A DNA stretch of 64,000 nt, from assembly GCA_963835065.1 (NCBI GenBank), contig CAWIEK010000002.1, positions 160,001 through 224,000 of the forward strand, in the 5' to 3' direction. The stretch is from an uncultured Chthonomonadaceae bacterium (GTDB taxonomy: Bacteria; Armatimonadota; Chthonomonadetes; Chthonomonadales; Chthonomonadaceae). The position numbers and the translations under genes are program-made. Shown here piece by piece: positions 1 to 64,000 of the stretch. How positions within the stretch are numbered: position 1 is the stretch's first letter; every line of letters begins with the position of its first letter. The notes under the pieces were generated by a model. It did no database searches and was not told the origin of the DNA. It saw nothing but the letters and a program-made list of their open reading frames with translations.

Positions 1-315
1 TGAATCAGTCTCGTTTATGGAGGAGAGTGAAGCAGGGGGAAACGCTGAAGAGGTTCCGTTAGCAGACTCAGCATTGCCCATTGCCGTTTGCAGGGGAGCA
101 GAACGGGATACAGACAGCGCTCCGACGGCATACGTGAACTTGCTCGCGCCTTCCTCAGCCTCGATTTGAAGGGAGCGAAAATCCGTATCCGGCTCCTGTG
201 TCAGCGCGGCCTCGGCAGGGGAAAGTTCCGCGTCCGCAAGAGACGCGGCAGCATCCGCAGAAACAATAACATCGGCGCAGTCGCCCGTGACCGCGCCGGA
301 AGAATGGCTTGACAT
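1..315 (-). CDS. hypothetical protein, 5' part (runs off window start)
   Basis: ATG at 315 with AAGGT upstream; frame open to position 1 (MSSHSSGAVTGDCADV...), acidic Ala/Ser-rich. Confidence 0.5.
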   Translation of the reverse strand, partial: MSSHSSGAVTGDCADVIVSADAAASLADAELSPAEAALTQEPDTDFRSLQIEAEEGASKFTYAVGALSVSRSAPLQTAMGNAESANGTSSAFPPASLSSINETDS

Positions 316-589
316 AAAAATACCTTGACAACATGAACAACGTGAAACGGGTTGAAACAGAATGAAATGGCTGGAAATCAACCGCCAAACACAGAATGAG
401 GCTGCATGGCTGTAGGTGTAAAAAGCAGCGCAAACGTCCTGTCATAATACGCTTGAAAACATCAGGAAGTTCAGGCAAAAAGCGGGCGCGGCAAAGGAAA
501 CTTCGGAAAATCAGCCTCGCGCTCAAAAATAGGGGCTGAAAACCGGGAACATTTGTGTACCTGTTTGCGACAAACCCGCAGTTGAAAAG

Positions 590-700
590 AGACAAGAGAA
601 GACGGAAGATGGAAGACAGGAATATGGGAATATAGGAAGCCTAAACACCAAATACCTGAATACCTGAACACCTGAACACCGAACACCGGATACCGAACAC
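590..700. repeat. short tandem repeat cluster: purine block, then (CCTGAAYA)n/(CCGAACA)n block
   Basis: gaagacggaagatggaagac ... cctgaatacctgaacacctgaacaccgaacacc, directly before the RBS AAGGAG. Confidence 0.85.
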
Positions 701-713
701 AAGGAGCAAAACC

Positions 714-1235
714 ATGAGCAGCGCTCAGACAAAAGAAACTGCAAGCCATAATACGGCACACGACCATGCCCGCCATCAGGCCGAGGACGAAGTAATTTCA
801 CATGAGAACCGCGACGATCCGCAAAACGACAATGCGGGCCGCAGCGAAAACCTGCGCGACTCCCCCCTGATGGCTCGCCTGCTCGACGCGCTTGAGGAAG
901 GCACGGATATCGGGCGCTATGGACAATTCACGTTTGTCGCGGTTGTGCGTCATTTCATGGACGAGGATGAGATCGTGACGCTGCTTTCCAACCAACCGGG
1001 CATGGACGAGGAACAGGCGCGCGCCCTGTATATTCAGGTGCGGGAACACGACTACAACCCGCCGCGCCGCGAACGCATTATCGAGCAGCAGGCGCATCAG
1101 GAGTTCCAGATCATTCCTGAGGGCAGCGATCCCGATATGGGCAACGTATACCGCGAACTGCGCTTCCCCGACGGCCTGTACGACCATATCAACCACTATT
1201 ACGAGGATAAGGCGGAAGCGGAAGCAAAGGCTTGA
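714..1235 (+). CDS. hypothetical protein resembling primase PriL C-terminal/PriX-like helical domain
   Basis: AAGGAG RBS; PLMARLLD...G..IGRYGQF...DEIV.LL...PGMDEE...YNPP pattern. Confidence 0.75.
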   Translation: MSSAQTKETASHNTAHDHARHQAEDEVISHENRDDPQNDNAGRSENLRDSPLMARLLDALEEGTDIGRYGQFTFVAVVRHFMDEDEIVTLLSNQPGMDEEQARALYIQVREHDYNPPRRERIIEQQAHQEFQIIPEGSDPDMGNVYRELRFPDGLYDHINHYYEDKAEAEAKA

Positions 1236-1657
1236 CAAATGAAGCCACTATAATTAATCTGCATGGAGTAACACAAGACAAGAAAACGTCCCTCCTTCCT
1301 ATATGGAAGGAGGGACAATCAAGCAGCCTATTTGCGTGTATTCGCGTGTATTCGCGGCTAACTTCTCTCCTAATGCAGCGGCGAGCCTGCGCCGGGTATT
1401 TCGGGAACCACTTTGGGCACGGAAGGCGTCAATAGGAATTCGACAACTCGCGCTTCCGCTTCCTGCTGCCATGCAGTTAAGGCATGGTCACTATCTATGC
1501 GGGCGCTACCATTCTTCTTTTCCAACAGGCTTACCAAAGCTTTCTTCTCGCGCCTGATAACACGGGAGGGGTAAGGCCCTGTGTGCCACAATAGGGTGAG
1601 ACAAAATCCCGTACACGAAATAGTGTAGAGTGCCAGGGCGGAGAATGGAATTTTCAC

Positions 1658-1924
1658 ATGAATACGCCGTTGACAGACAGCGCCCACTTCCCGCAGCGCT
1701 TTGCCAGCCAGGAGGAAGCCCAGACGTTCTGCCAGAACTACTTCATCTGGTACAACACGCGCCACCACCATACCGGCTTGGTGCTGCTCACGCCCGAACA
1801 GGTGCATTTGGGGGACGCGCCCAGGTTACTGGCGCAGCGGCAAGTCACGTTAGATGCCGCCTATGCCGCCCGTTCCGCCCGTAATCAGGCACACTTTGCC
1901 GCGCATAAATTGCTCCAGAAGTAG
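1658..1924 (+). mobile_element. IS3-family transposase C-terminal remnant
   Basis: FPQRFASQEEAQTFCQNYFIWYNTRHHHTGL.LLTP matches the end of an integrase core; N-terminal part absent. Confidence 0.75.
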
Positions 1925-2028
1925 TCAGTAGTCAGTAGTCAGTAGAAATGCCCGTCTACTCACAGATTTACAATAGCAACCGGCCTATAGAAGAAGGTTC
2001 CTCTACTGACTACTGACTACTGACTACT
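1920..2028. repeat. inverted pair of heptamer arrays (AGTAGTC)n / (GACTACT)n
   Basis: 1920-1945 is the reverse complement of 2003-2028. Confidence 0.95.
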
Positions 2029-2399
2029 TCTCTACTCACTTCCAGCAAGTTGCCGTCAGGATCACGGAAATAGAGGGATTCAATCGGTCCAAGCGCGCCT
2101 GTCCGCAAAACAGGGCCTTCCAGAATAGGAACATTGTGTATATGAAGTCGCGCCGCCACCTTGTCAAGCGGAAGGGAAGCGAGAAAGCACAAATCGGCGG
2201 AACCGGGCGTGGGCTGCGCGGCTTTCGGCTCGAATTCTTTTCCTGCCTGATGCAGATTGATCTTTTGTTGCCCGAATCGCAATGCCTTACGCCCTTCGCC
2301 AAAAGTGACAATCTCCATGCCCAGCACATCGGCATAAAACGCGCAAGTTGCTTCCATGTCACGCACAGTCAAGACAAGATGATCCAAGCGGTCAATCAT
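2010..2399 (-). CDS. VOC/glyoxalase family protein
   Basis: LDHLVLTVRD...FY..VLG and SLYFRDPDGNLLE motifs. Confidence 0.93.
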   Translation of the reverse strand: MIDRLDHLVLTVRDMEATCAFYADVLGMEIVTFGEGRKALRFGQQKINLHQAGKEFEPKAAQPTPGSADLCFLASLPLDKVAARLHIHNVPILEGPVLRTGALGPIESLYFRDPDGNLLEVSREVVSSQ

Positions 2400-3063
2400 G
2401 TGCTTGCGTCACACCTTCCTGCAATTGCGGAGCATCGGGGAAATACTTGATTCGCATGATGCGCAGCCATGCCCGCCAGCCGGCAATCGCCAACCCCAGG
2501 AAAATAACGTACAGCGCCGTGCTGAAATATAAAGGGGGATTGGAGTGAGGAAAAAGATAAAAGGCGTAGATGACATCGGCGGCAATCCACAAGGCCCAGT
2601 TCTCAATGATTTTGCGTGATTGTAAACACTGCGCCACAATACTGAAAGCCGTCGTAATTCCGTCGGCTGCCGGGCTTGGATCAGCCCAAGCAGGCGTTCG
2701 CATGGCATGAACAAGGATGATGCTTAATACAAGCGTAATGCCCGCCCATATCCACCGCGCTTTCGACGAAAGCGGCAGGATGGGCAGGTCATCATCCCGG
2801 TTCGGCCCGCAACGCAGCCATGCCCACCATCCATAAATAGAAAGCGGCAGAAAACAGAACACTTGCAAACCGGCGTTGGCGTAATACTTGTAATCGCGGA
2901 ACACAATCGCGTATAAAATCACGGACACGATCCCCCAGGGCCACGTCCAGATGTTGTTGCGCACGGCCAGAATCACGGAAATCAGCCCCGTAAACGCGGC
3001 CACCGCCTCCATCCAACTCATTTTCTGAACTTCGTTCCAAAAAGCGACTAGAATCGAGTGCAT
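2392..3063 (-). CDS. pnuC: PnuC-family nicotinamide riboside transporter
   Basis: multi-TM; NNIWTWPWGIVSV, IYGWWAW and KIIENWALWIAAD motifs; start at ATG 3063. Confidence 0.9.
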   Translation of the reverse strand: MHSILVAFWNEVQKMSWMEAVAAFTGLISVILAVRNNIWTWPWGIVSVILYAIVFRDYKYYANAGLQVFCFLPLSIYGWWAWLRCGPNRDDDLPILPLSSKARWIWAGITLVLSIILVHAMRTPAWADPSPAADGITTAFSIVAQCLQSRKIIENWALWIAADVIYAFYLFPHSNPPLYFSTALYVIFLGLAIAGWRAWLRIMRIKYFPDAPQLQEGVTQAHD

Positions 3064-3199
3064 AGTGTTCCTTTGTTTACGGGTTTGCGAAAATCTGCCG
3101 GAAACGGAAAACGGATTGTTTTGATGCGATATGCCGCGAACCGCGTATAGATGCCGCCGTGTGCTTCCTGACCCCTGACCCCTGAAACCTGACACCTTC

Positions 3200-4123
3200 C
3201 TACTGAGCGCACGGCAGAGGCATCGGCCCGTCGCCGTAGCCGCCGTTATCGTCGGGCATGGCCGGGTACGTCCATAAATTACGCGCCGACCAGTTGTAGA
3301 CGTTGTGGCTTGGGCCACCCTGACAGGCGGGGAAATCTTCGCCCGCGCTGTCGGCTTCGCGCGCAATGAAAAATTTGGCGTGGCCGTCCGCGAAACTCAG
3401 GTTGCCGCCCTTGCGAAAGACCGCTCGCCAGCGCAGTTTGTTATCAAAGTCCGATGATTGCAGCGTGTTCCAGTCGCAGCCGAAACTGTTGCCGAACGCG
3501 GACGTGGCCTGATTCAGCGTGAACGCAACCGTGCTTGCCGGCTGATTGATTTCCGCCAAAGTTGCGGGCGTGTCAAGAAGTTTACCGTTGGGCGTGTGGG
3601 TATAGGTATCCGGGTCGAAATCGAATGGGTAGCTGCCGTCGCAGCCCAAAAACCAGTTCATCTGGTAGGTGTTGGTCAGCGCCATGCCGTTGGAGGTGGC
3701 GCAGGCATCCGTGAACCACGTCGCTTTGTCGGGCATCCAGGGCGAATGGAAAATCCCTTTGCTCTTGGCGTAGGGCAGCAGGCGCAATCCCCAGCCCTGC
3801 CAGGGGATGCCGGGCGCGGGTTGGGTAGGATTGGTATAAGGCGTCACGCTCGGATCGTTCCACGAGCCGACGGCAACCCACCGCTCATCGTAGTCCTGCG
3901 CGTACATCGTGGCCGTCAGCCCGATTTGCCGAATGTTGGACATATCCTGCGTGTTGCGGGCGGAACCGCGCGCCTGCGCAAAAACAGGAAACAGAATCGC
4001 CGCCAGAATGGAAATAATGGCGATCACCACGAGCAGTTCGATCAAGGTGAAAGCGGTGTTCAGGTGTTCGGGTGTTCGGGTGTTCAGGTAGTGGGCATCC
4101 TGTTGTTGATATTGGTGGTACAT
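3200..4123 (-). CDS. prepilin-type N-methylation / DUF1559 protein with H-X9-DG-like C-terminus
   Basis: [49 protein letters not shown]; octamer repeat encodes YLNTRTPEHLNT just before FTLIE. Confidence 0.92.
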   Translation of the reverse strand: MYHQYQQQDAHYLNTRTPEHLNTAFTLIELLVVIAIISILAAILFPVFAQARGSARNTQDMSNIRQIGLTATMYAQDYDERWVAVGSWNDPSVTPYTNPTQPAPGIPWQGWGLRLLPYAKSKGIFHSPWMPDKATWFTDACATSNGMALTNTYQMNWFLGCDGSYPFDFDPDTYTHTPNGKLLDTPATLAEINQPASTVAFTLNQATSAFGNSFGCDWNTLQSSDFDNKLRWRAVFRKGGNLSFADGHAKFFIAREADSAGEDFPACQGGPSHNVYNWSARNLWTYPAMPDDNGGYGDGPMPLPCAQ

Positions 4124-4436
4124 GGCGCGTTTCTTTGCAGCCTCGTGTTTCCGGTATGTACAGCATACCTCATATTGAGAAGACGTTTGCAGTCCTGAGC
4201 AGGGTTCACGGTTCCTTTTAGTCAGGACAACGGCCATGCTCAGAAGGTTGCAATTAGGCTTGTTCTGTGTTTATTTTGTCCCATTCTGCGTGACAGCAGC
4301 GTGACAAAACACAGGCTTCTGCATGAACAGAGGATTGCTTTCTTAACGGAAATGGTGTGTAAGGCAAACGCTTTGTTAATGGGGCATCAGGTTGGCAACA
4401 TGGAGTAGTTGGGTCAATTTTGAGAAATGGCGTTGT

Positions 4437-5318
4437 TCAGGCAGGTTTGACGCGGCGGCGTTGTTTGTCTCGGATAGTGAGGGTTTCGGCGCGAAGCTCG
4501 TGAACGTGGCTGCGAAAAGCTTCCGGGTGCGCGTCGTTTGGAATGGGGTATGCAAGCGCCTGCTCACGGGCATAGACTGCCGCGCGCAGTTCCTTCCGGT
4601 ACTCCGGCAAAATCTGTATTTCGCCGTCGCCGTCTGTGCCAATGTGATTTTTGTTCTGAAACGCGAGAGAGAGCCAATCACTATGGCTGCTGTTGGCTTT
4701 GCGCTGCTGAATGCCCAAATGGTAAACGGAAAGCGCCTGATGCCGGAGAATGTCGGATGGCGCGGTGTAACACACAAAGCCGCCCCAACGCCGCATTTGC
4801 TCGTGTTCCCACAAGCCGCGCCCATAGGTCCACAAAGCCATCATATCGTCACTTTGCCAGAATTGGTGTTCGTCCTGCGCGGCTTTGTCCAGCCCGAAGG
4901 TCAGCCAGCGAACCGTTTGCGCAGACGCGCCGGGATGGGCAAGCCGCGCTTTCAGCAGGCGCAGCGTATCCTCGCACAAAGCCGTTGTGTCACAGGGCGC
5001 AAGTAAAATGGGGTCGGACGGGTCGGCGTCAAAGGGTGTGGGGCGCAGATGCTCGCCATAGAGCGCAATCAGCGTATTGGGCTGGCGCTGATACGCCAAT
5101 CCCCACAACAAGCGTCCTAACAGCCGCGCGCCCGGCATATCGGTGATAATGTGCCAGGTATTGTGAAAAAAGTTCGTGCTGAACGCTGCCTGCGTTCCCG
5201 GTCTGAGCGTGAGAACGCGGTACGTATGCCCGCTAAGCGTGAACAGGCGCAAATGCAGTTTCATGCGCGCATCGAATGTGGCGGCGTTGCCGGTACGCTG
5301 TTGTTTGTGCTGTGCCAT
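4437..5318 (-). CDS. hypothetical protein
   Basis: 293-aa ORF with GGAGG RBS, co-oriented with its neighbours. Confidence 0.75.
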   Translation of the reverse strand: MAQHKQQRTGNAATFDARMKLHLRLFTLSGHTYRVLTLRPGTQAAFSTNFFHNTWHIITDMPGARLLGRLLWGLAYQRQPNTLIALYGEHLRPTPFDADPSDPILLAPCDTTALCEDTLRLLKARLAHPGASAQTVRWLTFGLDKAAQDEHQFWQSDDMMALWTYGRGLWEHEQMRRWGGFVCYTAPSDILRHQALSVYHLGIQQRKANSSHSDWLSLAFQNKNHIGTDGDGEIQILPEYRKELRAAVYAREQALAYPIPNDAHPEAFRSHVHELRAETLTIRDKQRRRVKPA

Positions 5319-5378
5319 AACGGAAAATGCCTCCGTCCGCTATATCGCCGCGCCAGACAACTTTGACAAACAGCGTTG

Positions 5379-6902
5379 CTATATTTCAAACTGCCCGAAC
5401 AATCGTTTCGACAATTCCGTTTGCAGCAGGTTTTCGGGATCACATTCGCGTTTGAGTGCCGTGAATTGGCGCAACGTATCCGAGCCGAGATAGGTGGCGG
5501 CGCTGGCGTTGTCCAGAGTGCTGTCTTTGGCGAAATAAAAACGCCCGCCCGCTTCCAAAACCAGTTTGTTCAGTTTTGCCGTGAGCGCCCACAGGCGTTT
5601 GCGATTGCGGGCGGTGACGGGGAAATCAAGGGCGAACGAGTAGCCGTCTACCGCATGGGACATCAGAAAATCGTCGCGCCGATGCCGCTTGAACACGCCG
5701 AGATAGGGAACAATGCCCTCGCGCTGGCACAGCCTGATTTGCGCCGTAAAGCATTTTTCCGCGTTGGCGGCAGGCACGAAACTCTGGTACTGAATCAGTC
5801 CGCCCGGCTTGTACACCCATTTCCAGTTGGGAACGTAATCCAGCAAAAACGCGAAGCCCGCATGGGACTGCTTGACCCATTTGCGGTTGCCAATCGTGCT
5901 GCTGGCCGTGTACTTGGCCCAATTAAGCAGTTTCATGCCCCAATCGCAGCTAAACGGTTTCATCAGCCGCCACATAATAGATTTGGGAATTAAGCCGAAC
6001 AGCGTATCCGGCAATTCCTGATTTTCCACGCGCAGGGTTTGGGTCGGATTCGGGTCATCGCCCTCGCGCAGATAAAACGCTTCATGTACCTGCCCCCTGC
6101 CGATTTGATTGCCTTTTGCAAAGCAGTCTATCCAGCCGACAAGGTAATCCGCCTTGTCCATACGAGACTCGAATTCCCGGATGATGTCGGCAAAATTGCG
6201 GGTCGAAAACGCATACACGGACAACAGGCCGGAATGTACCTTTTTCATTTGCAGCACGATGCGCGTAAAGCAACCCAACATGCCGAAACTGCCGATGGCG
6301 GCGAAAAACAAGTCTGCGTTTTGTTCGCGGCTGCACGTTACCAGTTCGCCTGCCGGCAGCAATAAATCAAATTCAAGCACATGGTCGCCAACTGGCCCCA
6401 TCTTAAAATTGTTCTTGCCGTGAAAGTTCATGCCCAACGCGCCGCCCATCGTCACGGTCATGGTTCCCGACACGACGGGAGGCCACCAGCCGTCACCCAC
6501 GACATACTGCCACAACTGCCGCAGTGTGGCGCCCGGTTCAATCACAATCACGCCGGTCTGCGGGTTCCAGTCCAAAATTCGGTTCATGCGCGTCAGGTCG
6601 AGGCAGACGTTTTCACCCGACAGGGAAGCGTCGCCATAGCTGCGTCCCGCGCCCCGCAGTCCCACTTTCAGGCCATGCGTCCGCGCCGCGTCAAACGCTT
6701 CACGGATGCCGTCAAGGGTCGTCGGACGGTAAACGTAGGAAAGGACAGCCTCGTTCATGCCCCACGTTTCCACGCGCTCCAGGCGTTCCAGAGGCATAGG
6801 CGGGCGCAAAGTTGCTGCCGTATGGACACAGGGGGGTGTGTTGATTACGGATTGTGGTTCCGAGAGCAGAACAGTAGGCTGTATGGCAGACAGTTCCATC
6901 AT
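5379..6902 (-). CDS. FAD-binding oxidoreductase, DprE1-like
   Basis: RGAGRSYGDAS, GT..VTMGGA....HGKN, GGRFYFAKDS; adjacent to a DprE2-like SDR. Confidence 0.9.
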   Translation of the reverse strand: MMELSAIQPTVLLSEPQSVINTPPCVHTAATLRPPMPLERLERVETWGMNEAVLSYVYRPTTLDGIREAFDAARTHGLKVGLRGAGRSYGDASLSGENVCLDLTRMNRILDWNPQTGVIVIEPGATLRQLWQYVVGDGWWPPVVSGTMTVTMGGALGMNFHGKNNFKMGPVGDHVLEFDLLLPAGELVTCSREQNADLFFAAIGSFGMLGCFTRIVLQMKKVHSGLLSVYAFSTRNFADIIREFESRMDKADYLVGWIDCFAKGNQIGRGQVHEAFYLREGDDPNPTQTLRVENQELPDTLFGLIPKSIMWRLMKPFSCDWGMKLLNWAKYTASSTIGNRKWVKQSHAGFAFLLDYVPNWKWVYKPGGLIQYQSFVPAANAEKCFTAQIRLCQREGIVPYLGVFKRHRRDDFLMSHAVDGYSFALDFPVTARNRKRLWALTAKLNKLVLEAGGRFYFAKDSTLDNASAATYLGSDTLRQFTALKRECDPENLLQTELSKRLFGQFEI

Positions 6903-6921
6903 AATGTTTTCTAAAGGTTCA

Positions 6922-7140
6922 CTACCGGACACGTTTAGCCGGGCATTGAAAATACCCGTCTGAATGGCGTTCCGCGTTGGGACATAACATGTTATGTCCA
7001 GGGTCTGCACGCCATGGACATAACATGTTATGTCCCTACGGACGCGATCCACTTACATAGAGGCATTTACGTCCGTAGGACGTTCAGCCGCAGGCTATTC
7101 AGACGGTGGGTTTCAACCACCGGAAAAATGTGTCCGGTAG
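6922..7140. mobile_element. MITE-like palindromic element, copy 1, with a nested REP doublet at 6976-7039
   Basis: 11-bp terminal IR ctaccggacac/gtgtccggtag; homologous to 39749-39951. Confidence 0.8.
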
Positions 7141-7145
7141 CTAAT

Positions 7146-7964
7146 CTAAAAATTCAGCTTCTTAAAAATGGCGGACGGGATGTTGCGGATGATGAACATG
7201 ATTGGCTGCCACTTCCAGGGCACGTAAGCCGTGTGCTTGCCGGCGCGGGCGGCGGCAAGAATGGCTGTCGCCGCAGCATCTGCGGAAATCAGCAGGGGCT
7301 TTTTCGTGACCTCTTTGGTCATGGGCGTATCTACGGGACCGGGCTTGATGGTGACAACAGAAACCCCATACCTGCCGATGCGATTGCGCAGGGCTTCCAG
7401 GTAGGTGTTCAAGGCGGTTTTGGACGCGCCATACGCCGGGTAGCCTTTGCGCCCCCTGTCCCCAGCAACCGAAGATATGCCGACAATGGTTCCCGCCTGC
7501 GCCCGCTCGAATCGCTGCGCGGCCTCGTTCAGCCAGGCAATCGCGCCCAATACGTTGACTTCTATCGTCAGCAAGTCTTTGTCAAAAGCGTACTCGTTCT
7601 CCTCAATCAACGGCATCACGCCCGCCGCATAGATAATCAAGTCCAGGCCGCCTAAATCATGCGTAATTTGCTGAAACAGGGCGGGTACGCAGGCATACTC
7701 GCGCGCGTCATGGACATACGCCCGCGCCAACAGAGAGGGTGTTGGGTGTTGGGTGTTGGGTGTTGGGACAGTCGTTTGGGCGCGAGGCGTGGACTCTGAG
7801 CCTTTTGCCCCGTTGATGTCGTCAACGATACGCGCCAGTTCCGATTCGCGCCGCGCCACCAGCGCCACCTGACAGCCTTCCCGCGCCAACTGCCGCGCCA
7901 GCGCCTCGCCCATTCCCGACGACGCGCCCACGATGATTGCCCGCCGCCATGCCGTATTGGTCAC
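7146..7964 (-). CDS. short-chain dehydrogenase/reductase, DprE2-like
   Basis: GASSGMG, SSVAGDRGRK, YGASK, KPGPVDTPMT; likely GTG start at 7964 after GAAAGGA; repeat-derived insert PTPNTQHPTP. Confidence 0.9.
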   Translation of the reverse strand: MTNTAWRRAIIVGASSGMGEALARQLAREGCQVALVARRESELARIVDDINGAKGSESTPRAQTTVPTPNTQHPTPSLLARAYVHDAREYACVPALFQQITHDLGGLDLIIYAAGVMPLIEENEYAFDKDLLTIEVNVLGAIAWLNEAAQRFERAQAGTIVGISSVAGDRGRKGYPAYGASKTALNTYLEALRNRIGRYGVSVVTIKPGPVDTPMTKEVTKKPLLISADAAATAILAAARAGKHTAYVPWKWQPIMFIIRNIPSAIFKKLNF

Positions 7965-7980
7965 AAGTCTCAATCCTTTC

Positions 7981-8080
7981 GAGGCATTAGGCATTAGGCA
8001 TTAGGTATTAGATACAAATCCCATCTGTCTTTTGTCTTTCGTCTTTATCCTAATGCCTAATGCCTAATGCCTAATGCCTC
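7981..8080. repeat. inverted pair of heptamer arrays (GGCATTA)n / (TAATGCC)n
   Basis: 25-bp perfect inverted repeat between two co-oriented genes. Confidence 0.95.
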
Positions 8081-9011
8081 ACCCGGTTTGCGCAATTTGC
8101 AGCAGGCCGTCCGCGCGGGATAGCAGCGCGTCGCGTTCCTGCAAGATGCCGAGCCAGCGGGCGGGGATGCTGGAATAGCCGTAGTACGCGCCGGCCAATG
8201 CGCCCGTGACGGCTCCGACCGTATCCGCGTCCGCGCCCCGGTTTACAACCGCGATTAGCGCGGCTTCCAGTGTTGTCGTGTGCAGGAACGCCCATACCGC
8301 CACTTCCAGCGTGTCCAGCACGTAACCGGTGGGCGAGGTGTCGTTGCGGGTTTCCTGCGCGCGCCGAAACCGGGCTTTCAAGCCTTCCGAAGCGGCTGCG
8401 CAGGCTTGCTCCGCGCCCGCGATAGCGGCTTCTTTCGTCGCGCCCATGAGCAGCAGGGCAATGGCGACGTTGAGGAATACGCAGCTTTGCTCACAGTCGG
8501 CGTGGGCATGGGTAATGCGCGACAGCACGGGCGACAGCGTAGCGACATAATCGGGATGGCGATAAAAGAACAGGGCAAGGGGCGAACAGCGCATCAGCGA
8601 ACCGTTGGGAGCGTTGTTGGGGTTGGCGGCCTGCGCTTTCGTACTGGCTTCTTCCCACCCGATGCCCCGCGCAATGTCGCTCAAAACCGTTCGCGTATGG
8701 TTGCCCACATCCGGCGGATTGGACTGCAGCCAGGCGACAAAACGCCGCGCAATATCATCGGGATCGAACACGCGGCGCTCCAGAAGGCTGTCTACGGCGC
8801 ACAGCGTCATCTGCGTATCGTCCGTCCACGCGCCGGGAGCAAGGCGCAGCCAGCCGCCGCCGATCATATCGGTGACGTAGTTGTTCGGATCGCGCGCGGG
8901 CTGAAACTCCAGCGGAGCGCCGAGCGCATCCCCGACAGCCGAGCCAAGCAGCACCCCCCGAAACCTATCTTGCAGTTGTGGTTGTGATGACGCGAGCGGC
9001 GGTTGCGTCAT
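8079..9011 (-). CDS. ADP-ribosylglycohydrolase (DraG/ARH family)
   Basis: GSAVGDALGAPLEF, WTDDTQM, NGSLMR, GADADTVGAVTG. Confidence 0.95.
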   Translation of the reverse strand: MTQPPLASSQPQLQDRFRGVLLGSAVGDALGAPLEFQPARDPNNYVTDMIGGGWLRLAPGAWTDDTQMTLCAVDSLLERRVFDPDDIARRFVAWLQSNPPDVGNHTRTVLSDIARGIGWEEASTKAQAANPNNAPNGSLMRCSPLALFFYRHPDYVATLSPVLSRITHAHADCEQSCVFLNVAIALLLMGATKEAAIAGAEQACAAASEGLKARFRRAQETRNDTSPTGYVLDTLEVAVWAFLHTTTLEAALIAVVNRGADADTVGAVTGALAGAYYGYSSIPARWLGILQERDALLSRADGLLQIAQTG

Positions 9012-9030
9012 AAGCCGTTATCTCCTGCGG

Positions 9031-9138
9031 AGGAAAGAAAAGAAGAAGAGAAGAAGAGAAGAAAAGGAGACAGAAGACAGAAGACAGAAGAAGCGCAATC
9101 TTCAATGGATTCATCCTTCATCCTTCATCCTTCATCCT
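9031..9138. repeat. purine arrays (AGAAGAAG)n/(AGACAGA)n followed by (TTCATCC)n
   Basis: directly visible tandem units. Confidence 0.9.
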
Positions 9139-9147
9139 TTCCTGAAT

Positions 9148-9387
9148 TCACCGGGCAGTCTCCAGGTTTAGATATTCCTTCATCGCCTGATTGAGTTTTT
9201 TGCGATCATCCGGGTCGGCCATTTGCAAGCCGTAGTGGTTGATGTATAGAACGGCTTGATTTGCCCATTCATTATAGCACGTCGGGCAGACTTTGCTTTG
9301 TATGTTCTGTCCCAACTGCCCGCCGACGGGCGGCTCCGGCATCGCTTCGGCTTCCGCGCCGCACTTAACGCACGTAATTGTCGCCAC
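9148..9387 (-). CDS. Fe(II)-trafficking / oxidative damage protection protein (YggX family)
   Basis: C..C...AE.M..PP..G.LG..I...VC..C..EW......IN...L; GTG start after AAAGGAG. Confidence 0.8.
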   Translation of the reverse strand: MATITCVKCGAEAEAMPEPPVGGQLGQNIQSKVCPTCYNEWANQAVLYINHYGLQMADPDDRKKLNQAMKEYLNLETAR

Positions 9388-9638
9388 GTTTCCTGCTCCT
9401 TTTCTGATGCAAACGTTTACAAGCGTTCTTATCAATCCTCAATTCGTTCTGAAACTCCATACGTTCGGGCAAACCGCTTCGTTTGCCGCCACGCTTTCCG
9501 CGCAATGGATACAGGATTTTACCCGGCGGAAGGAGAAGATAAGAGATAAGAGGAACAAGCGCCCAACGCTTGTAACCTTAAAACCATAGAACCCTAAAAC
9601 CATAGAACCCTAAAACCCTGAACTCAAGGAGAATTCGC

Positions 9639-10766
9639 GTGAAAAACCCACGTTATACACAATTAGCCTCCCTGCTGGTGCAGCACTCCATCAAGGTCAA
9701 GCCCGGCGACAAAGTATTCATCGAAACCTTCGACATTCCCACTGATTTTGTGGTGGAATTGATACGGACGGTGGACGCGGCGGGCGGACTGCCGCTTATC
9801 AGTACCAATGAAATGGCGGTACGACGCGCATTGTATTCGGTGGCGACGGAAGCGCAAATGCGGACTATCGGCGCGGTGGAGCGGCTGCGCATGGAGTCGG
9901 TTCAGTGCTACATCGGCGTCAGGGGCAGCCACAACATCAACGAAATGGGCGACGTGCCCAAAGACCGCATGAGCCTGTACGAAGAACACTGGTGGAAGTA
10001 TGTGCATGGCGAGGTGCGCGTTCCCAAAACGCGGTGGGTCGTGCTGCGCTGGCCCAATCCGAGCATGGCGCAGGCCGCCAATCTGCCGACGGAAGCGTTC
10101 GAGGACTTTTATTTTCAGGTGTGCGCGGGCGTGGATTATGGCCGTATGGCCGAAGCCATGAAGCCGCTGCACGAATTGATGGACAAAACCAATCGCGTTC
10201 ACATTCTGGGCGCGGGAACCGACCTGACTTTCAGCAAAAAGGGCATTGCAACCGTTCCCTGCGCAGGCGAAGCGAATGTGCCGGACGGGGAAATTTTCAC
10301 CTGCCCCATCCGCAACTCGGTGAACGGCGTGATTCAGTTCAACTGCGAAACCCTGTACCGGGGTACGACGTTCAACAACATCCGGCTGGTGTTCAAGGAC
10401 GGCAAGGTTGTGGAGGCAAGCGCGGAAAGCGATGGCGACAAACTGAACGAGATTCTGGATGCGGACGAGGGCGCGCGCTATATCGGGGAATGGTCGCTGG
10501 CCTTCAACCCCTACATTCTAAAACCGATGAAAGACATACTCTTCGATGAAAAGATCGCGGGCAGTTTCCACCTGACGCCGGGACAAGCCTACGAGGAAGC
10601 CGACAACGGCAACCGTTCGCAGGTGCATTGGGACATGGTGTGCATCCAGCGTCCCGAATACGGCGGCGGTGAAATCTATTTCGACGACGTTCTCATCCGC
10701 AAGGATGGCCTGTTCACCCTGCCCCAACTGCAAGCCCTCAACCCGGACGCGCTCAAACAAAAGTGA
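9639..10766 (+). CDS. aminopeptidase, M29 (AmpS/AmpT) family
   Basis: NVPDGEIFT, GARYIGE, DILFDEKIAGSFHL..G, SQVHWDMV. Confidence 0.95.
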   Translation: MKNPRYTQLASLLVQHSIKVKPGDKVFIETFDIPTDFVVELIRTVDAAGGLPLISTNEMAVRRALYSVATEAQMRTIGAVERLRMESVQCYIGVRGSHNINEMGDVPKDRMSLYEEHWWKYVHGEVRVPKTRWVVLRWPNPSMAQAANLPTEAFEDFYFQVCAGVDYGRMAEAMKPLHELMDKTNRVHILGAGTDLTFSKKGIATVPCAGEANVPDGEIFTCPIRNSVNGVIQFNCETLYRGTTFNNIRLVFKDGKVVEASAESDGDKLNEILDADEGARYIGEWSLAFNPYILKPMKDILFDEKIAGSFHLTPGQAYEEADNGNRSQVHWDMVCIQRPEYGGGEIYFDDVLIRKDGLFTLPQLQALNPDALKQK

Positions 10767-10894
10767 GCAGCAACGACCATGTTGAAGAGTTTGCGCGAAC
10801 GCATGAACGGCTTTGTTGAATCCGGCGTTGTGCAGCAGCGCCGGAGTTGATTTTGAACTGGAACTTATGTTGTGTGGTGAAATGAGGCATTTCC

Positions 10895-11257
10895 ATGAAA
10901 CAAGTTAAACTCAGTCAAGTCGTTTGCCTTTTCCTGTTCATCGTGGCATTTTTCTGGGTGGTTATGACATTGAGAACACTTGGCGCGTTGCTGCTCGTTC
11001 CTGTATTCGCCGCTTACTTCTATGGAAAGCGCACAGGGTTTTGGAGAGGTTTCTGCATTACCTACATCCTGTTCCTGATTTGTTCTGTGCTGCCGTTCGA
11101 CCTGAGTTTCAAGATAATACCCGGCAAGCCGCGCTTTGTGCCGTTGCTGATGGGACTTCCCACAAAATATGCGTCCGACAAAGCCAGACAGGGTGAAGCG
11201 GTCTTGGGAGGCTGCGGCACAACGGGCTTTGAGCCTAAATGGGTTTGGGTGTGGTGA
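10895..11257 (+). CDS. hypothetical membrane protein
   Basis: GAGG RBS, hydrophobic N-terminal segments. Confidence 0.65.
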   Translation: MKQVKLSQVVCLFLFIVAFFWVVMTLRTLGALLLVPVFAAYFYGKRTGFWRGFCITYILFLICSVLPFDLSFKIIPGKPRFVPLLMGLPTKYASDKARQGEAVLGGCGTTGFEPKWVWVW

Positions 11258-11288
11258 ATTACGAAATGGCTTTCTGTCTCATAATGCG

Positions 11289-11993
11289 TCAAGTCTGAAG
11301 GAGCGATTTCGCTTCGGCAATAAGTTGTTTTATCTTTTCATTTGCCTGCGTGGATTGTGGGGCGCGAATATGCAGTTCCACGCCCGGCGCAAGTATCACG
11401 CGCTGCCATGTTTCGATTACCAATTGCGCTTCTTCTGTTCCCTGTTCCCTGTTCCCTAATTCCTGTCCTCCTATCTCCTTTTCTCCTTTTCTCCTTTTCT
11501 CCTTTTCTTCCTCTTCTGGATGCGGGTGGGGGAAGAGGGCGCGGCGGGATAGTTGTGTGGGTTGGGACGGCTCGAAAGAGGTAACAGTATCGGCGCTTGG
11601 GCGGGCAGTCAGCGCGTCCAGCAGGTATTGGTACGATTCGGCTTGCTCTTCAAGGGTGGCTCCGGCGCTGTCCGGCGGAACCTCGGTCAGCGCGTCGCCA
11701 GCTTCAGGATGAGCATGGCCGATGGGCCATTCACTGCGCGTCAGCAAGGCTCCGACCTGCGCTTCCGTCAGGCACAGCATCCGGTCGCGCATAGCGGCAA
11801 GGGGCAGCAGCGCCTGCTTCAACTGCGCAATCAGGCGCAGGCGGTTCAGGTGGGCGGTTCCATACAGGGCGTAGCGGCCCCGGGACTGCGGCGCGGGCAG
11901 CAGTCCTTTGGCCGCGTAATAGCGAACCGCGCGAGGCGTGACCTGCGCGGCTTGCGCCAGTTCTTCCAGAGTATACAGCGCGTCTTTGGTCAA
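11289..11993 (-). CDS. MerR-family HTH transcriptional regulator
   Basis: YTLEELA....VTPRAVRYY...GLL; C-terminal ETWQRVILAPGVELHIR; repeat-derived insert EKEKRRKGEKE...GNREQGTE. Confidence 0.88.
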   Translation of the reverse strand: MTKDALYTLEELAQAAQVTPRAVRYYAAKGLLPAPQSRGRYALYGTAHLNRLRLIAQLKQALLPLAAMRDRMLCLTEAQVGALLTRSEWPIGHAHPEAGDALTEVPPDSAGATLEEQAESYQYLLDALTARPSADTVTSFEPSQPTQLSRRALFPHPHPEEEEKEKRRKGEKEIGGQELGNREQGTEEAQLVIETWQRVILAPGVELHIRAPQSTQANEKIKQLIAEAKSLLQT

Positions 11994-12022
11994 TCTGCAA
12001 CCTCATGTCTGCGACAGGCCCA

Positions 12023-12148
12023 TGTTCAGGTGTTCAGGTGTTCAGGTATTCGGGTATTCAGGACAATGCGAGAGTACCCTGTTTTCTCGCGCGTGGCAAG
12101 GCTTGCATTAAGTTCCTGAACACCCGAATACCTGAACACCTGAACACC
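12023..12148. repeat. inverted pair of octamer arrays (GGTRTTCR)n / (CCTGAAYA)n
   Basis: 12023-12063 versus 12114-12148 reverse complement. Confidence 0.9.
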
Positions 12149-12150
12149 GA

Positions 12151-12552
12151 TCAGAGTTGTAGTATTGTACCGTCTTCTTCGGCGCGATAGTCAAATATGC
12201 GCTTCACAAACGCGACGAGTTCGCTGGGATTGAAGGGTTTGGTCAGGTAGCAGTCCGCGCCGGACTGCCAGCCTGCCGTCACGTCGGCGTCCATCGCTTT
12301 CGCCGTCAGCATAATGACGGGCAGGTCGCGGGTTGCCGCACTCTTTTTCAGCGTTCGCAGCAGTTCAAAGCCATCCACATAGGGCATCATCACGTCCGTA
12401 ACCACCATATCGGGCGTTTCTTCCGCGATCTTTGCCAGCGCTTCGCGCCCATCGAAGGCCGTGACGACGCGGTAGCCGTGCCGTTCCAGGTTGATTTGCA
12501 CTAAGCGCACAATGCTGCGCTCATCATCCACCGCCAGAATCGTTTTTTGCAT
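12151..12552 (-). CDS. single-domain response regulator (receiver)
   Basis: ILAVDD, DVMMP, MLTA, GADCYLTKPF. Confidence 0.95.
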   Translation of the reverse strand: MQKTILAVDDERSIVRLVQINLERHGYRVVTAFDGREALAKIAEETPDMVVTDVMMPYVDGFELLRTLKKSAATRDLPVIMLTAKAMDADVTAGWQSGADCYLTKPFNPSELVAFVKRIFDYRAEEDGTILQL

Positions 12553-12871
12553 TTGCTATGTTCCTTTCTAACTGTCACCTGTCTGCCATCCGCATCGGCG
12601 AACGCATACCAGTCTATAAACAGATACGTCTTCAAAGTGAAATTAAAGTGTAAAACTCACGCGCTGTAACTGCAATATAACTGTAATCATAATGACGTAG
12701 AAGTGGCGTAAAGAAGTTCGCTATGTACGGAGAAGCGCGAAAGTTTTTGTGGAGGCGGATTTGTTACGGCTAATACCCGGTCAAGGAAGAAGAGCAGGGT
12801 AGGGGCGCCGCTTGCCGCGCCCATGTTACCAATATCCACGCGCCCATGTTATCAATATCCACAGGTAACGC

Positions 12872-12911
12872 AAAAACGCCGAACGGAACGCATTATGCGT
12901 TTCGTCCGGCG
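12872..12911 (-). terminator. intrinsic terminator after the DUF1559 gene
   Basis: on the minus strand, cgccggacgaaacgca-taa-tgcgttccgttcggcg hairpin followed by TTTTT. Confidence 0.75.
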
Positions 12912-12982
12912 GATGTATCTTGCGCGGTAGATTGCGCGTTCAGCCTGCGGTTTTCAAGCGGCAGGCCAAATGCGACACACTG

Positions 12983-13882
12983 TTATTGGAGGTTCCAGAA
13001 CGGCCAGGGCTGCGTCCAGGAAGGAGGCGTGCCTGTCGTCCAGGACATTACTTCCGAAGTCGGGATGGGGGCGTTGCCGTATTGCGCGGAGGACGGGCAT
13101 TTGGCGAAGAGATCGTCAACCTTGAGGTATTTGGAGTGGCCGTCGCAGTACGCCACAATAAGGCCATCCGCATGAGGCGCGTATTTGTGATTCACCACGC
13201 CACCCGGCTTCATCAATCCCTGCCAGTATTCGCGGGTCGCAAGGGGGTACGAGGTCTGCTGCGCGGCTCCGATGTTGTACGCGCCCACGCCGGGGATGTT
13301 GGTTTCCATCAGCAGCATGGCTTCCGCCGCGCTGTTCACGCCCGCCAATGTGCCGCCGGACCAGGAATTGCGGAACGCGCCGGCTTTTGTCGTGCTTGTG
13401 CCGCTTGCCGTCCAGGTGTTGAGGCTGCCTGTCAAGCCGATGTTCAGGCCGTAGCCCGCTTCGTCAATTTCCGCCGCGTAGTTCCAGGAGTCCTTATTGT
13501 AGACGCGGCTGGGGCAGAAGTTGATCTGCACGTTCTTGGTATAGGGATACGTCCAGTACCACCATTTGTAGTGATTGACGCGATCCCCGAAGTAGGGCGC
13601 AGACGTGCAGCCGACTGCTGTTGCGGGCGCTCCGGGCGGCGCAACCGTGCCGCCGTTGATGCAATCGTCGTTGCGCGGCCACGTTTCGTCGTAGTCCTGC
13701 ACGTACATCAGCAGGCCCAGGCCCAACTGCTTGCTGTTGGACAAACAGCTTGTCTGCCGCGCTTTTTCGCGCGCCTGCGCAAAAACCGGGAAGAGAATAG
13801 CGGCCAGAATAGCGATAATGGCAATCACGACGAGCAGTTCGATAAGCGTGAAACCGGAGCGGGAGGGTGTTTTCCACTGCAT
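12983..13882 (-). CDS. prepilin-type N-methylation / DUF1559 protein with H-X9-DG motif
   Basis: [63 protein letters not shown]. Confidence 0.94.
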
Positions 13883-14284
13883 ACGAGTTCTCCTTGAAAA
13901 AAGAATGGACGCCATTATCCGGGGAACGGTTGTCATTGTTCCCTCCAAATCTTACCCGGTTTTTAAGCGATATGCGCCGCGCCTGATGTTAAATTTCGGT
14001 TAAGACAGCAAAAACTCGGTAAACGGGCTTGCTCTGTCCTGTGCAGGCAACATCACAGCCGTTAAATTTGCTTATTAAACCATTTGACGCTGGATTTGAC
14101 ACTAATTTGGTTCATAATAACGTAGAGGAAAGAGAAACAAACTGTTTCCACGAGTTTTGTAAGGATGGCCGTCGGCGAGGAAGCCGTCGGGCTGCGAGAA
14201 GAAAGGGCGACGCTGCTGCAAGCGCGCCGTTTCGTCTCCCATCCGCGCAATCTGAATAACAACACACGATTCGAGGAGGAATCC

Positions 14285-15628
14285 ATGACTGCCGTAACCC
14301 AATCGCCTTCGGGGGAAATTCAAATGCCTTCCGGCGATCTCAACTTTCTGCCCAACGCCCCATTTTCTCTGGACACCAAAGAAACCCTCAACCCTTTCAC
14401 CAACGCCCTGGAACAACTCGACGTTGCCGCCCGCTATTTAGAACTCCCGCCCGCCATTCATGCCATGCTGCGCCGCTCCGAACGGGAACTGACCGTGCAT
14501 TTTCCCGTCAAAATGGACGACGGCTCGATACGCATCTTTGAAGGGCATCGCGTTCAATACAATTCCAGTCGCGGCCCGTGCAAGGGCGGCATCCGCTACG
14601 CGGCGGGCGTGAATTTGGACGAGGTACGCGCTTTGGCGTGTTTGATGACGTGGAAATGCGCGGTTGTCGGCTCGGTTCCGTTCGGCGGCGCGAAGGGCGG
14701 CGTTCTGGTAGACCCCCGCGCGCTGTCAATGGGCGAATTGGAACGGCTGACCCGCCGCTTCACAGCGGAACTTTCCAGTTTCATCGGGCCGGATATTGAC
14801 ATTCCCGCGCCGGACATGGGAACCAACGCGCAAACGATGGCGTGGATGATGGACACGTATTCGATGGGCAAGGGGCGCACGGTTCCCGCAGTGGTGACGG
14901 GTAAGCCGGTCGCTATCGGCGGCTCGGAAGGCCGGGCGGACGCGACAGGCCGGGGCATCGTGTTTATCACGCGGGAAGCCATAAAAGCGTGGAAGCAGGA
15001 AGTGAAGGACATTACGATTGCCGTGCAGGGGTTCGGCAATGTCGGCGGCGTGGCGGCGCGTATTTTTCACGCGATGGGCGCGAAAGTAGTGGCCGTCAGC
15101 GATGCGCTCGGCGGCCTGTACAATCCGAACGGCCTTGACATACCCGCCCTGCTGGAATGCGCCAACCGGGACGGCAGCCTGACCCGGCACACGGGAGGCG
15201 AACCCATCAGCAGCCGCGCCCTGCTGGAACTTCCCGTTGACGTGCTGGTTCCCGCCGCAACGGAAAACCAGATCACTGCGGAAAACGCCGCCCGTATCCG
15301 CGCCCGAATGATCGTGGAAGGCGCGAACGGCCCGACAACCCCCGCCGCCGACCGTATTCTGGAACAAAACGGCGTGACCGTGATTCCCGATATTCTGGCG
15401 AACGCGGGCGGAGTGATCGTGTCGTACTTCGAGTGGGTGCAGGACTTGCAGTTCTTCTTTTGGAGCGAGGAGCAGGTCAACAACAAGCTGGAAGACATCA
15501 TGGTTCATTCGTACCGCGATGTGCTGACAATGGCCCAAACCAAGCAGGTCAACATGCGCCTCGCCGCCTATCTCATCGGCGTAAAGCGCGTCGCCGAAGC
15601 CACGCAGTTGCGAGGTATCTACCCGTAA
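14285..15628 (+). CDS. gdhA: Glu/Leu/Phe/Val dehydrogenase (glutamate dehydrogenase)
   Basis: RGPCKGGIRY, PFGGAKGG, DIPAPDMGT, QGFGNVG, EGANGP, PDILANAGGV..SYFEW. Confidence 0.95.
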   Translation: MTAVTQSPSGEIQMPSGDLNFLPNAPFSLDTKETLNPFTNALEQLDVAARYLELPPAIHAMLRRSERELTVHFPVKMDDGSIRIFEGHRVQYNSSRGPCKGGIRYAAGVNLDEVRALACLMTWKCAVVGSVPFGGAKGGVLVDPRALSMGELERLTRRFTAELSSFIGPDIDIPAPDMGTNAQTMAWMMDTYSMGKGRTVPAVVTGKPVAIGGSEGRADATGRGIVFITREAIKAWKQEVKDITIAVQGFGNVGGVAARIFHAMGAKVVAVSDALGGLYNPNGLDIPALLECANRDGSLTRHTGGEPISSRALLELPVDVLVPAATENQITAENAARIRARMIVEGANGPTTPAADRILEQNGVTVIPDILANAGGVIVSYFEWVQDLQFFFWSEEQVNNKLEDIMVHSYRDVLTMAQTKQVNMRLAAYLIGVKRVAEATQLRGIYP

Positions 15629-15665
15629 ATAGGGGGTTGGTATTGGGCAGCAGGTGTCAGGCAGC

Positions 15666-15706
15666 AGGACACGCGGAACAAGGCTCTTGTTTCGCGCGTC
15701 CTTTTT
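15666..15706 (+). terminator. intrinsic terminator after gdh
   Basis: aggac.cgcggaacaag/cttgtttcgcg.gtcct hairpin plus T-run. Confidence 0.7.
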
Positions 15707-15778
15707 GCATCTTGCGGAATGTAAATGCGGCGACCATTAAAATGCGCGGGAAGCCGTGAAGTGAGAGGAGAATCTGGC

Positions 15779-16042
15779 ATGAGTACCAAAACCGATCAGG
15801 ATGTGAAACAACGCAGCGATACGAACCCGGAGCGGGGCGAACATGAGTACGGCGATGTGGAGTTCGCGGACGCCACTAACAACAAGTATCCCATTGACAC
15901 GCCCGAACATATCCGCGCCGCCTGGAGCTACATCCATCATAAGGACAACGCGGCCAAATACGGCGCGGCGGATGTGGACAAGATCAAGCATCGCATCGAG
16001 CAGGCTGCTAAAAAGCATGGCATCGAGCTTCACGCCGAATAA
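15779..16042 (+). CDS. small protein, DUF6582-like
   Basis: YGDVEFAD...KYPIDTPEHIRAAWSYI; GAGGAG RBS. Confidence 0.8.
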   Translation: MSTKTDQDVKQRSDTNPERGEHEYGDVEFADATNNKYPIDTPEHIRAAWSYIHHKDNAAKYGAADVDKIKHRIEQAAKKHGIELHAE

Positions 16043-16047
16043 ACATT

Positions 16048-17364
16048 TCAGGACGTTTCAGCTGCGCCGTCGCGGTTGCGCATCAGGACGACGGGCAGGA
16101 AGGGAACGACGAACAGCACCAGCACGGTGGTTCCAGCGTTCAGCCACACGAGGTTGAGAAACGTGAAACGGAAGCGGCCATACAGCCATGAGCCGGTCCA
16201 GTCGGAAAGCGCGTTGGTGAAGTTCCAAACACTCATCATTACGGCGTAGCCCAGGGCTTCGCTGCCACGCGGCGTAGCGCGGGCGGCAAGGTCGTAAATG
16301 GGCAGCATCGCCAGCGTTCCCGTGAAGCCGCTCAGGGCCGTAATGAGGTAGGCAGATGTGGAGTCATGGTAACCCAGGTAGAAAAGGGTTCCAATCGCGT
16401 GAATGATGATGCTGCCGCCAAGCAGGGCGCGCAGGGGCAAATGCCGGCACGCCGCATAATAAAAAACGGCTCCCAACAGGCCGAAACCGGCGGCAACGCA
16501 CCCTAAATTGCCGACAAACGTTTTGGAAAAGTGCAGCGCGTTGGTCTGGTGAAACAGCAGGGGCGTTCCGAAACCGGGCGATGCGGCTACCAGGCAAATC
16601 ATGCCTGCTGCGCTGAGAAGGGTTTTATTCTGGTACAACAGGCATAATTGCTGCCAGGCATTGCGCCAGACCTGTTTGTTGATGCGCCGCTGTTCCGGGG
16701 GCAGGGGCGTTTCCTTTAGATGGAATATGTACATCGGAACCAGAACCAGATGCAGCAGGGACGCCAAACTTGTTGTCAGCACAAACGGATGGGAAGCCAA
16801 TCGCCCGCCAATCAAATCCCCAAATAGACTGCCGACCCGAAACATGGCGATGCGCTGCGCGGTCATGCGCCCCGCCGCCCGAAAACGCGCTCCCACTTCC
16901 ACCATTACGCCGCCAAGCGAAGTGCTGGTAAAAACAACGGTGATGTACAGCAGCGTGTAAGTCAGGAGCAGACTGGCATAGGTACGCGGCACAACGTTCA
17001 TCATCAACCAGGCCAGCCCCGTTCCCAGTAAACTCAGCAGCAGGTAAAACCGCCGCCGCGTTCCGAACAGGGGTACGCTGTCGCACAGCAGCCCCGCCAC
17101 CGGCTTGATATAATTGGAAAACTGGCCGATAGCAAAAAAACCCGACACTGCCTGCGATGTCAGGTGCAAATCGTCTTTCAGCAGGAACCGGAGCGGCAAG
17201 TTGGCAATGCCTAATCCAAGGTTCGTGCCGAGCCAGCCCAGGCTGATGATGAAAGCCAGGTTCGTCAGCGTTCTCGGCGCAAGAGAGGAAGGCGGTTCGG
17301 CCAGGCCAGAATCAGCGGGCATCGGGATTGACGTATCCGCAGCAGTGACAGGTGTGTTTTCCAT
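16048..17364 (-). CDS. MFS transporter (BT1 folate/biopterin-like)
   Basis: 12-TM pattern; IKPVAGLLCDSVPLFGTRRR. Confidence 0.88.
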   Translation of the reverse strand: MENTPVTAADTSIPMPADSGLAEPPSSLAPRTLTNLAFIISLGWLGTNLGLGIANLPLRFLLKDDLHLTSQAVSGFFAIGQFSNYIKPVAGLLCDSVPLFGTRRRFYLLLSLLGTGLAWLMMNVVPRTYASLLLTYTLLYITVVFTSTSLGGVMVEVGARFRAAGRMTAQRIAMFRVGSLFGDLIGGRLASHPFVLTTSLASLLHLVLVPMYIFHLKETPLPPEQRRINKQVWRNAWQQLCLLYQNKTLLSAAGMICLVAASPGFGTPLLFHQTNALHFSKTFVGNLGCVAAGFGLLGAVFYYAACRHLPLRALLGGSIIIHAIGTLFYLGYHDSTSAYLITALSGFTGTLAMLPIYDLAARATPRGSEALGYAVMMSVWNFTNALSDWTGSWLYGRFRFTFLNLVWLNAGTTVLVLFVVPFLPVVLMRNRDGAAETS

Positions 17365-17403
17365 GCCAGCCTATACGCCATCCTTCGCCCGCTTTCCTGC
17401 TTG

Positions 17404-18495
17404 TCAGCCCATCTTCTTTTTCATCAGCATTGCCGCGCCTGCCAGCGCCAGCGCGCCGACAAGAGGGATTGGAACGGGCGCGGCCTTGTTTCCGTTCCCG
17501 CCATGAGCGCCGCTGTTATTGCCGTCGCTGTCATTGTTGCTATTGCCATTGCTGCCATTGCCGTCATGCGTGGAAGCCATCTGCTGCGCCTTTTCCTTCA
17601 TTTTCTGCCGCTCGGCGCCTTCCGCGAAGTCCAGCCCTCCAACCGGCCCATAAAGATTGTCTGCCGCTGTCGGCAGCTTGGCGCGGGCCGACTTCTGGCC
17701 TTCAAACCCGATTTTTTCCAGCATAGCGTCAAGCATCAGGGGCGCAATACGTTGCGTGAGCAGCATCATTTTGCCCGCATTGCCGACAACCATCTCCCGT
17801 ACCGGATGCGCCGCCGCGTACAAAATGGCATCCGCGACCATCGAAGGCGGATAAATCGGCGGAATACCCATAGGTTCGACGCCCAATTTCGTGCCGGCTT
17901 TGGCGAACAGGGGCGTATCTATGGAAGCGGGCATGATTTCCGTCAGGCTGATGGGCGCATGATCGTGGTTTAGTTCAATGCGCAGGGCTTGCACCAGGCC
18001 ATGCAGCGCGTGTTTGGAAGCGGCATACGCGCTGTTGTACGGCAGGGAGATTTGCGATTCTATGGACGAAATCACGATCAGGGCGCTTCCCGAACCCTGC
18101 CGCATGTACGGCAATGCGGCTTTGATACCATGCACATAGCCTATGACATTAACGGTCAATAGGCGCTCGAATTCTTCGGGCGTGGTCTGCTCGAATGGCG
18201 CGTACACGCTGACCGCCGCCGCGTGTACCCACGTATCCAGCCTCCCGAAACGCCGAACCGTTTCGCGGGCAACCGCCTGCACCTGCCCAAAGTTGACGGC
18301 GTCCGCCGCCATGCCCACGCACGTGCCGCCCACTCCGGCGATTTCCTCCACCAGTGTGCGCAGGCCATATTCGTCATTGGAGGCGACAACCACCGTCGCG
18401 CCCTTACGCGCAAAGCGCAGCGCCGTTTCGCGCCCAATCCCACTCGACGCGCCAAACACAACAACCACTTGCTGCGCTATCGGTTTTAACTTCAT
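17404..18495 (-). CDS. SDR family oxidoreductase
   Basis: GASSGIGR, YAASKHA, PASIDTP; C-terminal hydrophobic anchor. Confidence 0.92.
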   Translation of the reverse strand: MKLKPIAQQVVVVFGASSGIGRETALRFARKGATVVVASNDEYGLRTLVEEIAGVGGTCVGMAADAVNFGQVQAVARETVRRFGRLDTWVHAAAVSVYAPFEQTTPEEFERLLTVNVIGYVHGIKAALPYMRQGSGSALIVISSIESQISLPYNSAYAASKHALHGLVQALRIELNHDHAPISLTEIMPASIDTPLFAKAGTKLGVEPMGIPPIYPPSMVADAILYAAAHPVREMVVGNAGKMMLLTQRIAPLMLDAMLEKIGFEGQKSARAKLPTAADNLYGPVGGLDFAEGAERQKMKEKAQQMASTHDGNGSNGNSNNDSDGNNSGAHGGNGNKAAPVPIPLVGALALAGAAMLMKKKMG

Positions 18496-18555
18496 CACGT
18501 GTTACTCCTCACTCTCGCTTGTTGCTCTCACTCTCCACTCTCCACTCTCACCTGG

Positions 18556-18810
18556 TTAATCGTGATCTTCGCTGCCCTGCCGTGACACTTTCGGACGGTT
18601 GCCATGCGACTCATTGTTGACGTTGGACACAGTGGCTTCCGGCGAGGGGGTTCGGCTGCGCCGTTCACTGACGGGGTTTTCCGCTTCCGGCTGCTGCAAT
18701 CCGGGATTGTCGGTTACGTTGACGCGAGGATCGTTCTGATTGCTGCCCTTGTGCGTATCGTGAGCGGCGTTGGCGTTCTGCGTCTCGGCTTGCGCGTTGT
18801 TGTCTGCCAT
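18556..18810 (-). CDS. small hydrophilic protein
   Basis: AAGGAAG RBS; 84 aa, N/Q/S-rich. Confidence 0.6.
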   Translation of the reverse strand: MADNNAQAETQNANAAHDTHKGSNQNDPRVNVTDNPGLQQPEAENPVSERRSRTPSPEATVSNVNNESHGNRPKVSRQGSEDHD

Positions 18811-19120
18811 GTTCGTTCTTCCTTTTGTTCGGTATTCGGTGTTCGGTGTTCGGACAATCCGGCATGTTCATGCTCTAAAGTGAGCGTAGTTCATGCGGAC
18901 TGTTCCGCTTTAAAGGCGCGTTTCATAAGGAAAAGCGCTTACCGATAGATCGAAAACGGCATGAATTCGGGCGCAAACCAGCGGGATGAATTTATCTATT
19001 TAATTCGGCAGGGGTGCAGGCAAGCGGGGAAGCGGAAAGGAAGAAAAGGAGAAGAGAAGAAGATATTAAATAATAGGCATCAACCTGACACCTGACACCT
19101 GATACCTGACACCTCACCCG

Positions 19121-19987
19121 TCAGTCCTTCAAGCCGGTCATTGCCATGCCTTTGACGATGTGGCGCTGGAACAGCAGAAACACAATAACGACAGGAATAG
19201 TGCAAAGTACGCTTGCCGCCAGGGTGAGCGCGTACTCCGCATAGTAGGAGGTTTGGAACAGGGCGATGCCGACGGGCAGGGTGAATTTGTCTACCGAGTT
19301 GAGGAAAACCAGTGGCCCGATGAAATCGTTCCATGAGCCGATGAAGCAGAAAATACCTAATGTGGCAAGCGCGGGCTTGGAAAGCGGGAGGATGACGCGC
19401 CAGTAGATGCCGAAGCGGGTGCATCCGTCCAGCGTGGCGGCTTCTTCCAGTTCTTTGGGGATGGACAGGAAAAACTGGTGCAGCAAAAACACGCCGAACG
19501 CGCCCGCCCCGGCAGGCACAATCAGCGCGAGTGGAGTATCCAGCCAGCCTAATTGATTGAGGATCAGATACACGGGCACGAGCAAAATCTGACCGGGAAC
19601 CATCAGGGTTGCCACAATAAACGGGAACAGCCATTTCTTGCCCGGCAATTCCAAACGCGCCAGCCCATACGCGGCCAGCGAATCAACCGTCAGGACAAGC
19701 AGCGTTACGGACGTGGAAATAAACACGCTGTTGGCGAACCAGCGCGCAACGGGAATTTCTTCGGGGTTGAACAGAATATCGCGGAAATTCTGCGTGGTCG
19801 GATGTTGGGGCAGCAGGCCGCGAAAGTGAATGATTTCCGCATCCGGCTTGAATGCGGTAATCGCCATCAGCACAACCGGCAGCACGAACAGCAGGCCCCC
19901 ACACGCCACCAGCAGTTCCACCGCGATTTTGCGCGTCCGGTTCCGCCGCGCGTCCAGCAAAACCCCATTGTCGCGGAAATTGCTCAT
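19121..19987 (-). CDS. carbohydrate ABC transporter permease
   Basis: EAA loop ELEEAATLDG, SWNDF, multi-TM. Confidence 0.95.
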   Translation of the reverse strand: MSNFRDNGVLLDARRNRTRKIAVELLVACGGLLFVLPVVLMAITAFKPDAEIIHFRGLLPQHPTTQNFRDILFNPEEIPVARWFANSVFISTSVTLLVLTVDSLAAYGLARLELPGKKWLFPFIVATLMVPGQILLVPVYLILNQLGWLDTPLALIVPAGAGAFGVFLLHQFFLSIPKELEEAATLDGCTRFGIYWRVILPLSKPALATLGIFCFIGSWNDFIGPLVFLNSVDKFTLPVGIALFQTSYYAEYALTLAASVLCTIPVVIVFLLFQRHIVKGMAMTGLKD

Positions 19988-19995
19988 AATAGATA

Positions 19996-20616
19996 TTAAC
20001 TCTCAACCATCACGCCTACGGCGGCGGGGAGGCGTGGGCGCAGGACGCGCAGTTGCAGGTCACGGCGGTAGACGTGGCGGAACATATCGCCGCGCTGTTC
20101 CAGAGCGCGCGCTTCATCGGGCAGGTCGGCTTCCGCGCCCGCGTAGAGAATCACCACATCGTCGCTGATGTCGCAAAACAATTCCTGTACGCGGTTCTGG
20201 TGGCCCCGGTCCAGAGCGTCGGCAAGACGCAACAGGGGGGCAAGCAGTCCCACGCGCTGCTTGTCGGCTTCGGTCAGGATGCCGAACGCGGTATGTTCAA
20301 CGGCTGGCAGAGCCTTGCGATGGTAACGCGCCAGATTAGCAATCACGGCCTTTTCTTCCCGCGAGAACTCCGGCAGGGGTTCCATCATAATCATTTGCAG
20401 GGCGTGGCGGTGATGCCCCTTGCTGCTGACATAGTAGCCGATGTCGTGCAAAATAGCGGCGTATTCCAGCAGTTTACGGTCGTCGCGCTCCAGTTGGTGC
20501 AGCGACTGAAGTTCCATAAACAGCGTTCCCGCCAGGCATTCCACCTGATGCGCGTGTCCCGCGTCGTAATCGTACCGACGCGCCAGTTCGAGAATAGCGT
20601 TGAGTTTTGGGTTCAT
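19996..20616 (-). CDS. HD-domain protein (stand-alone Ppx/GppA C-terminal domain)
   Basis: HAHQV, AAILHDIG, HHRH, ARYHRK, LRLADALDR. Confidence 0.9.
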   Translation of the reverse strand: MNPKLNAILELARRYDYDAGHAHQVECLAGTLFMELQSLHQLERDDRKLLEYAAILHDIGYYVSSKGHHRHALQMIMMEPLPEFSREEKAVIANLARYHRKALPAVEHTAFGILTEADKQRVGLLAPLLRLADALDRGHQNRVQELFCDISDDVVILYAGAEADLPDEARALEQRGDMFRHVYRRDLQLRVLRPRLPAAVGVMVES

Positions 20617-20624
20617 GGTTGGGT

Positions 20625-20750
20625 AGGTAGACGGTAGACAGTAGACGGTAGACGGTAAATGGAAGATTGTGCTGTGATTTGCGAAGCGAATGAGCGCAAG
20701 GCAATGCAGAGCGTACCTTCCGTCTACCGTCTACCGTCTACTGTCTACCT
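20625..20750. repeat. inverted pair of heptamer arrays (GGTAGAC)n / (GTCTACC)n
   Basis: 20625-20657 versus 20720-20750; contains the ppx stop codon. Confidence 0.92.
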
Positions 20751-21864
20751 CCTGAAAACGATCATACACCAGCCCCCAGCGGAGGCCGCGCGTACTGATG
20801 GCGATAGACGGCGCGGAAAGACGCGCCATAGCGTGGGAAAGCAGAATCGCTCCCCCTAAAATAATATCGGCGCGGCGCGGGTCAAGGCCGGGAATTTGTT
20901 CGCGCTGCGCAACGGTGCTGGATGCCAGCAGTTCGATATGCCGGCCCAGTTGGTCGGCAGTCAGCAAATGGCCGTGCAGGGGTTCGGGGCCGTATTTGCC
21001 GCCCTGATCCATGGAGCCTAAATTGGTGACGGTTCCCCCCACGCCAACAAGGGCATACTCTTCCGAGGCCGCAAACGAAACGGCAGGCGACGGATTGGAA
21101 GACGCGCCGGTGTGAACCAACGCGCCGGTATTGGAAACATCGCCGCCATGAGCAGACCCAATGGACTCCTCATCTATGCGCTCGAAAGCTTTGAGGACAG
21201 CGGCGTTGGCGTCCTGCAATTGCTGCACGGTGGGCGGGTCGGAGCGTAAAAACTGCTCGGTCAGTTTCACGGCTCCATAGTTGACGCTGATGCGGGCGGC
21301 AATGTCGCTGCTGTGGAGGGTTCCCTGTATGATTTCCGTGCTGCCGCCGCCAATATCTATCACGCGCAGGAGCGGACGACTGCGCCAATGCGGGTCGCGC
21401 CGTACGGCAAGGTAGGACAGGCGGGCCTCTTCCTGACCAGGTATCACGTCAATGTTCAATCCCAATCGTTCCTGCGCGCGGGCAAGAAACTCGTCCCGAT
21501 TTTCCGCGTCCCGCAGAGCGGCGGTTCCCACAGCGGCAAACGCCTGCGCCTGATGTTCCCGGCCCGCAGCCACCAGTTCCGCCAGCGCGTCCAGCGTTCG
21601 GCGCATGGCGGCTTCGCGCAGTCGGTTGCCCTGCGCCTGCATCCCTTCGCCCAGTCGCGTGATAATCGTCTGCTCAAAAATTCGTTCCGCCCGCCCGTCC
21701 GCCAAATCCGCCACAATCATCTTCACCGAATTCGTGCCGACATCAATACCGGCATATAGTTGGGTGTTGGGTGTTGGGTGTTGGGTGTTGGGTAAGGATG
21801 AATCCTCTCCTTCTGTTCCCTGTTTCCTGTTCCCTGTTCCCTCACTTATTCCTTCCTCACTCAT
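20731..21864 (-). CDS. ppx: Ppx/GppA exopolyphosphatase catalytic (ASKHA) domain
   Basis: IDVGTNSVK, GTAALRDA, EEARL, DIGGGSTE, RADII, GLRWG; repeat-derived N-terminus. Confidence 0.93.
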   Translation of the reverse strand: MSEEGISEGTGNRKQGTEGEDSSLPNTQHPTPNTQLYAGIDVGTNSVKMIVADLADGRAERIFEQTIITRLGEGMQAQGNRLREAAMRRTLDALAELVAAGREHQAQAFAAVGTAALRDAENRDEFLARAQERLGLNIDVIPGQEEARLSYLAVRRDPHWRSRPLLRVIDIGGGSTEIIQGTLHSSDIAARISVNYGAVKLTEQFLRSDPPTVQQLQDANAAVLKAFERIDEESIGSAHGGDVSNTGALVHTGASSNPSPAVSFAASEEYALVGVGGTVTNLGSMDQGGKYGPEPLHGHLLTADQLGRHIELLASSTVAQREQIPGLDPRRADIILGGAILLSHAMARLSAPSIAISTRGLRWGLVYDRFQEVDSRR

Positions 21865-22763
21865 GCGCGTCCTCCGTGCTGCGAACGGGTTCTGCTTGCC
21901 CGCTCAGGGCGTACAAGCGGTCGCTGGCTTCGGCCACGTCTTCGGCCAGGCGGGCTTGCGTTTTGCGATCCAGTTCTGTTTGAGGCAGGGCTTCTCCCAG
22001 GGCTTCGCGCAAGCGGCGCAGGCGGCGGAGGGCGCGTTCCTGATCTTTTTCTCCCCCCTGCGCCAATGCCTGTTGCCAGGCGGGAACCCCGGCGGCAAAC
22101 CGTACCAGTTCGCGTAGCAGGCGGGCGCGAAAATCCGGCGCGAACCGACTGGTCAGCAGCAGAACAATCTCTTCCCGCGTAACTTGCAGTTCCAGCCGCC
22201 ACAACGGCAGGGCTTCCGGCACATTCAATTCACCTGCGGGCTGTTTCGCCTGAACTGTTGACAGGAAAGAGGAGTGCGCCTGCTCTGCAAAGATTTTCGT
22301 CGTGTTTCCATTTGACGCTTCTGCTGCAACGGTTTCAGTAAGGACCGGCTCCGGCAGAATCGGGCGCGTTTGCCAGGAACGTCTGGATATGCCGCGCCTT
22401 GATTTCGCTCATCCCCGGCACGGCCAGCAATTGTTCCAAACTCGCGCTTCGCAACAGCGCCAGGCTAGTCAGCCCCGCCTTTTCCAGCGCCCGAATCCGT
22501 ATCGGTCCCAGGCCGGGAATGTCGCGGGGAACGCGCGGCCCCGTTTCGAGCGACGGCGCGTTCAGGCTTAACGGCGCTGCCGGGCTTAACGGGCTTGACG
22601 GCGCGGGCAGGGGCGTTTGCGTCCTGTCTTTGCTTGCCTTGTCGCCCTTGCTGCCCCGGCTTGCCTGCTTTTTCCGGGGCGGCAACGCGGCGGCGGGCGG
22701 CGGCGATGTGTCCCGGTTCGCCGGGCGCGCGCGGGGTTTGCGGGGTTTGTCTGTCGGCGGCAT
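21857..22763 (-). CDS. helix-hairpin-helix domain protein (apparent +1 frameshift near 22363)
   Basis: GAGGAG-ATG at 22763; DIPGLGPIR and AVPGMSEIKA HhH motifs; removing one C from gcgcccgatt joins it to the 21857-22228 ORF. Confidence 0.7.
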
Positions 22764-23655
22764 CCGGCTCCTCATAGGTTGAAGGTTGAGGGTTGAGGGT
22801 TGGGGGGGCAGGCAAGGATGAAGGATGAAGGATGAAGGATGAATCCATTGCCGATTTTCGATTACCGATTGCCGATTGAATTCCTTCTGTTCCCTGTTCC
22901 CTGTTCCCTGTTCCCTGTCCTGCTGTCTTCTCTTCTCCTTTTCTTCCTTCAATTCCCTGATTGCGCGTAAGCAGGTGGCGCAGGTTTTCAAAGACTTGAT
23001 TGGCGCGTATCTGCTGCCATTCCTGCGTTAATTGGGCGTAGCGGGCGTCGCGTTCGGCGCGGAGTTGGGCGCACAGCGTGAGCAATCCATCGCAAGCGGC
23101 GTAATCCACCTGATGTACGCCCACGATAGGAAGCGCTTTGGCCGATTTGCCGGACTTGTCGGACTTATGGACATGAGCCGTCTTATCGGCGTTGGCAGGC
23201 TTGCCGGATTTAGCGGAATGGGCATTATACGCGGCGCTTTTTGTTTTGCTTTGCTCACTTTTGACTTCGTTCATGCCCGCTTGTTCGGCGGCGGTTGGCA
23301 GGCCATACCCATTTTTGACAAGGCGGCCCAAATGTTGCAATATCTCTGGAACCAACACGTCGGCGTCATGCAGGACGCCAAGATGCTCCTGCAAATCCTT
23401 GACCACTTGCAAAGCCGCGCCGAACTCCGCTCCGGCATCGGTGTACCGCGTGTAAACCGGCTGAAATACTTCCATTGTATAACGCAGGCGCTTGCCCGCG
23501 ATTCGCATCTCATGAAGTTTGTACACATTGTCGGGATTGGACAGGCAGGATTCGTAAGACAGCAATTCGTCCACGCGCTGTGTAATCAACTCGGCGGCAT
23601 TGATGAGAATAGGACGACGCGGATTGACTTTTGGAGGTGACTTTGCTTTTGCCAT
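22465..23655 (-). CDS. CHAD-domain protein (3' end uncertain, runs through a repeat cassette)
   Basis: LHEMRIAGKRLRY, LQEHLGVLHDADV. Confidence 0.88.
   Translation of the reverse strand: MAKAKSPPKVNPRRPILINAAELITQRVDELLSYESCLSNPDNVYKLHEMRIAGKRLRYTMEVFQPVYTRYTDAGAEFGAALQVVKDLQEHLGVLHDADVLVPEILQHLGRLVKNGYGLPTAAEQAGMNEVKSEQSKTKSAAYNAHSAKSGKPANADKTAHVHKSDKSGKSAKALPIVGVHQVDYAACDGLLTLCAQLRAERDARYAQLTQEWQQIRANQVFENLRHLLTRNQGIEGRKGEEKTAGQGTGNREQGTEGIQSAIGNRKSAMDSSFILHPSSLPAPPTLNPQPSTYEEPDAADRQTPQTPRAPGEPGHIAAARRRVAAPEKAGKPGQQGRQGKQRQDANAPARAVKPVKPGSAVKPERAVARNGAARSPRHSRPGTDTDSGAGKGGAD
22777..22950. repeat. composite cassette of five different short tandem arrays
   Basis: (GGTTGAG)n, (GGATGAA)n, (CCGATTG)n, (CTGTTCC)n, (TTCTCCTT)-like. 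Confidence 0.95.
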
Positions 23656-24254
23656 TACGTTGCCTTCCTCTTTGTCCCGGACGCGCTTACATCGTGTTCC
23701 ACAGGCTGTTCCATTGTGGAAGCGGACGGGGTGGGGATTTGCGCCGGCAGTTCTATGGTTGCCGCCTTGAACCCCTGTTTGTCGGCCAGATGGCGCAGGT
23801 GTGCCTTGAGATCGCGTTTTTCCAGATGCTTTACCGAAGTCGTTACTGCCTGCTGCCGGTCGGCGCGCTGCGCGTGAAGGTAATCCATAAAACTTTCCAC
23901 GCCGCCGCGCTGCTCTGCGGGCAGGCTTTCCATGCGACTTTGCAGCGTTTCCAGCATTACGTCCAGGTCGCGCGCCGCGCCTAATGCGCGCGTCACAATT
24001 TTGACTTCCTGAACAATGTGGGCGTAGGCACTGGCAGCCTCGCCGTCTTCAAAGCATACGCTGAACACATCCAGCGCGGCGCGCGAACGCCGGGACCAGA
24101 CGCGCATCTGATGAATGGGGCGCGTTTCCCTGCCGCCTGCCGCGCCTTCCGTATGCGCCAGCATTTTGTCCAGGCGCTCGGCCAGGACTCCCACGCCATA
24201 ATCGCAAAAGTCCGGCGGACCGACACCCTTCCGCTTGGTAGATTTACGCGCCAT
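23655..24254 (-). CDS. CHAD-domain protein
   Basis: IHQMRVWSRRSRAAL, LGAARDLDV. Confidence 0.88.
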   Translation of the reverse strand: MARKSTKRKGVGPPDFCDYGVGVLAERLDKMLAHTEGAAGGRETRPIHQMRVWSRRSRAALDVFSVCFEDGEAASAYAHIVQEVKIVTRALGAARDLDVMLETLQSRMESLPAEQRGGVESFMDYLHAQRADRQQAVTTSVKHLEKRDLKAHLRHLADKQGFKAATIELPAQIPTPSASTMEQPVEHDVSASGTKRKAT

Positions 24255-24402
24255 AGTAATTGCTCACCGATTCCCTTCCACAGAAGCAAACCGCTCTAAA
24301 ACTGAACGCCGACGAGAAAGCGCGGCATGACCGCAGCCAATGCTGTTCTTCATCCCTATTCGCGTTTATTCATGTTCATTCGCGGCTATTCTAAACAAAC
24401 GC

Positions 24403-25059
24403 TTACTCGGCAAAGATGTCGCGCAGATCGTGTTCCCGATCCGCGCCTACCAGGGCAATCACGCTGTCGCCAATCTCAAAACGGGTGTCCGCAGCCGGCA
24501 GAATGGCGTGGTCGTTGCGAATCACGCTGATAATCAGGGCTTCGGCGGGCAGTTTTAGCGCGCGTATTTCCTGCTCCACAACGGGCGACCTGGGGCCGAT
24601 TTCCACTTCCACGATCTCGATGTTGCCCCGGTTCAAAGCGGCCAGGGGAATCACTTCGCCGCCGCCCACTTCCTGCTCAATGAGATTGTAAATGATTTTG
24701 GTGGAACTGACTGTCGCGTCTATGCCCAATTTGTGAAACAGCGCTTCGTTGCGCGGGTCGTTGACGCGGGAAATGGTGCGCGGAACATTGTGTTCCATTT
24801 TCGCCATCTGGCAAACAACCAGATTGTCGTCGTCGCTGCCCGTTGCCGCCACAACCGCATCCGCGCGCCCGAAGCCCGCCTGATTCTGCTGCGCCACTTC
24901 GCACCCGTCGCCCTGCATCACCACTTCGCCCAATTCTTCCGAAATGGTGCGGTAGCGCGTCCGGTCTTTTTCCATTAACAAAACTTCATGCCGGGCGGAT
25001 ACCAGCGTCTTCGCCAGATAATAGCCGATGTTGCCCCCGCCTACGATGATGATGTACAT
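24403..25059 (-). CDS. trkA: TrkA-family potassium uptake protein (RCK N+C)
   Basis: IIIVGGGNIG, ATGSDDDNL, C-terminal TrkA_C. Confidence 0.93.
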   Translation of the reverse strand: MYIIIVGGGNIGYYLAKTLVSARHEVLLMEKDRTRYRTISEELGEVVMQGDGCEVAQQNQAGFGRADAVVAATGSDDDNLVVCQMAKMEHNVPRTISRVNDPRNEALFHKLGIDATVSSTKIIYNLIEQEVGGGEVIPLAALNRGNIEIVEVEIGPRSPVVEQEIRALKLPAEALIISVIRNDHAILPAADTRFEIGDSVIALVGADREHDLRDIFAE

Positions 25060-25072
25060 GATGCAATCCTTT

Positions 25073-25195
25073 GGGTAGACGGTAGACGGTAGACGGTAGA
25101 ATCCCGTCCTTGCAGTTGGTTCCTGTGGCGCAAGTTTTTAGTAAATGGGTATTGCTACCGTCTACCGTCTACCGTCTACCGTCTACCGTCTACCT
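25073..25195. repeat. inverted pair of heptamer arrays (GGTAGAC)n / (GTCTACC)n
   Basis: same motif as 20625-20750, between the two trkA genes. Confidence 0.93.
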
Positions 25196-25197
25196 CC

Positions 25198-25650
25198 TCA
25201 AACATTCGCCGTCAGATATTCCTGCGAGTAGTCTTTGGCAAGTCCCCATTCGCCGTTGGTCACGAAGTCGCGCATCAGGCCGGTGGCGATGGTGGTGGTG
25301 CAAAGCGTGGTGATGCCCAACTGACGGTAGCGGTCGGCGCGGACGGGGTCGTAAATACGCGCAATGACTGTTTTGACCTGAAATACATGCTGCGCGATCT
25401 GCGCCGCCATGATATTGCGGTTATCGCCTTGCGACACGGCGATGAAAACGTTTGCGTTTTCAATGCCTGCTCGCCTCAACACATCTTCATCAATACCGTT
25501 GCCGACGATGCGATTGCCCCGGAATTTGGTTCCCAAACGCCGAAACGATTCACTCTGCAAATCTATGATGGTAACGTTATGGCCTTCGCGGTGCATCAGG
25601 CGCGCAAACGTGGAGCCGACGCGCCCGCAGCCCAGAATGACAATGTTCAT
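25198..25650 (-). CDS. trkA: TrkA-family RCK N-terminal domain protein
   Basis: MNIVILGCGRVG, GDNRNIMAAQ; GAGGA RBS. Confidence 0.92.
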   Translation of the reverse strand: MNIVILGCGRVGSTFARLMHREGHNVTIIDLQSESFRRLGTKFRGNRIVGNGIDEDVLRRAGIENANVFIAVSQGDNRNIMAAQIAQHVFQVKTVIARIYDPVRADRYRQLGITTLCTTTIATGLMRDFVTNGEWGLAKDYSQEYLTANV

Positions 25651-26048
25651 GGTTTCGTCCTCTCGTTTCACTTCAGGCGGAAACAGCGACGCCCGCTTGA
25701 AGATGCTTTCTAGTATACACCAAACGGCGCATAACGATAATGCCCGCGAAGTATGGTTGTATACCCCACGCAAACCGAACTTTCCTGCTTTTTCGCGCTT
25801 TTCTGATTTCAATTGGGTAAAATACGGGTGGCGAAGCGATTGTATCCGTTATCCATGCCGGATGTTCGTCTCGGAAAAGGCTTGTCTTGCGGTCAAAACA
25901 ATGGTAAATCTGTTCAGACAAGCGCCATTGCAAGCGAGGAAGATGCAGAGAAGCGTTTGTTACGCCGATACTCAACTACCGGAAACATGAACCCTAAAAC
26001 CCTAAAACCTTAACTACCTGAAACCCTGAATTCACGAGAGGAACGCTT

Positions 26049-26618
26049 GTGCGCAACCCGAAGAACCATCCCCACCTGCTTCACGCCGATAGCGCCGTAC
26101 TGGTTGTCGTAGATATGCAGGAGCCGTTTTTACGCGGCATTTATGAACAGCAGCGCGTCGTGGACAATGTTCGCGCCTTGATGCAGGGCGCGAATGTGCT
26201 GCGCGTACCCATCATCGGAACCACGCAATATGCCGAGAAAATGGGAGACGTGATTGAACCCGTACGGAGCCTGCTGCCGACGCAATTGCCGCCCTTCGAC
26301 AAACTGACGTTCAGCGGCATGGGATCGCCCGCGTTTGCGTCCGAACTGAGGCGCGCGGGGCGTCGGCAAGTGCTGCTGTGCGGCGTGGAGGCGCATATCT
26401 GTATCAGCCAGACCGCCCACGACATGCAGGCGGCAGACTATCAAGTCCATGTCGTTACGGATGCCACCTCCTCGCGCTCGGAAGCCAACTGGCGATTAGG
26501 GCTGGAAAAAATGCGCGCGGGTCGCATCCTGCTCACGTCCGTCGAAATGGCGCTTTACGAATTGCTGCACGAGGCCGGTACGCAGGATTTCCGCGACATA
26601 CTAAAAATCGTTAAGTAA
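26049..26618 (+). CDS. isochorismatase-family hydrolase
   Basis: VVDMQE, KLTFS, GVEAHICISQT, DATSSR. Confidence 0.93.
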   Translation: MRNPKNHPHLLHADSAVLVVVDMQEPFLRGIYEQQRVVDNVRALMQGANVLRVPIIGTTQYAEKMGDVIEPVRSLLPTQLPPFDKLTFSGMGSPAFASELRRAGRRQVLLCGVEAHICISQTAHDMQAADYQVHVVTDATSSRSEANWRLGLEKMRAGRILLTSVEMALYELLHEAGTQDFRDILKIVK

Positions 26619-26720
26619 TCGTCCGTTGGCTCAGGCATTTCATTCATAGGGATTAAGCCTGAGCCGGTAAATACGTACAAAAGCCACCTTCAACCGGCGA
26701 GCCAGGTAGATACAGGGTTC

Positions 26721-26993
26721 TCAGTGCAAAAAGTCGCCTTTGGGCCGATCCTTTGGCGGCGGTGGCGGTGGTGGTGCGCCTTCTTCCAGATCATCGAGGG
26801 GCATCGTGTCCAGCAAGTAGGTGACAAGGGCATCCTCCGCAACCTCTTTTTTGGAGGTCAGCCGCAGCAGTTCCAGCGCGCGGGGGTCATCTTCCGCACC
26901 GAACAATTCGCGCAGCAACCCCATCAGATTGTCGCTCGCCTGGCGAAGCGAATCCTCCAGGCGCTCCAACTCCTTATCCATGTGTCTTCCCAT
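26721..26993 (-). CDS. hypothetical protein
   Basis: acidic helical ORF with a poly-Pro tail, convergent with isochorismatase across a hairpin (26628-26665). Confidence 0.6.
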   Translation of the reverse strand: MGRHMDKELERLEDSLRQASDNLMGLLRELFGAEDDPRALELLRLTSKKEVAEDALVTYLLDTMPLDDLEEGAPPPPPPPKDRPKGDFLH

Positions 26994-27431
26994 AATGATA
27001 TGTCGCTGTAAAATCTAAAAAGCCAGAAGGCCGCGTATAGAGTAATTAGGTGTGAAATCTTTCTGCTATAAGAAGGCGTAGAGTATCAAAGGGCGTAGGA
27101 TGATTTGTATCGGCGGTTTAGACTGCATATCCACCTGATTTTTTACGGCGAATTCTTCTATCCGTTCCTTTACTGTTTACGCGGCAATAAGTTCCTAAAA
27201 TCTGCCGTTTCTCCACGCATCTGTCATTCTTCTCAGCCTCCATCTGTCATAAATGTGTTGTTTCTATGGGACTTCACCCCGTCCTGACGTGTGACGCCTT
27301 GCTGTCTGAGCGCGTATAGAAATTCAGGATGAAGAGAGAAGATATTAGGCATCAGGCAAGAAGACAGAAGACAGAAGACAGAAGCCCAACACCCGACACC
27401 CGACACCCTTTTTCATATCAGGATAACGAAC

Positions 27432-28301
27432 GTGGCAACTTACGGCAGCAAAAAAGACGTGGATGTGGAAGCGGATTTGCATGGCCTGACGGCGGAGCAG
27501 ATGCGCGTGACCCTGCAGCAGCAATGGCCGAAATGGCAAGGCAAGCAGGCGGTGCGGATTATACACGGGCAGGGAACCGTTTTGCGGCCCGAAGTGGAGC
27601 GGTGGTGCCGGGAAATGGGAATTCCTGTTTCCATTGATCCGGGCAATCCGGGCGCGCTGAAAATTTACCCGCGCGAGCGCCATGCGCCGGGCAGCCAGTC
27701 CCCCATCACTTTTGGAACCAGCCTGCGCGACAAGGGCTTGCGCCTGACGCCCGAACAGGAAGCGCAATTGCGCGACCCGCAGGCAATGGAACGGCTTCGG
27801 CGCGCAGAGCAGCAAAAGCGCGAAGCCGAAATCCGCAAAAAGCGCGAGGACGAGGCCACCCGCCGCGCGCAGCAAAAGCGCGACGAAGATTTGTGGCAGA
27901 TGGAAATGGCGCGGCTGGACAAGATGGAACAGAAGCGTTCGGGCGCATTGCCCGAAGACACCAAACCCACTGCGCCCAGGATCGTGCCCCCCTCCGTGAT
28001 GAAAGCGCAGGAAGGCTTGTGGCGCGGCGAACTCGTGCGGGTGGCCGACACGGACGAGGACACGCTCACCACGCAAAAGCGCACGGGATTGGACAAACTC
28101 GCGCCGCCTATGCCGGAAAGTAGGGAACAGGGAACAGGGAACAGGGAACAGGAAGCCGCGCAGCAGCGCGCGCTTACGCCGCTGGAAAAAGCGCGGCTGC
28201 GGCAGCCCAAACGTGACAATGAGGCGGATCAAGATTTGTTCGAGGCGGAATTGGAGCGGTTGTTCGATCCCGATGCCGCCGATTTCCGCCGCCGAACCTG
28301 A
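27432..28301 (+). CDS. Smr-domain protein with coiled-coil tail
   Basis: DLHGLT...RIIHGQG.VLR...GNPGAL; in-frame (GGAACAG)n insert SREQGTGNREQE. Confidence 0.85.
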   Translation: MATYGSKKDVDVEADLHGLTAEQMRVTLQQQWPKWQGKQAVRIIHGQGTVLRPEVERWCREMGIPVSIDPGNPGALKIYPRERHAPGSQSPITFGTSLRDKGLRLTPEQEAQLRDPQAMERLRRAEQQKREAEIRKKREDEATRRAQQKRDEDLWQMEMARLDKMEQKRSGALPEDTKPTAPRIVPPSVMKAQEGLWRGELVRVADTDEDTLTTQKRTGLDKLAPPMPESREQGTGNREQEAAQQRALTPLEKARLRQPKRDNEADQDLFEAELERLFDPDAADFRRRT

Positions 28302-28392
28302 ACATAAAGAAAAACCTCAAGGAGAGATAAGAACCGCCAAACACGCGAACTAAACGAAAAAGACAAAAGAAGAACACGATAAGGCGGACGGA

Positions 28393-28957
28393 TTGCAACC
28401 AGAAGACTTACCCGGCACAGACCCGAACACGTTGCCCTACTTCATCACCGAAGCGCAAACGGGACCGCAGAGTTCCCGCGCGCTTTGAGCCGCTGACACT
28501 ACAGGACACAGCGGAACTTAACAACGAGGATTGGGAAAACGCCGTGTTCAAACATGTCTGGCCGCAATTATTAACGGATGAGAACACGTTCAAGTTGGTA
28601 CGTGTGTCTTCGACAGACACGCGCATTCAAGGAGTGGCACACGTCGGCAGCGTACTATGGGCGGGAGGATTGCTCGAAAAGAGCCTGCTGGAAGCTGCGC
28701 CGTTCAACTTGCGCGGTCAGCCCATGCAGGCATACCGGGGCGCAGGCCGGACGCTTGTGGCGCGTCTGGTTGTTGAAAGCATCCTGCAAGGCGGGCAGGG
28801 CAGAGTAGGCGTTGTTCCTCGCCCCGGCTCAGAAGCATTTTATCAAAAGCTTGGGTTTCAGCCCGGTAAAATATTTCGGTTGAGTTCGACAAATGCGCAG
28901 GCGCTGCTGCAAACGGCGTTATTGCCGGCGATGGGAACGCAGGAGGAGACAGAATGA
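28393..28957 (+). CDS. GNAT-like acetyltransferase, array unit 1 (apparent +1 frameshift near 28465)
   Basis: paralog of 30602-31156; LLEAAPFN, YRGAGRTLVARL, GSEAFYQKLGF; extra C in gggaccgcag. Confidence 0.8.
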
Positions 28958-29208
28958 ACACCCCGGAACAACAAATGCGAACCGAACGCGCGCTTCAGCA
29001 GGCGCGTGACCTGATACGGCAGGAGTGGCTTGCGGCAGGCAAAACGAAAGCACAATTAGACCAAGAGGAACAACTTCTCGCGCTTTATAGCCGCCTGCTG
29101 AGTTCAGGACGTTCCGAGGATGAGGTTGATGCCGAATGGGAACACAAAACGCCGGAAGAAATCCTGCGCGAGTACGCCCCGCTCGTTCCTGTGCTGCACA
29201 GCGCGTAA
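28954..29208 (+). CDS. small helical partner protein, array unit 1
   Basis: ATGA overlap with the GNAT stop, GGAGGAG RBS; W.A.G.T..LD...SGRS.....EWEHKTPEEILREYA. Confidence 0.85.
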   Translation: MNTPEQQMRTERALQQARDLIRQEWLAAGKTKAQLDQEEQLLALYSRLLSSGRSEDEVDAEWEHKTPEEILREYAPLVPVLHSA

Positions 29209-29241
29209 GAACAAACTACGCTCGGCTACAAGGTGAACGGA

Positions 29242-29815
29242 TTGCAACCAGAAGACTTGCCCGGTACTGAACCCGAACACACTGCCTTATCTCGTTACGG
29301 AAGTGCAGACACAGCGTGTTGTTCCTGTGCGCTTTGAAGCCTTGACACCGGCAGATACGCCTGAACTCAACAATGAGGATTGGGCGCAAGCGGTATTTGC
29401 TCCTGTCTGGCAGCACCTCGTCGGCGTAGAAGGTGTCTTCAAACTGGCGCGAGTAGATGCGCAGGACAAGCGCATCTAGGGATTAGTTCATTTAGGCCTG
29501 CTTGATGGCAGATTTCTCAGACAGAGTTTATTGGAAACGGCTCCTTTTAACCGCAATAGGGGCGTACTACGTGATTACAAAAGGGTTGGGCGCGTATTGG
29601 TGGCGCGTCTGGTAGTGGAAAGTGTCCTGTTGGGCGGGCAGGGTCGCGTAGCAGTGGAACCGCGAACAGGAACTGAAACATTCTATGAGGCGCTCGGTTT
29701 CGCGGCAACTTCTCCTGACAGCCGACATTATATCCTGAGTGCAGAACATGCTCGGAATTTACTGCAAACAGTCTGGCATAATCCAGAGGTGAATGGAGGT
29801 CACAATGAACAATGA
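29242..29815 (+). pseudogene. GNAT-like acetyltransferase, array unit 2, disrupted
   Basis: +1 frameshift near 29270 and in-frame TAG at 29477-29479 where the paralogs have Gln (RIQG). Confidence 0.75.
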
Positions 29816-30050
29816 AGAACAACAGATGAGAGCGGAACAAGCCCGACGCATGGCGAAGAAAATCATAGAGGATAGTTGGCTGGCAACGGGAGTAACGCAG
29901 CAGGAACTGGATCGAGACGAGCAAGTTATGCAGGTTTTCAGCCGCTTAGTAGCCTCTGGACGTTCCGAAGAGGACATTATTGTGGAGTGGAAGCATAAAT
30001 CAGCAGAGGAAATTCTGCGCGCGTACGCTATATTTGTACCTGCAAACTGA
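29805..30050 (+). CDS. small helical partner protein, array unit 2
   Basis: GGAGGT RBS; paralog of 28954-29208. Confidence 0.85.
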   Translation: MNNEEQQMRAEQARRMAKKIIEDSWLATGVTQQELDRDEQVMQVFSRLVASGRSEEDIIVEWKHKSAEEILRAYAIFVPAN

Positions 30051-30059
30051 TGCACCGCT

Positions 30060-30515
30060 ATGAATCAACTCAATTCTGAACAAAAGAAACTTCTTAAACG
30101 CCGGGGAGCCGATTTGAAGAAGTTTGTCGCTGATGCTTTCCCGTGCATTGGGGAGTTGCTTGCTCGTATCGGAGCCGATAATCAGTATAGTATCCAAGTT
30201 GATCTGGAACGGGTTTTGTCTGTTGTAGACACATGGTTTTCTGACTTTGAGTTTTCTGAACTTGATAGTCAGGATTTCGTATGGATCCAAACTCGCCTCA
30301 TGTAATTGATTGGAGAAGTTTTCATTATTCGTTATGGTGGACGATGGGAAGTGCAGTGGGATTCTGAAGCGGATTTCTTCGGACATTACATAATCAGCGT
30401 GTTTCAGAATGTGCTGCCCACTACCACGCTGCTCTCTCCCGCGTATGTTGCACTCAACTACATGCATGAGCCATTGGGACGCAGTTCTGTTTTTGAGAAT
30501 AGAACGAATACGTGA
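30060..30515 (+). pseudogene. AT-rich immunity-like gene interrupted by TAA at 30303-30305
   Basis: two ORFs in one frame read RLM*LIGEVFIIRYGGRW. Confidence 0.55.
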
Positions 30516-30601
30516 GCAGGCGATTTCAGAGGGAGTACAATTTAATTTTAAATATAAATGAAATTAAATAAACATAAGAACGACGCGACAAGGTGAACCG
30601 A

Positions 30602-31156
30602 TTGCAACCAGAAGACTTGCCGGGTACGAACCCGAACACGCTGCCCTGCTTCATCACCGAAACGCAAACGGGACGCAGAGTTCCCGCGCGCTTTGAGCCG
30701 CTGACTTGGCAGGACACGGCGGAATTGAACAATGAAGATTGGACGCAGGCTGCCTTTGCACCAACATGGCTTCAACTTGTTCACAATGAACACGTTTATA
30801 AACTTATGCGCGTAGAAGAGCAAGATAGGCGAATTCAGGGACTAATTCATGTCGGCGTGGTTGTCCCCGGAATAACCTATCTGGCAAACAGCTTGCTTGA
30901 AGCCGCGCCTTTTAACCAGCGTCATAAGAACTTGCGGGAGTACATTGGCGTTGGGCGTGTTTTGGTAGCACGGCTGTCTGCCGAGAGTGTTAAGCAGGGT
31001 ATGCAAGGCCGCGTTTTGGTGCATCCACGTTCAGGAACGGAAGGGTTTTACACAGCATTGGGGTTCTATGCTTTGCCGCCGCGAAAGCGCAATTATGTTC
31101 TCGACGAGGAACCCGCAGCAACATTGCTTCAATCCGTTTGCCTGAAACCAAGTTAG
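30602..31156 (+). CDS. GNAT-like acetyltransferase, array unit 3 (intact)
   Basis: TTG start 6 nt after AAGGTG (or GTG 30593); LLEAAPFN, YIGVGRVLVARL, GTEGFYTALGF. Confidence 0.85.
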   Translation: MQPEDLPGTNPNTLPCFITETQTGRRVPARFEPLTWQDTAELNNEDWTQAAFAPTWLQLVHNEHVYKLMRVEEQDRRIQGLIHVGVVVPGITYLANSLLEAAPFNQRHKNLREYIGVGRVLVARLSAESVKQGMQGRVLVHPRSGTEGFYTALGFYALPPRKRNYVLDEEPAATLLQSVCLKPS

Positions 31157-31215
31157 CCCAAACGGGAAGCTATGGACGTTACATCTGTCTGTATTGTCAG
31201 AAAGGAGAAATTAGC

Positions 31216-31437
31216 ATGGAAAGCAGAGAAGATCAAGCCACCCGCGCTCTTCAAATGGCAAGAGAAATGATGGATCAGGAATGGATTGCCACTGGCGTTA
31301 CGAGAGAAGAATTAGATCAGGACAGACAACTGGCGCAGTTGTTTGACAAACTGGTGACGGGCGGACGTTCCAGTAAAGACATCGTTGCGGAATGGGAACA
31401 CAAAACGCCGGAAGAAATTCTGCGCGAGTACGCCTAG
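31216..31437 (+). CDS. small helical partner protein, array unit 3
   Basis: AAGGAG RBS; ends EWEHKTPEEILREYA. Confidence 0.85.
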   Translation: MESREDQATRALQMAREMMDQEWIATGVTREELDQDRQLAQLFDKLVTGGRSSKDIVAEWEHKTPEEILREYA

Positions 31438-31640
31438 TGGATCAGGCCATGCCGCTCGATGAGCGCCTGCAATACCGCCTCCACCTTATTATAGACCAAC
31501 TTGTTCGCGGCATCGCAGTAAATGCGCCTTTGTCGTTCACGCTGCAATTCGAGAATGGATACGCGCTGACCATTTATGATCACGAGAAGCAGTACGAGTG
31601 CTTTTCCATACATACAGACGGTCGTTCCTACTACATCTGA
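31437..31640 (+). CDS. small or partial protein, possibly DUF6188-like
   Basis: GTG overlaps the partner stop; APLSFTLQFENG..L.IYD....YECFSI. Confidence 0.45.
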   Translation: MDQAMPLDERLQYRLHLIIDQLVRGIAVNAPLSFTLQFENGYALTIYDHEKQYECFSIHTDGRSYYI

Positions 31641-31897
31641 AACCAAGCCGCAGTTTGATGCAAATGCCACGCCCAACCAATTGTTGCAGCGGACAGACTC
31701 CATTTGATGCCCTGAACAAACCAAAACTGGGCAGGCCTGCCCGCCGTTACTGGAGCATTGAACCGGCCCGTAAATATCTTTACCATCCCGCCTGATAAGA
31801 GGTCAGACGGGTATCTTTTTGCCTCTCCGATGGCTCTGTTTGTGGTACACTATACAACCAATGTCTACTATGTTTGGGAGTCGGGGAGGACGTGAAC

Positions 31898-33995
31898 ATG
31901 GGCGAGTTTCAACTGATTTCGGACTATACTCCGGGCGGCGATCAACCCGTTGCCATTGACAAACTGGCGCAGGGCATCCGCGACGGCAAGAAGTTCCAGA
32001 CGCTTTTGGGAGCGACGGCCACCGGGAAAACGTTTACGGCAGCCCAAATCATTCAAAAAGTGCAGCGGCCTACCCTCGTCATGGCGCACAACAAGACGCT
32101 CGCCGCCCAACTCTGCTCCGAGTTCCGCGAGTTCTTTCCCAACAACGCCGTCGAATTCTTCGTGTCCTACTACGACTACTATCAGCCCGAAGCCTACATT
32201 CCCGCAAACCGACACCTACATCGAAAAAGACAGCCAGGTCAACGACGAAATCAACCGGCTAAGGCACAGCGCCACCCAAAGCCTCCTCGAACGCCGGGAC
32301 GTGATTGTCGTCTCCTCCGTCTCCTGCATCTACGGGCTTGGCTCTCCCGACGAGTATAAAGAAATTGTCCTCGCCTTCAAGCGCGGCGAACCCTACGACC
32401 GCGAGGACGCCCTCCGCCGCCTGATAGACATGCAGTTCACCCGCAACAACATGGAACTCACGCGCGGCACGTTCCGCGTCCGCGGCGACACCCTCGAAAT
32501 TCAGCCCGCCGATGAGGAAATCGTCATTCGCGTCGAGTTCTTCGGCGACGATGTGGAGAAAATCACGCTTGCCGACCCGCTCACCGGCGAACTCATCGGG
32601 ACGCGGGATACCATTACCGTGTTTTCCGCCAGCCACTTCGTCACGTCCAAAGCGCGGCTGGAAAAAGCCATCATTGAAATCGAAGCCGAAATGATGGAGC
32701 AGGTTGCCTATTTCCGGCGCAATCAGCAACTCTTGGAAGCGCAGCGCATCGAGCAGCGCACCCGCTTCGACATCGAAATGATGAAGGAACTCGGCTACTG
32801 CTCCGGCATCGAAAACTACAGCCGCTTCATGGACGGACGGACGCCCGGTTCCGCGCCCTACACCCTGCTCGACTACTTTCCCAAAGACTTTCTCCTCGTC
32901 GTGGACGAAAGCCACCAAACCCTGCCGCAGATACGCGGCATGTACAACGGCGACAAAGCGCGTAAAGAAACCCTTATCAACTACGGGTTCCGCCTGCCCT
33001 CCGCAGCCGACAACCGGCCCCTGAAATGGCACGAATTTGAAGAGCGCCTGAACCAGACGATCTTTGTTTCCGCCACGCCCGGCCCCTACGAAAAAGAACA
33101 CAGCGAGCAGGTTGTGGAGCAAATCATTCGCCCCACCGGACTCGTAGACCCGCAAATCATCGTGCGCCCCACCAAAGGCCAGATTGACGACCTGATCGAA
33201 GAGATACGCAAGCGGGTGGAAAAAGAGGAGCGCGTCCTCGTCACCACGCTCACCAAAAAGATGGCGGAAGACCTGACCGAGTATCTGGAAGACCTCAAAA
33301 TGAAGGTCAACTATCTGCACAGCGACATCAAGACGATGGAACGCACGGAAATCCTGCGCAACCTCCGGCTCGGCGTCCATGACGTGCTTGTCGGCATCAA
33401 CCTCCTGCGCGAAGGCTTGGACTTGCCGGAAGTCACCCTTGTCGCCATTCTGGACGCCGACAAAGAAGGCTTCCTCCGCTCCGAAACCAGCCTCATCCAA
33501 ACCATCGGACGCGCCGCCCGCAACGTCGGCGGCGAAGTCATCATGTACGCCGACAACCTGACGGGCAGCATGGAACGCGCCATTGACGAAACCAACCGCC
33601 GCCGCGACAAGCAACTCGCCTACAACAAAGAACACAACATCACGCCGCAAACCGTCCGCAAGGCCGTGCGCGACCTGATTATGGCCGAGCGCGTCGCCGA
33701 AGAAAAGAACGACTACAGCACCCAAAACGCCAGCGCCCGCCTCAAAGCCGACCCCGCCACCATGAGCCTCAGCCAAATAGAGGAAGTCATCGGGCAACTG
33801 GAAAAGGAGATGAAAGACGCCGCCCGCGCCCTCAACTTCGAGTACGCCGCGGAACTGCGCGACGAAGTAAACGCCCTGCGCAAACTCGCCCCCAAAAGCA
33901 GCGTCGGGCAGGATGCAGGCACATCCGCGTTGGGCAAAGACAAGGCGCTGTATGGGGCCGGCAATAAGGCAAAGAGCGGCAGGGCAAAGAAGTAA
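31898..33995 (+). CDS. uvrB: excinuclease ABC subunit B (apparent +1 frameshift near 32203)
   Basis: [46 protein letters not shown] domain; extra C in attcccgcaa. Confidence 0.97.
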
Positions 33996-34083
33996 CTGCT
34001 GCGCGTTCTAAAGAGGGAAAGACAGGGCTTCTGCTGCCAATGTTCTCCCTTCGCATGTCAGGTATCTACCAAAAGGTTAAAAT

Positions 34084-34917
34084 ATGTCTCAATCTCATAG
34101 AGATCAATGTAATATGCTGGATGAACCTTTAACCGTACAATCATTTTCGGATGGCTTTTGCTACGAGTTGAAAAATACGTCATTTTATCAGACAAACAAC
34201 TACTTATGGATATGTCCAATGAAAGAGATATACATCAAGAAGCCGACGACGCATGCGTTGGATTATCAAAGAGATTTTCTATTCCATGGAATTAACAGTC
34301 ATCAGGTGGAAGGTAAGCCTTACTGGTCTACGAATTCACCCATCCGTAACCCTGCCGGCATAGAACTGGGTTCAAGATTTGATGAGGCTCTGGAAGCATT
34401 CCCGGAATTGAAGGCAGTTCTCTCTGCCTGGCAAGTATGGGAGGCTGATGTCAATGAAGAGCAAATGCGATTATTTACTCATTATTTACTTCTGCATCGT
34501 CTGCATTATCAACAAATCAAAGCCATTGGATCTGTGCATATTCCTGATGCAAGGTTCGTCTTTTTGCGTTCTACTAAACGAACTCGAAGGTTCGTTATCT
34601 TCGGTCAGATACAGATTGAAACAGAATTGTCACCAGTGATTATTCAAAGAACCATCCATGGTACGCCGCTAATGGATATGTACGACCCTGGAATCGGAGG
34701 AATTGTGAGCAAATGGCAACAATACATGCCTGAGATTTCGAAACAATTGAACTCTATTATCCACTCTGATTACTTTGATTGGAATCCTGCCAATTTCATT
34801 TTTGTAAAAGATGTCCAGCAGCTTTACTACATTGATTCAAAGCCTACAACTTTTTCGTCTCGCGCCGTCAACCAACATAACCTGGATGGCATCCGTAAGT
34901 TCTTTCTAATCTACTGA
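34084..34917 (+). CDS. AT-rich hypothetical protein with kinase-like motifs
   Basis: IYIKK; FDWNPANFIF...LYYIDSKP resembles the catalytic loop and DFG region. Confidence 0.65.
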   Translation: MSQSHRDQCNMLDEPLTVQSFSDGFCYELKNTSFYQTNNYLWICPMKEIYIKKPTTHALDYQRDFLFHGINSHQVEGKPYWSTNSPIRNPAGIELGSRFDEALEAFPELKAVLSAWQVWEADVNEEQMRLFTHYLLLHRLHYQQIKAIGSVHIPDARFVFLRSTKRTRRFVIFGQIQIETELSPVIIQRTIHGTPLMDMYDPGIGGIVSKWQQYMPEISKQLNSIIHSDYFDWNPANFIFVKDVQQLYYIDSKPTTFSSRAVNQHNLDGIRKFFLIY

Positions 34918-35017
34918 CCTCCGTAATTATTGACGCAGCCTGAATATTCGTGTCAACTGTGTTTGCCCCAACCCCATTCTTCCCCAACGCTCACAGCCAC
35001 AATCCAGCAAAAAAGAC

Positions 35018-35302
35018 AGAAAAAAGAGCAAAATAACGCGAAAAAAGTTGAACCTTTTGCCCAACTGGCGCTGTCTAAACAGTAATACAAACGTCTACTA
35101 TACAGAGACGAAGGTTGAACGTTGGTAGTTCCTATCAACTATCAACTATCAACTTAAGAAGGGAGGTGCCAGTCCTATGTTTCACCCCTCCCGTTCGCCC
35201 TGACGCTGCTGAGGTCACGACGCCTCACTCCTACAACTTGACACAACGAGACATCGGGCTGGAAGCGCTGTATTGCCAAGATTTCGACGATCTCTCTACA
35301 TA
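35018..35302 (+). ncRNA. candidate sRNA / leader element, copy 1 (ECF-like promoter, RBS, MFHPSRSP* at 35177-35203, conserved 3' RNA)
   Basis: homologous to the reverse complement of 44622-44884; 44-nt identical core. Confidence 0.55.
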
Positions 35303-35409
35303 CCCTTTTTTGTTCCTGGCGTCCTGGTGGTGAAGAGTTACCCGGAAAAATAGGTAACATAATCGGGCGGATGGGTTCTAAAATGTGCAGCAAGTCAGCG
35401 CAGGAGTGG

Positions 35410-38302
35410 ATGTTGCACTACAGGGAAAAGAACCAAATCAAGAGGCGGTCCGGCGCCTCGTTTACCGGCGGTTGTGGGATGGCGGCCTTTGCCGCGCTCG
35501 TGCTGATGAGCGCCCGGCAGCAGCCCTCGGACGCGCAGGCGCGAAGCCATCCGACGCAAAGCAAAGATGCGGCGTCTAGCGGTCACGCTACGGGAATTCT
35601 GCCGCTGGTCAAGAAGTATTGCCTCGACTGCCACTCCACGCAGGCGAAGCGGGGCCACCTGGACTTGCAGCGCTTTGCCACGTCCGAACACATTCGCCGC
35701 GAGGCGCAAACGTGGCAGGGTGTCGTCGAGCATCTTGAGGTGGGCGATATGCCGCCGCAGGGGCATCCGCAGCCCACATCCGGGGAAAAACAGCAATTGC
35801 TCGCCCAGGTTCGCGCCCTTCTCGCTACGGAAGCCAATGCGCGGGCAGGGGATCCCGGCTACGTTCCCCTGCGCCGCCTGAGCAATGCCGAGTACAATGC
35901 GACGATCCGGGACCTGACCGGCGTGGACATGCAGCCCGCCCGTGAGTTCCCCGCCGATGGCGCTGCCGGCGAGGGGTTCACCAACGCCGCCGAAGCGCTC
36001 ACCGACATTTCCCCCGACCTGCTCACCAAGTATTTCAACGCGGCCAGAGAGATTGCCGACCATGCGCAGCTGCTGCCGGACGGCATTCGCTTTGCCCTGG
36101 GAAAGACGCGCCGCGATTGGACGGACGAAAGCACCGCCCGCCTCCGCGCCTTCTACGCCGCCTGCCCTGAAGCGGGGGCAAAATCCGACGGGAAACTCGC
36201 GTTTCAGCCCTATCTCGCCGCTCTTGTCCGACACCGAGACGCGCTGATTGCCGGACAGACCACGCTCAACAAAGTTGCGATAGAAGAGAAACTCAACGCC
36301 AAATACCTGCGCATCCTGTGGCAAGCGCTTACGGATACCACGCCCTCCTACCCTCTGGATGCCATTCGCGCCCAATGGCGAAAAGCGGCCCCGGACAATG
36401 CTCTCCCGCTCATCAAAGAGGTCACTGCCTGGCAGTCGGCGCTGTGGCAGACCGTCCGCGTGGGCAGTTACGTGCACGCTGTCGGGAAAGGCTTTGGCGA
36501 AAGCGTGACCCGGCAGATCGCCGTAAATCCGACTCCCGCCGAAACGCGAACGCTGCGAACCGCCAACAGCCTGACACCCGGACAGAACGAGGTCCCCAAC
36601 ACCCAACACCCGACACCCGACACCCGACCCCCTGCCGCCGGTTTGTCGCCGGGGCAGAACGAGAATGTCACGGAGGCGCGTCTGCTTGCCGGGTATGCCG
36701 ATTTCCGGCGCTGCTTTCCCCTCTTTGTCTGCTTTCCCGGCGTGATCCCGAACGACGAAGTGGTTTCACTGAAAATGTTCCATCGGGAAGACGAACCGCT
36801 CCGCGAGTTGTTTCTTGACGCCGAGCAGACTCGCCGCCTTGACCGTCTCTGGACGGAACATCGCTTCCTCAGCCGCCAGCCCGTCGCGGAAAACACCTAC
36901 CTGCCGCTCTTCATCGGCTTCGTCTCTCAGGACCAGCCCAAAGAACTGCTTTCCTACTTTGAGAGCCAGCGCCCGGTCTTCCGCGCCCGCGCCGAAGCCT
37001 TTGAAAAGGAGGAAGCCGCCGCGATACCCCAGGCAACTGGAAGCCCTCCTTGACTTTGCCGCCCGCGCCTACCGCCGCCCCCTCCTGCCAACGGAGAAGA
37101 CCGATCTGCTCGGCCTGTACCGCGAGATTCGGGCCAAAGGCATGGCGCATGAAGCAGCGTTTCACAATGTGCTGGCGCGTATTCTGGTGTCGCCCGCGTT
37201 CCTGTTCCGCGTGGAGAAAGCGCCGCAGGGAGGAAATCCCGGACCGGTAAACGATTGGGAACTCGCCACGCGGCTCAGTTATTTTTTGTGGTCGTCCGCT
37301 CCCGACGAGGAACTGCGCAGTCTTGCCGCCGGGGGCAAATTGCATGACCCGCAGGTTCTGCTTGCGCAATCGCGCCGGATGCTCAAAGACGAGCGCGTCC
37401 GCGCCCTGGCCGTTGAGTTCGGAACGCAGTGGATCAACGTTCGCGGCTTCGACGCGCTGAATGAAAAGAACGAGCGGCTGTTCCCGACGTTCGACAGCAG
37501 CCTCCGGCAGGCCATTTATGAAGAGTCCATTCTCTTCTTTCAATCGCTCTTCCAGTCGGATCGGCCCGTAACGGAGATTATTGACCGGGATGACACGTTT
37601 TTGAATGAGACTCTGGCAAAGCACTATGGCATCCCCGGCGTAGTCGGTCCGCAGTGGCGGCGCGTTACGGGAATCCATAAGTACGGGCGCGGGGGCGTGT
37701 TGGGGCTGGCGAGCGTACAGGCGCATGAAGCCGGGGCGTCGCGCACCAGTCCCGTCCTGCGCGGAAACTGGGTCGTCGAAACGCTGCTCGGAGAAAAGCT
37801 GCCGCGTCCTCCGGCCAACGTGCCCAAACTGCCTGAAGAGGAGGGCAGTGACGGTCTGACAATGCGGCAGCAGGTTCAGAAGCACACCAAAACGCCCTCG
37901 TGCGCCATCTGTCACCAGCGAATTGATCCTTACGGCTTCGCCCTGGAGCATTACGACGCCATTGGCCGCTTCCGGGACAGCGAAACCGGTGGGCTGAAGG
38001 TGGACGCAAAGGCGAAACTCAAGGACGGGACGGAATTTGAAGGCATAGACGGACTGCGCCGCTACCTGCTGACAAAGAAGCAGCCGGTTATTGCGCGTCT
38101 CTTCTGCCGCCGTTTGCTGGGTTACGCCCTGGGCCGCTCGGTTCAAAATTCCGACCAGCCGCTTTTGGACAAGATGATGCAGGATTTAGCGAGCCATGAG
38201 GGGCGCGTATCGGCAGTCGTGGAGGCCATCGTTCAGAGCCGACAGTTCCGCAGCATACGCGGCACAACGTACACAGGCACAACGTATGCAGGCAACAAGT
38301 GA
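35410..38302 (+). CDS. cytochrome c / DUF1587-DUF1595-DUF1592-DUF1588-DUF1585 protein (apparent +1 frameshift near 37030)
   Basis: CLDCH and CAICH haem motifs, LRRLSNAEYNATIRDLTG, ELATRLSYFLWSS.PD, TSPVLRG; start approximate. Confidence 0.9.
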
Positions 38303-38419
38303 CTGACAAGCAAATTTGCCGAAGAAGCCCCATGCGCTTCGCGCCTTTGAGCATGAACAAGCCGAATTGTCCGAATACCGAAAACAATACCGAACACCGG
38401 CTTTTGCAGGAGAGACACG

Positions 38420-39727
38420 ATGACCATTCGATTGACACAGCCGTTTTCCCGCCGCAATTTCCTCCGGGGCGTGGGCGTGACAATGACCCTGCCCTGGCTG
38501 GAATCGGTTCCCGCGTGGGGCGAGGAAAAGCCGCGCAGCGCTTCCGAGCCGCCGGTACGCTTCGCCTGCCTGTTCGCGGGGAACGGGTTCCACAGCCGCG
38601 AATGGTGGGCGAAGGGGCAAGGCGCGGCAATGGAGTTGGGCAAGGTGCTGGAACCGCTTCACCCCTTTCGTGAAAAGATGCTGTTCCTGCGCGGGCTGTA
38701 TAATGAGGAAGCGCTGATCGGCGGCATCCATAGCTGTCAGACGGGAAACCTGCTCACGGGAGCGCATCTGGCCCCTGCCGGCGAAATCCGGTCCGGCATC
38801 AGCTGCGATCAGGTCATCGCGCAGCGGATGAAGGGACAGACAAAAGTTCCGAGCCTGGTGCTGGGAACCGAGCAGTCCATTTCCGCCATCCACAAGAACT
38901 ACTCGATGATCTACAGTTCGCATATTTCGTGGACTTCCGCGACCTCGCCGACGCCATTGGAGCTATATCCGGCGCTTGCCTTCGACCGGCTCTTCCGGGA
39001 CGAGGTGGGGAAAGCGGACAAAAGTGTCCTTGACGCCGTGCTGGAGGATACGGCCCGGATGAAAAGGGGGATCAGCCAATCTGACCGGCATCGCCTGGAC
39101 GAGTACCTGGCTTCGGTGCGCGAAGTGGAACAAAGGCTCGAACAGGCCGGCAAAGCGGGACGATTGCAGGGCTGGCGTCCGACGCTCGCCAAACCCGACC
39201 GACCCCGCCCCGCTGAAGGTATCCCGCAGGACATTGATCAGCACATGCGGCTGATGTGCGACATTCTCGTACTCGCCTTCCGCACCGATACGACCCGCGT
39301 TTGTACCCTGAAACTCAACAACGATCATTCCTCGCTCCGGTTCCCGAACCTGGGCGTGGATTACATGATTCATCATCTCCTCTCGCACTCCGATGGCGAC
39401 GACTGGCTGAAGGTGAACCGCTTCTTTACCCAACAGGTGGCCTATATCGCGCAAAAACTGGATGCGGTACAGGAGGGTGAGCGAACGCTTCTGGACAACA
39501 GCATGCTTCTATATCTTTCCAGCATGATGACCGGAAACCACAATAATGACCAGTTGCCGGTTGTGATGGTCGGCGGGGGCGGGGGACAGATCAAGACGGG
39601 CCGAGTCCTGGATTACGCCGGCAAACCCAACCGCAAAATGTGCAGCCTGTACCTGTCTCTCATGGACAAGGCCGGTGTCCGACTTGACAGCTTCGGCGAC
39701 TCCAAAGAGCGCCTTGCAGAGATATAA
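38420..39727 (+). CDS. DUF1552 (HXXSHH-type) protein with Tat-like N-terminus
   Basis: SRRNFLRG, HHLLSHS, EGERTLLDNS; canonical partner of DUF1592. Confidence 0.92.
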   Translation: MTIRLTQPFSRRNFLRGVGVTMTLPWLESVPAWGEEKPRSASEPPVRFACLFAGNGFHSREWWAKGQGAAMELGKVLEPLHPFREKMLFLRGLYNEEALIGGIHSCQTGNLLTGAHLAPAGEIRSGISCDQVIAQRMKGQTKVPSLVLGTEQSISAIHKNYSMIYSSHISWTSATSPTPLELYPALAFDRLFRDEVGKADKSVLDAVLEDTARMKRGISQSDRHRLDEYLASVREVEQRLEQAGKAGRLQGWRPTLAKPDRPRPAEGIPQDIDQHMRLMCDILVLAFRTDTTRVCTLKLNNDHSSLRFPNLGVDYMIHHLLSHSDGDDWLKVNRFFTQQVAYIAQKLDAVQEGERTLLDNSMLLYLSSMMTGNHNNDQLPVVMVGGGGGQIKTGRVLDYAGKPNRKMCSLYLSLMDKAGVRLDSFGDSKERLAEI

Positions 39728-39748
39728 TGGAGATAAATTTCAGGTTTC

Positions 39749-39951
39749 ACTATCGAACACAATTAGCCGGGCATTGAAAATACCCGTCTGAATGGCGTTC
39801 CGCCGAGCGTCCTACGGACGCGGATTCATGAAGATATGGAGCATCGCGTTCGTAGGACGCGATGCCGCAGGCCATTGAGACAGGGGTTTTCAACCCCTGT
39901 CATGGGCTGGCATAGGCGGCTGGCATGAGCGGCAAAAATGTGTCCGATAGT
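39749..39951. mobile_element. MITE-like palindromic element, copy 2
   Basis: terminal IR actatcgaacac/gtgtccgatagt; shares ttagccgggcattgaaaatacccgtctgaatggcgttccgc with copy 1. Confidence 0.8.
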
Positions 39952-39980
39952 ACAAATCCGGTTTTTAGAAGGTGACAAAG

Positions 39981-42351
39981 ATGCCCCTCCTCGTAAAACG
40001 AACGCTTTTCTCTCTGACAGGCTCCGGCGCTTTGCTCGGCCTGCTTGGTCTGTCGGCAGCCCTGCCGTCCTGCGCGCAGTCACCCTCCCGCGCCTTCTCT
40101 CCTACGCCCCTCGCAACAACGGTGAAAGCCGCTCCTGCCGCGCCGAAGGCGAAAGCTGCTCCTGCCGCGCCGAAGGCGAAAGCGGACGCGAATACCACTT
40201 GGCCGTTCACGTATGCCGACGACAGCTTTACCGGCAACGCGCTTCTTGATCTGCGCTTCCTCAATGAACCCGTTGCGGGGCAGTCCGGCTTTGTCAAATT
40301 GACGCCGGACGGCAATCACTTCGCGCTTGGAAACGGGACGCCCGCCCGGTTCTGGTGCGTCAACACTACGGTTTATCGCCAATCCGAACAGGATTTGGAG
40401 CGCCACGCCCGCTTCCTCGCCAAAATCGGCGTCAATATGGTGCGGATGCACGGCTCGTTCTCGCCCAAAGGCAAAGGCAAAGCGATTACGGACGTGGATG
40501 AGGCGGAAATTGACCGCTGCTGGCGAGTTGGTCGCGGCCATGAAAAAGCAGGGCATTTACTGCACCATTTCTCCCTACTGGGCGAATGGCGGACACGCGG
40601 GAACCGCCGCCTCCTGGAACATTCCGGGCGCGGGCGACGGGGCTGATCTGTGGGGACTTTTGTTCTTCAACGACGATCTGCGCAATGGCTACAAAGCCTG
40701 GGCGCGCGCCCTGTACACGCGCAAGAACCCTTACACCGGTATTCCACTCGCGCAGGACCCTGGTGTCGGCATCATTCAGATACAAAATGAGGACAGCCTG
40801 TTTTTCTGGACGATGCAGGGCTTGAAACCGGAACACAAAGCCGTTCTGAGCCGCAAATACAGCCAGTGGCTTGTCAAGCAGTACGGTTCGCTCGATAAGG
40901 CGAAAACCGCGTGGGACGGAGCCGGTTGGGAGGGTGACGATTTTGCGAACGGCAAAGTCGGCATGACCGATTTGTACCAGATGACGCAGCCGCAGCAGGG
41001 CGGTATGGCGAAACGGATGCGCGATCAGGTGCGCTTCTTCGCCGATCTGCAGCGCGACTTTTATGCGGATATTGTCCACTTCTACCGCAGCGAACTGGGC
41101 TGCAAGCAGCTGATCAATCCCTGCAACTGGGTTACTGCCGACCCCGAAAAACTTGGGGATGTGGAGCGCTGGACGTATACCGCAGGCGATGTTCTCGCCG
41201 TCAACAAATACTACAACGGCGGGCCGCACGTGGGCGATAACAACGGCTGGCGCATTGACCCGAAACACTATTTTGAGGGCGCGTCCGCGCTCCTGAACCC
41301 CACCGCCCTGCCCACCGATCTCAAAATAGCAGCAGGGCATCCCATGATGGTGACGGAAAGCGGCTGGGTCAATCCGCTCGGCTATCAGTCCGAAGGCCCG
41401 TTCCTGATGGCCGCGTACCAGTCGCTGACGGGCATGGACAACTTCTACTGGTTTTCCGCCGACACGCCCGCCTACGACATGGACCCGTTTATCTCGTTCC
41501 TCAATTTCCCGGACGGCAAGCCGCTGTGGAAGTGGCGATTGGAGCCGGTTGTGGAAGCGAGTTTCCCGGCCTGCGCCCTGATGTACCGCCTGAATTATAT
41601 CCAGCCCGGCCTTGCCGTGCATGAGGAGCGCCCACTCGAAGACCTGTGGCAGCGCAAGCCCGCCCTGATCGCCGAGGGCCGCACCTACGACCCCAACCGC
41701 AACACAACGCCGTTTGTCGAAGGCAGCGGTAACAGCAGCGGCGCGATTAACCCGCTCGCTTTTCTGGCCGGGCGCGTCGAGGTGAAATACGGCGGCGATC
41801 CCGCCAAAGATCGCATTGCCCCGCTTTCCCATTACATTGACGACAAGCAAAAAACGGTTACGAGCGTGACGGGCGAAATCAAGCTGAATTATGGCACGGG
41901 GCTGTGTACTCTCAACACGCCCAAAGCGCAGGGCGCGACGGGCTTCCTGGCAAAAGCGGGCGACATCCGCCTGACTGACCTGAACATTGCGTCCCGTAAC
42001 GAATACGCAACGGTAGTCGCGGTGGCTATGGACAACAAACCCCTCCGCGAGTCCCGCAAAGTGCTGGTGCAGGTCACAACCATCATGCGCCCGACCGGCT
42101 GGAAAACGGAAGACGCGACGTTTAAGGAAGGCAACCAGACGTATCACGGCAGCCAGATCGTGGCAACCGGCAAAATGCCCTGGCAGGTGACGGATACCGC
42201 CATGACGCTGACGCTGAAAAACCCGATGCTGCGTAAAGCGACCCTGCTGAATACGGGCGGCTATGCCACAAAACAGATCACGGGCGCGAACACGGGCGGC
42301 GTCTTCAGCCTGACCCTCCCACCGGATGCGCTGTACCTCATCCTCGAATAA
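39981..42351 (+). CDS. secreted clan-A glycoside hydrolase (GH5-like; apparent frameshift near 40527)
   Basis: signal peptide, GVNMVRMH, NPYTG.PLA.DP, QNED, MVTESGW. Confidence 0.8.
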
Positions 42352-42438
42352 ATACAGGCGAAAAATCAGGAATGTCATTGGATTGAGGAAGGCGGTACGC
42401 GCTTTTGTCCGCGCAGACAATGGGAAGGAACCACTTTT

Positions 42439-44619
42439 TTGAAAACCGTGCATATCGTCTTTAACGCGCACATTGATCCGATCTGGCTCTGGCCCTGGCA
42501 GAGCGGCCTGGACGAGACGTTTGCCACGTGCCGGAGCGCCTGTGACCGTCTGGACGCGCATCCCGATCTCGTCTTTACGCGGGGAGAAGCCTGGGTCTAC
42601 GATGAAATTGAGCGGCTCGATCCGGCGCTGTTCGCCCGCATACGCGCCCATATTGCGGCGGGACGCTGGGAGCCGGTTGGCGGCTGGTGGCTGCAGCCCG
42701 ACTGCAATCAGCCAAGCGGTTTCGCTATGGAGCGGCAGATCGCTCTTGGTAAAAGCTACTTTGAGAGTCGCTTTGGGTTGTTTCCCCGCATTGCCTACAA
42801 CGTTGACAGTTTCGGCCATGCCGCCACGCTGCCGGGGCTGATGCGTAGCGCGGGTCAGGATCGGTATGTGATGATGCGCCCGCAGCCGCAGGAGATGGCG
42901 CTGCCGGCCTGCCTGTTCCGCTGGCGCGGCTATGAGGACGGGCCGGAAGTGACCACGTTTCGCATTGTGGACTCCTACACTTCGGGCAACACCATCAATG
43001 AACGCCGAATTTATAACGCCGTCGAGCAACTGCCGGACGGAATTAATGACACCATGCTGTTCGCGGGCTTCGGCGATCATGGCGGTGGCCCAACCGAGCG
43101 GCAGATCGCCTGGTTTCGGGAGCATCAGGACAGTTTCGCGGGCATCCAATTGGTGTTCTCCTCTCCTGGTCGGTTCTTCGACGCCATCTGGCCGCAGCGC
43201 GAAACGCTGCCGCTCGTGACCGGCGAATTACAGTTCCACGCTATCGGCTGTTACTCGGTTTATCGTCCCATCAAAACGGCGCTGCGCCAGGCGGAACATT
43301 GTCTGCGTCAGGCGGAGATATTCTGCGCCGCCGAAGCCCCGTCCGTACCCGCTGAGGCGAGCGGCCAGATCAACGCGGCCTGGAAGCGCGTGTGCTTCAA
43401 CCACTTTCACGACACCCTGGGCGGAACCTGCCTGCCATCCGCCTACCGCTACCCGCTGGCGCAGTTGGGTTACGCGCAGGATGTGGGCGAAACGCTGCTC
43501 CACGAAGGGTTGCGGCGCAAATTGACGGAACTGCCGGACGATCCCTTGCAGCGAATTGTCATTTACAACGCCTCCGATCTGCCTTATGACGGGCCGCTGG
43601 AATTCGCGCCCTGGCTGGATTGGCAGGCATGGGAGGCAGATTGGCATCTGATTGACGAGGCCGGCGCACTTGTGCCGTTTCAGGTGATTGCTTCCGAGGC
43701 GCTGGCCGGCAGCCTCGTCAACCTCCTTTTTTCCCTTGCTATCCCGGCGGGCGGGATGCGGGTACTCCGTATTCAAACCGGGGGTGGCGCAGCGGAGGGC
43801 AGCGCTAAGGAGTCCTCCGGGCGTCTGTCGGTATCGGAAGACGCGCTTGCCGTTGCGGACAGCGTTCGGCTGAGTTCCGCTTCCCTGACGTTTGCAGGCG
43901 GTTTCGAACTTCCTCTGCCTGCGCTGCTGCTTTATGAGGACAATTCGGATACCTGGTCGCATGTGATTGACCGCTACAGTGATGATCCCTGCGCTCAGGC
44001 GGAATGGGGGAAAGTGGAAATTGTGGATCGCGGCCCGCTCATGGCGTCGCGTATCTGTCAGGGGCGCATCGGCAGCAGCGATCTTGCGGCGGAATGGCGC
44101 GTGTATCAGGAAGGCTTCGCCGAACTGCTGCTGACGGTGAACTGGAAGGAGCGGCACAGACTGCTCAAACTCGTACAGCCCCTACCCGGTACACCGCAGC
44201 ATCGAACCGACGGCATCCTGGGTGGCTGGCTGTCCCGGCCATTCACCGGGCGCGAATCGCCCCTGCGCGACGGCGTTCTCATTGAAACTAAAATTAAAAC
44301 CAACCTTGCGGGCGAGGGAAACGAGCGGAAGGGGATGTTGGGCATCGTCGCGCCGGACGTTTATGCCCTGGACGCGACAACGGAACGGCTGCGCTTCACG
44401 CTCCTGCGCAGCGCAATCATGGCGCACCATGACCCGCACAACGGCATCGCGCCCCGCCGAACCTTCACGGATCAGGGCGAGCATACCTTCCGCTTCCGCT
44501 ATCTCGCAGGCGAAGCGCTTTCCACGGACGCGCTGGAAAGGCATGCCACCCAGATGCACCGCCCGCCCATCGTTGCCGATCTGACGCGCGGAATGTCGCG
44601 TCGCCCCAATGACCGCTGA
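42439..44619 (+). CDS. GH38 alpha-mannosidase-like protein
   Basis: NAHIDPIWLW, GGWWLQPD, VDSFGH, GDHGGG, FHDTLGGT. Confidence 0.92.
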   Translation: MKTVHIVFNAHIDPIWLWPWQSGLDETFATCRSACDRLDAHPDLVFTRGEAWVYDEIERLDPALFARIRAHIAAGRWEPVGGWWLQPDCNQPSGFAMERQIALGKSYFESRFGLFPRIAYNVDSFGHAATLPGLMRSAGQDRYVMMRPQPQEMALPACLFRWRGYEDGPEVTTFRIVDSYTSGNTINERRIYNAVEQLPDGINDTMLFAGFGDHGGGPTERQIAWFREHQDSFAGIQLVFSSPGRFFDAIWPQRETLPLVTGELQFHAIGCYSVYRPIKTALRQAEHCLRQAEIFCAAEAPSVPAEASGQINAAWKRVCFNHFHDTLGGTCLPSAYRYPLAQLGYAQDVGETLLHEGLRRKLTELPDDPLQRIVIYNASDLPYDGPLEFAPWLDWQAWEADWHLIDEAGALVPFQVIASEALAGSLVNLLFSLAIPAGGMRVLRIQTGGGAAEGSAKESSGRLSVSEDALAVADSVRLSSASLTFAGGFELPLPALLLYEDNSDTWSHVIDRYSDDPCAQAEWGKVEIVDRGPLMASRICQGRIGSSDLAAEWRVYQEGFAELLLTVNWKERHRLLKLVQPLPGTPQHRTDGILGGWLSRPFTGRESPLRDGVLIETKIKTNLAGEGNERKGMLGIVAPDVYALDATTERLRFTLLRSAIMAHHDPHNGIAPRRTFTDQGEHTFRFRYLAGEALSTDALERHATQMHRPPIVADLTRGMSRRPNDR

Positions 44620-44621
44620 AC

Positions 44622-44884
44622 TATGTAGAGTAATCGTCGAAATCTTGGCAATACAGCGCTTCCAGCCCGATGTCTCATTGTGTCTGGTTGTAGGGGTTAG
44701 AGGCGTCGTGACCTCCAAAGCGTCAGGGCGAACGGGTGTGGACAGGCATCTTCTGCACCTCCCTTCCTGTATGTCTAGCTTCTGTATAGTACCTGCCTGT
44801 ATTGTAGATACTTGTATACTACATCTGACAGGTGGAGGCGGAAGAAGGTTTCTCTTTTTTCGCGTTGTGCGGCTCTTTTTTTCG
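44622..44884 (-). ncRNA. candidate sRNA / leader element, copy 2 (MPVHTRSP* at 44749-44723)
   Basis: inverted homolog of 35018-35302; no co-oriented downstream gene. Confidence 0.55.
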
Positions 44885-44959
44885 GCGCTGCCGTACTTTG
44901 CGCGGGAATAGGGCGTGAGTTCGGCGTTGCGGGCGCGGACAGGCTGTTGAGGCAAAACA

Positions 44960-45447
44960 ATGACCGATGATTTTGAACTGCGGGATGTGCTGGAAAGTGA
45001 TCTCGCCACGTTTTTCGCGCAGCAACTGGATGCGGGCGCAAACGATATGGCCGCTTTCACGCGGAAAGACCCGGCAGACCGGGAAGCGTTTATGGCGCAC
45101 TGGACGCGGATCAGGAGTGACGACACGGGGCGTATCCAGACCGTCGTTTTTCAGGGGCAGGTGGCGGGCTATGTCCTGAGCTACCAACAGGACGGGGAAA
45201 CGGAAGTCAGCTACTGGCTCGGCAGGGATACTGGGGGCGGGGGCTTGCGACACGCGCGCTTGCCGCGTTTCTGCGTTCGGTACAAGTCCGTCCGCTGCAC
45301 GCCCGCGCCGCCAAAGATAACTATGCTTCCCTGCGGGTGTTGGAAAAGTGCGGATTCGCGATTATCGGCGAGGATAAAGGCTTTTCCAATGCGCGGGGCA
45401 AAGAGGTGGAAGAGTTTCTCTTGAAATTGGAGGCGAGTCAACCATGA
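44960..45447 (+). CDS. RimJ/RimL-type GNAT acetyltransferase (apparent -1 frameshift near 45228)
   Basis: EVSYWLGR continuing in another frame as YWGRGLAT...N.ASLRVLEKCGF; stop overlaps the next ATG. Confidence 0.85.
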
Positions 45448-46227
45448 AAAAACGCCGTCGTTTTCCTTTTTTCTGCTGTCTGTTTGTGGCGCTGCTCCTC
45501 AGTTGCGCAATCCTGGTTCGGCAGATGCGCCAGCAGACGCGGCAGACGCAGAACAACCGGCAGCTTGCGCTTGCGGTACACACGCTGGACGTGTCCCAGG
45601 TTGAAGATTGCCTGCGCGCCGGAGCCGATCCCAATTTGCCCCGGCAGATGCCTCAACCGCCAACCTTCCGGCAGGTCTTCCTCCGCTTGTTCCATGCTTC
45701 ACGGCCCCAACCCACGAAGTCAGAAGATCGAATTCTGGCCGATGTTTTGGACAGCGCGGCACACTCTTCAAATCCGGGGCAACAGCGACGCGGATGCCGG
45801 ATTGCCCTGCTTGCTGATCCAGTTCGGCGCAAACCCGCAGGGCGACGACTTTTCCCCGCTGGGCGTGGCGACGTGGATACGCGCCAACGACGTGACGCAG
45901 GCTCTGGTCGAACACGGCGCAGACGTGAATGTGGTGGATATTTATGGGAACCGTCCGCTGCTTGATGCGGCGGCGGATAAATACTCCCCGTCAGGGTTGC
46001 TGCTGCTGGCGCATGGAGCCGACCCGAACATTCGACGCGCAGGCTCTCGGAGGACGCCGCTGATGGAGGCGGCGGGGAACGGCAATACCGCTCTGGTTCG
46101 GGCATTGCTGGAAAAGAGGGTTGACCTGACGTTAAAAGATGTGCGGGGCAAAACGGCGCTGGATTTCGCGCGCGAGTACAGGCGAGAGAAGATTGTTTCC
46201 CTCCTCACGCAGGCCGGCGCGAAATAG
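45444..46227 (+). CDS. ankyrin-repeat protein with N-terminal TM/signal (apparent frameshift near 45807)
   Basis: GADPN, GADVN, TPLMEAAGNGN, GKTALD. Confidence 0.85.
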
Positions 46228-46259
46228 CAGGAGCATCCATTCAGGGGGAAGTTTAGACA

Positions 46260-47039
46260 ATGATGCCGGAATCTCCAATGACGGAAGCGCATAAACGCGC
46301 GTTGATCGTGGCGTACTATCTGTCCCGCTTTGACCGCAAAGGGGTTCGCGCGCTTGGGTACGCGACGGCGCTGGAGGCTTTTGAGGAGATCGGCAAGGCG
46401 TTGGGCGTGAAAACAGCCACCATCAAGCACATGCGCGACTCGTTCGATCCCTACTGCTCGCAGGTGCGCGTCGGCTGGTATCAGCGGCCCATTCTGCGTT
46501 CCCGCGCCAATGTCATACAAGCCTACGATGAGACAAGCGAAGCGGCAATGGCGGAGATCGTGCGCGAGTTGCTGAACGGCAACGCGGCAGAGGTTGAGCC
46601 GTACATTGCCCCGGTGAGCGAAGTCGGGGTCGGGGCGGAACTGACGCTTGACGATGAGAACGCTTACGCCGCCCGGTTGCGAACGGGTGAGACTGCCGAA
46701 ACCTTCTTCATGCAGCAGTTTCCCACGCTGACGATGTTTCAGGGCAGCAGGCTGGAAGACACGCGCAAGTTCGGCATCGGTTTCGATTTCCGCGCTTCGT
46801 TTCCGCAATCGTACCGGGCTATCGAAGTGAAGGGCGTCCGCGAAGCGCATGGCTACATCTCCTTCACGGATAAAGAATGGTCGGTAGCGCAGTTGATGAG
46901 CGACAACTACGTTCTGGCTCTGGTTCGCGCATTGGACACAAAGCCCCTGTTGGAGTTGGTTCCCAATCCCTGCCAACACATTCCCGTCAAAATGCGAACC
47001 ATCGAATCCGTTTCCGTCTGCTGGAACGCGAAAGTGTGA
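46260..47039 (+). CDS. DUF3883 (NO VEIN C-terminal) PD-(D/E)XK nuclease domain protein
   Basis: TG..AE....GFDF......AIEVKG.....F.DKEW. Confidence 0.8.
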   Translation: MMPESPMTEAHKRALIVAYYLSRFDRKGVRALGYATALEAFEEIGKALGVKTATIKHMRDSFDPYCSQVRVGWYQRPILRSRANVIQAYDETSEAAMAEIVRELLNGNAAEVEPYIAPVSEVGVGAELTLDDENAYAARLRTGETAETFFMQQFPTLTMFQGSRLEDTRKFGIGFDFRASFPQSYRAIEVKGVREAHGYISFTDKEWSVAQLMSDNYVLALVRALDTKPLLELVPNPCQHIPVKMRTIESVSVCWNAKV

Positions 47040-47276
47040 GCCTGCTTACTCCTCCGAAACATTCTTCAATAGAATTGTCCGTTTTTGTGAGGAAATTTCC
47101 GAAAATATATTTCTTCTGTCTGGTACTATTTTCGTTAGATGTGTGTCAGATTACATAAAGGAAAATTCATACTTTACGGCGATGGAATATGCCTCACTTG
47201 GAGCGGAAGAAGCAAATGAACGGTGGCAACTTGGATCGGAGAAATGTCATATAACAAACTTTAAAATACAATTTTG

Positions 47277-47729
47277 TTATATGATTTTGTAACCTATCCG
47301 CTCCTCCCAAAAATCAGCATCTAATAGTGAGTAGTCAAATAGGTCATCTCTGTGATTAAGTTCAGGTTTATAACTTTCAAGCATGCTTTGGATATCCGCC
47401 AATAACTGAATCACTTTAACGTTTCGTTTATTGCTTGCGTTCAAGCGGTAGTAGTTATTGCTTTCTCCATCTATGGCTACCAATCCTTTAGTGATACAAT
47501 CCTCGAAACTTCGGCCTTCAAACGGATTATACTGATTTCCTCGACCATGAAGATGGAAAAACAGGAACTTGGCGTAGTCACTTCTACTAACTCCTGCTGT
47601 GTCGATCAGGTCTTTCAATTCTTGTATTCTGCTCATAATAGCATTCCATGAATCTTCACCTTCTAATACTTCTTTAGAATCTGTTGCTTCAGCGGGAACT
47701 ATTATATGAGTTTGTTCCTGCAAAGACAA
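47277..47729 (-). CDS. hypothetical protein (probably the C-terminal part of the PNP-domain gene)
   Basis: AT-rich ORF overlapping the PNP ORF end, no good start codon. Confidence 0.6.
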   Translation of the reverse strand: MSLQEQTHIIVPAEATDSKEVLEGEDSWNAIMSRIQELKDLIDTAGVSRSDYAKFLFFHLHGRGNQYNPFEGRSFEDCITKGLVAIDGESNNYYRLNASNKRNVKVIQLLADIQSMLESYKPELNHRDDLFDYSLLDADFWEERIGYKII

Positions 47730-48699
47730 CTTTGTTGGATTTATGGAGAAAGAACTCTTGTGAGGTAACCCCTGCTCTTGATGGAATTAGAACAGTGCAA
47801 ATGAAGGCATAAGTAAATGCAGCAGCTGATTGACAGGCATACGCTGTCCAACCACCATGACGTTTGAAGCCTACAATGTCACTGATGCCTCGGATTGCGA
47901 GTACAGGGTACTCTTTTTGCATCCGGCGGGCGGCGAGGTAAACCCCGCCTAATTCCATCTCAACATTCACGACTTGCCGAGCCGTCTCTCGCCATTGTTG
48001 AAGAGTTTGAGAATCTTTGAGAAGGGTATTGCTTGTTGCGGTAACACCAACTGTTACTAAAGGAGGGCGAGCAGAAGCCGATGTTCCAAAATGCCTCGTC
48101 AGAGAATGCTCAACTTTTTTCTTCCAATCTTCATCTCCGTAAAAATTATTCGGAAGTAGCTCCACTAACGGTTTAGCCATTCCTATAGATTGTTCTGAAT
48201 TCCACGATCCTAATCTATCGTTAAGAGCAGGTATCAGCATAAGGCAATCTAGAACTTTTCGGTGAGTTGGTCCGCCGCTACTTGCATATTCATTAGGCTT
48301 ACCTTCGTGGACAGCACTGACACTAAAGTCAATTAGTCGAGATGCGGCAACAACATCTCCCAAGGTAAACTCTTCCGCAGGTACACCACCAGCGATGCCG
48401 ACTAGAATCAGCCACTGAGGATCAAGGTCTTCTATGATGTCTCTAGCAACATCTTGGCTATGTCCCTGTCCTTGCTCAAAGCTACGAACTATTGCTACTA
48501 AGTAGTAGTCGTCGTTTGACAAAGGCACTTGGCTGATTATGTAGCTGCGGTGTTCCCCATGATGAAAGCTTCGATCTGGAAATCGATCTAGCACAGCTAT
48601 GTACTCATCTTCGCGAACAGTAATAATCGCAAAGTCTATCTTGCTTTTCAAACCATTCTCGTTTGTCATGAGATTTTGTTTCTGCTCGTCGTCTTGCAA
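47689..48699 (-). CDS. PNP/MTA-SAH nucleosidase domain, conflict-system type
   Basis: AIITV..DE, LVGIAGG....LGDVV, VEMELGG, IRGISD. Confidence 0.9.
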   Translation of the reverse strand: MQDDEQKQNLMTNENGLKSKIDFAIITVREDEYIAVLDRFPDRSFHHGEHRSYIISQVPLSNDDYYLVAIVRSFEQGQGHSQDVARDIIEDLDPQWLILVGIAGGVPAEEFTLGDVVAASRLIDFSVSAVHEGKPNEYASSGGPTHRKVLDCLMLIPALNDRLGSWNSEQSIGMAKPLVELLPNNFYGDEDWKKKVEHSLTRHFGTSASARPPLVTVGVTATSNTLLKDSQTLQQWRETARQVVNVEMELGGVYLAARRMQKEYPVLAIRGISDIVGFKRHGGWTAYACQSAAAFTYAFICTVLIPSRAGVTSQEFFLHKSNKVVFAGTNSYNSSR

Positions 48700-49222
48700 G
48701 GTGATAATTTCTTGTTCGACATCTTAGGCGCTCTAATGCAAACTCCGCCGCGCCCACCAAGGCTCGAACTCCTACTTCTTCTTTACGATGGTTCAACATT
48801 TGCTGAACAGCAGATACAAAGGCATCACGTTCCTCCGACCTTAGTTCAGCTTGAACTAATACTCTTGCAATCTCTGCCTGTTTGTCTAGTAGCCGTCTCT
48901 GGCGTGGGCGAACCTTTTTTGTGATTGACCGCTTTGCAGTTGATCTTTTGTAACTGACAAACTCAATTACAATACCGTTCGTCAGCCTGCCGATAGTGAA
49001 CCAGCAAGATAAATGGTGAGAATACTTTTCAAGATGCTCTTGAGCGTGTTGAATGTACTGAGCAACATTCCCGTTTTCTGGCGGCCAATTAATGTTCAAA
49101 CATGCCGAAAACTCGGCCAATGTAATGTTGCTGTTCGGACAGCTTATACCTGATTCCCAATTAGCAATTTCCCAGCCAGCCATGAATGTTGAACGAAAAC
49201 TTAGAGGTTCCGTTTGAGACAC
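48605..49222 (-). CDS. hypothetical protein (probably the N-terminal part of the PNP-domain gene)
   Basis: AT-rich ORF with AAGGA upstream; its tail reads out of frame over the PNP ORF start. Confidence 0.6.
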   Translation of the reverse strand: MSQTEPLSFRSTFMAGWEIANWESGISCPNSNITLAEFSACLNINWPPENGNVAQYIQHAQEHLEKYSHHLSCWFTIGRLTNGIVIEFVSYKRSTAKRSITKKVRPRQRRLLDKQAEIARVLVQAELRSEERDAFVSAVQQMLNHRKEEVGVRALVGAAEFALERLRCRTRNYHLARRRAETKSHDKREWFEKQDRLCDYYCSRR

Positions 49223-49617
49223 TTCTTCTATCCTTATGATGGAAATTCGATGAACTCTATGCTTTTAGTTCTGCTGCCCCAATTATGGGGATTACGTTCT
49301 GTAAGCGGACTGAGACTGCCGGAACGCAGTTCCTCTTCTGACATCCCCTTGTAATCATTATAACCGCAATATGGGATTTTGCGCCATCCCAATAGAATTC
49401 CAGCCAGATGTTTTTGGCTGAAGCGGCAATCCTGTATTGGTATGCCCCACACAAATAGCTGCGCCGTATGCGCCTCGCAGCCTGTCACCCAATGGCGAAG
49501 AATTCAACACTAATGGCGCATTCTCCTGCACAGAAACCGAACTTGTTTTAGCTGCTGTTGTATTTTCTCTGTCCTCCGCCTTCTCCGTGGTTTCACTCTT
49601 CCCTGACCGGGCGTGTC

Positions 49618-49646
49618 TTGACGAAATAGGCCAGAACAGGCATAAT
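49618..49646 (+). promoter_or_regulatory. sigma70-type promoter, apparently leaderless, for the higBA-like operon
   Basis: TTGACG-17 nt-CATAAT, 6 nt before ATG 49653; no RBS. Confidence 0.65.
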
Positions 49647-49652
49647 AGACGT

Positions 49653-50099
49653 ATGGAAGAAGATGTCGCCAGGCCGGTCGAATGGCTGAGTTCCACTCAA
49701 AAGGACTTGAACGCTTTGCCGATGAGAGTAAAGCGCGTTTTCGGTTACGCGCTTTATCTCGCGCAAACCGGCGGCAAGCATGAAGATGCTAAACCATTAC
49801 GAGGGTTCAGCGGGGCAGGCGTTCTGGAGGTGGTGGAACGTCACGATGGCGATACGTACCGGGAAGTTTACACCGTCCGCTTTGAGGAAGCCGTGTATGT
49901 GCTGCATGTATTTCAAAAGAAAGCGACGAGAGGCATTGAAACTCCACAGCGCGACATAGATTTAATTCACGAGCGATTGCAGCAGGCCGAGCAAAAACAT
50001 GCCGCATACCTGGAGCAGCAGGCAAAAGAGCGGACACAAGCGCAACAGGCAACAGGACCGCAACCCCCTTCGCGCAAACAGAAAGGAACACAATCATGA
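49653..50099 (+). CDS. RelE/HigB-like toxin (Gp49/DUF891 type)
   Basis: FGYALYLAQTG, KPLRGF.GAGVLE, YVLHVFQKK. Confidence 0.9.
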   Translation: MEEDVARPVEWLSSTQKDLNALPMRVKRVFGYALYLAQTGGKHEDAKPLRGFSGAGVLEVVERHDGDTYREVYTVRFEEAVYVLHVFQKKATRGIETPQRDIDLIHERLQQAEQKHAAYLEQQAKERTQAQQATGPQPPSRKQKGTQS

Positions 50100-50389
50100 G
50101 CCACAATGTTTTTGCGGATATAGGTATGCCCCATCCACAGCAGGAGTTGACCAAAGCGCGTCTTGTAGCCTGCCTGGGACGATTGATTGCCGCCAAAGGC
50201 TTGAGCCAGAAGGAGGCCGCGCAACGGTTGGGCATTGACCAGCCGAAGGTATCGGCTCTGTTGCGTGGGGAGTGGGAGGGTTATTCAACAGATCGCCTGC
50301 TGCGTTTTTTGAACGCTCTTGACCGCGAAGTACGTATTGTGGTAGGGGAACAAGACGCCCCAAACGCGCAAACCATCGTGATTGGTTGA
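50096..50389 (+). CDS. XRE/HigA-like HTH antitoxin
   Basis: NVFADIG, LSQKEAAQRLGIDQPKVSAL, YSTDRL; ATGA overlap. Confidence 0.92.
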   Translation: MSHNVFADIGMPHPQQELTKARLVACLGRLIAAKGLSQKEAAQRLGIDQPKVSALLRGEWEGYSTDRLLRFLNALDREVRIVVGEQDAPNAQTIVIG

Positions 50390-50619
50390 ACTTCAACCGG
50401 CAGATCTCGAGTATCTCTCCTTTTCTTCCACATGGTTTCACTTCTTCAGCAGTTCGGTCACAGTCAGGGACATGGCGGGCAAAAACATTCTTCAATAAAA
50501 TCGTCCGTCTTTGTAATAGATTTCCAAAATAACTTTTGCATTGGTCAGTTTTTGCAGGATTTTGCCTGCATTTGTGGAATCACTAAGGCATAGTCGGGTA
50601 TGTGGGAAAGGATAGACAT

Positions 50620-52155
50620 GTGAGTGATACCAAACTTACGCGCCGCGCGCTGCTCCAGTCGGGTACGGCGGCGGCTCTGGCGGGTCATTCTTTGGCGGCG
50701 TCGGGAGAGACTCCCCAGGGCCGCGCCGCCAGTGCCGGATTCCAAAATCCGCTTTTCGCCGGTGATTACGCCGACCCTTCGATTTTGCGTGTGGGCAAGG
50801 ATTTTTATCTCACGCACACCACCTATCGCTATTCGCCGGGGTTGGTAGTCTGGCACTCGCGCGATCTGGTTAACTGGCTGCCGATTTCCAGCGCGCTCCC
50901 CCACCTTTCTGGCGTAGGCGAAGTGTGGGCACCGGACTTCGTTGAGCATCAGGGGCGCTATTACATCTACTATCCCCAGAATGGGCGCTTGTTCGTGGCG
51001 CATACCACAAACCCACGCGGAGCCTGGAGTACCCCGCTTGATCTGGGAATCAATAGCATTGATCCGGGGCACGTTGTCGCGCCGGATGGAACGCGCTACC
51101 TGTATTTTGGCGGGGGCGAAGTCATTCAGTTGAGCGCCGACGGCCTGGCAACGGTAGGCGAGAAACGGCGCGCTTACGAGGGCTGGCGGTTTCCCGGAGA
51201 TTGGAAGACCGAAGGGTTCTGGCTGGAAAGCTGTAAGCTGACCCGGCGTAACGACTTCTACTATCTGACTTGCGCCGAAGGCGGCACCAGCGGCCCGCCC
51301 ACCAGTCACATGGCGGTGGTAGCGCGCTCGAAATCGCCCCTGGGACCCTGGGAGAACTCGCCCTATAATCCGCTAATTCACACGTACAGCGCAGACGAAA
51401 GTTGGTGGTCCATCGGGCACGGCACACTCGTTTCAACGCCCGATGACCGCTGGTACTTCGTTTATCATGGCTACCGAAATGGCTTCCAGACGCTGGGGCG
51501 TCACATCCTCATGGAACCGGTTGAATGGACAGCCGATGGTTGGCCGCGCGCGCCAATGGGTGTTCGCCGCGATCAGCCGATGCCCGCTCCGATGGGCGTG
51601 GCGCAGCGTCCGATGATCCCCTTGTCCGATGACTTTCGCGCGCCGCGCCTGAAGGCCACCTGGGGCGCGTGGGACGAAACCGATCTGAGCCGTTTCCAGG
51701 TGGGCAGAGGCGCGCTTGTGGTTCGGGGCAAAGGTCAGACGCCGGGCAAGAGTTCGCCGCTCACCGTGATGGCGCGCGACGCGAGTTATGAGGTACAGGT
51801 GGTGGTGACGCCGGAAAACGACGGCGCGGGGGCGCTGGGCTTGTTTTACAATCCCAACAACGGGGTGTTTGCCGAACTCAAGGGTGGCCGATTGCGCGTT
51901 TATGGAGCCAGCGAAACCCTGGCGGATCGGGAGTGGAAGGCAAGCGCGGCGCACCTGAAAATCATCAACCGTCGCCATTCGGTTGAGTTTATGGCCGCTG
52001 AAAACGGCCGCGACTGGCAAAGTTTAGTCGCCGGTTTCGATGCGTCGGGCTTCAAAACCAACGTCCTGCACGGCTTTCAGGCTCTACGCCCCGCGCTGGC
52101 GGCGAGTGGCGGGGGTGAAGCGCGCTTCACCACATTCAATTACCGCGCACTGTAA
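50620..52155 (+). CDS. GH43 beta-xylosidase/arabinofuranosidase, Tat-exported
   Basis: TRRALL, YADPSI, HSRDLVNW, WAPD, IDPG. Confidence 0.93.
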   Translation: MSDTKLTRRALLQSGTAAALAGHSLAASGETPQGRAASAGFQNPLFAGDYADPSILRVGKDFYLTHTTYRYSPGLVVWHSRDLVNWLPISSALPHLSGVGEVWAPDFVEHQGRYYIYYPQNGRLFVAHTTNPRGAWSTPLDLGINSIDPGHVVAPDGTRYLYFGGGEVIQLSADGLATVGEKRRAYEGWRFPGDWKTEGFWLESCKLTRRNDFYYLTCAEGGTSGPPTSHMAVVARSKSPLGPWENSPYNPLIHTYSADESWWSIGHGTLVSTPDDRWYFVYHGYRNGFQTLGRHILMEPVEWTADGWPRAPMGVRRDQPMPAPMGVAQRPMIPLSDDFRAPRLKATWGAWDETDLSRFQVGRGALVVRGKGQTPGKSSPLTVMARDASYEVQVVVTPENDGAGALGLFYNPNNGVFAELKGGRLRVYGASETLADREWKASAAHLKIINRRHSVEFMAAENGRDWQSLVAGFDASGFKTNVLHGFQALRPALAASGGGEARFTTFNYRAL

Positions 52156-52218
52156 GTCGCCTCCGGTCGAAGACGCTTCCCGAACACACCGCGACCCGAC
52201 ACGTCACGAAAAACAATC

Positions 52219-55200
52219 ATGAAAATTCGACCTCACATATTTCTCCTGCCGCTGCTCCTCGTCGCGCTCGCATGTCGCGTGTCCGCGCAGGATGTCGGGC
52301 GCGTCTCGCCCGCGTCTCTCCCGATGCCGTTGCCGACCGCCGCGCCGATGCCGCCTGACCGGCTGCGCGCTCACAACCCGTGGAACCTGCCGATGACCGG
52401 CGCCTGGCGTTTTCAACTGGCCTACGGGCGCATCACGGCCGGGCAGTTCCAGCCTTCCGCTCCCGTCTCACATGCGCTCACGGCCTCGACCAGTCAGACC
52501 GAAAACCCGCCCCGGAACGCGTTCGACGGCGACCCCGACACGCGCTGGTGCGCCAGCAGCGGCGACTACCCGCAGTGGCTTCAGGCGGACCTGGGGCAGA
52601 AGCGGCGCGTTTCCGGCGCGACCTTGATCTGGGAGTATCCGGGAGACCACTACGAATGCCGCATTGAAGGGCGCAATGAGGGCGGGAAATGGACGACGCT
52701 GGCGGACGCGACCGCCGCGCCGGGACTCGGCGACGGCCCCGTCGCGGTGGCACCCGCCGATGTCCGCTATGTCCGCATCACGGTGACAGGCACCTCCGGC
52801 GAACACTGGGCCTCGCTTCGGGAGTTCCAAATTCGGACCACTGAAAACGGTCAGGAAGTCGCCTGGCGCCCCCCCGCCCCGGAGCCTGTCAATGCGAATG
52901 TGTCGGCGGCTCTGGACGCGTTCGCCTCGACCGGCTTCGACGATTCCGCGTGGCATGCTCTGCCCGTGCCGTCCAACTGGGAGATGTACGGCTACTCACT
53001 GCCGACCTATAACGCCGTGGACAATACCGTTGGGCTGTATCGGCGTTGGGTCACGATCCCGGCATCCTGGGCCGGCAGGCGCATTTACTGGCACTTCGAT
53101 GGCGCGCTGGACGGCGCGGAGGTGTTTGTCAACGGTCAGAAGGCCGGCTACCATGAGAGCGGCTACACCGCCTGGGACATTGACCTGACGGGGATGCTCA
53201 AGCCTGGTCAGCGCAACCTGTTCGCCGCGCGTATCTGCAAACAGACCCCCTCGGTTGACTGCGACACCGGTGACTACCAGACGATGGGGGGCATTTATCG
53301 GGACACGTCCCTGATCGCCGTCCCGGAGACGCGCGTCTCCGATATTATTGTGCGGACGCCGCTGGCCGCAAACTACAAAGATGCAACGCTGTTCACTCAG
53401 TTAAGCGTCCGGGGGACGCCGGGCCAGACGGTTGCTGTGACCGGCGCGTTGATGTACGTCAATGGGCGTCCGGCGGGAGTGAGTCTCTCCGGCGCAGGGC
53501 GAATCCAGGCCGATGGGACAGCGCAGATCATGATGAGCGCCCCGGTGAAAGCGCCCGCCCTCTGGTCGGCAGAGAAGCCGAACCTGTATTATGTGGTTTT
53601 CTCGATGACCGCTGAGGGAAAACCCATCGAACGCGTCGAGGAGCGGTTCGGGTTCAAACAGATCGAGATCAAAAACAATGTCGTGCTGTGGAACGGGATG
53701 CCAATCAAATGCACCGGCGTCTGCCGCCACGATTTCTGGGCCGACAAAGGGTTTGCGCTCACCGAAGCCAACTGGGTCAAAGACCTGACGCTGATGAAGG
53801 CCGCCAACATCAACGCGGTGCGAACCAGCCATTACAACCATGCCGCCCGGTTCCTCGAACTGTGCGACGAAAAGGGCATGTACATTCTCGATGAGGTTCC
53901 CTACTGTTGGATCAATGACCAGGTGAAGGACCTTAAATACGCGCCATACCTCTTGCAGCGCGCCCAGGAGACCGTGGCGCGGGACAAGAACCGGCCCTGC
54001 GTCCTGGCCTGGAGCCTGGGCAATGAAAACCCCTACGGCATTGACTCGCAGATGGCTTCGGACCTGATTGGCAAGGCCGATCCGACCCGTCCGAGGTTCG
54101 TCTCGGGGCAGAACCCTGAGAGCATCAAGGGCCAGCCCTGGCAGGATGACCACTACCCCGGCCCGGATTCCATTGATCGCTATGCCAGGGACGCGCGGTG
54201 GGGCGAAAACATCACGGAACACCCACACACGTTCTACGAGAAGGAGGTTCAGGACTACGATCCCGGCGCGTCTGATCTCTGGTCCGAGACTCTCATCAAA
54301 ACCTGGGACAAGCTGTGGAAGGCCCCGAACATCCTCGGCTCGTTCATCTGGGAGTGGCAGAACCAGGGCATTGCTGACAAGAACGCCGACACGACGACCG
54401 ACTTCTGGTATGACCCGAACCATCTGCGCCAGGAGAACAACAAGGGGGTCGTGACCGCGTATCGCGTTCCGAAGCCCGAATGGTGGATCGTCAAGAGCGC
54501 CTACAGCCCGGTCGCCGTCACGGCTCGCACCGTCAGCCCTATGCGCGGTGTCTGCGCGGTCCCCATCACGAACCACTACTCGTTCACGGATTTGAAAGAG
54601 CTGACCTGCCGCTGGAGCGCGCTGAGCGGGGGCACGAAGCTACAAGGCGGCGTCTCTCACATCGTCTGTGGGCCGCTGCAGTCCGTGACGGCGTCGTTCC
54701 CGGCCCCGACCGGCATGACGGCGCTGCGGCTGGAGTTCCTCCACCCGGACGGTGCCTCCATAATCGCGTTCAATCTCCGCGTGGAGGGCATTCCCCTTCC
54801 CGCCGCGCCCGACGCCATGGCTGCGGGCGGCGCGTTGACCACGCAGAACGGCCCGGACACGCTCACGGTCAGCAACTCCGTCCAGCAGATCGCGTTCGAC
54901 ACCCGCGCCGGAACCCTCCGGTCCTGGCGCGTCAACGGGCGGGATGTGCTGCTGGGCGGCCCGATCCTCAATCTGGGCGAGGCGAAGGCCGGCAGCGAGC
55001 GGGGAATGTACCACACCAAGCAACCCCCGGTCACGAACGATGCTCACGTCATGGCGACGCCGGGGGCGGGCGGGGCGGTACATGTCGCTGTGACCAGCAC
55101 CGTCCTTGCGACGGCGGGCGGCCCCACGCTCGGCACACTGACCACGACCTATGACCTCAAGCCTGATGCCGAGATGAGGGTCGCCTGGACCCTGAACTGG

Positions 55201-55632
55201 ACCGCGTTGAACATCGGCCTGTGGGAAGAGGGCGTCCGGTTCTTGCTGCCGCCGGGGATGACCCGGACAGCCTGGCTGCGCGACTCGTACTTCACCGACT
55301 ACCCCGCCGGGCACCTCGGCGAACCGTCGGGAACGGCGCGGGCAGGCGACACCCTGTTCCGCGCCGCAAAGCGCGGCCTGCACTGGATGACGCTCTTGGA
55401 CAGCAGCGGCGTGGGCCTCGCGCTGCTGCCAACGGACGTTCCGCTGGTGGGCCGCGCCGAGACGACCACGACCGGCACGATTTTGTTTGCCAGCCGCGAG
55501 GTTGCCGGCCCCCATGGACTCAGCGGCTCCTGGGTGGCCGACCACGCGATCCATGCCGTCAACGGGCAATCGCTCACCGGCGCGTTCACCCTCCGCGCGG
55601 TCCATGCGCCTGCCAGGACCGCGCAGCACTGA
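52219..55632 (+). CDS. GH2 beta-galactosidase-like protein with F5/8 type C (CBM32) insert
   Basis: AFDGDPDTRW, WSAEKPNLY, NAVRTSHY, WSLGNE. Confidence 0.92.
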   Translation: MKIRPHIFLLPLLLVALACRVSAQDVGRVSPASLPMPLPTAAPMPPDRLRAHNPWNLPMTGAWRFQLAYGRITAGQFQPSAPVSHALTASTSQTENPPRNAFDGDPDTRWCASSGDYPQWLQADLGQKRRVSGATLIWEYPGDHYECRIEGRNEGGKWTTLADATAAPGLGDGPVAVAPADVRYVRITVTGTSGEHWASLREFQIRTTENGQEVAWRPPAPEPVNANVSAALDAFASTGFDDSAWHALPVPSNWEMYGYSLPTYNAVDNTVGLYRRWVTIPASWAGRRIYWHFDGALDGAEVFVNGQKAGYHESGYTAWDIDLTGMLKPGQRNLFAARICKQTPSVDCDTGDYQTMGGIYRDTSLIAVPETRVSDIIVRTPLAANYKDATLFTQLSVRGTPGQTVAVTGALMYVNGRPAGVSLSGAGRIQADGTAQIMMSAPVKAPALWSAEKPNLYYVVFSMTAEGKPIERVEERFGFKQIEIKNNVVLWNGMPIKCTGVCRHDFWADKGFALTEANWVKDLTLMKAANINAVRTSHYNHAARFLELCDEKGMYILDEVPYCWINDQVKDLKYAPYLLQRAQETVARDKNRPCVLAWSLGNENPYGIDSQMASDLIGKADPTRPRFVSGQNPESIKGQPWQDDHYPGPDSIDRYARDARWGENITEHPHTFYEKEVQDYDPGASDLWSETLIKTWDKLWKAPNILGSFIWEWQNQGIADKNADTTTDFWYDPNHLRQENNKGVVTAYRVPKPEWWIVKSAYSPVAVTARTVSPMRGVCAVPITNHYSFTDLKELTCRWSALSGGTKLQGGVSHIVCGPLQSVTASFPAPTGMTALRLEFLHPDGASIIAFNLRVEGIPLPAAPDAMAAGGALTTQNGPDTLTVSNSVQQIAFDTRAGTLRSWRVNGRDVLLGGPILNLGEAKAGSERGMYHTKQPPVTNDAHVMATPGAGGAVHVAVTSTVLATAGGPTLGTLTTTYDLKPDAEMRVAWTLNWTALNIGLWEEGVRFLLPPGMTRTAWLRDSYFTDYPAGHLGEPSGTARAGDTLFRAAKRGLHWMTLLDSSGVGLALLPTDVPLVGRAETTTTGTILFASREVAGPHGLSGSWVADHAIHAVNGQSLTGAFTLRAVHAPARTAQH

Positions 55633-55813
55633 AGCCGCTGCTGCAATCACCGCGGGCACAAAGCGCCAATTTCCCGGTCGGGATCAGCGGGACCAAAATA
55701 AAGTTCCTTGCTGGCGGTGAGCCTGATCACAGGAAAATGGGTGAATGTGATTACCTGAATGAGTGAGAGGTCCAGAAGAATCACTGCGTTGTCGCTTTCT
55801 GTTGTAGCCGCGA

Positions 55814-55822
55814 TGGTATAAT
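55814..55822 (+). promoter_or_regulatory. extended -10 promoter element
   Basis: TGgTATAAT upstream of ORF 55865. Confidence 0.5.
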
Positions 55823-55864
55823 GAGAGGAAACGCGCCCCATCAAGCAAAAGGACGTTTGAGACA

Positions 55865-56266
55865 ATGGCGACAATTTCCGTACAGGCAAAATTGACGAGC
55901 GAGGATTTGCTGAACGCTTTGGCGCAGCTCGATACGCGCGAAGCAGAACACCTTTTGCGGCGATGGCAGCAGCTATTGGCGCAGCGCAAAGTGCCGTCTG
56001 TGCCGCAGCGGGAGGCGGAATTGCTCCAGTTCATTGCGCGGGAAAAGCGGGCAGGGTTCGCGGAGCGGTTCGCCGAACTGCAAGCCAAACGCCGCGCTTT
56101 CATGCTCACGCCGGACGAGCAGGATGAACTGATTGCCCTCAGCGATGAAGCCGAAGCCTTCGATGTCGAACGCCTGAGAGCCTTGTCGGAACTCGCCCAA
56201 CTTCGGCAGATTTCCGTACCGCGCCTGATGAAGCAACTCGGCTTGAAGGCTCCTCCCGTTGTCTGA
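55865..56266 (+). CDS. helical antitoxin-like protein (family I recall being paired with an HNH nuclease)
   Basis: E.ELL..I...LT.DE..ELI.L....E.....RL.AL.ELAQLR. Confidence 0.7.
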   Translation: MATISVQAKLTSEDLLNALAQLDTREAEHLLRRWQQLLAQRKVPSVPQREAELLQFIAREKRAGFAERFAELQAKRRAFMLTPDEQDELIALSDEAEAFDVERLRALSELAQLRQISVPRLMKQLGLKAPPVV

Positions 56267-56519
56267 GTACATACCCACACTCCTGCGTCAGGTTGTCGAG
56301 CAGGGGGTAAAATGTCTGGTATTGCTTCAAAGTCAATGTTTCCGCAAATGTATACTATCGGCAAAGGAAGCCTACGAGCGTCCCAACGAATTGAGTCTGG
56401 AAGTAGGCGACGCGCTGATACCCGGCAAGACCAACGTAATCGCCCTGCGCGTCAACACCAGTCTCAACCACGCCGCAGGGGGAGGACTGCAAGGCCGTGT
56501 CTTTCTCTACTCGCTATAG
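56259..56519 (+). pseudogene. chimeric remnant: HNH-gene-like start fused to a sugar-binding domain C-terminus
   Basis: MSEYIPTLLRQVV... then LIPGKTNVIALRV...GGLQGRVFLY. Confidence 0.45.
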
Positions 56520-56649
56520 CGCCACAGGCAAATTGCGTTTGGGAGGCCAAGCCGAAAAGGATTCCTGCTGTGAGACTAATACAGAGTAGGTGAAGGAAAG
56601 GCAAGACAGGAAATAGCAAGTCACATCACGCATCAAGGAGAATTTTCGT

Positions 56650-57567
56650 ATGACACTGTTGCCCTTTCGCACGGGACGCTGTGCGAGTTCCACTCTGAAC
56701 GCCTTGTTAATTGTTCTCGCGTTGCTGCCGTCTGCCACCCTGACGTTTGCCGCGCCGCCTGCATCCACGCCGGATCAGGGGGCGAAGCACGATAACAAAG
56801 AGTACACGCTTGCCCGCACCTTCAAAGTCAAAGAGGTCAGCCGCTACAAAGTGAAGGCGACGGTGAATCAGGACGACTCCCAAAGAGGCCACATCGAATA
56901 TGTTACGAACATGGTCTACCACGAAATGACCAAAGAGATCAAACCCAACGGGAGCGCCGTCCTTACGAGCGAGTTCGACTCAGCCAGCGTCAGGGTTAAC
57001 GGGATGGACAGAAACCTGACCGGCTCCTTACCGACCATTACCGCAACAATCGACAAGCAGGGACATGTACTGGACACCAAAATAGAAGGCAGTGACCCTA
57101 TGATTACCCATATGGCGGCAGGCATGATATTCAATGTCGGGCAGCAAGGAGGCTTTTCCCCTGTCAAGCCAATCAAAGTCGGGGATACTTGGAAATTTGA
57201 GCAACCCGCCAAAGAGGACATCATTATGAAAGTGACGGGAACAGCGACTTTTCTTGGTATGGACACCCTCAACGGGATGCAAACGTACAAGGTCAAAATG
57301 GTGAGCGAGAGCGAGACTACCATAGACCAACCCGAAAAGCCGGGGAAGAAGCTCAACTTCAAGATACATGGGGAGGGGATTATCAACTTCGACACGCTCT
57401 CCGGTAAAATGGTCAAAATGACGGACACTTTCACGTCCACGTTTACGTCTGATGGTATTGCGTCCGGCAAGATCACAAGGGAGATGATCGTCACGCTCGT
57501 TACGAGCGACGACAAAAACCCCAAGCCTAAAGAGTCCGGCGATAAAACAGACAAGCCGAACAACTAA
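56650..57567 (+). CDS. secreted beta-rich hypothetical protein
   Basis: AAGGAG RBS, signal peptide, PIKVGDTWK motif. Confidence 0.8.
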   Translation: MTLLPFRTGRCASSTLNALLIVLALLPSATLTFAAPPASTPDQGAKHDNKEYTLARTFKVKEVSRYKVKATVNQDDSQRGHIEYVTNMVYHEMTKEIKPNGSAVLTSEFDSASVRVNGMDRNLTGSLPTITATIDKQGHVLDTKIEGSDPMITHMAAGMIFNVGQQGGFSPVKPIKVGDTWKFEQPAKEDIIMKVTGTATFLGMDTLNGMQTYKVKMVSESETTIDQPEKPGKKLNFKIHGEGIINFDTLSGKMVKMTDTFTSTFTSDGIASGKITREMIVTLVTSDDKNPKPKESGDKTDKPNN

Positions 57568-58239
57568 TCAGTTGCGATTTTCGAGATAACCTGCCGGCAT
57601 TGCATTATTGCTATCCGAGGCAAGCGACGCAAATCTAGTTGGAGTAACACAAATTCAACTTTCGATAATGGGGAATTATGCCGTTGTCTGCTAATTGTGA
57701 AGTAAACCCCAAAAGTGCGTTAGAGTCGCGTCTGATCCCACGAAATTAGCAAAGTCACACTTAATCTCACTTGCTCGTCTGTTAAATAGTACGTGATAAT
57801 CCCTTTTATCACGCATTGTAATTGCACGTACATAGTATTCCTCCTCATCTTCACGAATGTCGCTAATTCTGTATAGAATAGCCGCACAGGGTAATGCTGG
57901 AGAACTGACACGAAACGCCTGTTCGCTGCTGTAAGCGGACAGGCATTTTTATGTCTGCCCGCCTGTTGGTGAATTTTGTTCAAAGTTCCTTGTCGCCGGT
58001 GAGCCTGATTACAGGAAAATTGGGGCGCACTGGCGAATACTGATCGTGACTAATCCCTGTGAGGTACGCATGGTATTCCCTTTCCTTCCTGAGAACCCGG
58101 TTCCGATGGCGGGACGCGGCCTTTCGCCGCTTCGTGGCCTGTTTTATGCTGGTGTTCCCGGTGTCCTGGTGGTGAAGAGTTTCCATTCATCCGGCGCGAC
58201 AATAATGCGCACATCGGACGCTGCCAAAGGAGCCATGCC

Positions 58240-59277
58240 ATGACAACATTTTCTCTCTCCTCCGCAATGCGCGTTCCGCGTTTTGTTGGCGAGGGGCGTA
58301 TCGAATGGGGCGAAAAACCTGTGCCGGAACCGGGTGTGGGCCAACTGCTGCTTCAGGCGCGGGCCAATGCGCTGTGCGGGTCGGAGCGCGAGCAGTTTCG
58401 GGGTGGCTCGGCTGTCACGCCGGGACATGAGGCGGCGGGCGTGGTCGTGGCGGCGGGACCTGATACTTCCACTGCCGTAGGCACACCGGGCGTGGTTTTC
58501 CTGATGGACTTTTGCGGGCAGTGCCGTTCCTGCAAGCGCGGCGCGACCAATCAATGCCTGCACAAGCGCGGGGATATGGGCTTCACGCGGGACGGCGGTT
58601 ATGGCCCTTATGAACGGATACACGAAACCATCTTCTTTCCCATAGATGCCGACCTGCCGCTTTCCGACGCGACCCTGCTCCTTGACATCATGGGAACCGG
58701 CGGCCATGCGCTTGCGCGGGGACGTCAGATTGTCCCCGCGCCCGAATCGCTGCTGATTACCGGAGCCGGGCCGATTGGTTTGGGCGTCCTTGCAATGGCG
58801 CGGCTGCTGTTCGCCCCCGGCCTCCCGATTGTGATTACGGATCGCGTACCCTATCGGCTCGAACTTGCCACACAGTTGGGCGGCATTGCCGTAGATGTTA
58901 CGCGCCAGAGCCTTGCGGAGGGGGCAAAGGCTGCGGGCATAAGCGGCGGCTTCGACCTGGCTCTGGATACAACCGGCAGTGGCGAGGCGGTACGGAGTGT
59001 TCTGGAAAGTTTGGGGCGTGACGCCGCGCTGGTGTGTATCGGGCATGGGGCGCAGATTGCGCTCAACGTGTCCCGCGACCTGATTCAGACCGAAGCGGCG
59101 CTTGTCGGCAGCGAGTATTTCCGCTTCGACGAACTGCCCGCGAACCTGGCCCTGCTGCGGCAGCATCGCAGCTATTTGAGCCAAATCATCACGCATCGCT
59201 TTCCCATTGCGGAGATACAGCGCGCGTTTGAAACATTCTTTGCGGGCGAAACAGGAAAAGTGATTGTAGAACAGTAA
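58240..59277 (+). CDS. Zn-dependent alcohol/sugar dehydrogenase (MDR)
   Basis: CGS, GHE, CGQCRSC...C, GAGPIG. Confidence 0.93.
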   Translation: MTTFSLSSAMRVPRFVGEGRIEWGEKPVPEPGVGQLLLQARANALCGSEREQFRGGSAVTPGHEAAGVVVAAGPDTSTAVGTPGVVFLMDFCGQCRSCKRGATNQCLHKRGDMGFTRDGGYGPYERIHETIFFPIDADLPLSDATLLLDIMGTGGHALARGRQIVPAPESLLITGAGPIGLGVLAMARLLFAPGLPIVITDRVPYRLELATQLGGIAVDVTRQSLAEGAKAAGISGGFDLALDTTGSGEAVRSVLESLGRDAALVCIGHGAQIALNVSRDLIQTEAALVGSEYFRFDELPANLALLRQHRSYLSQIITHRFPIAEIQRAFETFFAGETGKVIVEQ

Positions 59278-59360
59278 AGTACGAGGCAGGCAACAGGAAC
59301 TTCATGATGCCAACAACTCTCAAAATAGGAAGAAAATAGAAAGAAAGTAGGAACCTGACC

Positions 59361-60135
59361 ATGACGAATATACCCATCGGCCTGCAGCTGTTTTCCGTGC
59401 GCGGCGAATGTGCCAAAAGTCTGCCCGCAACCCTCAAGGAAGTGGCTGCTATGGGCTATCAGGGCGCGGAACCGTGGGATTACGATGGCGCGTCCCTCCA
59501 ATGGCAGGGACATTCCGCAAGCGACATTCGCCGCATGTATGATGACAACGGCCTTGATCTGCTGCGGCCTGCACCTGACGACGGACGCGCTACTGGACGA
59601 CAATCTCGCCCGTACCATCGAGTTCAATCAGATACTTGGCAATCGTTTCCTGATCGTTGCTATGGACAAGCAGCGCATGGCTTCCGCGCAGGGCGTGCAG
59701 GAACTGGCGGGCATCCTCAACGACGCGGCGGGAAAGCTGCAGGCTGTGGGCATGTTTGCGGGCTACCACGCGCACGGTTTCGACTTTGTCACGCTGGAAA
59801 ACGGCGAGATCGCCTGGAATTTCCTCTTCTCCCAAACGCGCCCGGAAGTGATCATGCAGATTGACATTGGCAATTCGGTATCGGGCGGCGGCGATCCGAT
59901 TGCCGCGCTGCGCCTGTTTCCGAACCGCGCCCGTTCGGTTCATCTCAAAGATTACGGCGGCTCCTCGCCCAACGCCGTGCTGGGAGAAGGCAAGGCGGAC
60001 TGGCCGGAGATATTCCGGCTGTGCGAAACCACGCAGAACACGGAGTGGTACGTGGTCGAGGAGGGCGGGGCGGATGGGATCGGCTTTGATATTCCACGCC
60101 GCAGTCTTGAAGCGTTGCGCCGCATGGGTAAGTGA
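59361..60135 (+). CDS. sugar phosphate isomerase/epimerase (apparent +1 frameshift near 59553)
   Basis: IGLQLFSVR, GYHAH, QIDIG, HLKD, VVEE. Confidence 0.9.
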
Positions 60136-60146
60136 GGAGCTAAATT

Positions 60147-60929
60147 ATGCGACTGAGCTGCTGCGCCTATTCCTATCGTCACGCGCTTCAGGCCGGGCAA
60201 ATGACCCTGCCGGAGTTTGTTCACGTGTGCCGACAGACAGGCTTTGACGGGGTGGAACTGACGGCGTACTACTTCGCCTCGACGGAGCGTTCTTACCTGA
60301 ACGATCTCAAACGCCTGGCGCACCGGGAAGGAATGTTGATTTCCGGCACGGCTATCGGCAGCGATTTTGCCCACCCGGATGCGGGCAAGCGGCAGGAACA
60401 CGTTGCCCTGACAAAGGCATGGATTGAACATTCCGAGATACTGGGCGCTCCGACCCTGCGCGTTTTTGCCGGGAGTGTTCGCCCGGAGTCAGACCCGGAA
60501 CAAACCTTTCAGGAAGTCGTGTCCTGCCTGCAATCCTGCGCCGAAACCGCCTGGGAGCGGGGCATTATGCTGGCTATGGAAAATCACGGGGGCCTGACGC
60601 AAACGGCAGCCGGAACGCTGCGATTATTACAGGCTGTAGACCGCCCCGCGCTGCGCCTCAACCTGGACTTTGGAAATTTTCACGGCGACATCTACGAACA
60701 GTTTGCAGCCTGCGCTCCCTTTGCGGTCGCAACCCATGCCAAGCCGCTTGCGACAATCACGCCGGGACAGCCGCCAACGCGCGAGCGTGTAGACTACAAA
60801 CGTGTAAGAAGTATTCTGGAGCAAGCGGGGTATCGCGGTTTCCTGGCTATCGAATACGAGGAAGCGGAACCACCTGAAGCGGCAGTAGCGCAATTCGCCG
60901 CCGAACTCCGCGCCGCTCTGCAAGACTAA
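60147..60929 (+). CDS. sugar phosphate isomerase/epimerase (TIM barrel)
   Basis: [25 protein letters not shown]. Confidence 0.92.
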
Positions 60930-61008
60930 ACGCAGTTTCTACAACAACTTCGGCTACTTCTCTTATCTCTTATCTCATATCTCGCCTCTTGCAGAAGGAG
61001 AACGCAGA

Positions 61009-62583
61009 ATGAAAACGATGTTATCCTCCATCTTGCCGCGTGGCCTCCGCCTGCTGGTTTGCGGCACGATGCTTACGACGATGCTTACGGGAATGGCAGG
61101 CGGCACAATCGGGCAGACAGCACCTGCCACGCAGCCACCAGCCGCCGGAAAGGAAACCGCGATGCCGATTGGCCTCTTTGAAAACCAACAGGATATTGGA
61201 ACCCTGCTGCATCCGGGCAGTGGAGCCTTCGATGCGCAAGCGGGCGCGTATACGGTGGCGGGCAGCGGCGAGAATATGTGGGCGACGCAGGACGCCTTTC
61301 ACTTTGTCTGGAAAAAGGCTTCGGGCGATCTTGCGCTTTCCGCGGACGTTGCCTTTGTCGGCGCAGGAACGGAACCCCACCGCAAAGCCTGCCTGATGAT
61401 CCGTCAGAGCCTGGATGCGGATTCCGCCTATGTGGATGTGGCGTTGCATGGTGACGGCCTGACTTCGCTTCAATTCCGCGAAACGCAAGGCAGCGCCACG
61501 CATGAAGTGCAGGCCAATGTTTCTCATCCGCGCCATCTGCGCCTGGAAAAACGGGGCAAATATCTCCGAATGTACCTGTCCGACGACAAGGAGAAACCAC
61601 ATTTTTCCGGCGCGGCAGTGCCGCTGGAGTTTACTGAGCCGTTTTATGTCGGGCTGGCCGTATGCGCCCACAACAAGGACGTGACCGAACAGGCCGTTTT
61701 CTCCAAAGTGGAACTGAACGCCAATTTGCCGGTTGCGGCAGCACAACCGACACTGTACAGCACACTGGAAACGCAGACGATTGCCTCTACGGATCGCCGG
61801 GTCGCGTATGTCGCGCCCGCGCATTTCGAAGCGCCCAACTGGCTGGCGGACGGCAAAACGCTGCTTTACAACAGCGGCGGCCACCTGTACCGCCTGCCCG
61901 TGAAAGAAGGGACGCCGGAAGCGATTGATACCGGGTTCGCCATAAAATGCAACAACGACCATGGCGTTTCTCCCGATGGCAAGCTGCTGGCAATCAGCGA
62001 TCAGTCGCAGCCTCCCGGACACTCGCTCATCTACACGCTGCCCGTGAGTGGCGGAACGCCGCATCGCGTCACCACGTCCGGCCCTTCCTACTGGCATGGC
62101 TGGTCGCCGGATAGCAAAACACTGGCCTTTTGCGGACAGCGAGAGGGGAAATTCGGCATCTTCACCATACCGGCAGAAGGAGGGCAGGAGACGCGCCTGA
62201 CGACTGCGCAGGGACTGGATGACGGCCCGGAATACTCCCCGGACGGCAAGACCATCTATTTCAATTCCGACCGGTCAGGCCGGATGCAGATATGGCGGAT
62301 GCGCTCGGACGGGGGTGAACCGGAGCGGGTTACGGAAGAGGAGTCAAATGACTGGTTCCCCCATCTCTCGCCCGACGGAAAGTATATGGTCTTCCTGTCG
62401 TATGAAAAGGATGTCAGCGGCCATCCGGCCAACAAAGAAGTCACGCTGCGCCTGATGACTCTTGCTACCAAAAAGATAACCACGCTTGCCAGATTCTTCG
62501 GCGGCCAGGGAACCATCAACGTCCCCTGCTGGTCGCCGGACAGCAAACAGATCGCATTCGTGACCTACCAGTTGATCCTATAA
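61009..62583 (+). CDS. secreted TolB-like beta-propeller (PD40 repeats) protein
   Basis: repeated SPDGK/WSPD motifs, NNDHG, DDGPEY. Confidence 0.9.
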
Positions 62584-62592
62584 AAGCCCATT

Positions 62593-62686
62593 AGAGCCTA
62601 TCCCAATAGGCCGGGTATTGAAAATACCCGGCAGGAAAGTGCAAGCGTCTTTCAGACGCGAATTCGCGCCTATCGGGATAGGCTCT
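62593..62686. repeat. short inverted-repeat element with internal hairpins
   Basis: agagcctatcccaatagg / cctatcgggataggctct termini; internal ccgggtattgaaaatacccgg. Confidence 0.75.
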
Positions 62687-62722
62687 TAACACAAGACTCC
62701 ACAAAGACGTGTCACAGCGACT

Positions 62723-63580
62723 ATGGAGCAGGAGGCAGAGAGTATGGCGCAACGGCATATCTTGTGCATCGGGGCGCACCCGGATGACAATGAGTTCAGC
62801 GTGGGAGGAACGGCGGCAAAATGCCGGCTGCGGGGAGATGTGGTACGCTTCGTTTCCGTCACCAACGGCAACAAGGGCCACTTTGCGCAGGAGTACATCG
62901 CTGATCCCACCGCTCTGGCGCAGCGGCGTTTGATTGAAGCGCAGAATGCGGCGGCTGTGATTGGGGCAGACTACCAGACACTAAATGTTCCCGATGGCGA
63001 AGTGTATGTCACGCAAGCCCTTACGGAAGCGCTTGTCCGGTGTATTCGGACGTTTGGCGAACCGGGTCAGGGGCCGGATTTGGTGCTGTTCAATCGGCCT
63101 CTGGACTACCACCGCGACCACCGTTATACCGCCCAGGCGATTCTGGACGCCACCTACATGCTGACCGTTCCCATGATGTGCCCGGATGCGCCCTTTCTGG
63201 AGCGTATGCCCGTCTTTGCCTACTGGTATGACGATTTCCGCGATACGGTTCCCTTCCGCGCCGACATCGCCGTTCCCATTGACGACGTGATGGAGCAGAA
63301 AACGGATATGATGGCGGCACACGTCTCGCAGGTGTTCGAGTGGCTGCCTTATAATGCCGGGCGATTGGAGCAGACGCCGCCCGTCAGCGAGGCAGCCGCC
63401 CGCCGTGAGATGATTGCCGGGCAGGCGCGGGCGCGTGGGGAACATCGCCGGGAAGCCACGCGCGAGACATTGGAGAAATGGTTTGGCTCCCGCTCTGTAC
63501 GCTACGCGGAAGCGTTCCAGATTTGCGAGTACGGGCGTGTTCCTGATGCCGAGGAACTCCGTTCTTTATTCCCGATATAG
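62723..63580 (+). CDS. PIG-L family deacetylase
   Basis: GAHPDD, TNGNKG, YHRDH; start may be 62744. Confidence 0.93.
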   Translation: MEQEAESMAQRHILCIGAHPDDNEFSVGGTAAKCRLRGDVVRFVSVTNGNKGHFAQEYIADPTALAQRRLIEAQNAAAVIGADYQTLNVPDGEVYVTQALTEALVRCIRTFGEPGQGPDLVLFNRPLDYHRDHRYTAQAILDATYMLTVPMMCPDAPFLERMPVFAYWYDDFRDTVPFRADIAVPIDDVMEQKTDMMAAHVSQVFEWLPYNAGRLEQTPPVSEAAARREMIAGQARARGEHRREATRETLEKWFGSRSVRYAEAFQICEYGRVPDAEELRSLFPI

Positions 63581-63599
63581 AGGTGTCCGGCAGGCGCTG

Positions 63600-64000
63600 T
63601 CAGCGGATAACGAACCAGGTGGAACTCTGTGGCTTTATGGTGACGGCAATTTGGACATTGCCGCGCCCATCCAGCGAATACGCCTTTTCGGTTCCGTCTT
63701 CCTGACGGATGTGCGCCTGCGATTGCAGCCCTGTGTAGTAGAGGGGCAGTTCTATTTTGCGCGCGTGATCGTCTTCGGCGTCGGATTGTAGAAGACTGCC
63801 AGTCCCTTCTCCGGCAGGTTCGGATTCACGTGGAGAATGCCGTCTATATCCCGCGCATCCGCCCGCCGCAGATGAAGGATGTCGCTTTCCAGAATCGCGC
63901 GGTGCTGTTTGAACCACCCGACCCACTGTTGTACCAACGCCTTTGTTTGGGGCGTGTCGTAAAGCCGGGGGCCGCGATAGCAGGCTTGAACGCCGTAACC
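63600..64000 (-). CDS. 3' end of a probable glycoside hydrolase (alpha-galactosidase-like), partial, frameshift near 63757
   Basis: GVQACYRGPRLYDT...ILESDILHLRRAD...FYNP continuing in another frame as IELPLYYTGL. Confidence 0.65.
   Translation of the reverse strand, partial: LRRSSLLSRPPALRHAPNKGVGTTVGRVVQTAPRDSGKRHPSSAAGGCAGYRRHSPRESEPAGEGTGSLLQSDAEDDHARKIELPLYYTGLQSQAHIRQEDGTEKAYSLDGRGNVQIAVTIKPQSSTWFVIR

Follow-up and report, generated by a model that had tools for sequence, protein, structure and literature searches.

A genus-restricted family of intergenic elements combines a micro-ORF ending in Pro-stop with a conserved RNA domain in Chthonomonadaceae

The window analysed here, a stretch of 64,000 nucleotides, contains two copies of an element that is real, strongly selected and restricted to one genus. 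Its parts include a promoter motif, a micro-ORF that ends in Pro-stop, a hairpin at a fixed distance behind the stop codon, and a second RNA domain built around an invariant 15-mer. Our preferred reading, to which we assign a probability of roughly 0.45, is a stress-induced mini-gene whose RNA would capture a ribosome, park it at Arg-x-Pro-stop and present the 3' domain.

A preliminary description of this DNA had proposed that positions 35018..35302 and the reverse complement of 44622-44884 form a duplicated unit with shared modules. The two regions do align along these intervals with all modules in place (Table 1). They are not a duplication of two, however, but members of a genome-wide family of 162 copies in the source genome (G000, from a soil bacterium; 8.0 Mb, 92% complete), which we compared with two congeners, G001 and G002. 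Similarity between copies mostly ends at the 3' UACAUA and U-run. Copy 1 is flanked by a low-GC orphan gene and a DUF1587/cytochrome-c gene; the neighbour of copy 2 is a GH38 alpha-mannosidase gene, convergent with it, whose 3' end it adjoins.

Table 1. Positions of the element's modules in the window
Feature	Position	Strand	Basis or remark
Phased A-tracts 5' of the promoter	35008..35047	+	Sequence; common to most copies; putative UP-element-like role
ECF-type promoter motif GAACC...GTCTAA, copy 1	35050..35078 (GAACC 35050-35054, GTCTAA 35073-35078)	+	Strict pattern match
Second -10-like GTCTAC	35093..35098	+	Possible sigma-dependent pause site
Optional TATCAAC 7-bp tandem repeat, 5' spacer	35133..35153	+	Sequence
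Shine-Dalgarno GGGAGG	35161..35166	+	0.98 identity (12 MITE copies)
Micro-ORF MFHPSRSP-stop (R-x-P-stop)	35177..35203	+	Codon-level conservation
Stop-to-hairpin spacer, 7 nt, length fixed, sequence variable	35204..35210	+	210/215 copies
Hairpin H1 GAGGU/GCCUC, loop CACGAC	35211..35226	+	Each pair in 218-220/220
A/C-rich linker, unpaired, length variable	35227..35247	+	Single-base length changes; predicted unpaired 0.87
Domain 2: GAGA/UCUC closing stem, GC-UGGAA-GC loop, 15-mer	35248..35296	+	Pair and core conservation
Invariant 15-mer AGCGCUGYAUUGCCA in domain 2	35264-35278	+	Exact-match counts
44-nt stretch identical in both window copies	35248-35291	+	Pairwise alignment
UACAUA followed by U-run, probable 3' terminus of the RNA	35297..35311	+	TTTT <=16 nt from end in 134/162 copies
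Copy 2, whole element	44622..44882	-	Alignment with copy 1
Copy 2, promoter	44851-44824	-	Alignment
Copy 2, Shine-Dalgarno	44763-44758	-	Alignment
Copy 2, micro-ORF MPVHTRSP*	44749-44723	-	Alignment
Copy 2, H1	44715-44700	-	Alignment
Copy 2, domain 2	44676-44628	-	Alignment

An iterated profile search delimits the family sharply. All 162 matches in the source genome have E values of 1.4e-31 or better and are near full length, the next match has E 1.8, and a tail of decayed fragments is absent. The congeners carry 13 copies (G001) and 46 full copies plus one partial copy (G002), a 12-fold range of copy number within the genus (13, about 46, 162). Altogether 221 loci were analysed (162 from the source genome, 13 from G001 and 46/47 matches from G002, the partial L093 included). 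Records matched by pattern are assigned to Chthonomonadaceae. No copy was found by DNA search in 58 relatives outside the genus, or with a covariance model in 39 other genomes of the family. The 299 other genomes of the phylum gave six single 15-mer matches against six control matches and no real copy. All three sets are samples that include incomplete genomes. Viral contigs gave no match in one search and one seed-only match in another. Metagenome contigs gave no match and then 11 at <=21 bits, which is chance compared with the 78-150 bits of true copies.

The absence of a known RNA family, as first suspected, was borne out by Rfam, which had no match in the window at the gathering threshold; the sole other Rfam match, at 19 bits against a cut-off of 80, is spurious. 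A description of the family was likewise not found in the literature listings searched, nor was a mention of the phylum in passages of an RNA-discovery paper (PMC11109978). A separate observation concerns a contig labelled Solirubrobacteraceae (L052:570-711), where the RNA part, complete but lacking a promoter, abruptly meets a penicillin-binding-protein-like frame, with unrelated sequence beyond. It is most likely an assembly chimera, and otherwise a cross-phylum insertion.

The micro-ORF is the best-defined module. The hairpin pattern was located in 215 of the 221 loci, which define the stop-to-hairpin counts; the six loci dropped comprise five with variant hairpins, in which Pro-stop is still seen by eye, and one that is truncated. 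The stop codon lies exactly 7 nt 5' of the hairpin in 210/215 copies, and 6, 8, 8, 8 and 9 nt away in the other five. Among these 210, residue -1 is Pro in 208 (CCC 161, CCT 25, CCG 16, CCA 6), which substantiates the micro-ORF with Pro-stop proposed from the two window copies. Residue -2 is Ser (144), Pro (57), Ala (7) or Gln (2). Residue -3 is Arg in 192 copies, with all four CGN codons in use, and Leu (11), His (6) or Gly (1) in the 18/210 that lack Arg. TGA is the stop codon in 175 copies, TAA in 34 and TAG in one. An in-frame start behind the Shine-Dalgarno sequence (SD) gives 8 or 9 codons in 150/157 copies of the source genome and in 42/42 of G002, and 9 or 15 codons in 9/11 of G001; ORF lengths change in steps of 3 nt. 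Synonymous change at fixed residues, three stop codons and 3-nt steps are together a signature of translation. To judge from these substitution patterns, the end of the ORF is under selection at the protein level.

N-terminal to these last residues the peptide is free to vary (MFHPS.., MPVHT.., MLCLLPL.., and 15-mers in G001). Since that part is unconstrained, the position of the ribosome at the stop codon, and not the product, appears to be what is selected. The opposite reading, in which the 8-15-residue peptide is itself the product (a signal or toxin) and the RNA domain only stabilises its message, would account for the strong SD and for the intact frame in most copies. It sits badly with constraint limited to the last three residues, and it assigns no role to the fixed distance from stop to hairpin; we regard it as very improbable. 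Pro-stop is not avoided in this organism, since C-terminal Pro is common there: it ends 547 of 6586 proteins roughly predicted with a simple gene caller (about 8%), and R-x-P ends 41 of the same 6586 (0.6%). The SD is predicted to pair with the ORF in 98/135 leaders of the source genome compared with 20% of 385 control genes; in G001 and G002 this predicted pairing is no more stable than in synonymous recodings. According to these folding models, SD occlusion could limit ribosome loading. A few micro-ORFs are frameshifted, possibly through long-read homopolymer errors. Single frameshifts also split uvrB and the DUF1587/cytochrome-c gene (window 31874-33995, 35371-38302) and fit the same kind of error.

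The hairpins behind the ORF, one of which had been noted in both window copies, hold across the family. H1 keeps its pairs in nearly every copy (Table 1), with a change from A-U to U-A in one G001 clade and an alternation of G-U and C-G (164/54) that favours the + strand as the RNA. In the stem of domain 2, the outer three pairs are kept in 219-220/220 copies, the fourth in 86/220 and the next two in about 200. For 19 chosen diverse rows, the structure was better than shuffles and slid controls; changes on both sides were confined to three pairs and largely to one G001 clade. The folding energy of the whole RNA was no better than that of shuffles (z -0.54 and +2.01). The 15-mer is exact in 220/220 aligned copies, including 162/162 in the source genome and 13/13 in G001, and structure predictions leave it only half paired. 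Being invariant and half paired, it looks like a recognition site. No pairing of the 15-mer or the RNA with 16S or 23S rRNA or with tRNAs exceeded shuffles, and no partner or target was found. A duplex of H1 with tmRNA scored -25.7 kcal/mol, beyond the shuffle range, although only rRNA was used to score the shuffles, and the two arms of H1 already pair with each other.

Several other functions were tried for this part of the element. Coding in the +1 or reverse frame was ruled out by single-base indels in the linker, which exclude a second reading frame. A CsrA-type GGA loop was rejected on the occurrence of UGAA in 16/220 copies, and an internal UGG:CCA pseudoknot and hammerhead or HDV-like cores were dropped after inspection by eye. 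The suggested pairing of GCCCUGA over the stop codon with downstream UCGGGC did not survive comparison: its 4-bp core is possible in 149/161 copies of the source genome, 15/45 of G002 and 0/13 of G001, and it shows no compensatory change.

The promoter motif GAACC-N15/16-GTCTA, which we take to be of ECF type from the sigmaE/sigmaW-type consensus, is present in 149/162 copies by strict pattern, with box positions conserved at 0.95-0.98. As proposed earlier, the boxes persist while the spacer drifts (0.93-0.97 against 0.73 identity in 12 MITE copies). A promoter matrix gave 159 matches at elements, a count that is circular because the matrix was trained on them, and 45 elsewhere, 13 of these upstream of genes; on these numbers the family would make up most of the regulon. 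A second GTCTAC follows the first by 12-15 nt in 131/149 copies, and was also seen by eye in three promoter matches that are not elements. The source genome has 57 sigma region-2 matches, and a loose form of the motif lies upstream of 3 of the 45 checked. Five G001 copies (L006, L009, L012, L015, L018) and some G002 copies (L084, L066, L074) have a different upstream block instead, CTTCTAAA... and then AACATATAG or GTTAATA. A longer structured leader is present as well in the G001 copies of this type, four of which carry 15-codon ORFs that end in RPP-stop. Replacement of the ECF motif by another block indicates that the promoter was swapped and the RNA kept.

These modules suggest the following mechanism. 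An ECF (stress) sigma factor would start transcription at the motif and thereby switch on many ribosome-parking RNAs at once. A ribosome would load on the 8-9-codon frame and might stall at termination, with peptidyl-tRNA-Pro in the P site and the stop codon in the A site. By the geometry of mRNA entry, a hairpin that follows an A-site stop codon by 7 nt begins about 14 nt from the P site. H1 would therefore sit at the mRNA entry channel, where it could hinder tmRNA rescue or scanning nucleases, and the 15-mer, left free, might dock a protein or a ribosomal surface.

The proposed stall draws on known arrest peptides. According to PMC10987492, NSP-stop and NAP-stop peptides, which depend on residues -3 and -1, arrest the ribosome with the stop codon in its A site; in RAPP-like motifs it is the third residue that occupies the P site during the stall. 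The register of R-(S/P/A)-P-stop is the same, and by analogy with NSP/NAP-stop residues -3 and -1 would set the stall here. The same paper reports that most RAPP-like motifs from other proteins gave no arrest. PMC7246954 reports slow release after Pro, links stalling at Pro-stop to the absence of RF3 and refers to Hayes 2002 for such stalling in E. coli. RF3 had no match over the cut-off in any of the three genomes. With a peptide of 8 residues the stall may be brief, or the peptidyl-tRNA may drop off. Two soil metatranscriptomes (X12, X20) each contain one contig of the family, both within the predicted transcript span, at a depth of 2-5.6 in Logan contigs at which DNA carry-over is possible; neither run has a long close match to the genes that neighbour copies.

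CCC-UGA is prone to frameshifting, and a hairpin placed 7 nt behind the stop codon is reminiscent of the elements that stimulate recoding. The copies might on these grounds act on downstream genes, as leader-peptide attenuators or as signals for recoding (frameshift, readthrough, selenocysteine), and a same-strand gene does follow 61 of 161 copies. The other 100/161 face a convergent gene (p 0.003), however, and the intergenic copies share no neighbour family; the earlier suggestion of a leader is likewise not supported for a downstream gene. Moreover, 35 copies use UAA or UAG, 22 use CCG or CCA, and single-base changes in the linker keep no downstream frame. This reading is largely refuted, and we give it very little weight.

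Along the chromosome, copies avoid each other. Only 4/105 gaps are shorter than 10 kb, compared with about 27 expected, and the deficit applies to pairs in direct (3 vs 13.6) as well as inverted (1 vs 13.7) orientation. It is missing from two repeat families used as controls, with 142 and 141 copies. Median gaps depend on orientation in a post hoc comparison (convergent 21 kb, tandem 36, divergent 48; p 0.0007), with the same direction in G002 that is not significant (p 0.14). An RNA acting in trans leaves this avoidance unexplained, and the avoidance is the main support for a reading in which each copy is a cis-acting chromosomal landmark. Each would act in place, through a protein-bound DNA core or a nascent complex of RNA, ribosome and polymerase, to mark or insulate a domain of roughly 10-25 kb. 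If copies act locally, extra copies nearby would be redundant or harmful, and retention of promoter and core copy by copy is easier to explain in cis. Against it stand the 12-fold difference in copy number among congeners, the lack of a copy in the source genome at 27 of 37 comparable G002 sites, the non-significant asymmetry in G002, and the ORF and RNA pairing, which indicate a function at the RNA level. We consider it unlikely as an alternative to the ribosome-parking mini-gene.

No genome-wide bias towards a replication strand was seen with skew proxies (74/162 and 76/161); only on contig C49 do 14 of 18 copies point to the skew switch. GC skew is strong only around one sharp switch near 300 kb on C49, and the other large contigs checked have almost none, which suggests a heavily reshuffled chromosome. 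The same contig carries a tight array of 16 tRNA genes, including Ile(tat), at G000:C49:430274-432286, typical of mobile or phage-derived tRNA clusters. One copy, at C68:39187, is about 550 nt from dnaA (G000:C68:39879-41495) and convergent with it; on C45, a sigma-factor gene has a copy about 1.3 kb upstream. The TATCAAC repeats are a separate genome-wide family of 141 arrays, 28 of them near elements. Families of 7-bp tandem repeats (TATCAAC, CAACACC, GGGAACA, TCATCCT) occur between genes and inside ORFs, in the window at 35133-35153, 36597, 28123, 7738, 11436 and 21763-22888. Upstream of uvrB, window positions 28544-31437 hold three tandem paralogous two-gene units of lower GC, each with a GNAT-like looking frame and an 85-100-aa frame, toxin-antitoxin-like by appearance only.

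Part of the family has moved with transposons. ISAs1-type terminal inverted repeats (TIRs; 19 bp, starting CAGGG) flank 13/162 copies at both ends and 13 at one end, and are absent from 136; the resulting MITE of roughly 460 bp forms one subfamily. A 10-bp target duplication (0-1 mismatch) is present in 8 of the 13 two-ended copies. Autonomous ISAs1 elements with the same ends are present in G002 (L128, L129; NF033564 transposase); none was found in G001 or in the source genome, which is 92% complete. A subset of the family has therefore spread as cargo of an ISAs1-type MITE, which is observed for the one subfamily. Another subset probably spread in an ISAzo13-type MITE shell: ISAzo13 ends lie near 31/162 copies compared with 28/4447 other intergenic regions (both ends at 4/162, the right end alone at 22 and the left end alone at 5, with no distinct target duplication), and autonomous ISAzo13 elements occur in the source genome and G002 and not in G001. 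G001 has neither transposase and the fewest copies. The two window copies have neither ISAs1 nor ISAzo13 ends. Among autonomous ISAzo13 elements, those at C41 and C53 have a split frame. A second MITE family of about 100 bp, found genome-wide in the source genome (and at L132:150-1520), has ISAzo13 ends and internal REP-like palindromes.

Within the 12 MITE copies, the boxes, SD, RSP-stop, H1 and core have identities of 0.93-0.99, compared with 0.71-0.85 for TIRs, shell and spacers. The early argument for selection on modules holds, and by this conservation contrast the cargo is selected while the shells decay. Comparison between genomes adds a second process. The downstream flank of 37/46 G002 loci aligns to the source genome, which has a copy at 10 of these and none at 27, with clean empty sites. 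At 11 shared sites, ranking the 162 source-genome copies by similarity to the congener's copy places the occupant of that very site only 4th to 118th. Copies thus resemble their own genome's family more than the congener's same-site copy, and core variants combine in all ways with both subfamilies. Together these two patterns indicate gene conversion, which explains the homogeneity of the family and not the position-specific pattern inside 30-bp stretches. Under the ribosome-parking reading, copies would hitch-hike in MITE shells and then convert one another, and selection would preserve the cargo as the shells decay.

The same data could describe a selfish non-autonomous element. Its promoter, ORF and RNA would then work for its own multiplication, with only intact, transcribed copies acting as donors in transposition or conversion, and would bring the host no benefit. 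ISAs1-type TIRs on 26/162 copies, the target duplications, the autonomous partners in G002, the enrichment of ISAzo13 ends, the low copy number of G001, the empty sites and the within-genome resemblance of copies all fit it. However, DDE transposases need only the ends of an element, the cargo is conserved in copies with decayed TIRs, and the 162 near-full-length matches have no decayed tail. Spread by retroposition was rejected: neither of the two reverse transcriptases of the source genome is next to a copy, and the promoter lies outside the predicted RNA. We regard the selfish reading as unlikely, too.

A broader synthesis, which we hold to be doubtful in its full form, would join these observations in a 'ribosome dock'. 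Here an RNA gene under a stress sigma factor would fix a 70S ribosome by a Pro-stop stall and a hairpin at the entry channel, the 3' domain would recruit a factor, and about 160 regularly spaced loci would also organise the chromosome locally, as domesticated cargo of two unrelated transposon shells. The arrest peptides known are leaders that serve a single downstream gene, and MITEs are regarded as repeats that are largely passive. An RNA that stands alone, programs a ribosome stall in order to present a structured domain of its own and is kept intact in up to 162 spaced copies would offer a novel means of storing ribosomes or of linking translation with chromosome layout. The 221 natural variants are a ready mutational scan.

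Among known systems, the family shares with x-S/A-P-stop and RAPP-like arrest peptides the C-terminal x-(S/A/P)-P-stop and the constraint at -3 and -1, and with RAPP/RAGP the placing of Arg two positions ahead of the residue in the P site. The x-S/A-P-stop arrest peptides described are encoded by long, single-copy uORFs with N-terminal localisation signals upstream of secA, secDF or yidC, whereas here 8-15 codons stand alone, followed by a non-coding domain, in 13-162 copies with unrelated neighbours and no regulated gene. Several dispersed copies under an alternative sigma factor are known from Qrr, Rsm/Csr and cuckoo/CcsR RNAs, and a small ORF on a regulatory RNA from dual-function sRNAs. 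The family has both features, its sigma factor being putative, but differs in a copy number one to two orders higher, in a Pro-stop ORF at a fixed distance from a hairpin, and in having no Rfam match and no base-pairing target found. Bacterial SECIS elements, stop-codon recoding hairpins and tmRNA all position RNA structure relative to a ribosome at a stop codon. Unlike the first two, the family uses all three stop codons (UAA 34, UAG 1), has no continuing frame and has linker indels that are not multiples of 3; unlike tmRNA, it has no tRNA-like 3' CCA end, and the source genome has its own tmRNA and tRNA-Sec. With ISAs1-family MITEs it shares 19-bp TIRs, a 10-bp target duplication and an autonomous partner in G002, but only for a minority subfamily to which the window copies, lacking these ends, do not belong, and inside the shell lies a predicted transcription unit that is under selection and persists after the shell has decayed. 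With its stall proposed by analogy, the family resembles a termination-arrest peptide joined to an unmatched RNA domain, travels partly like a MITE, and is a full member of neither class.
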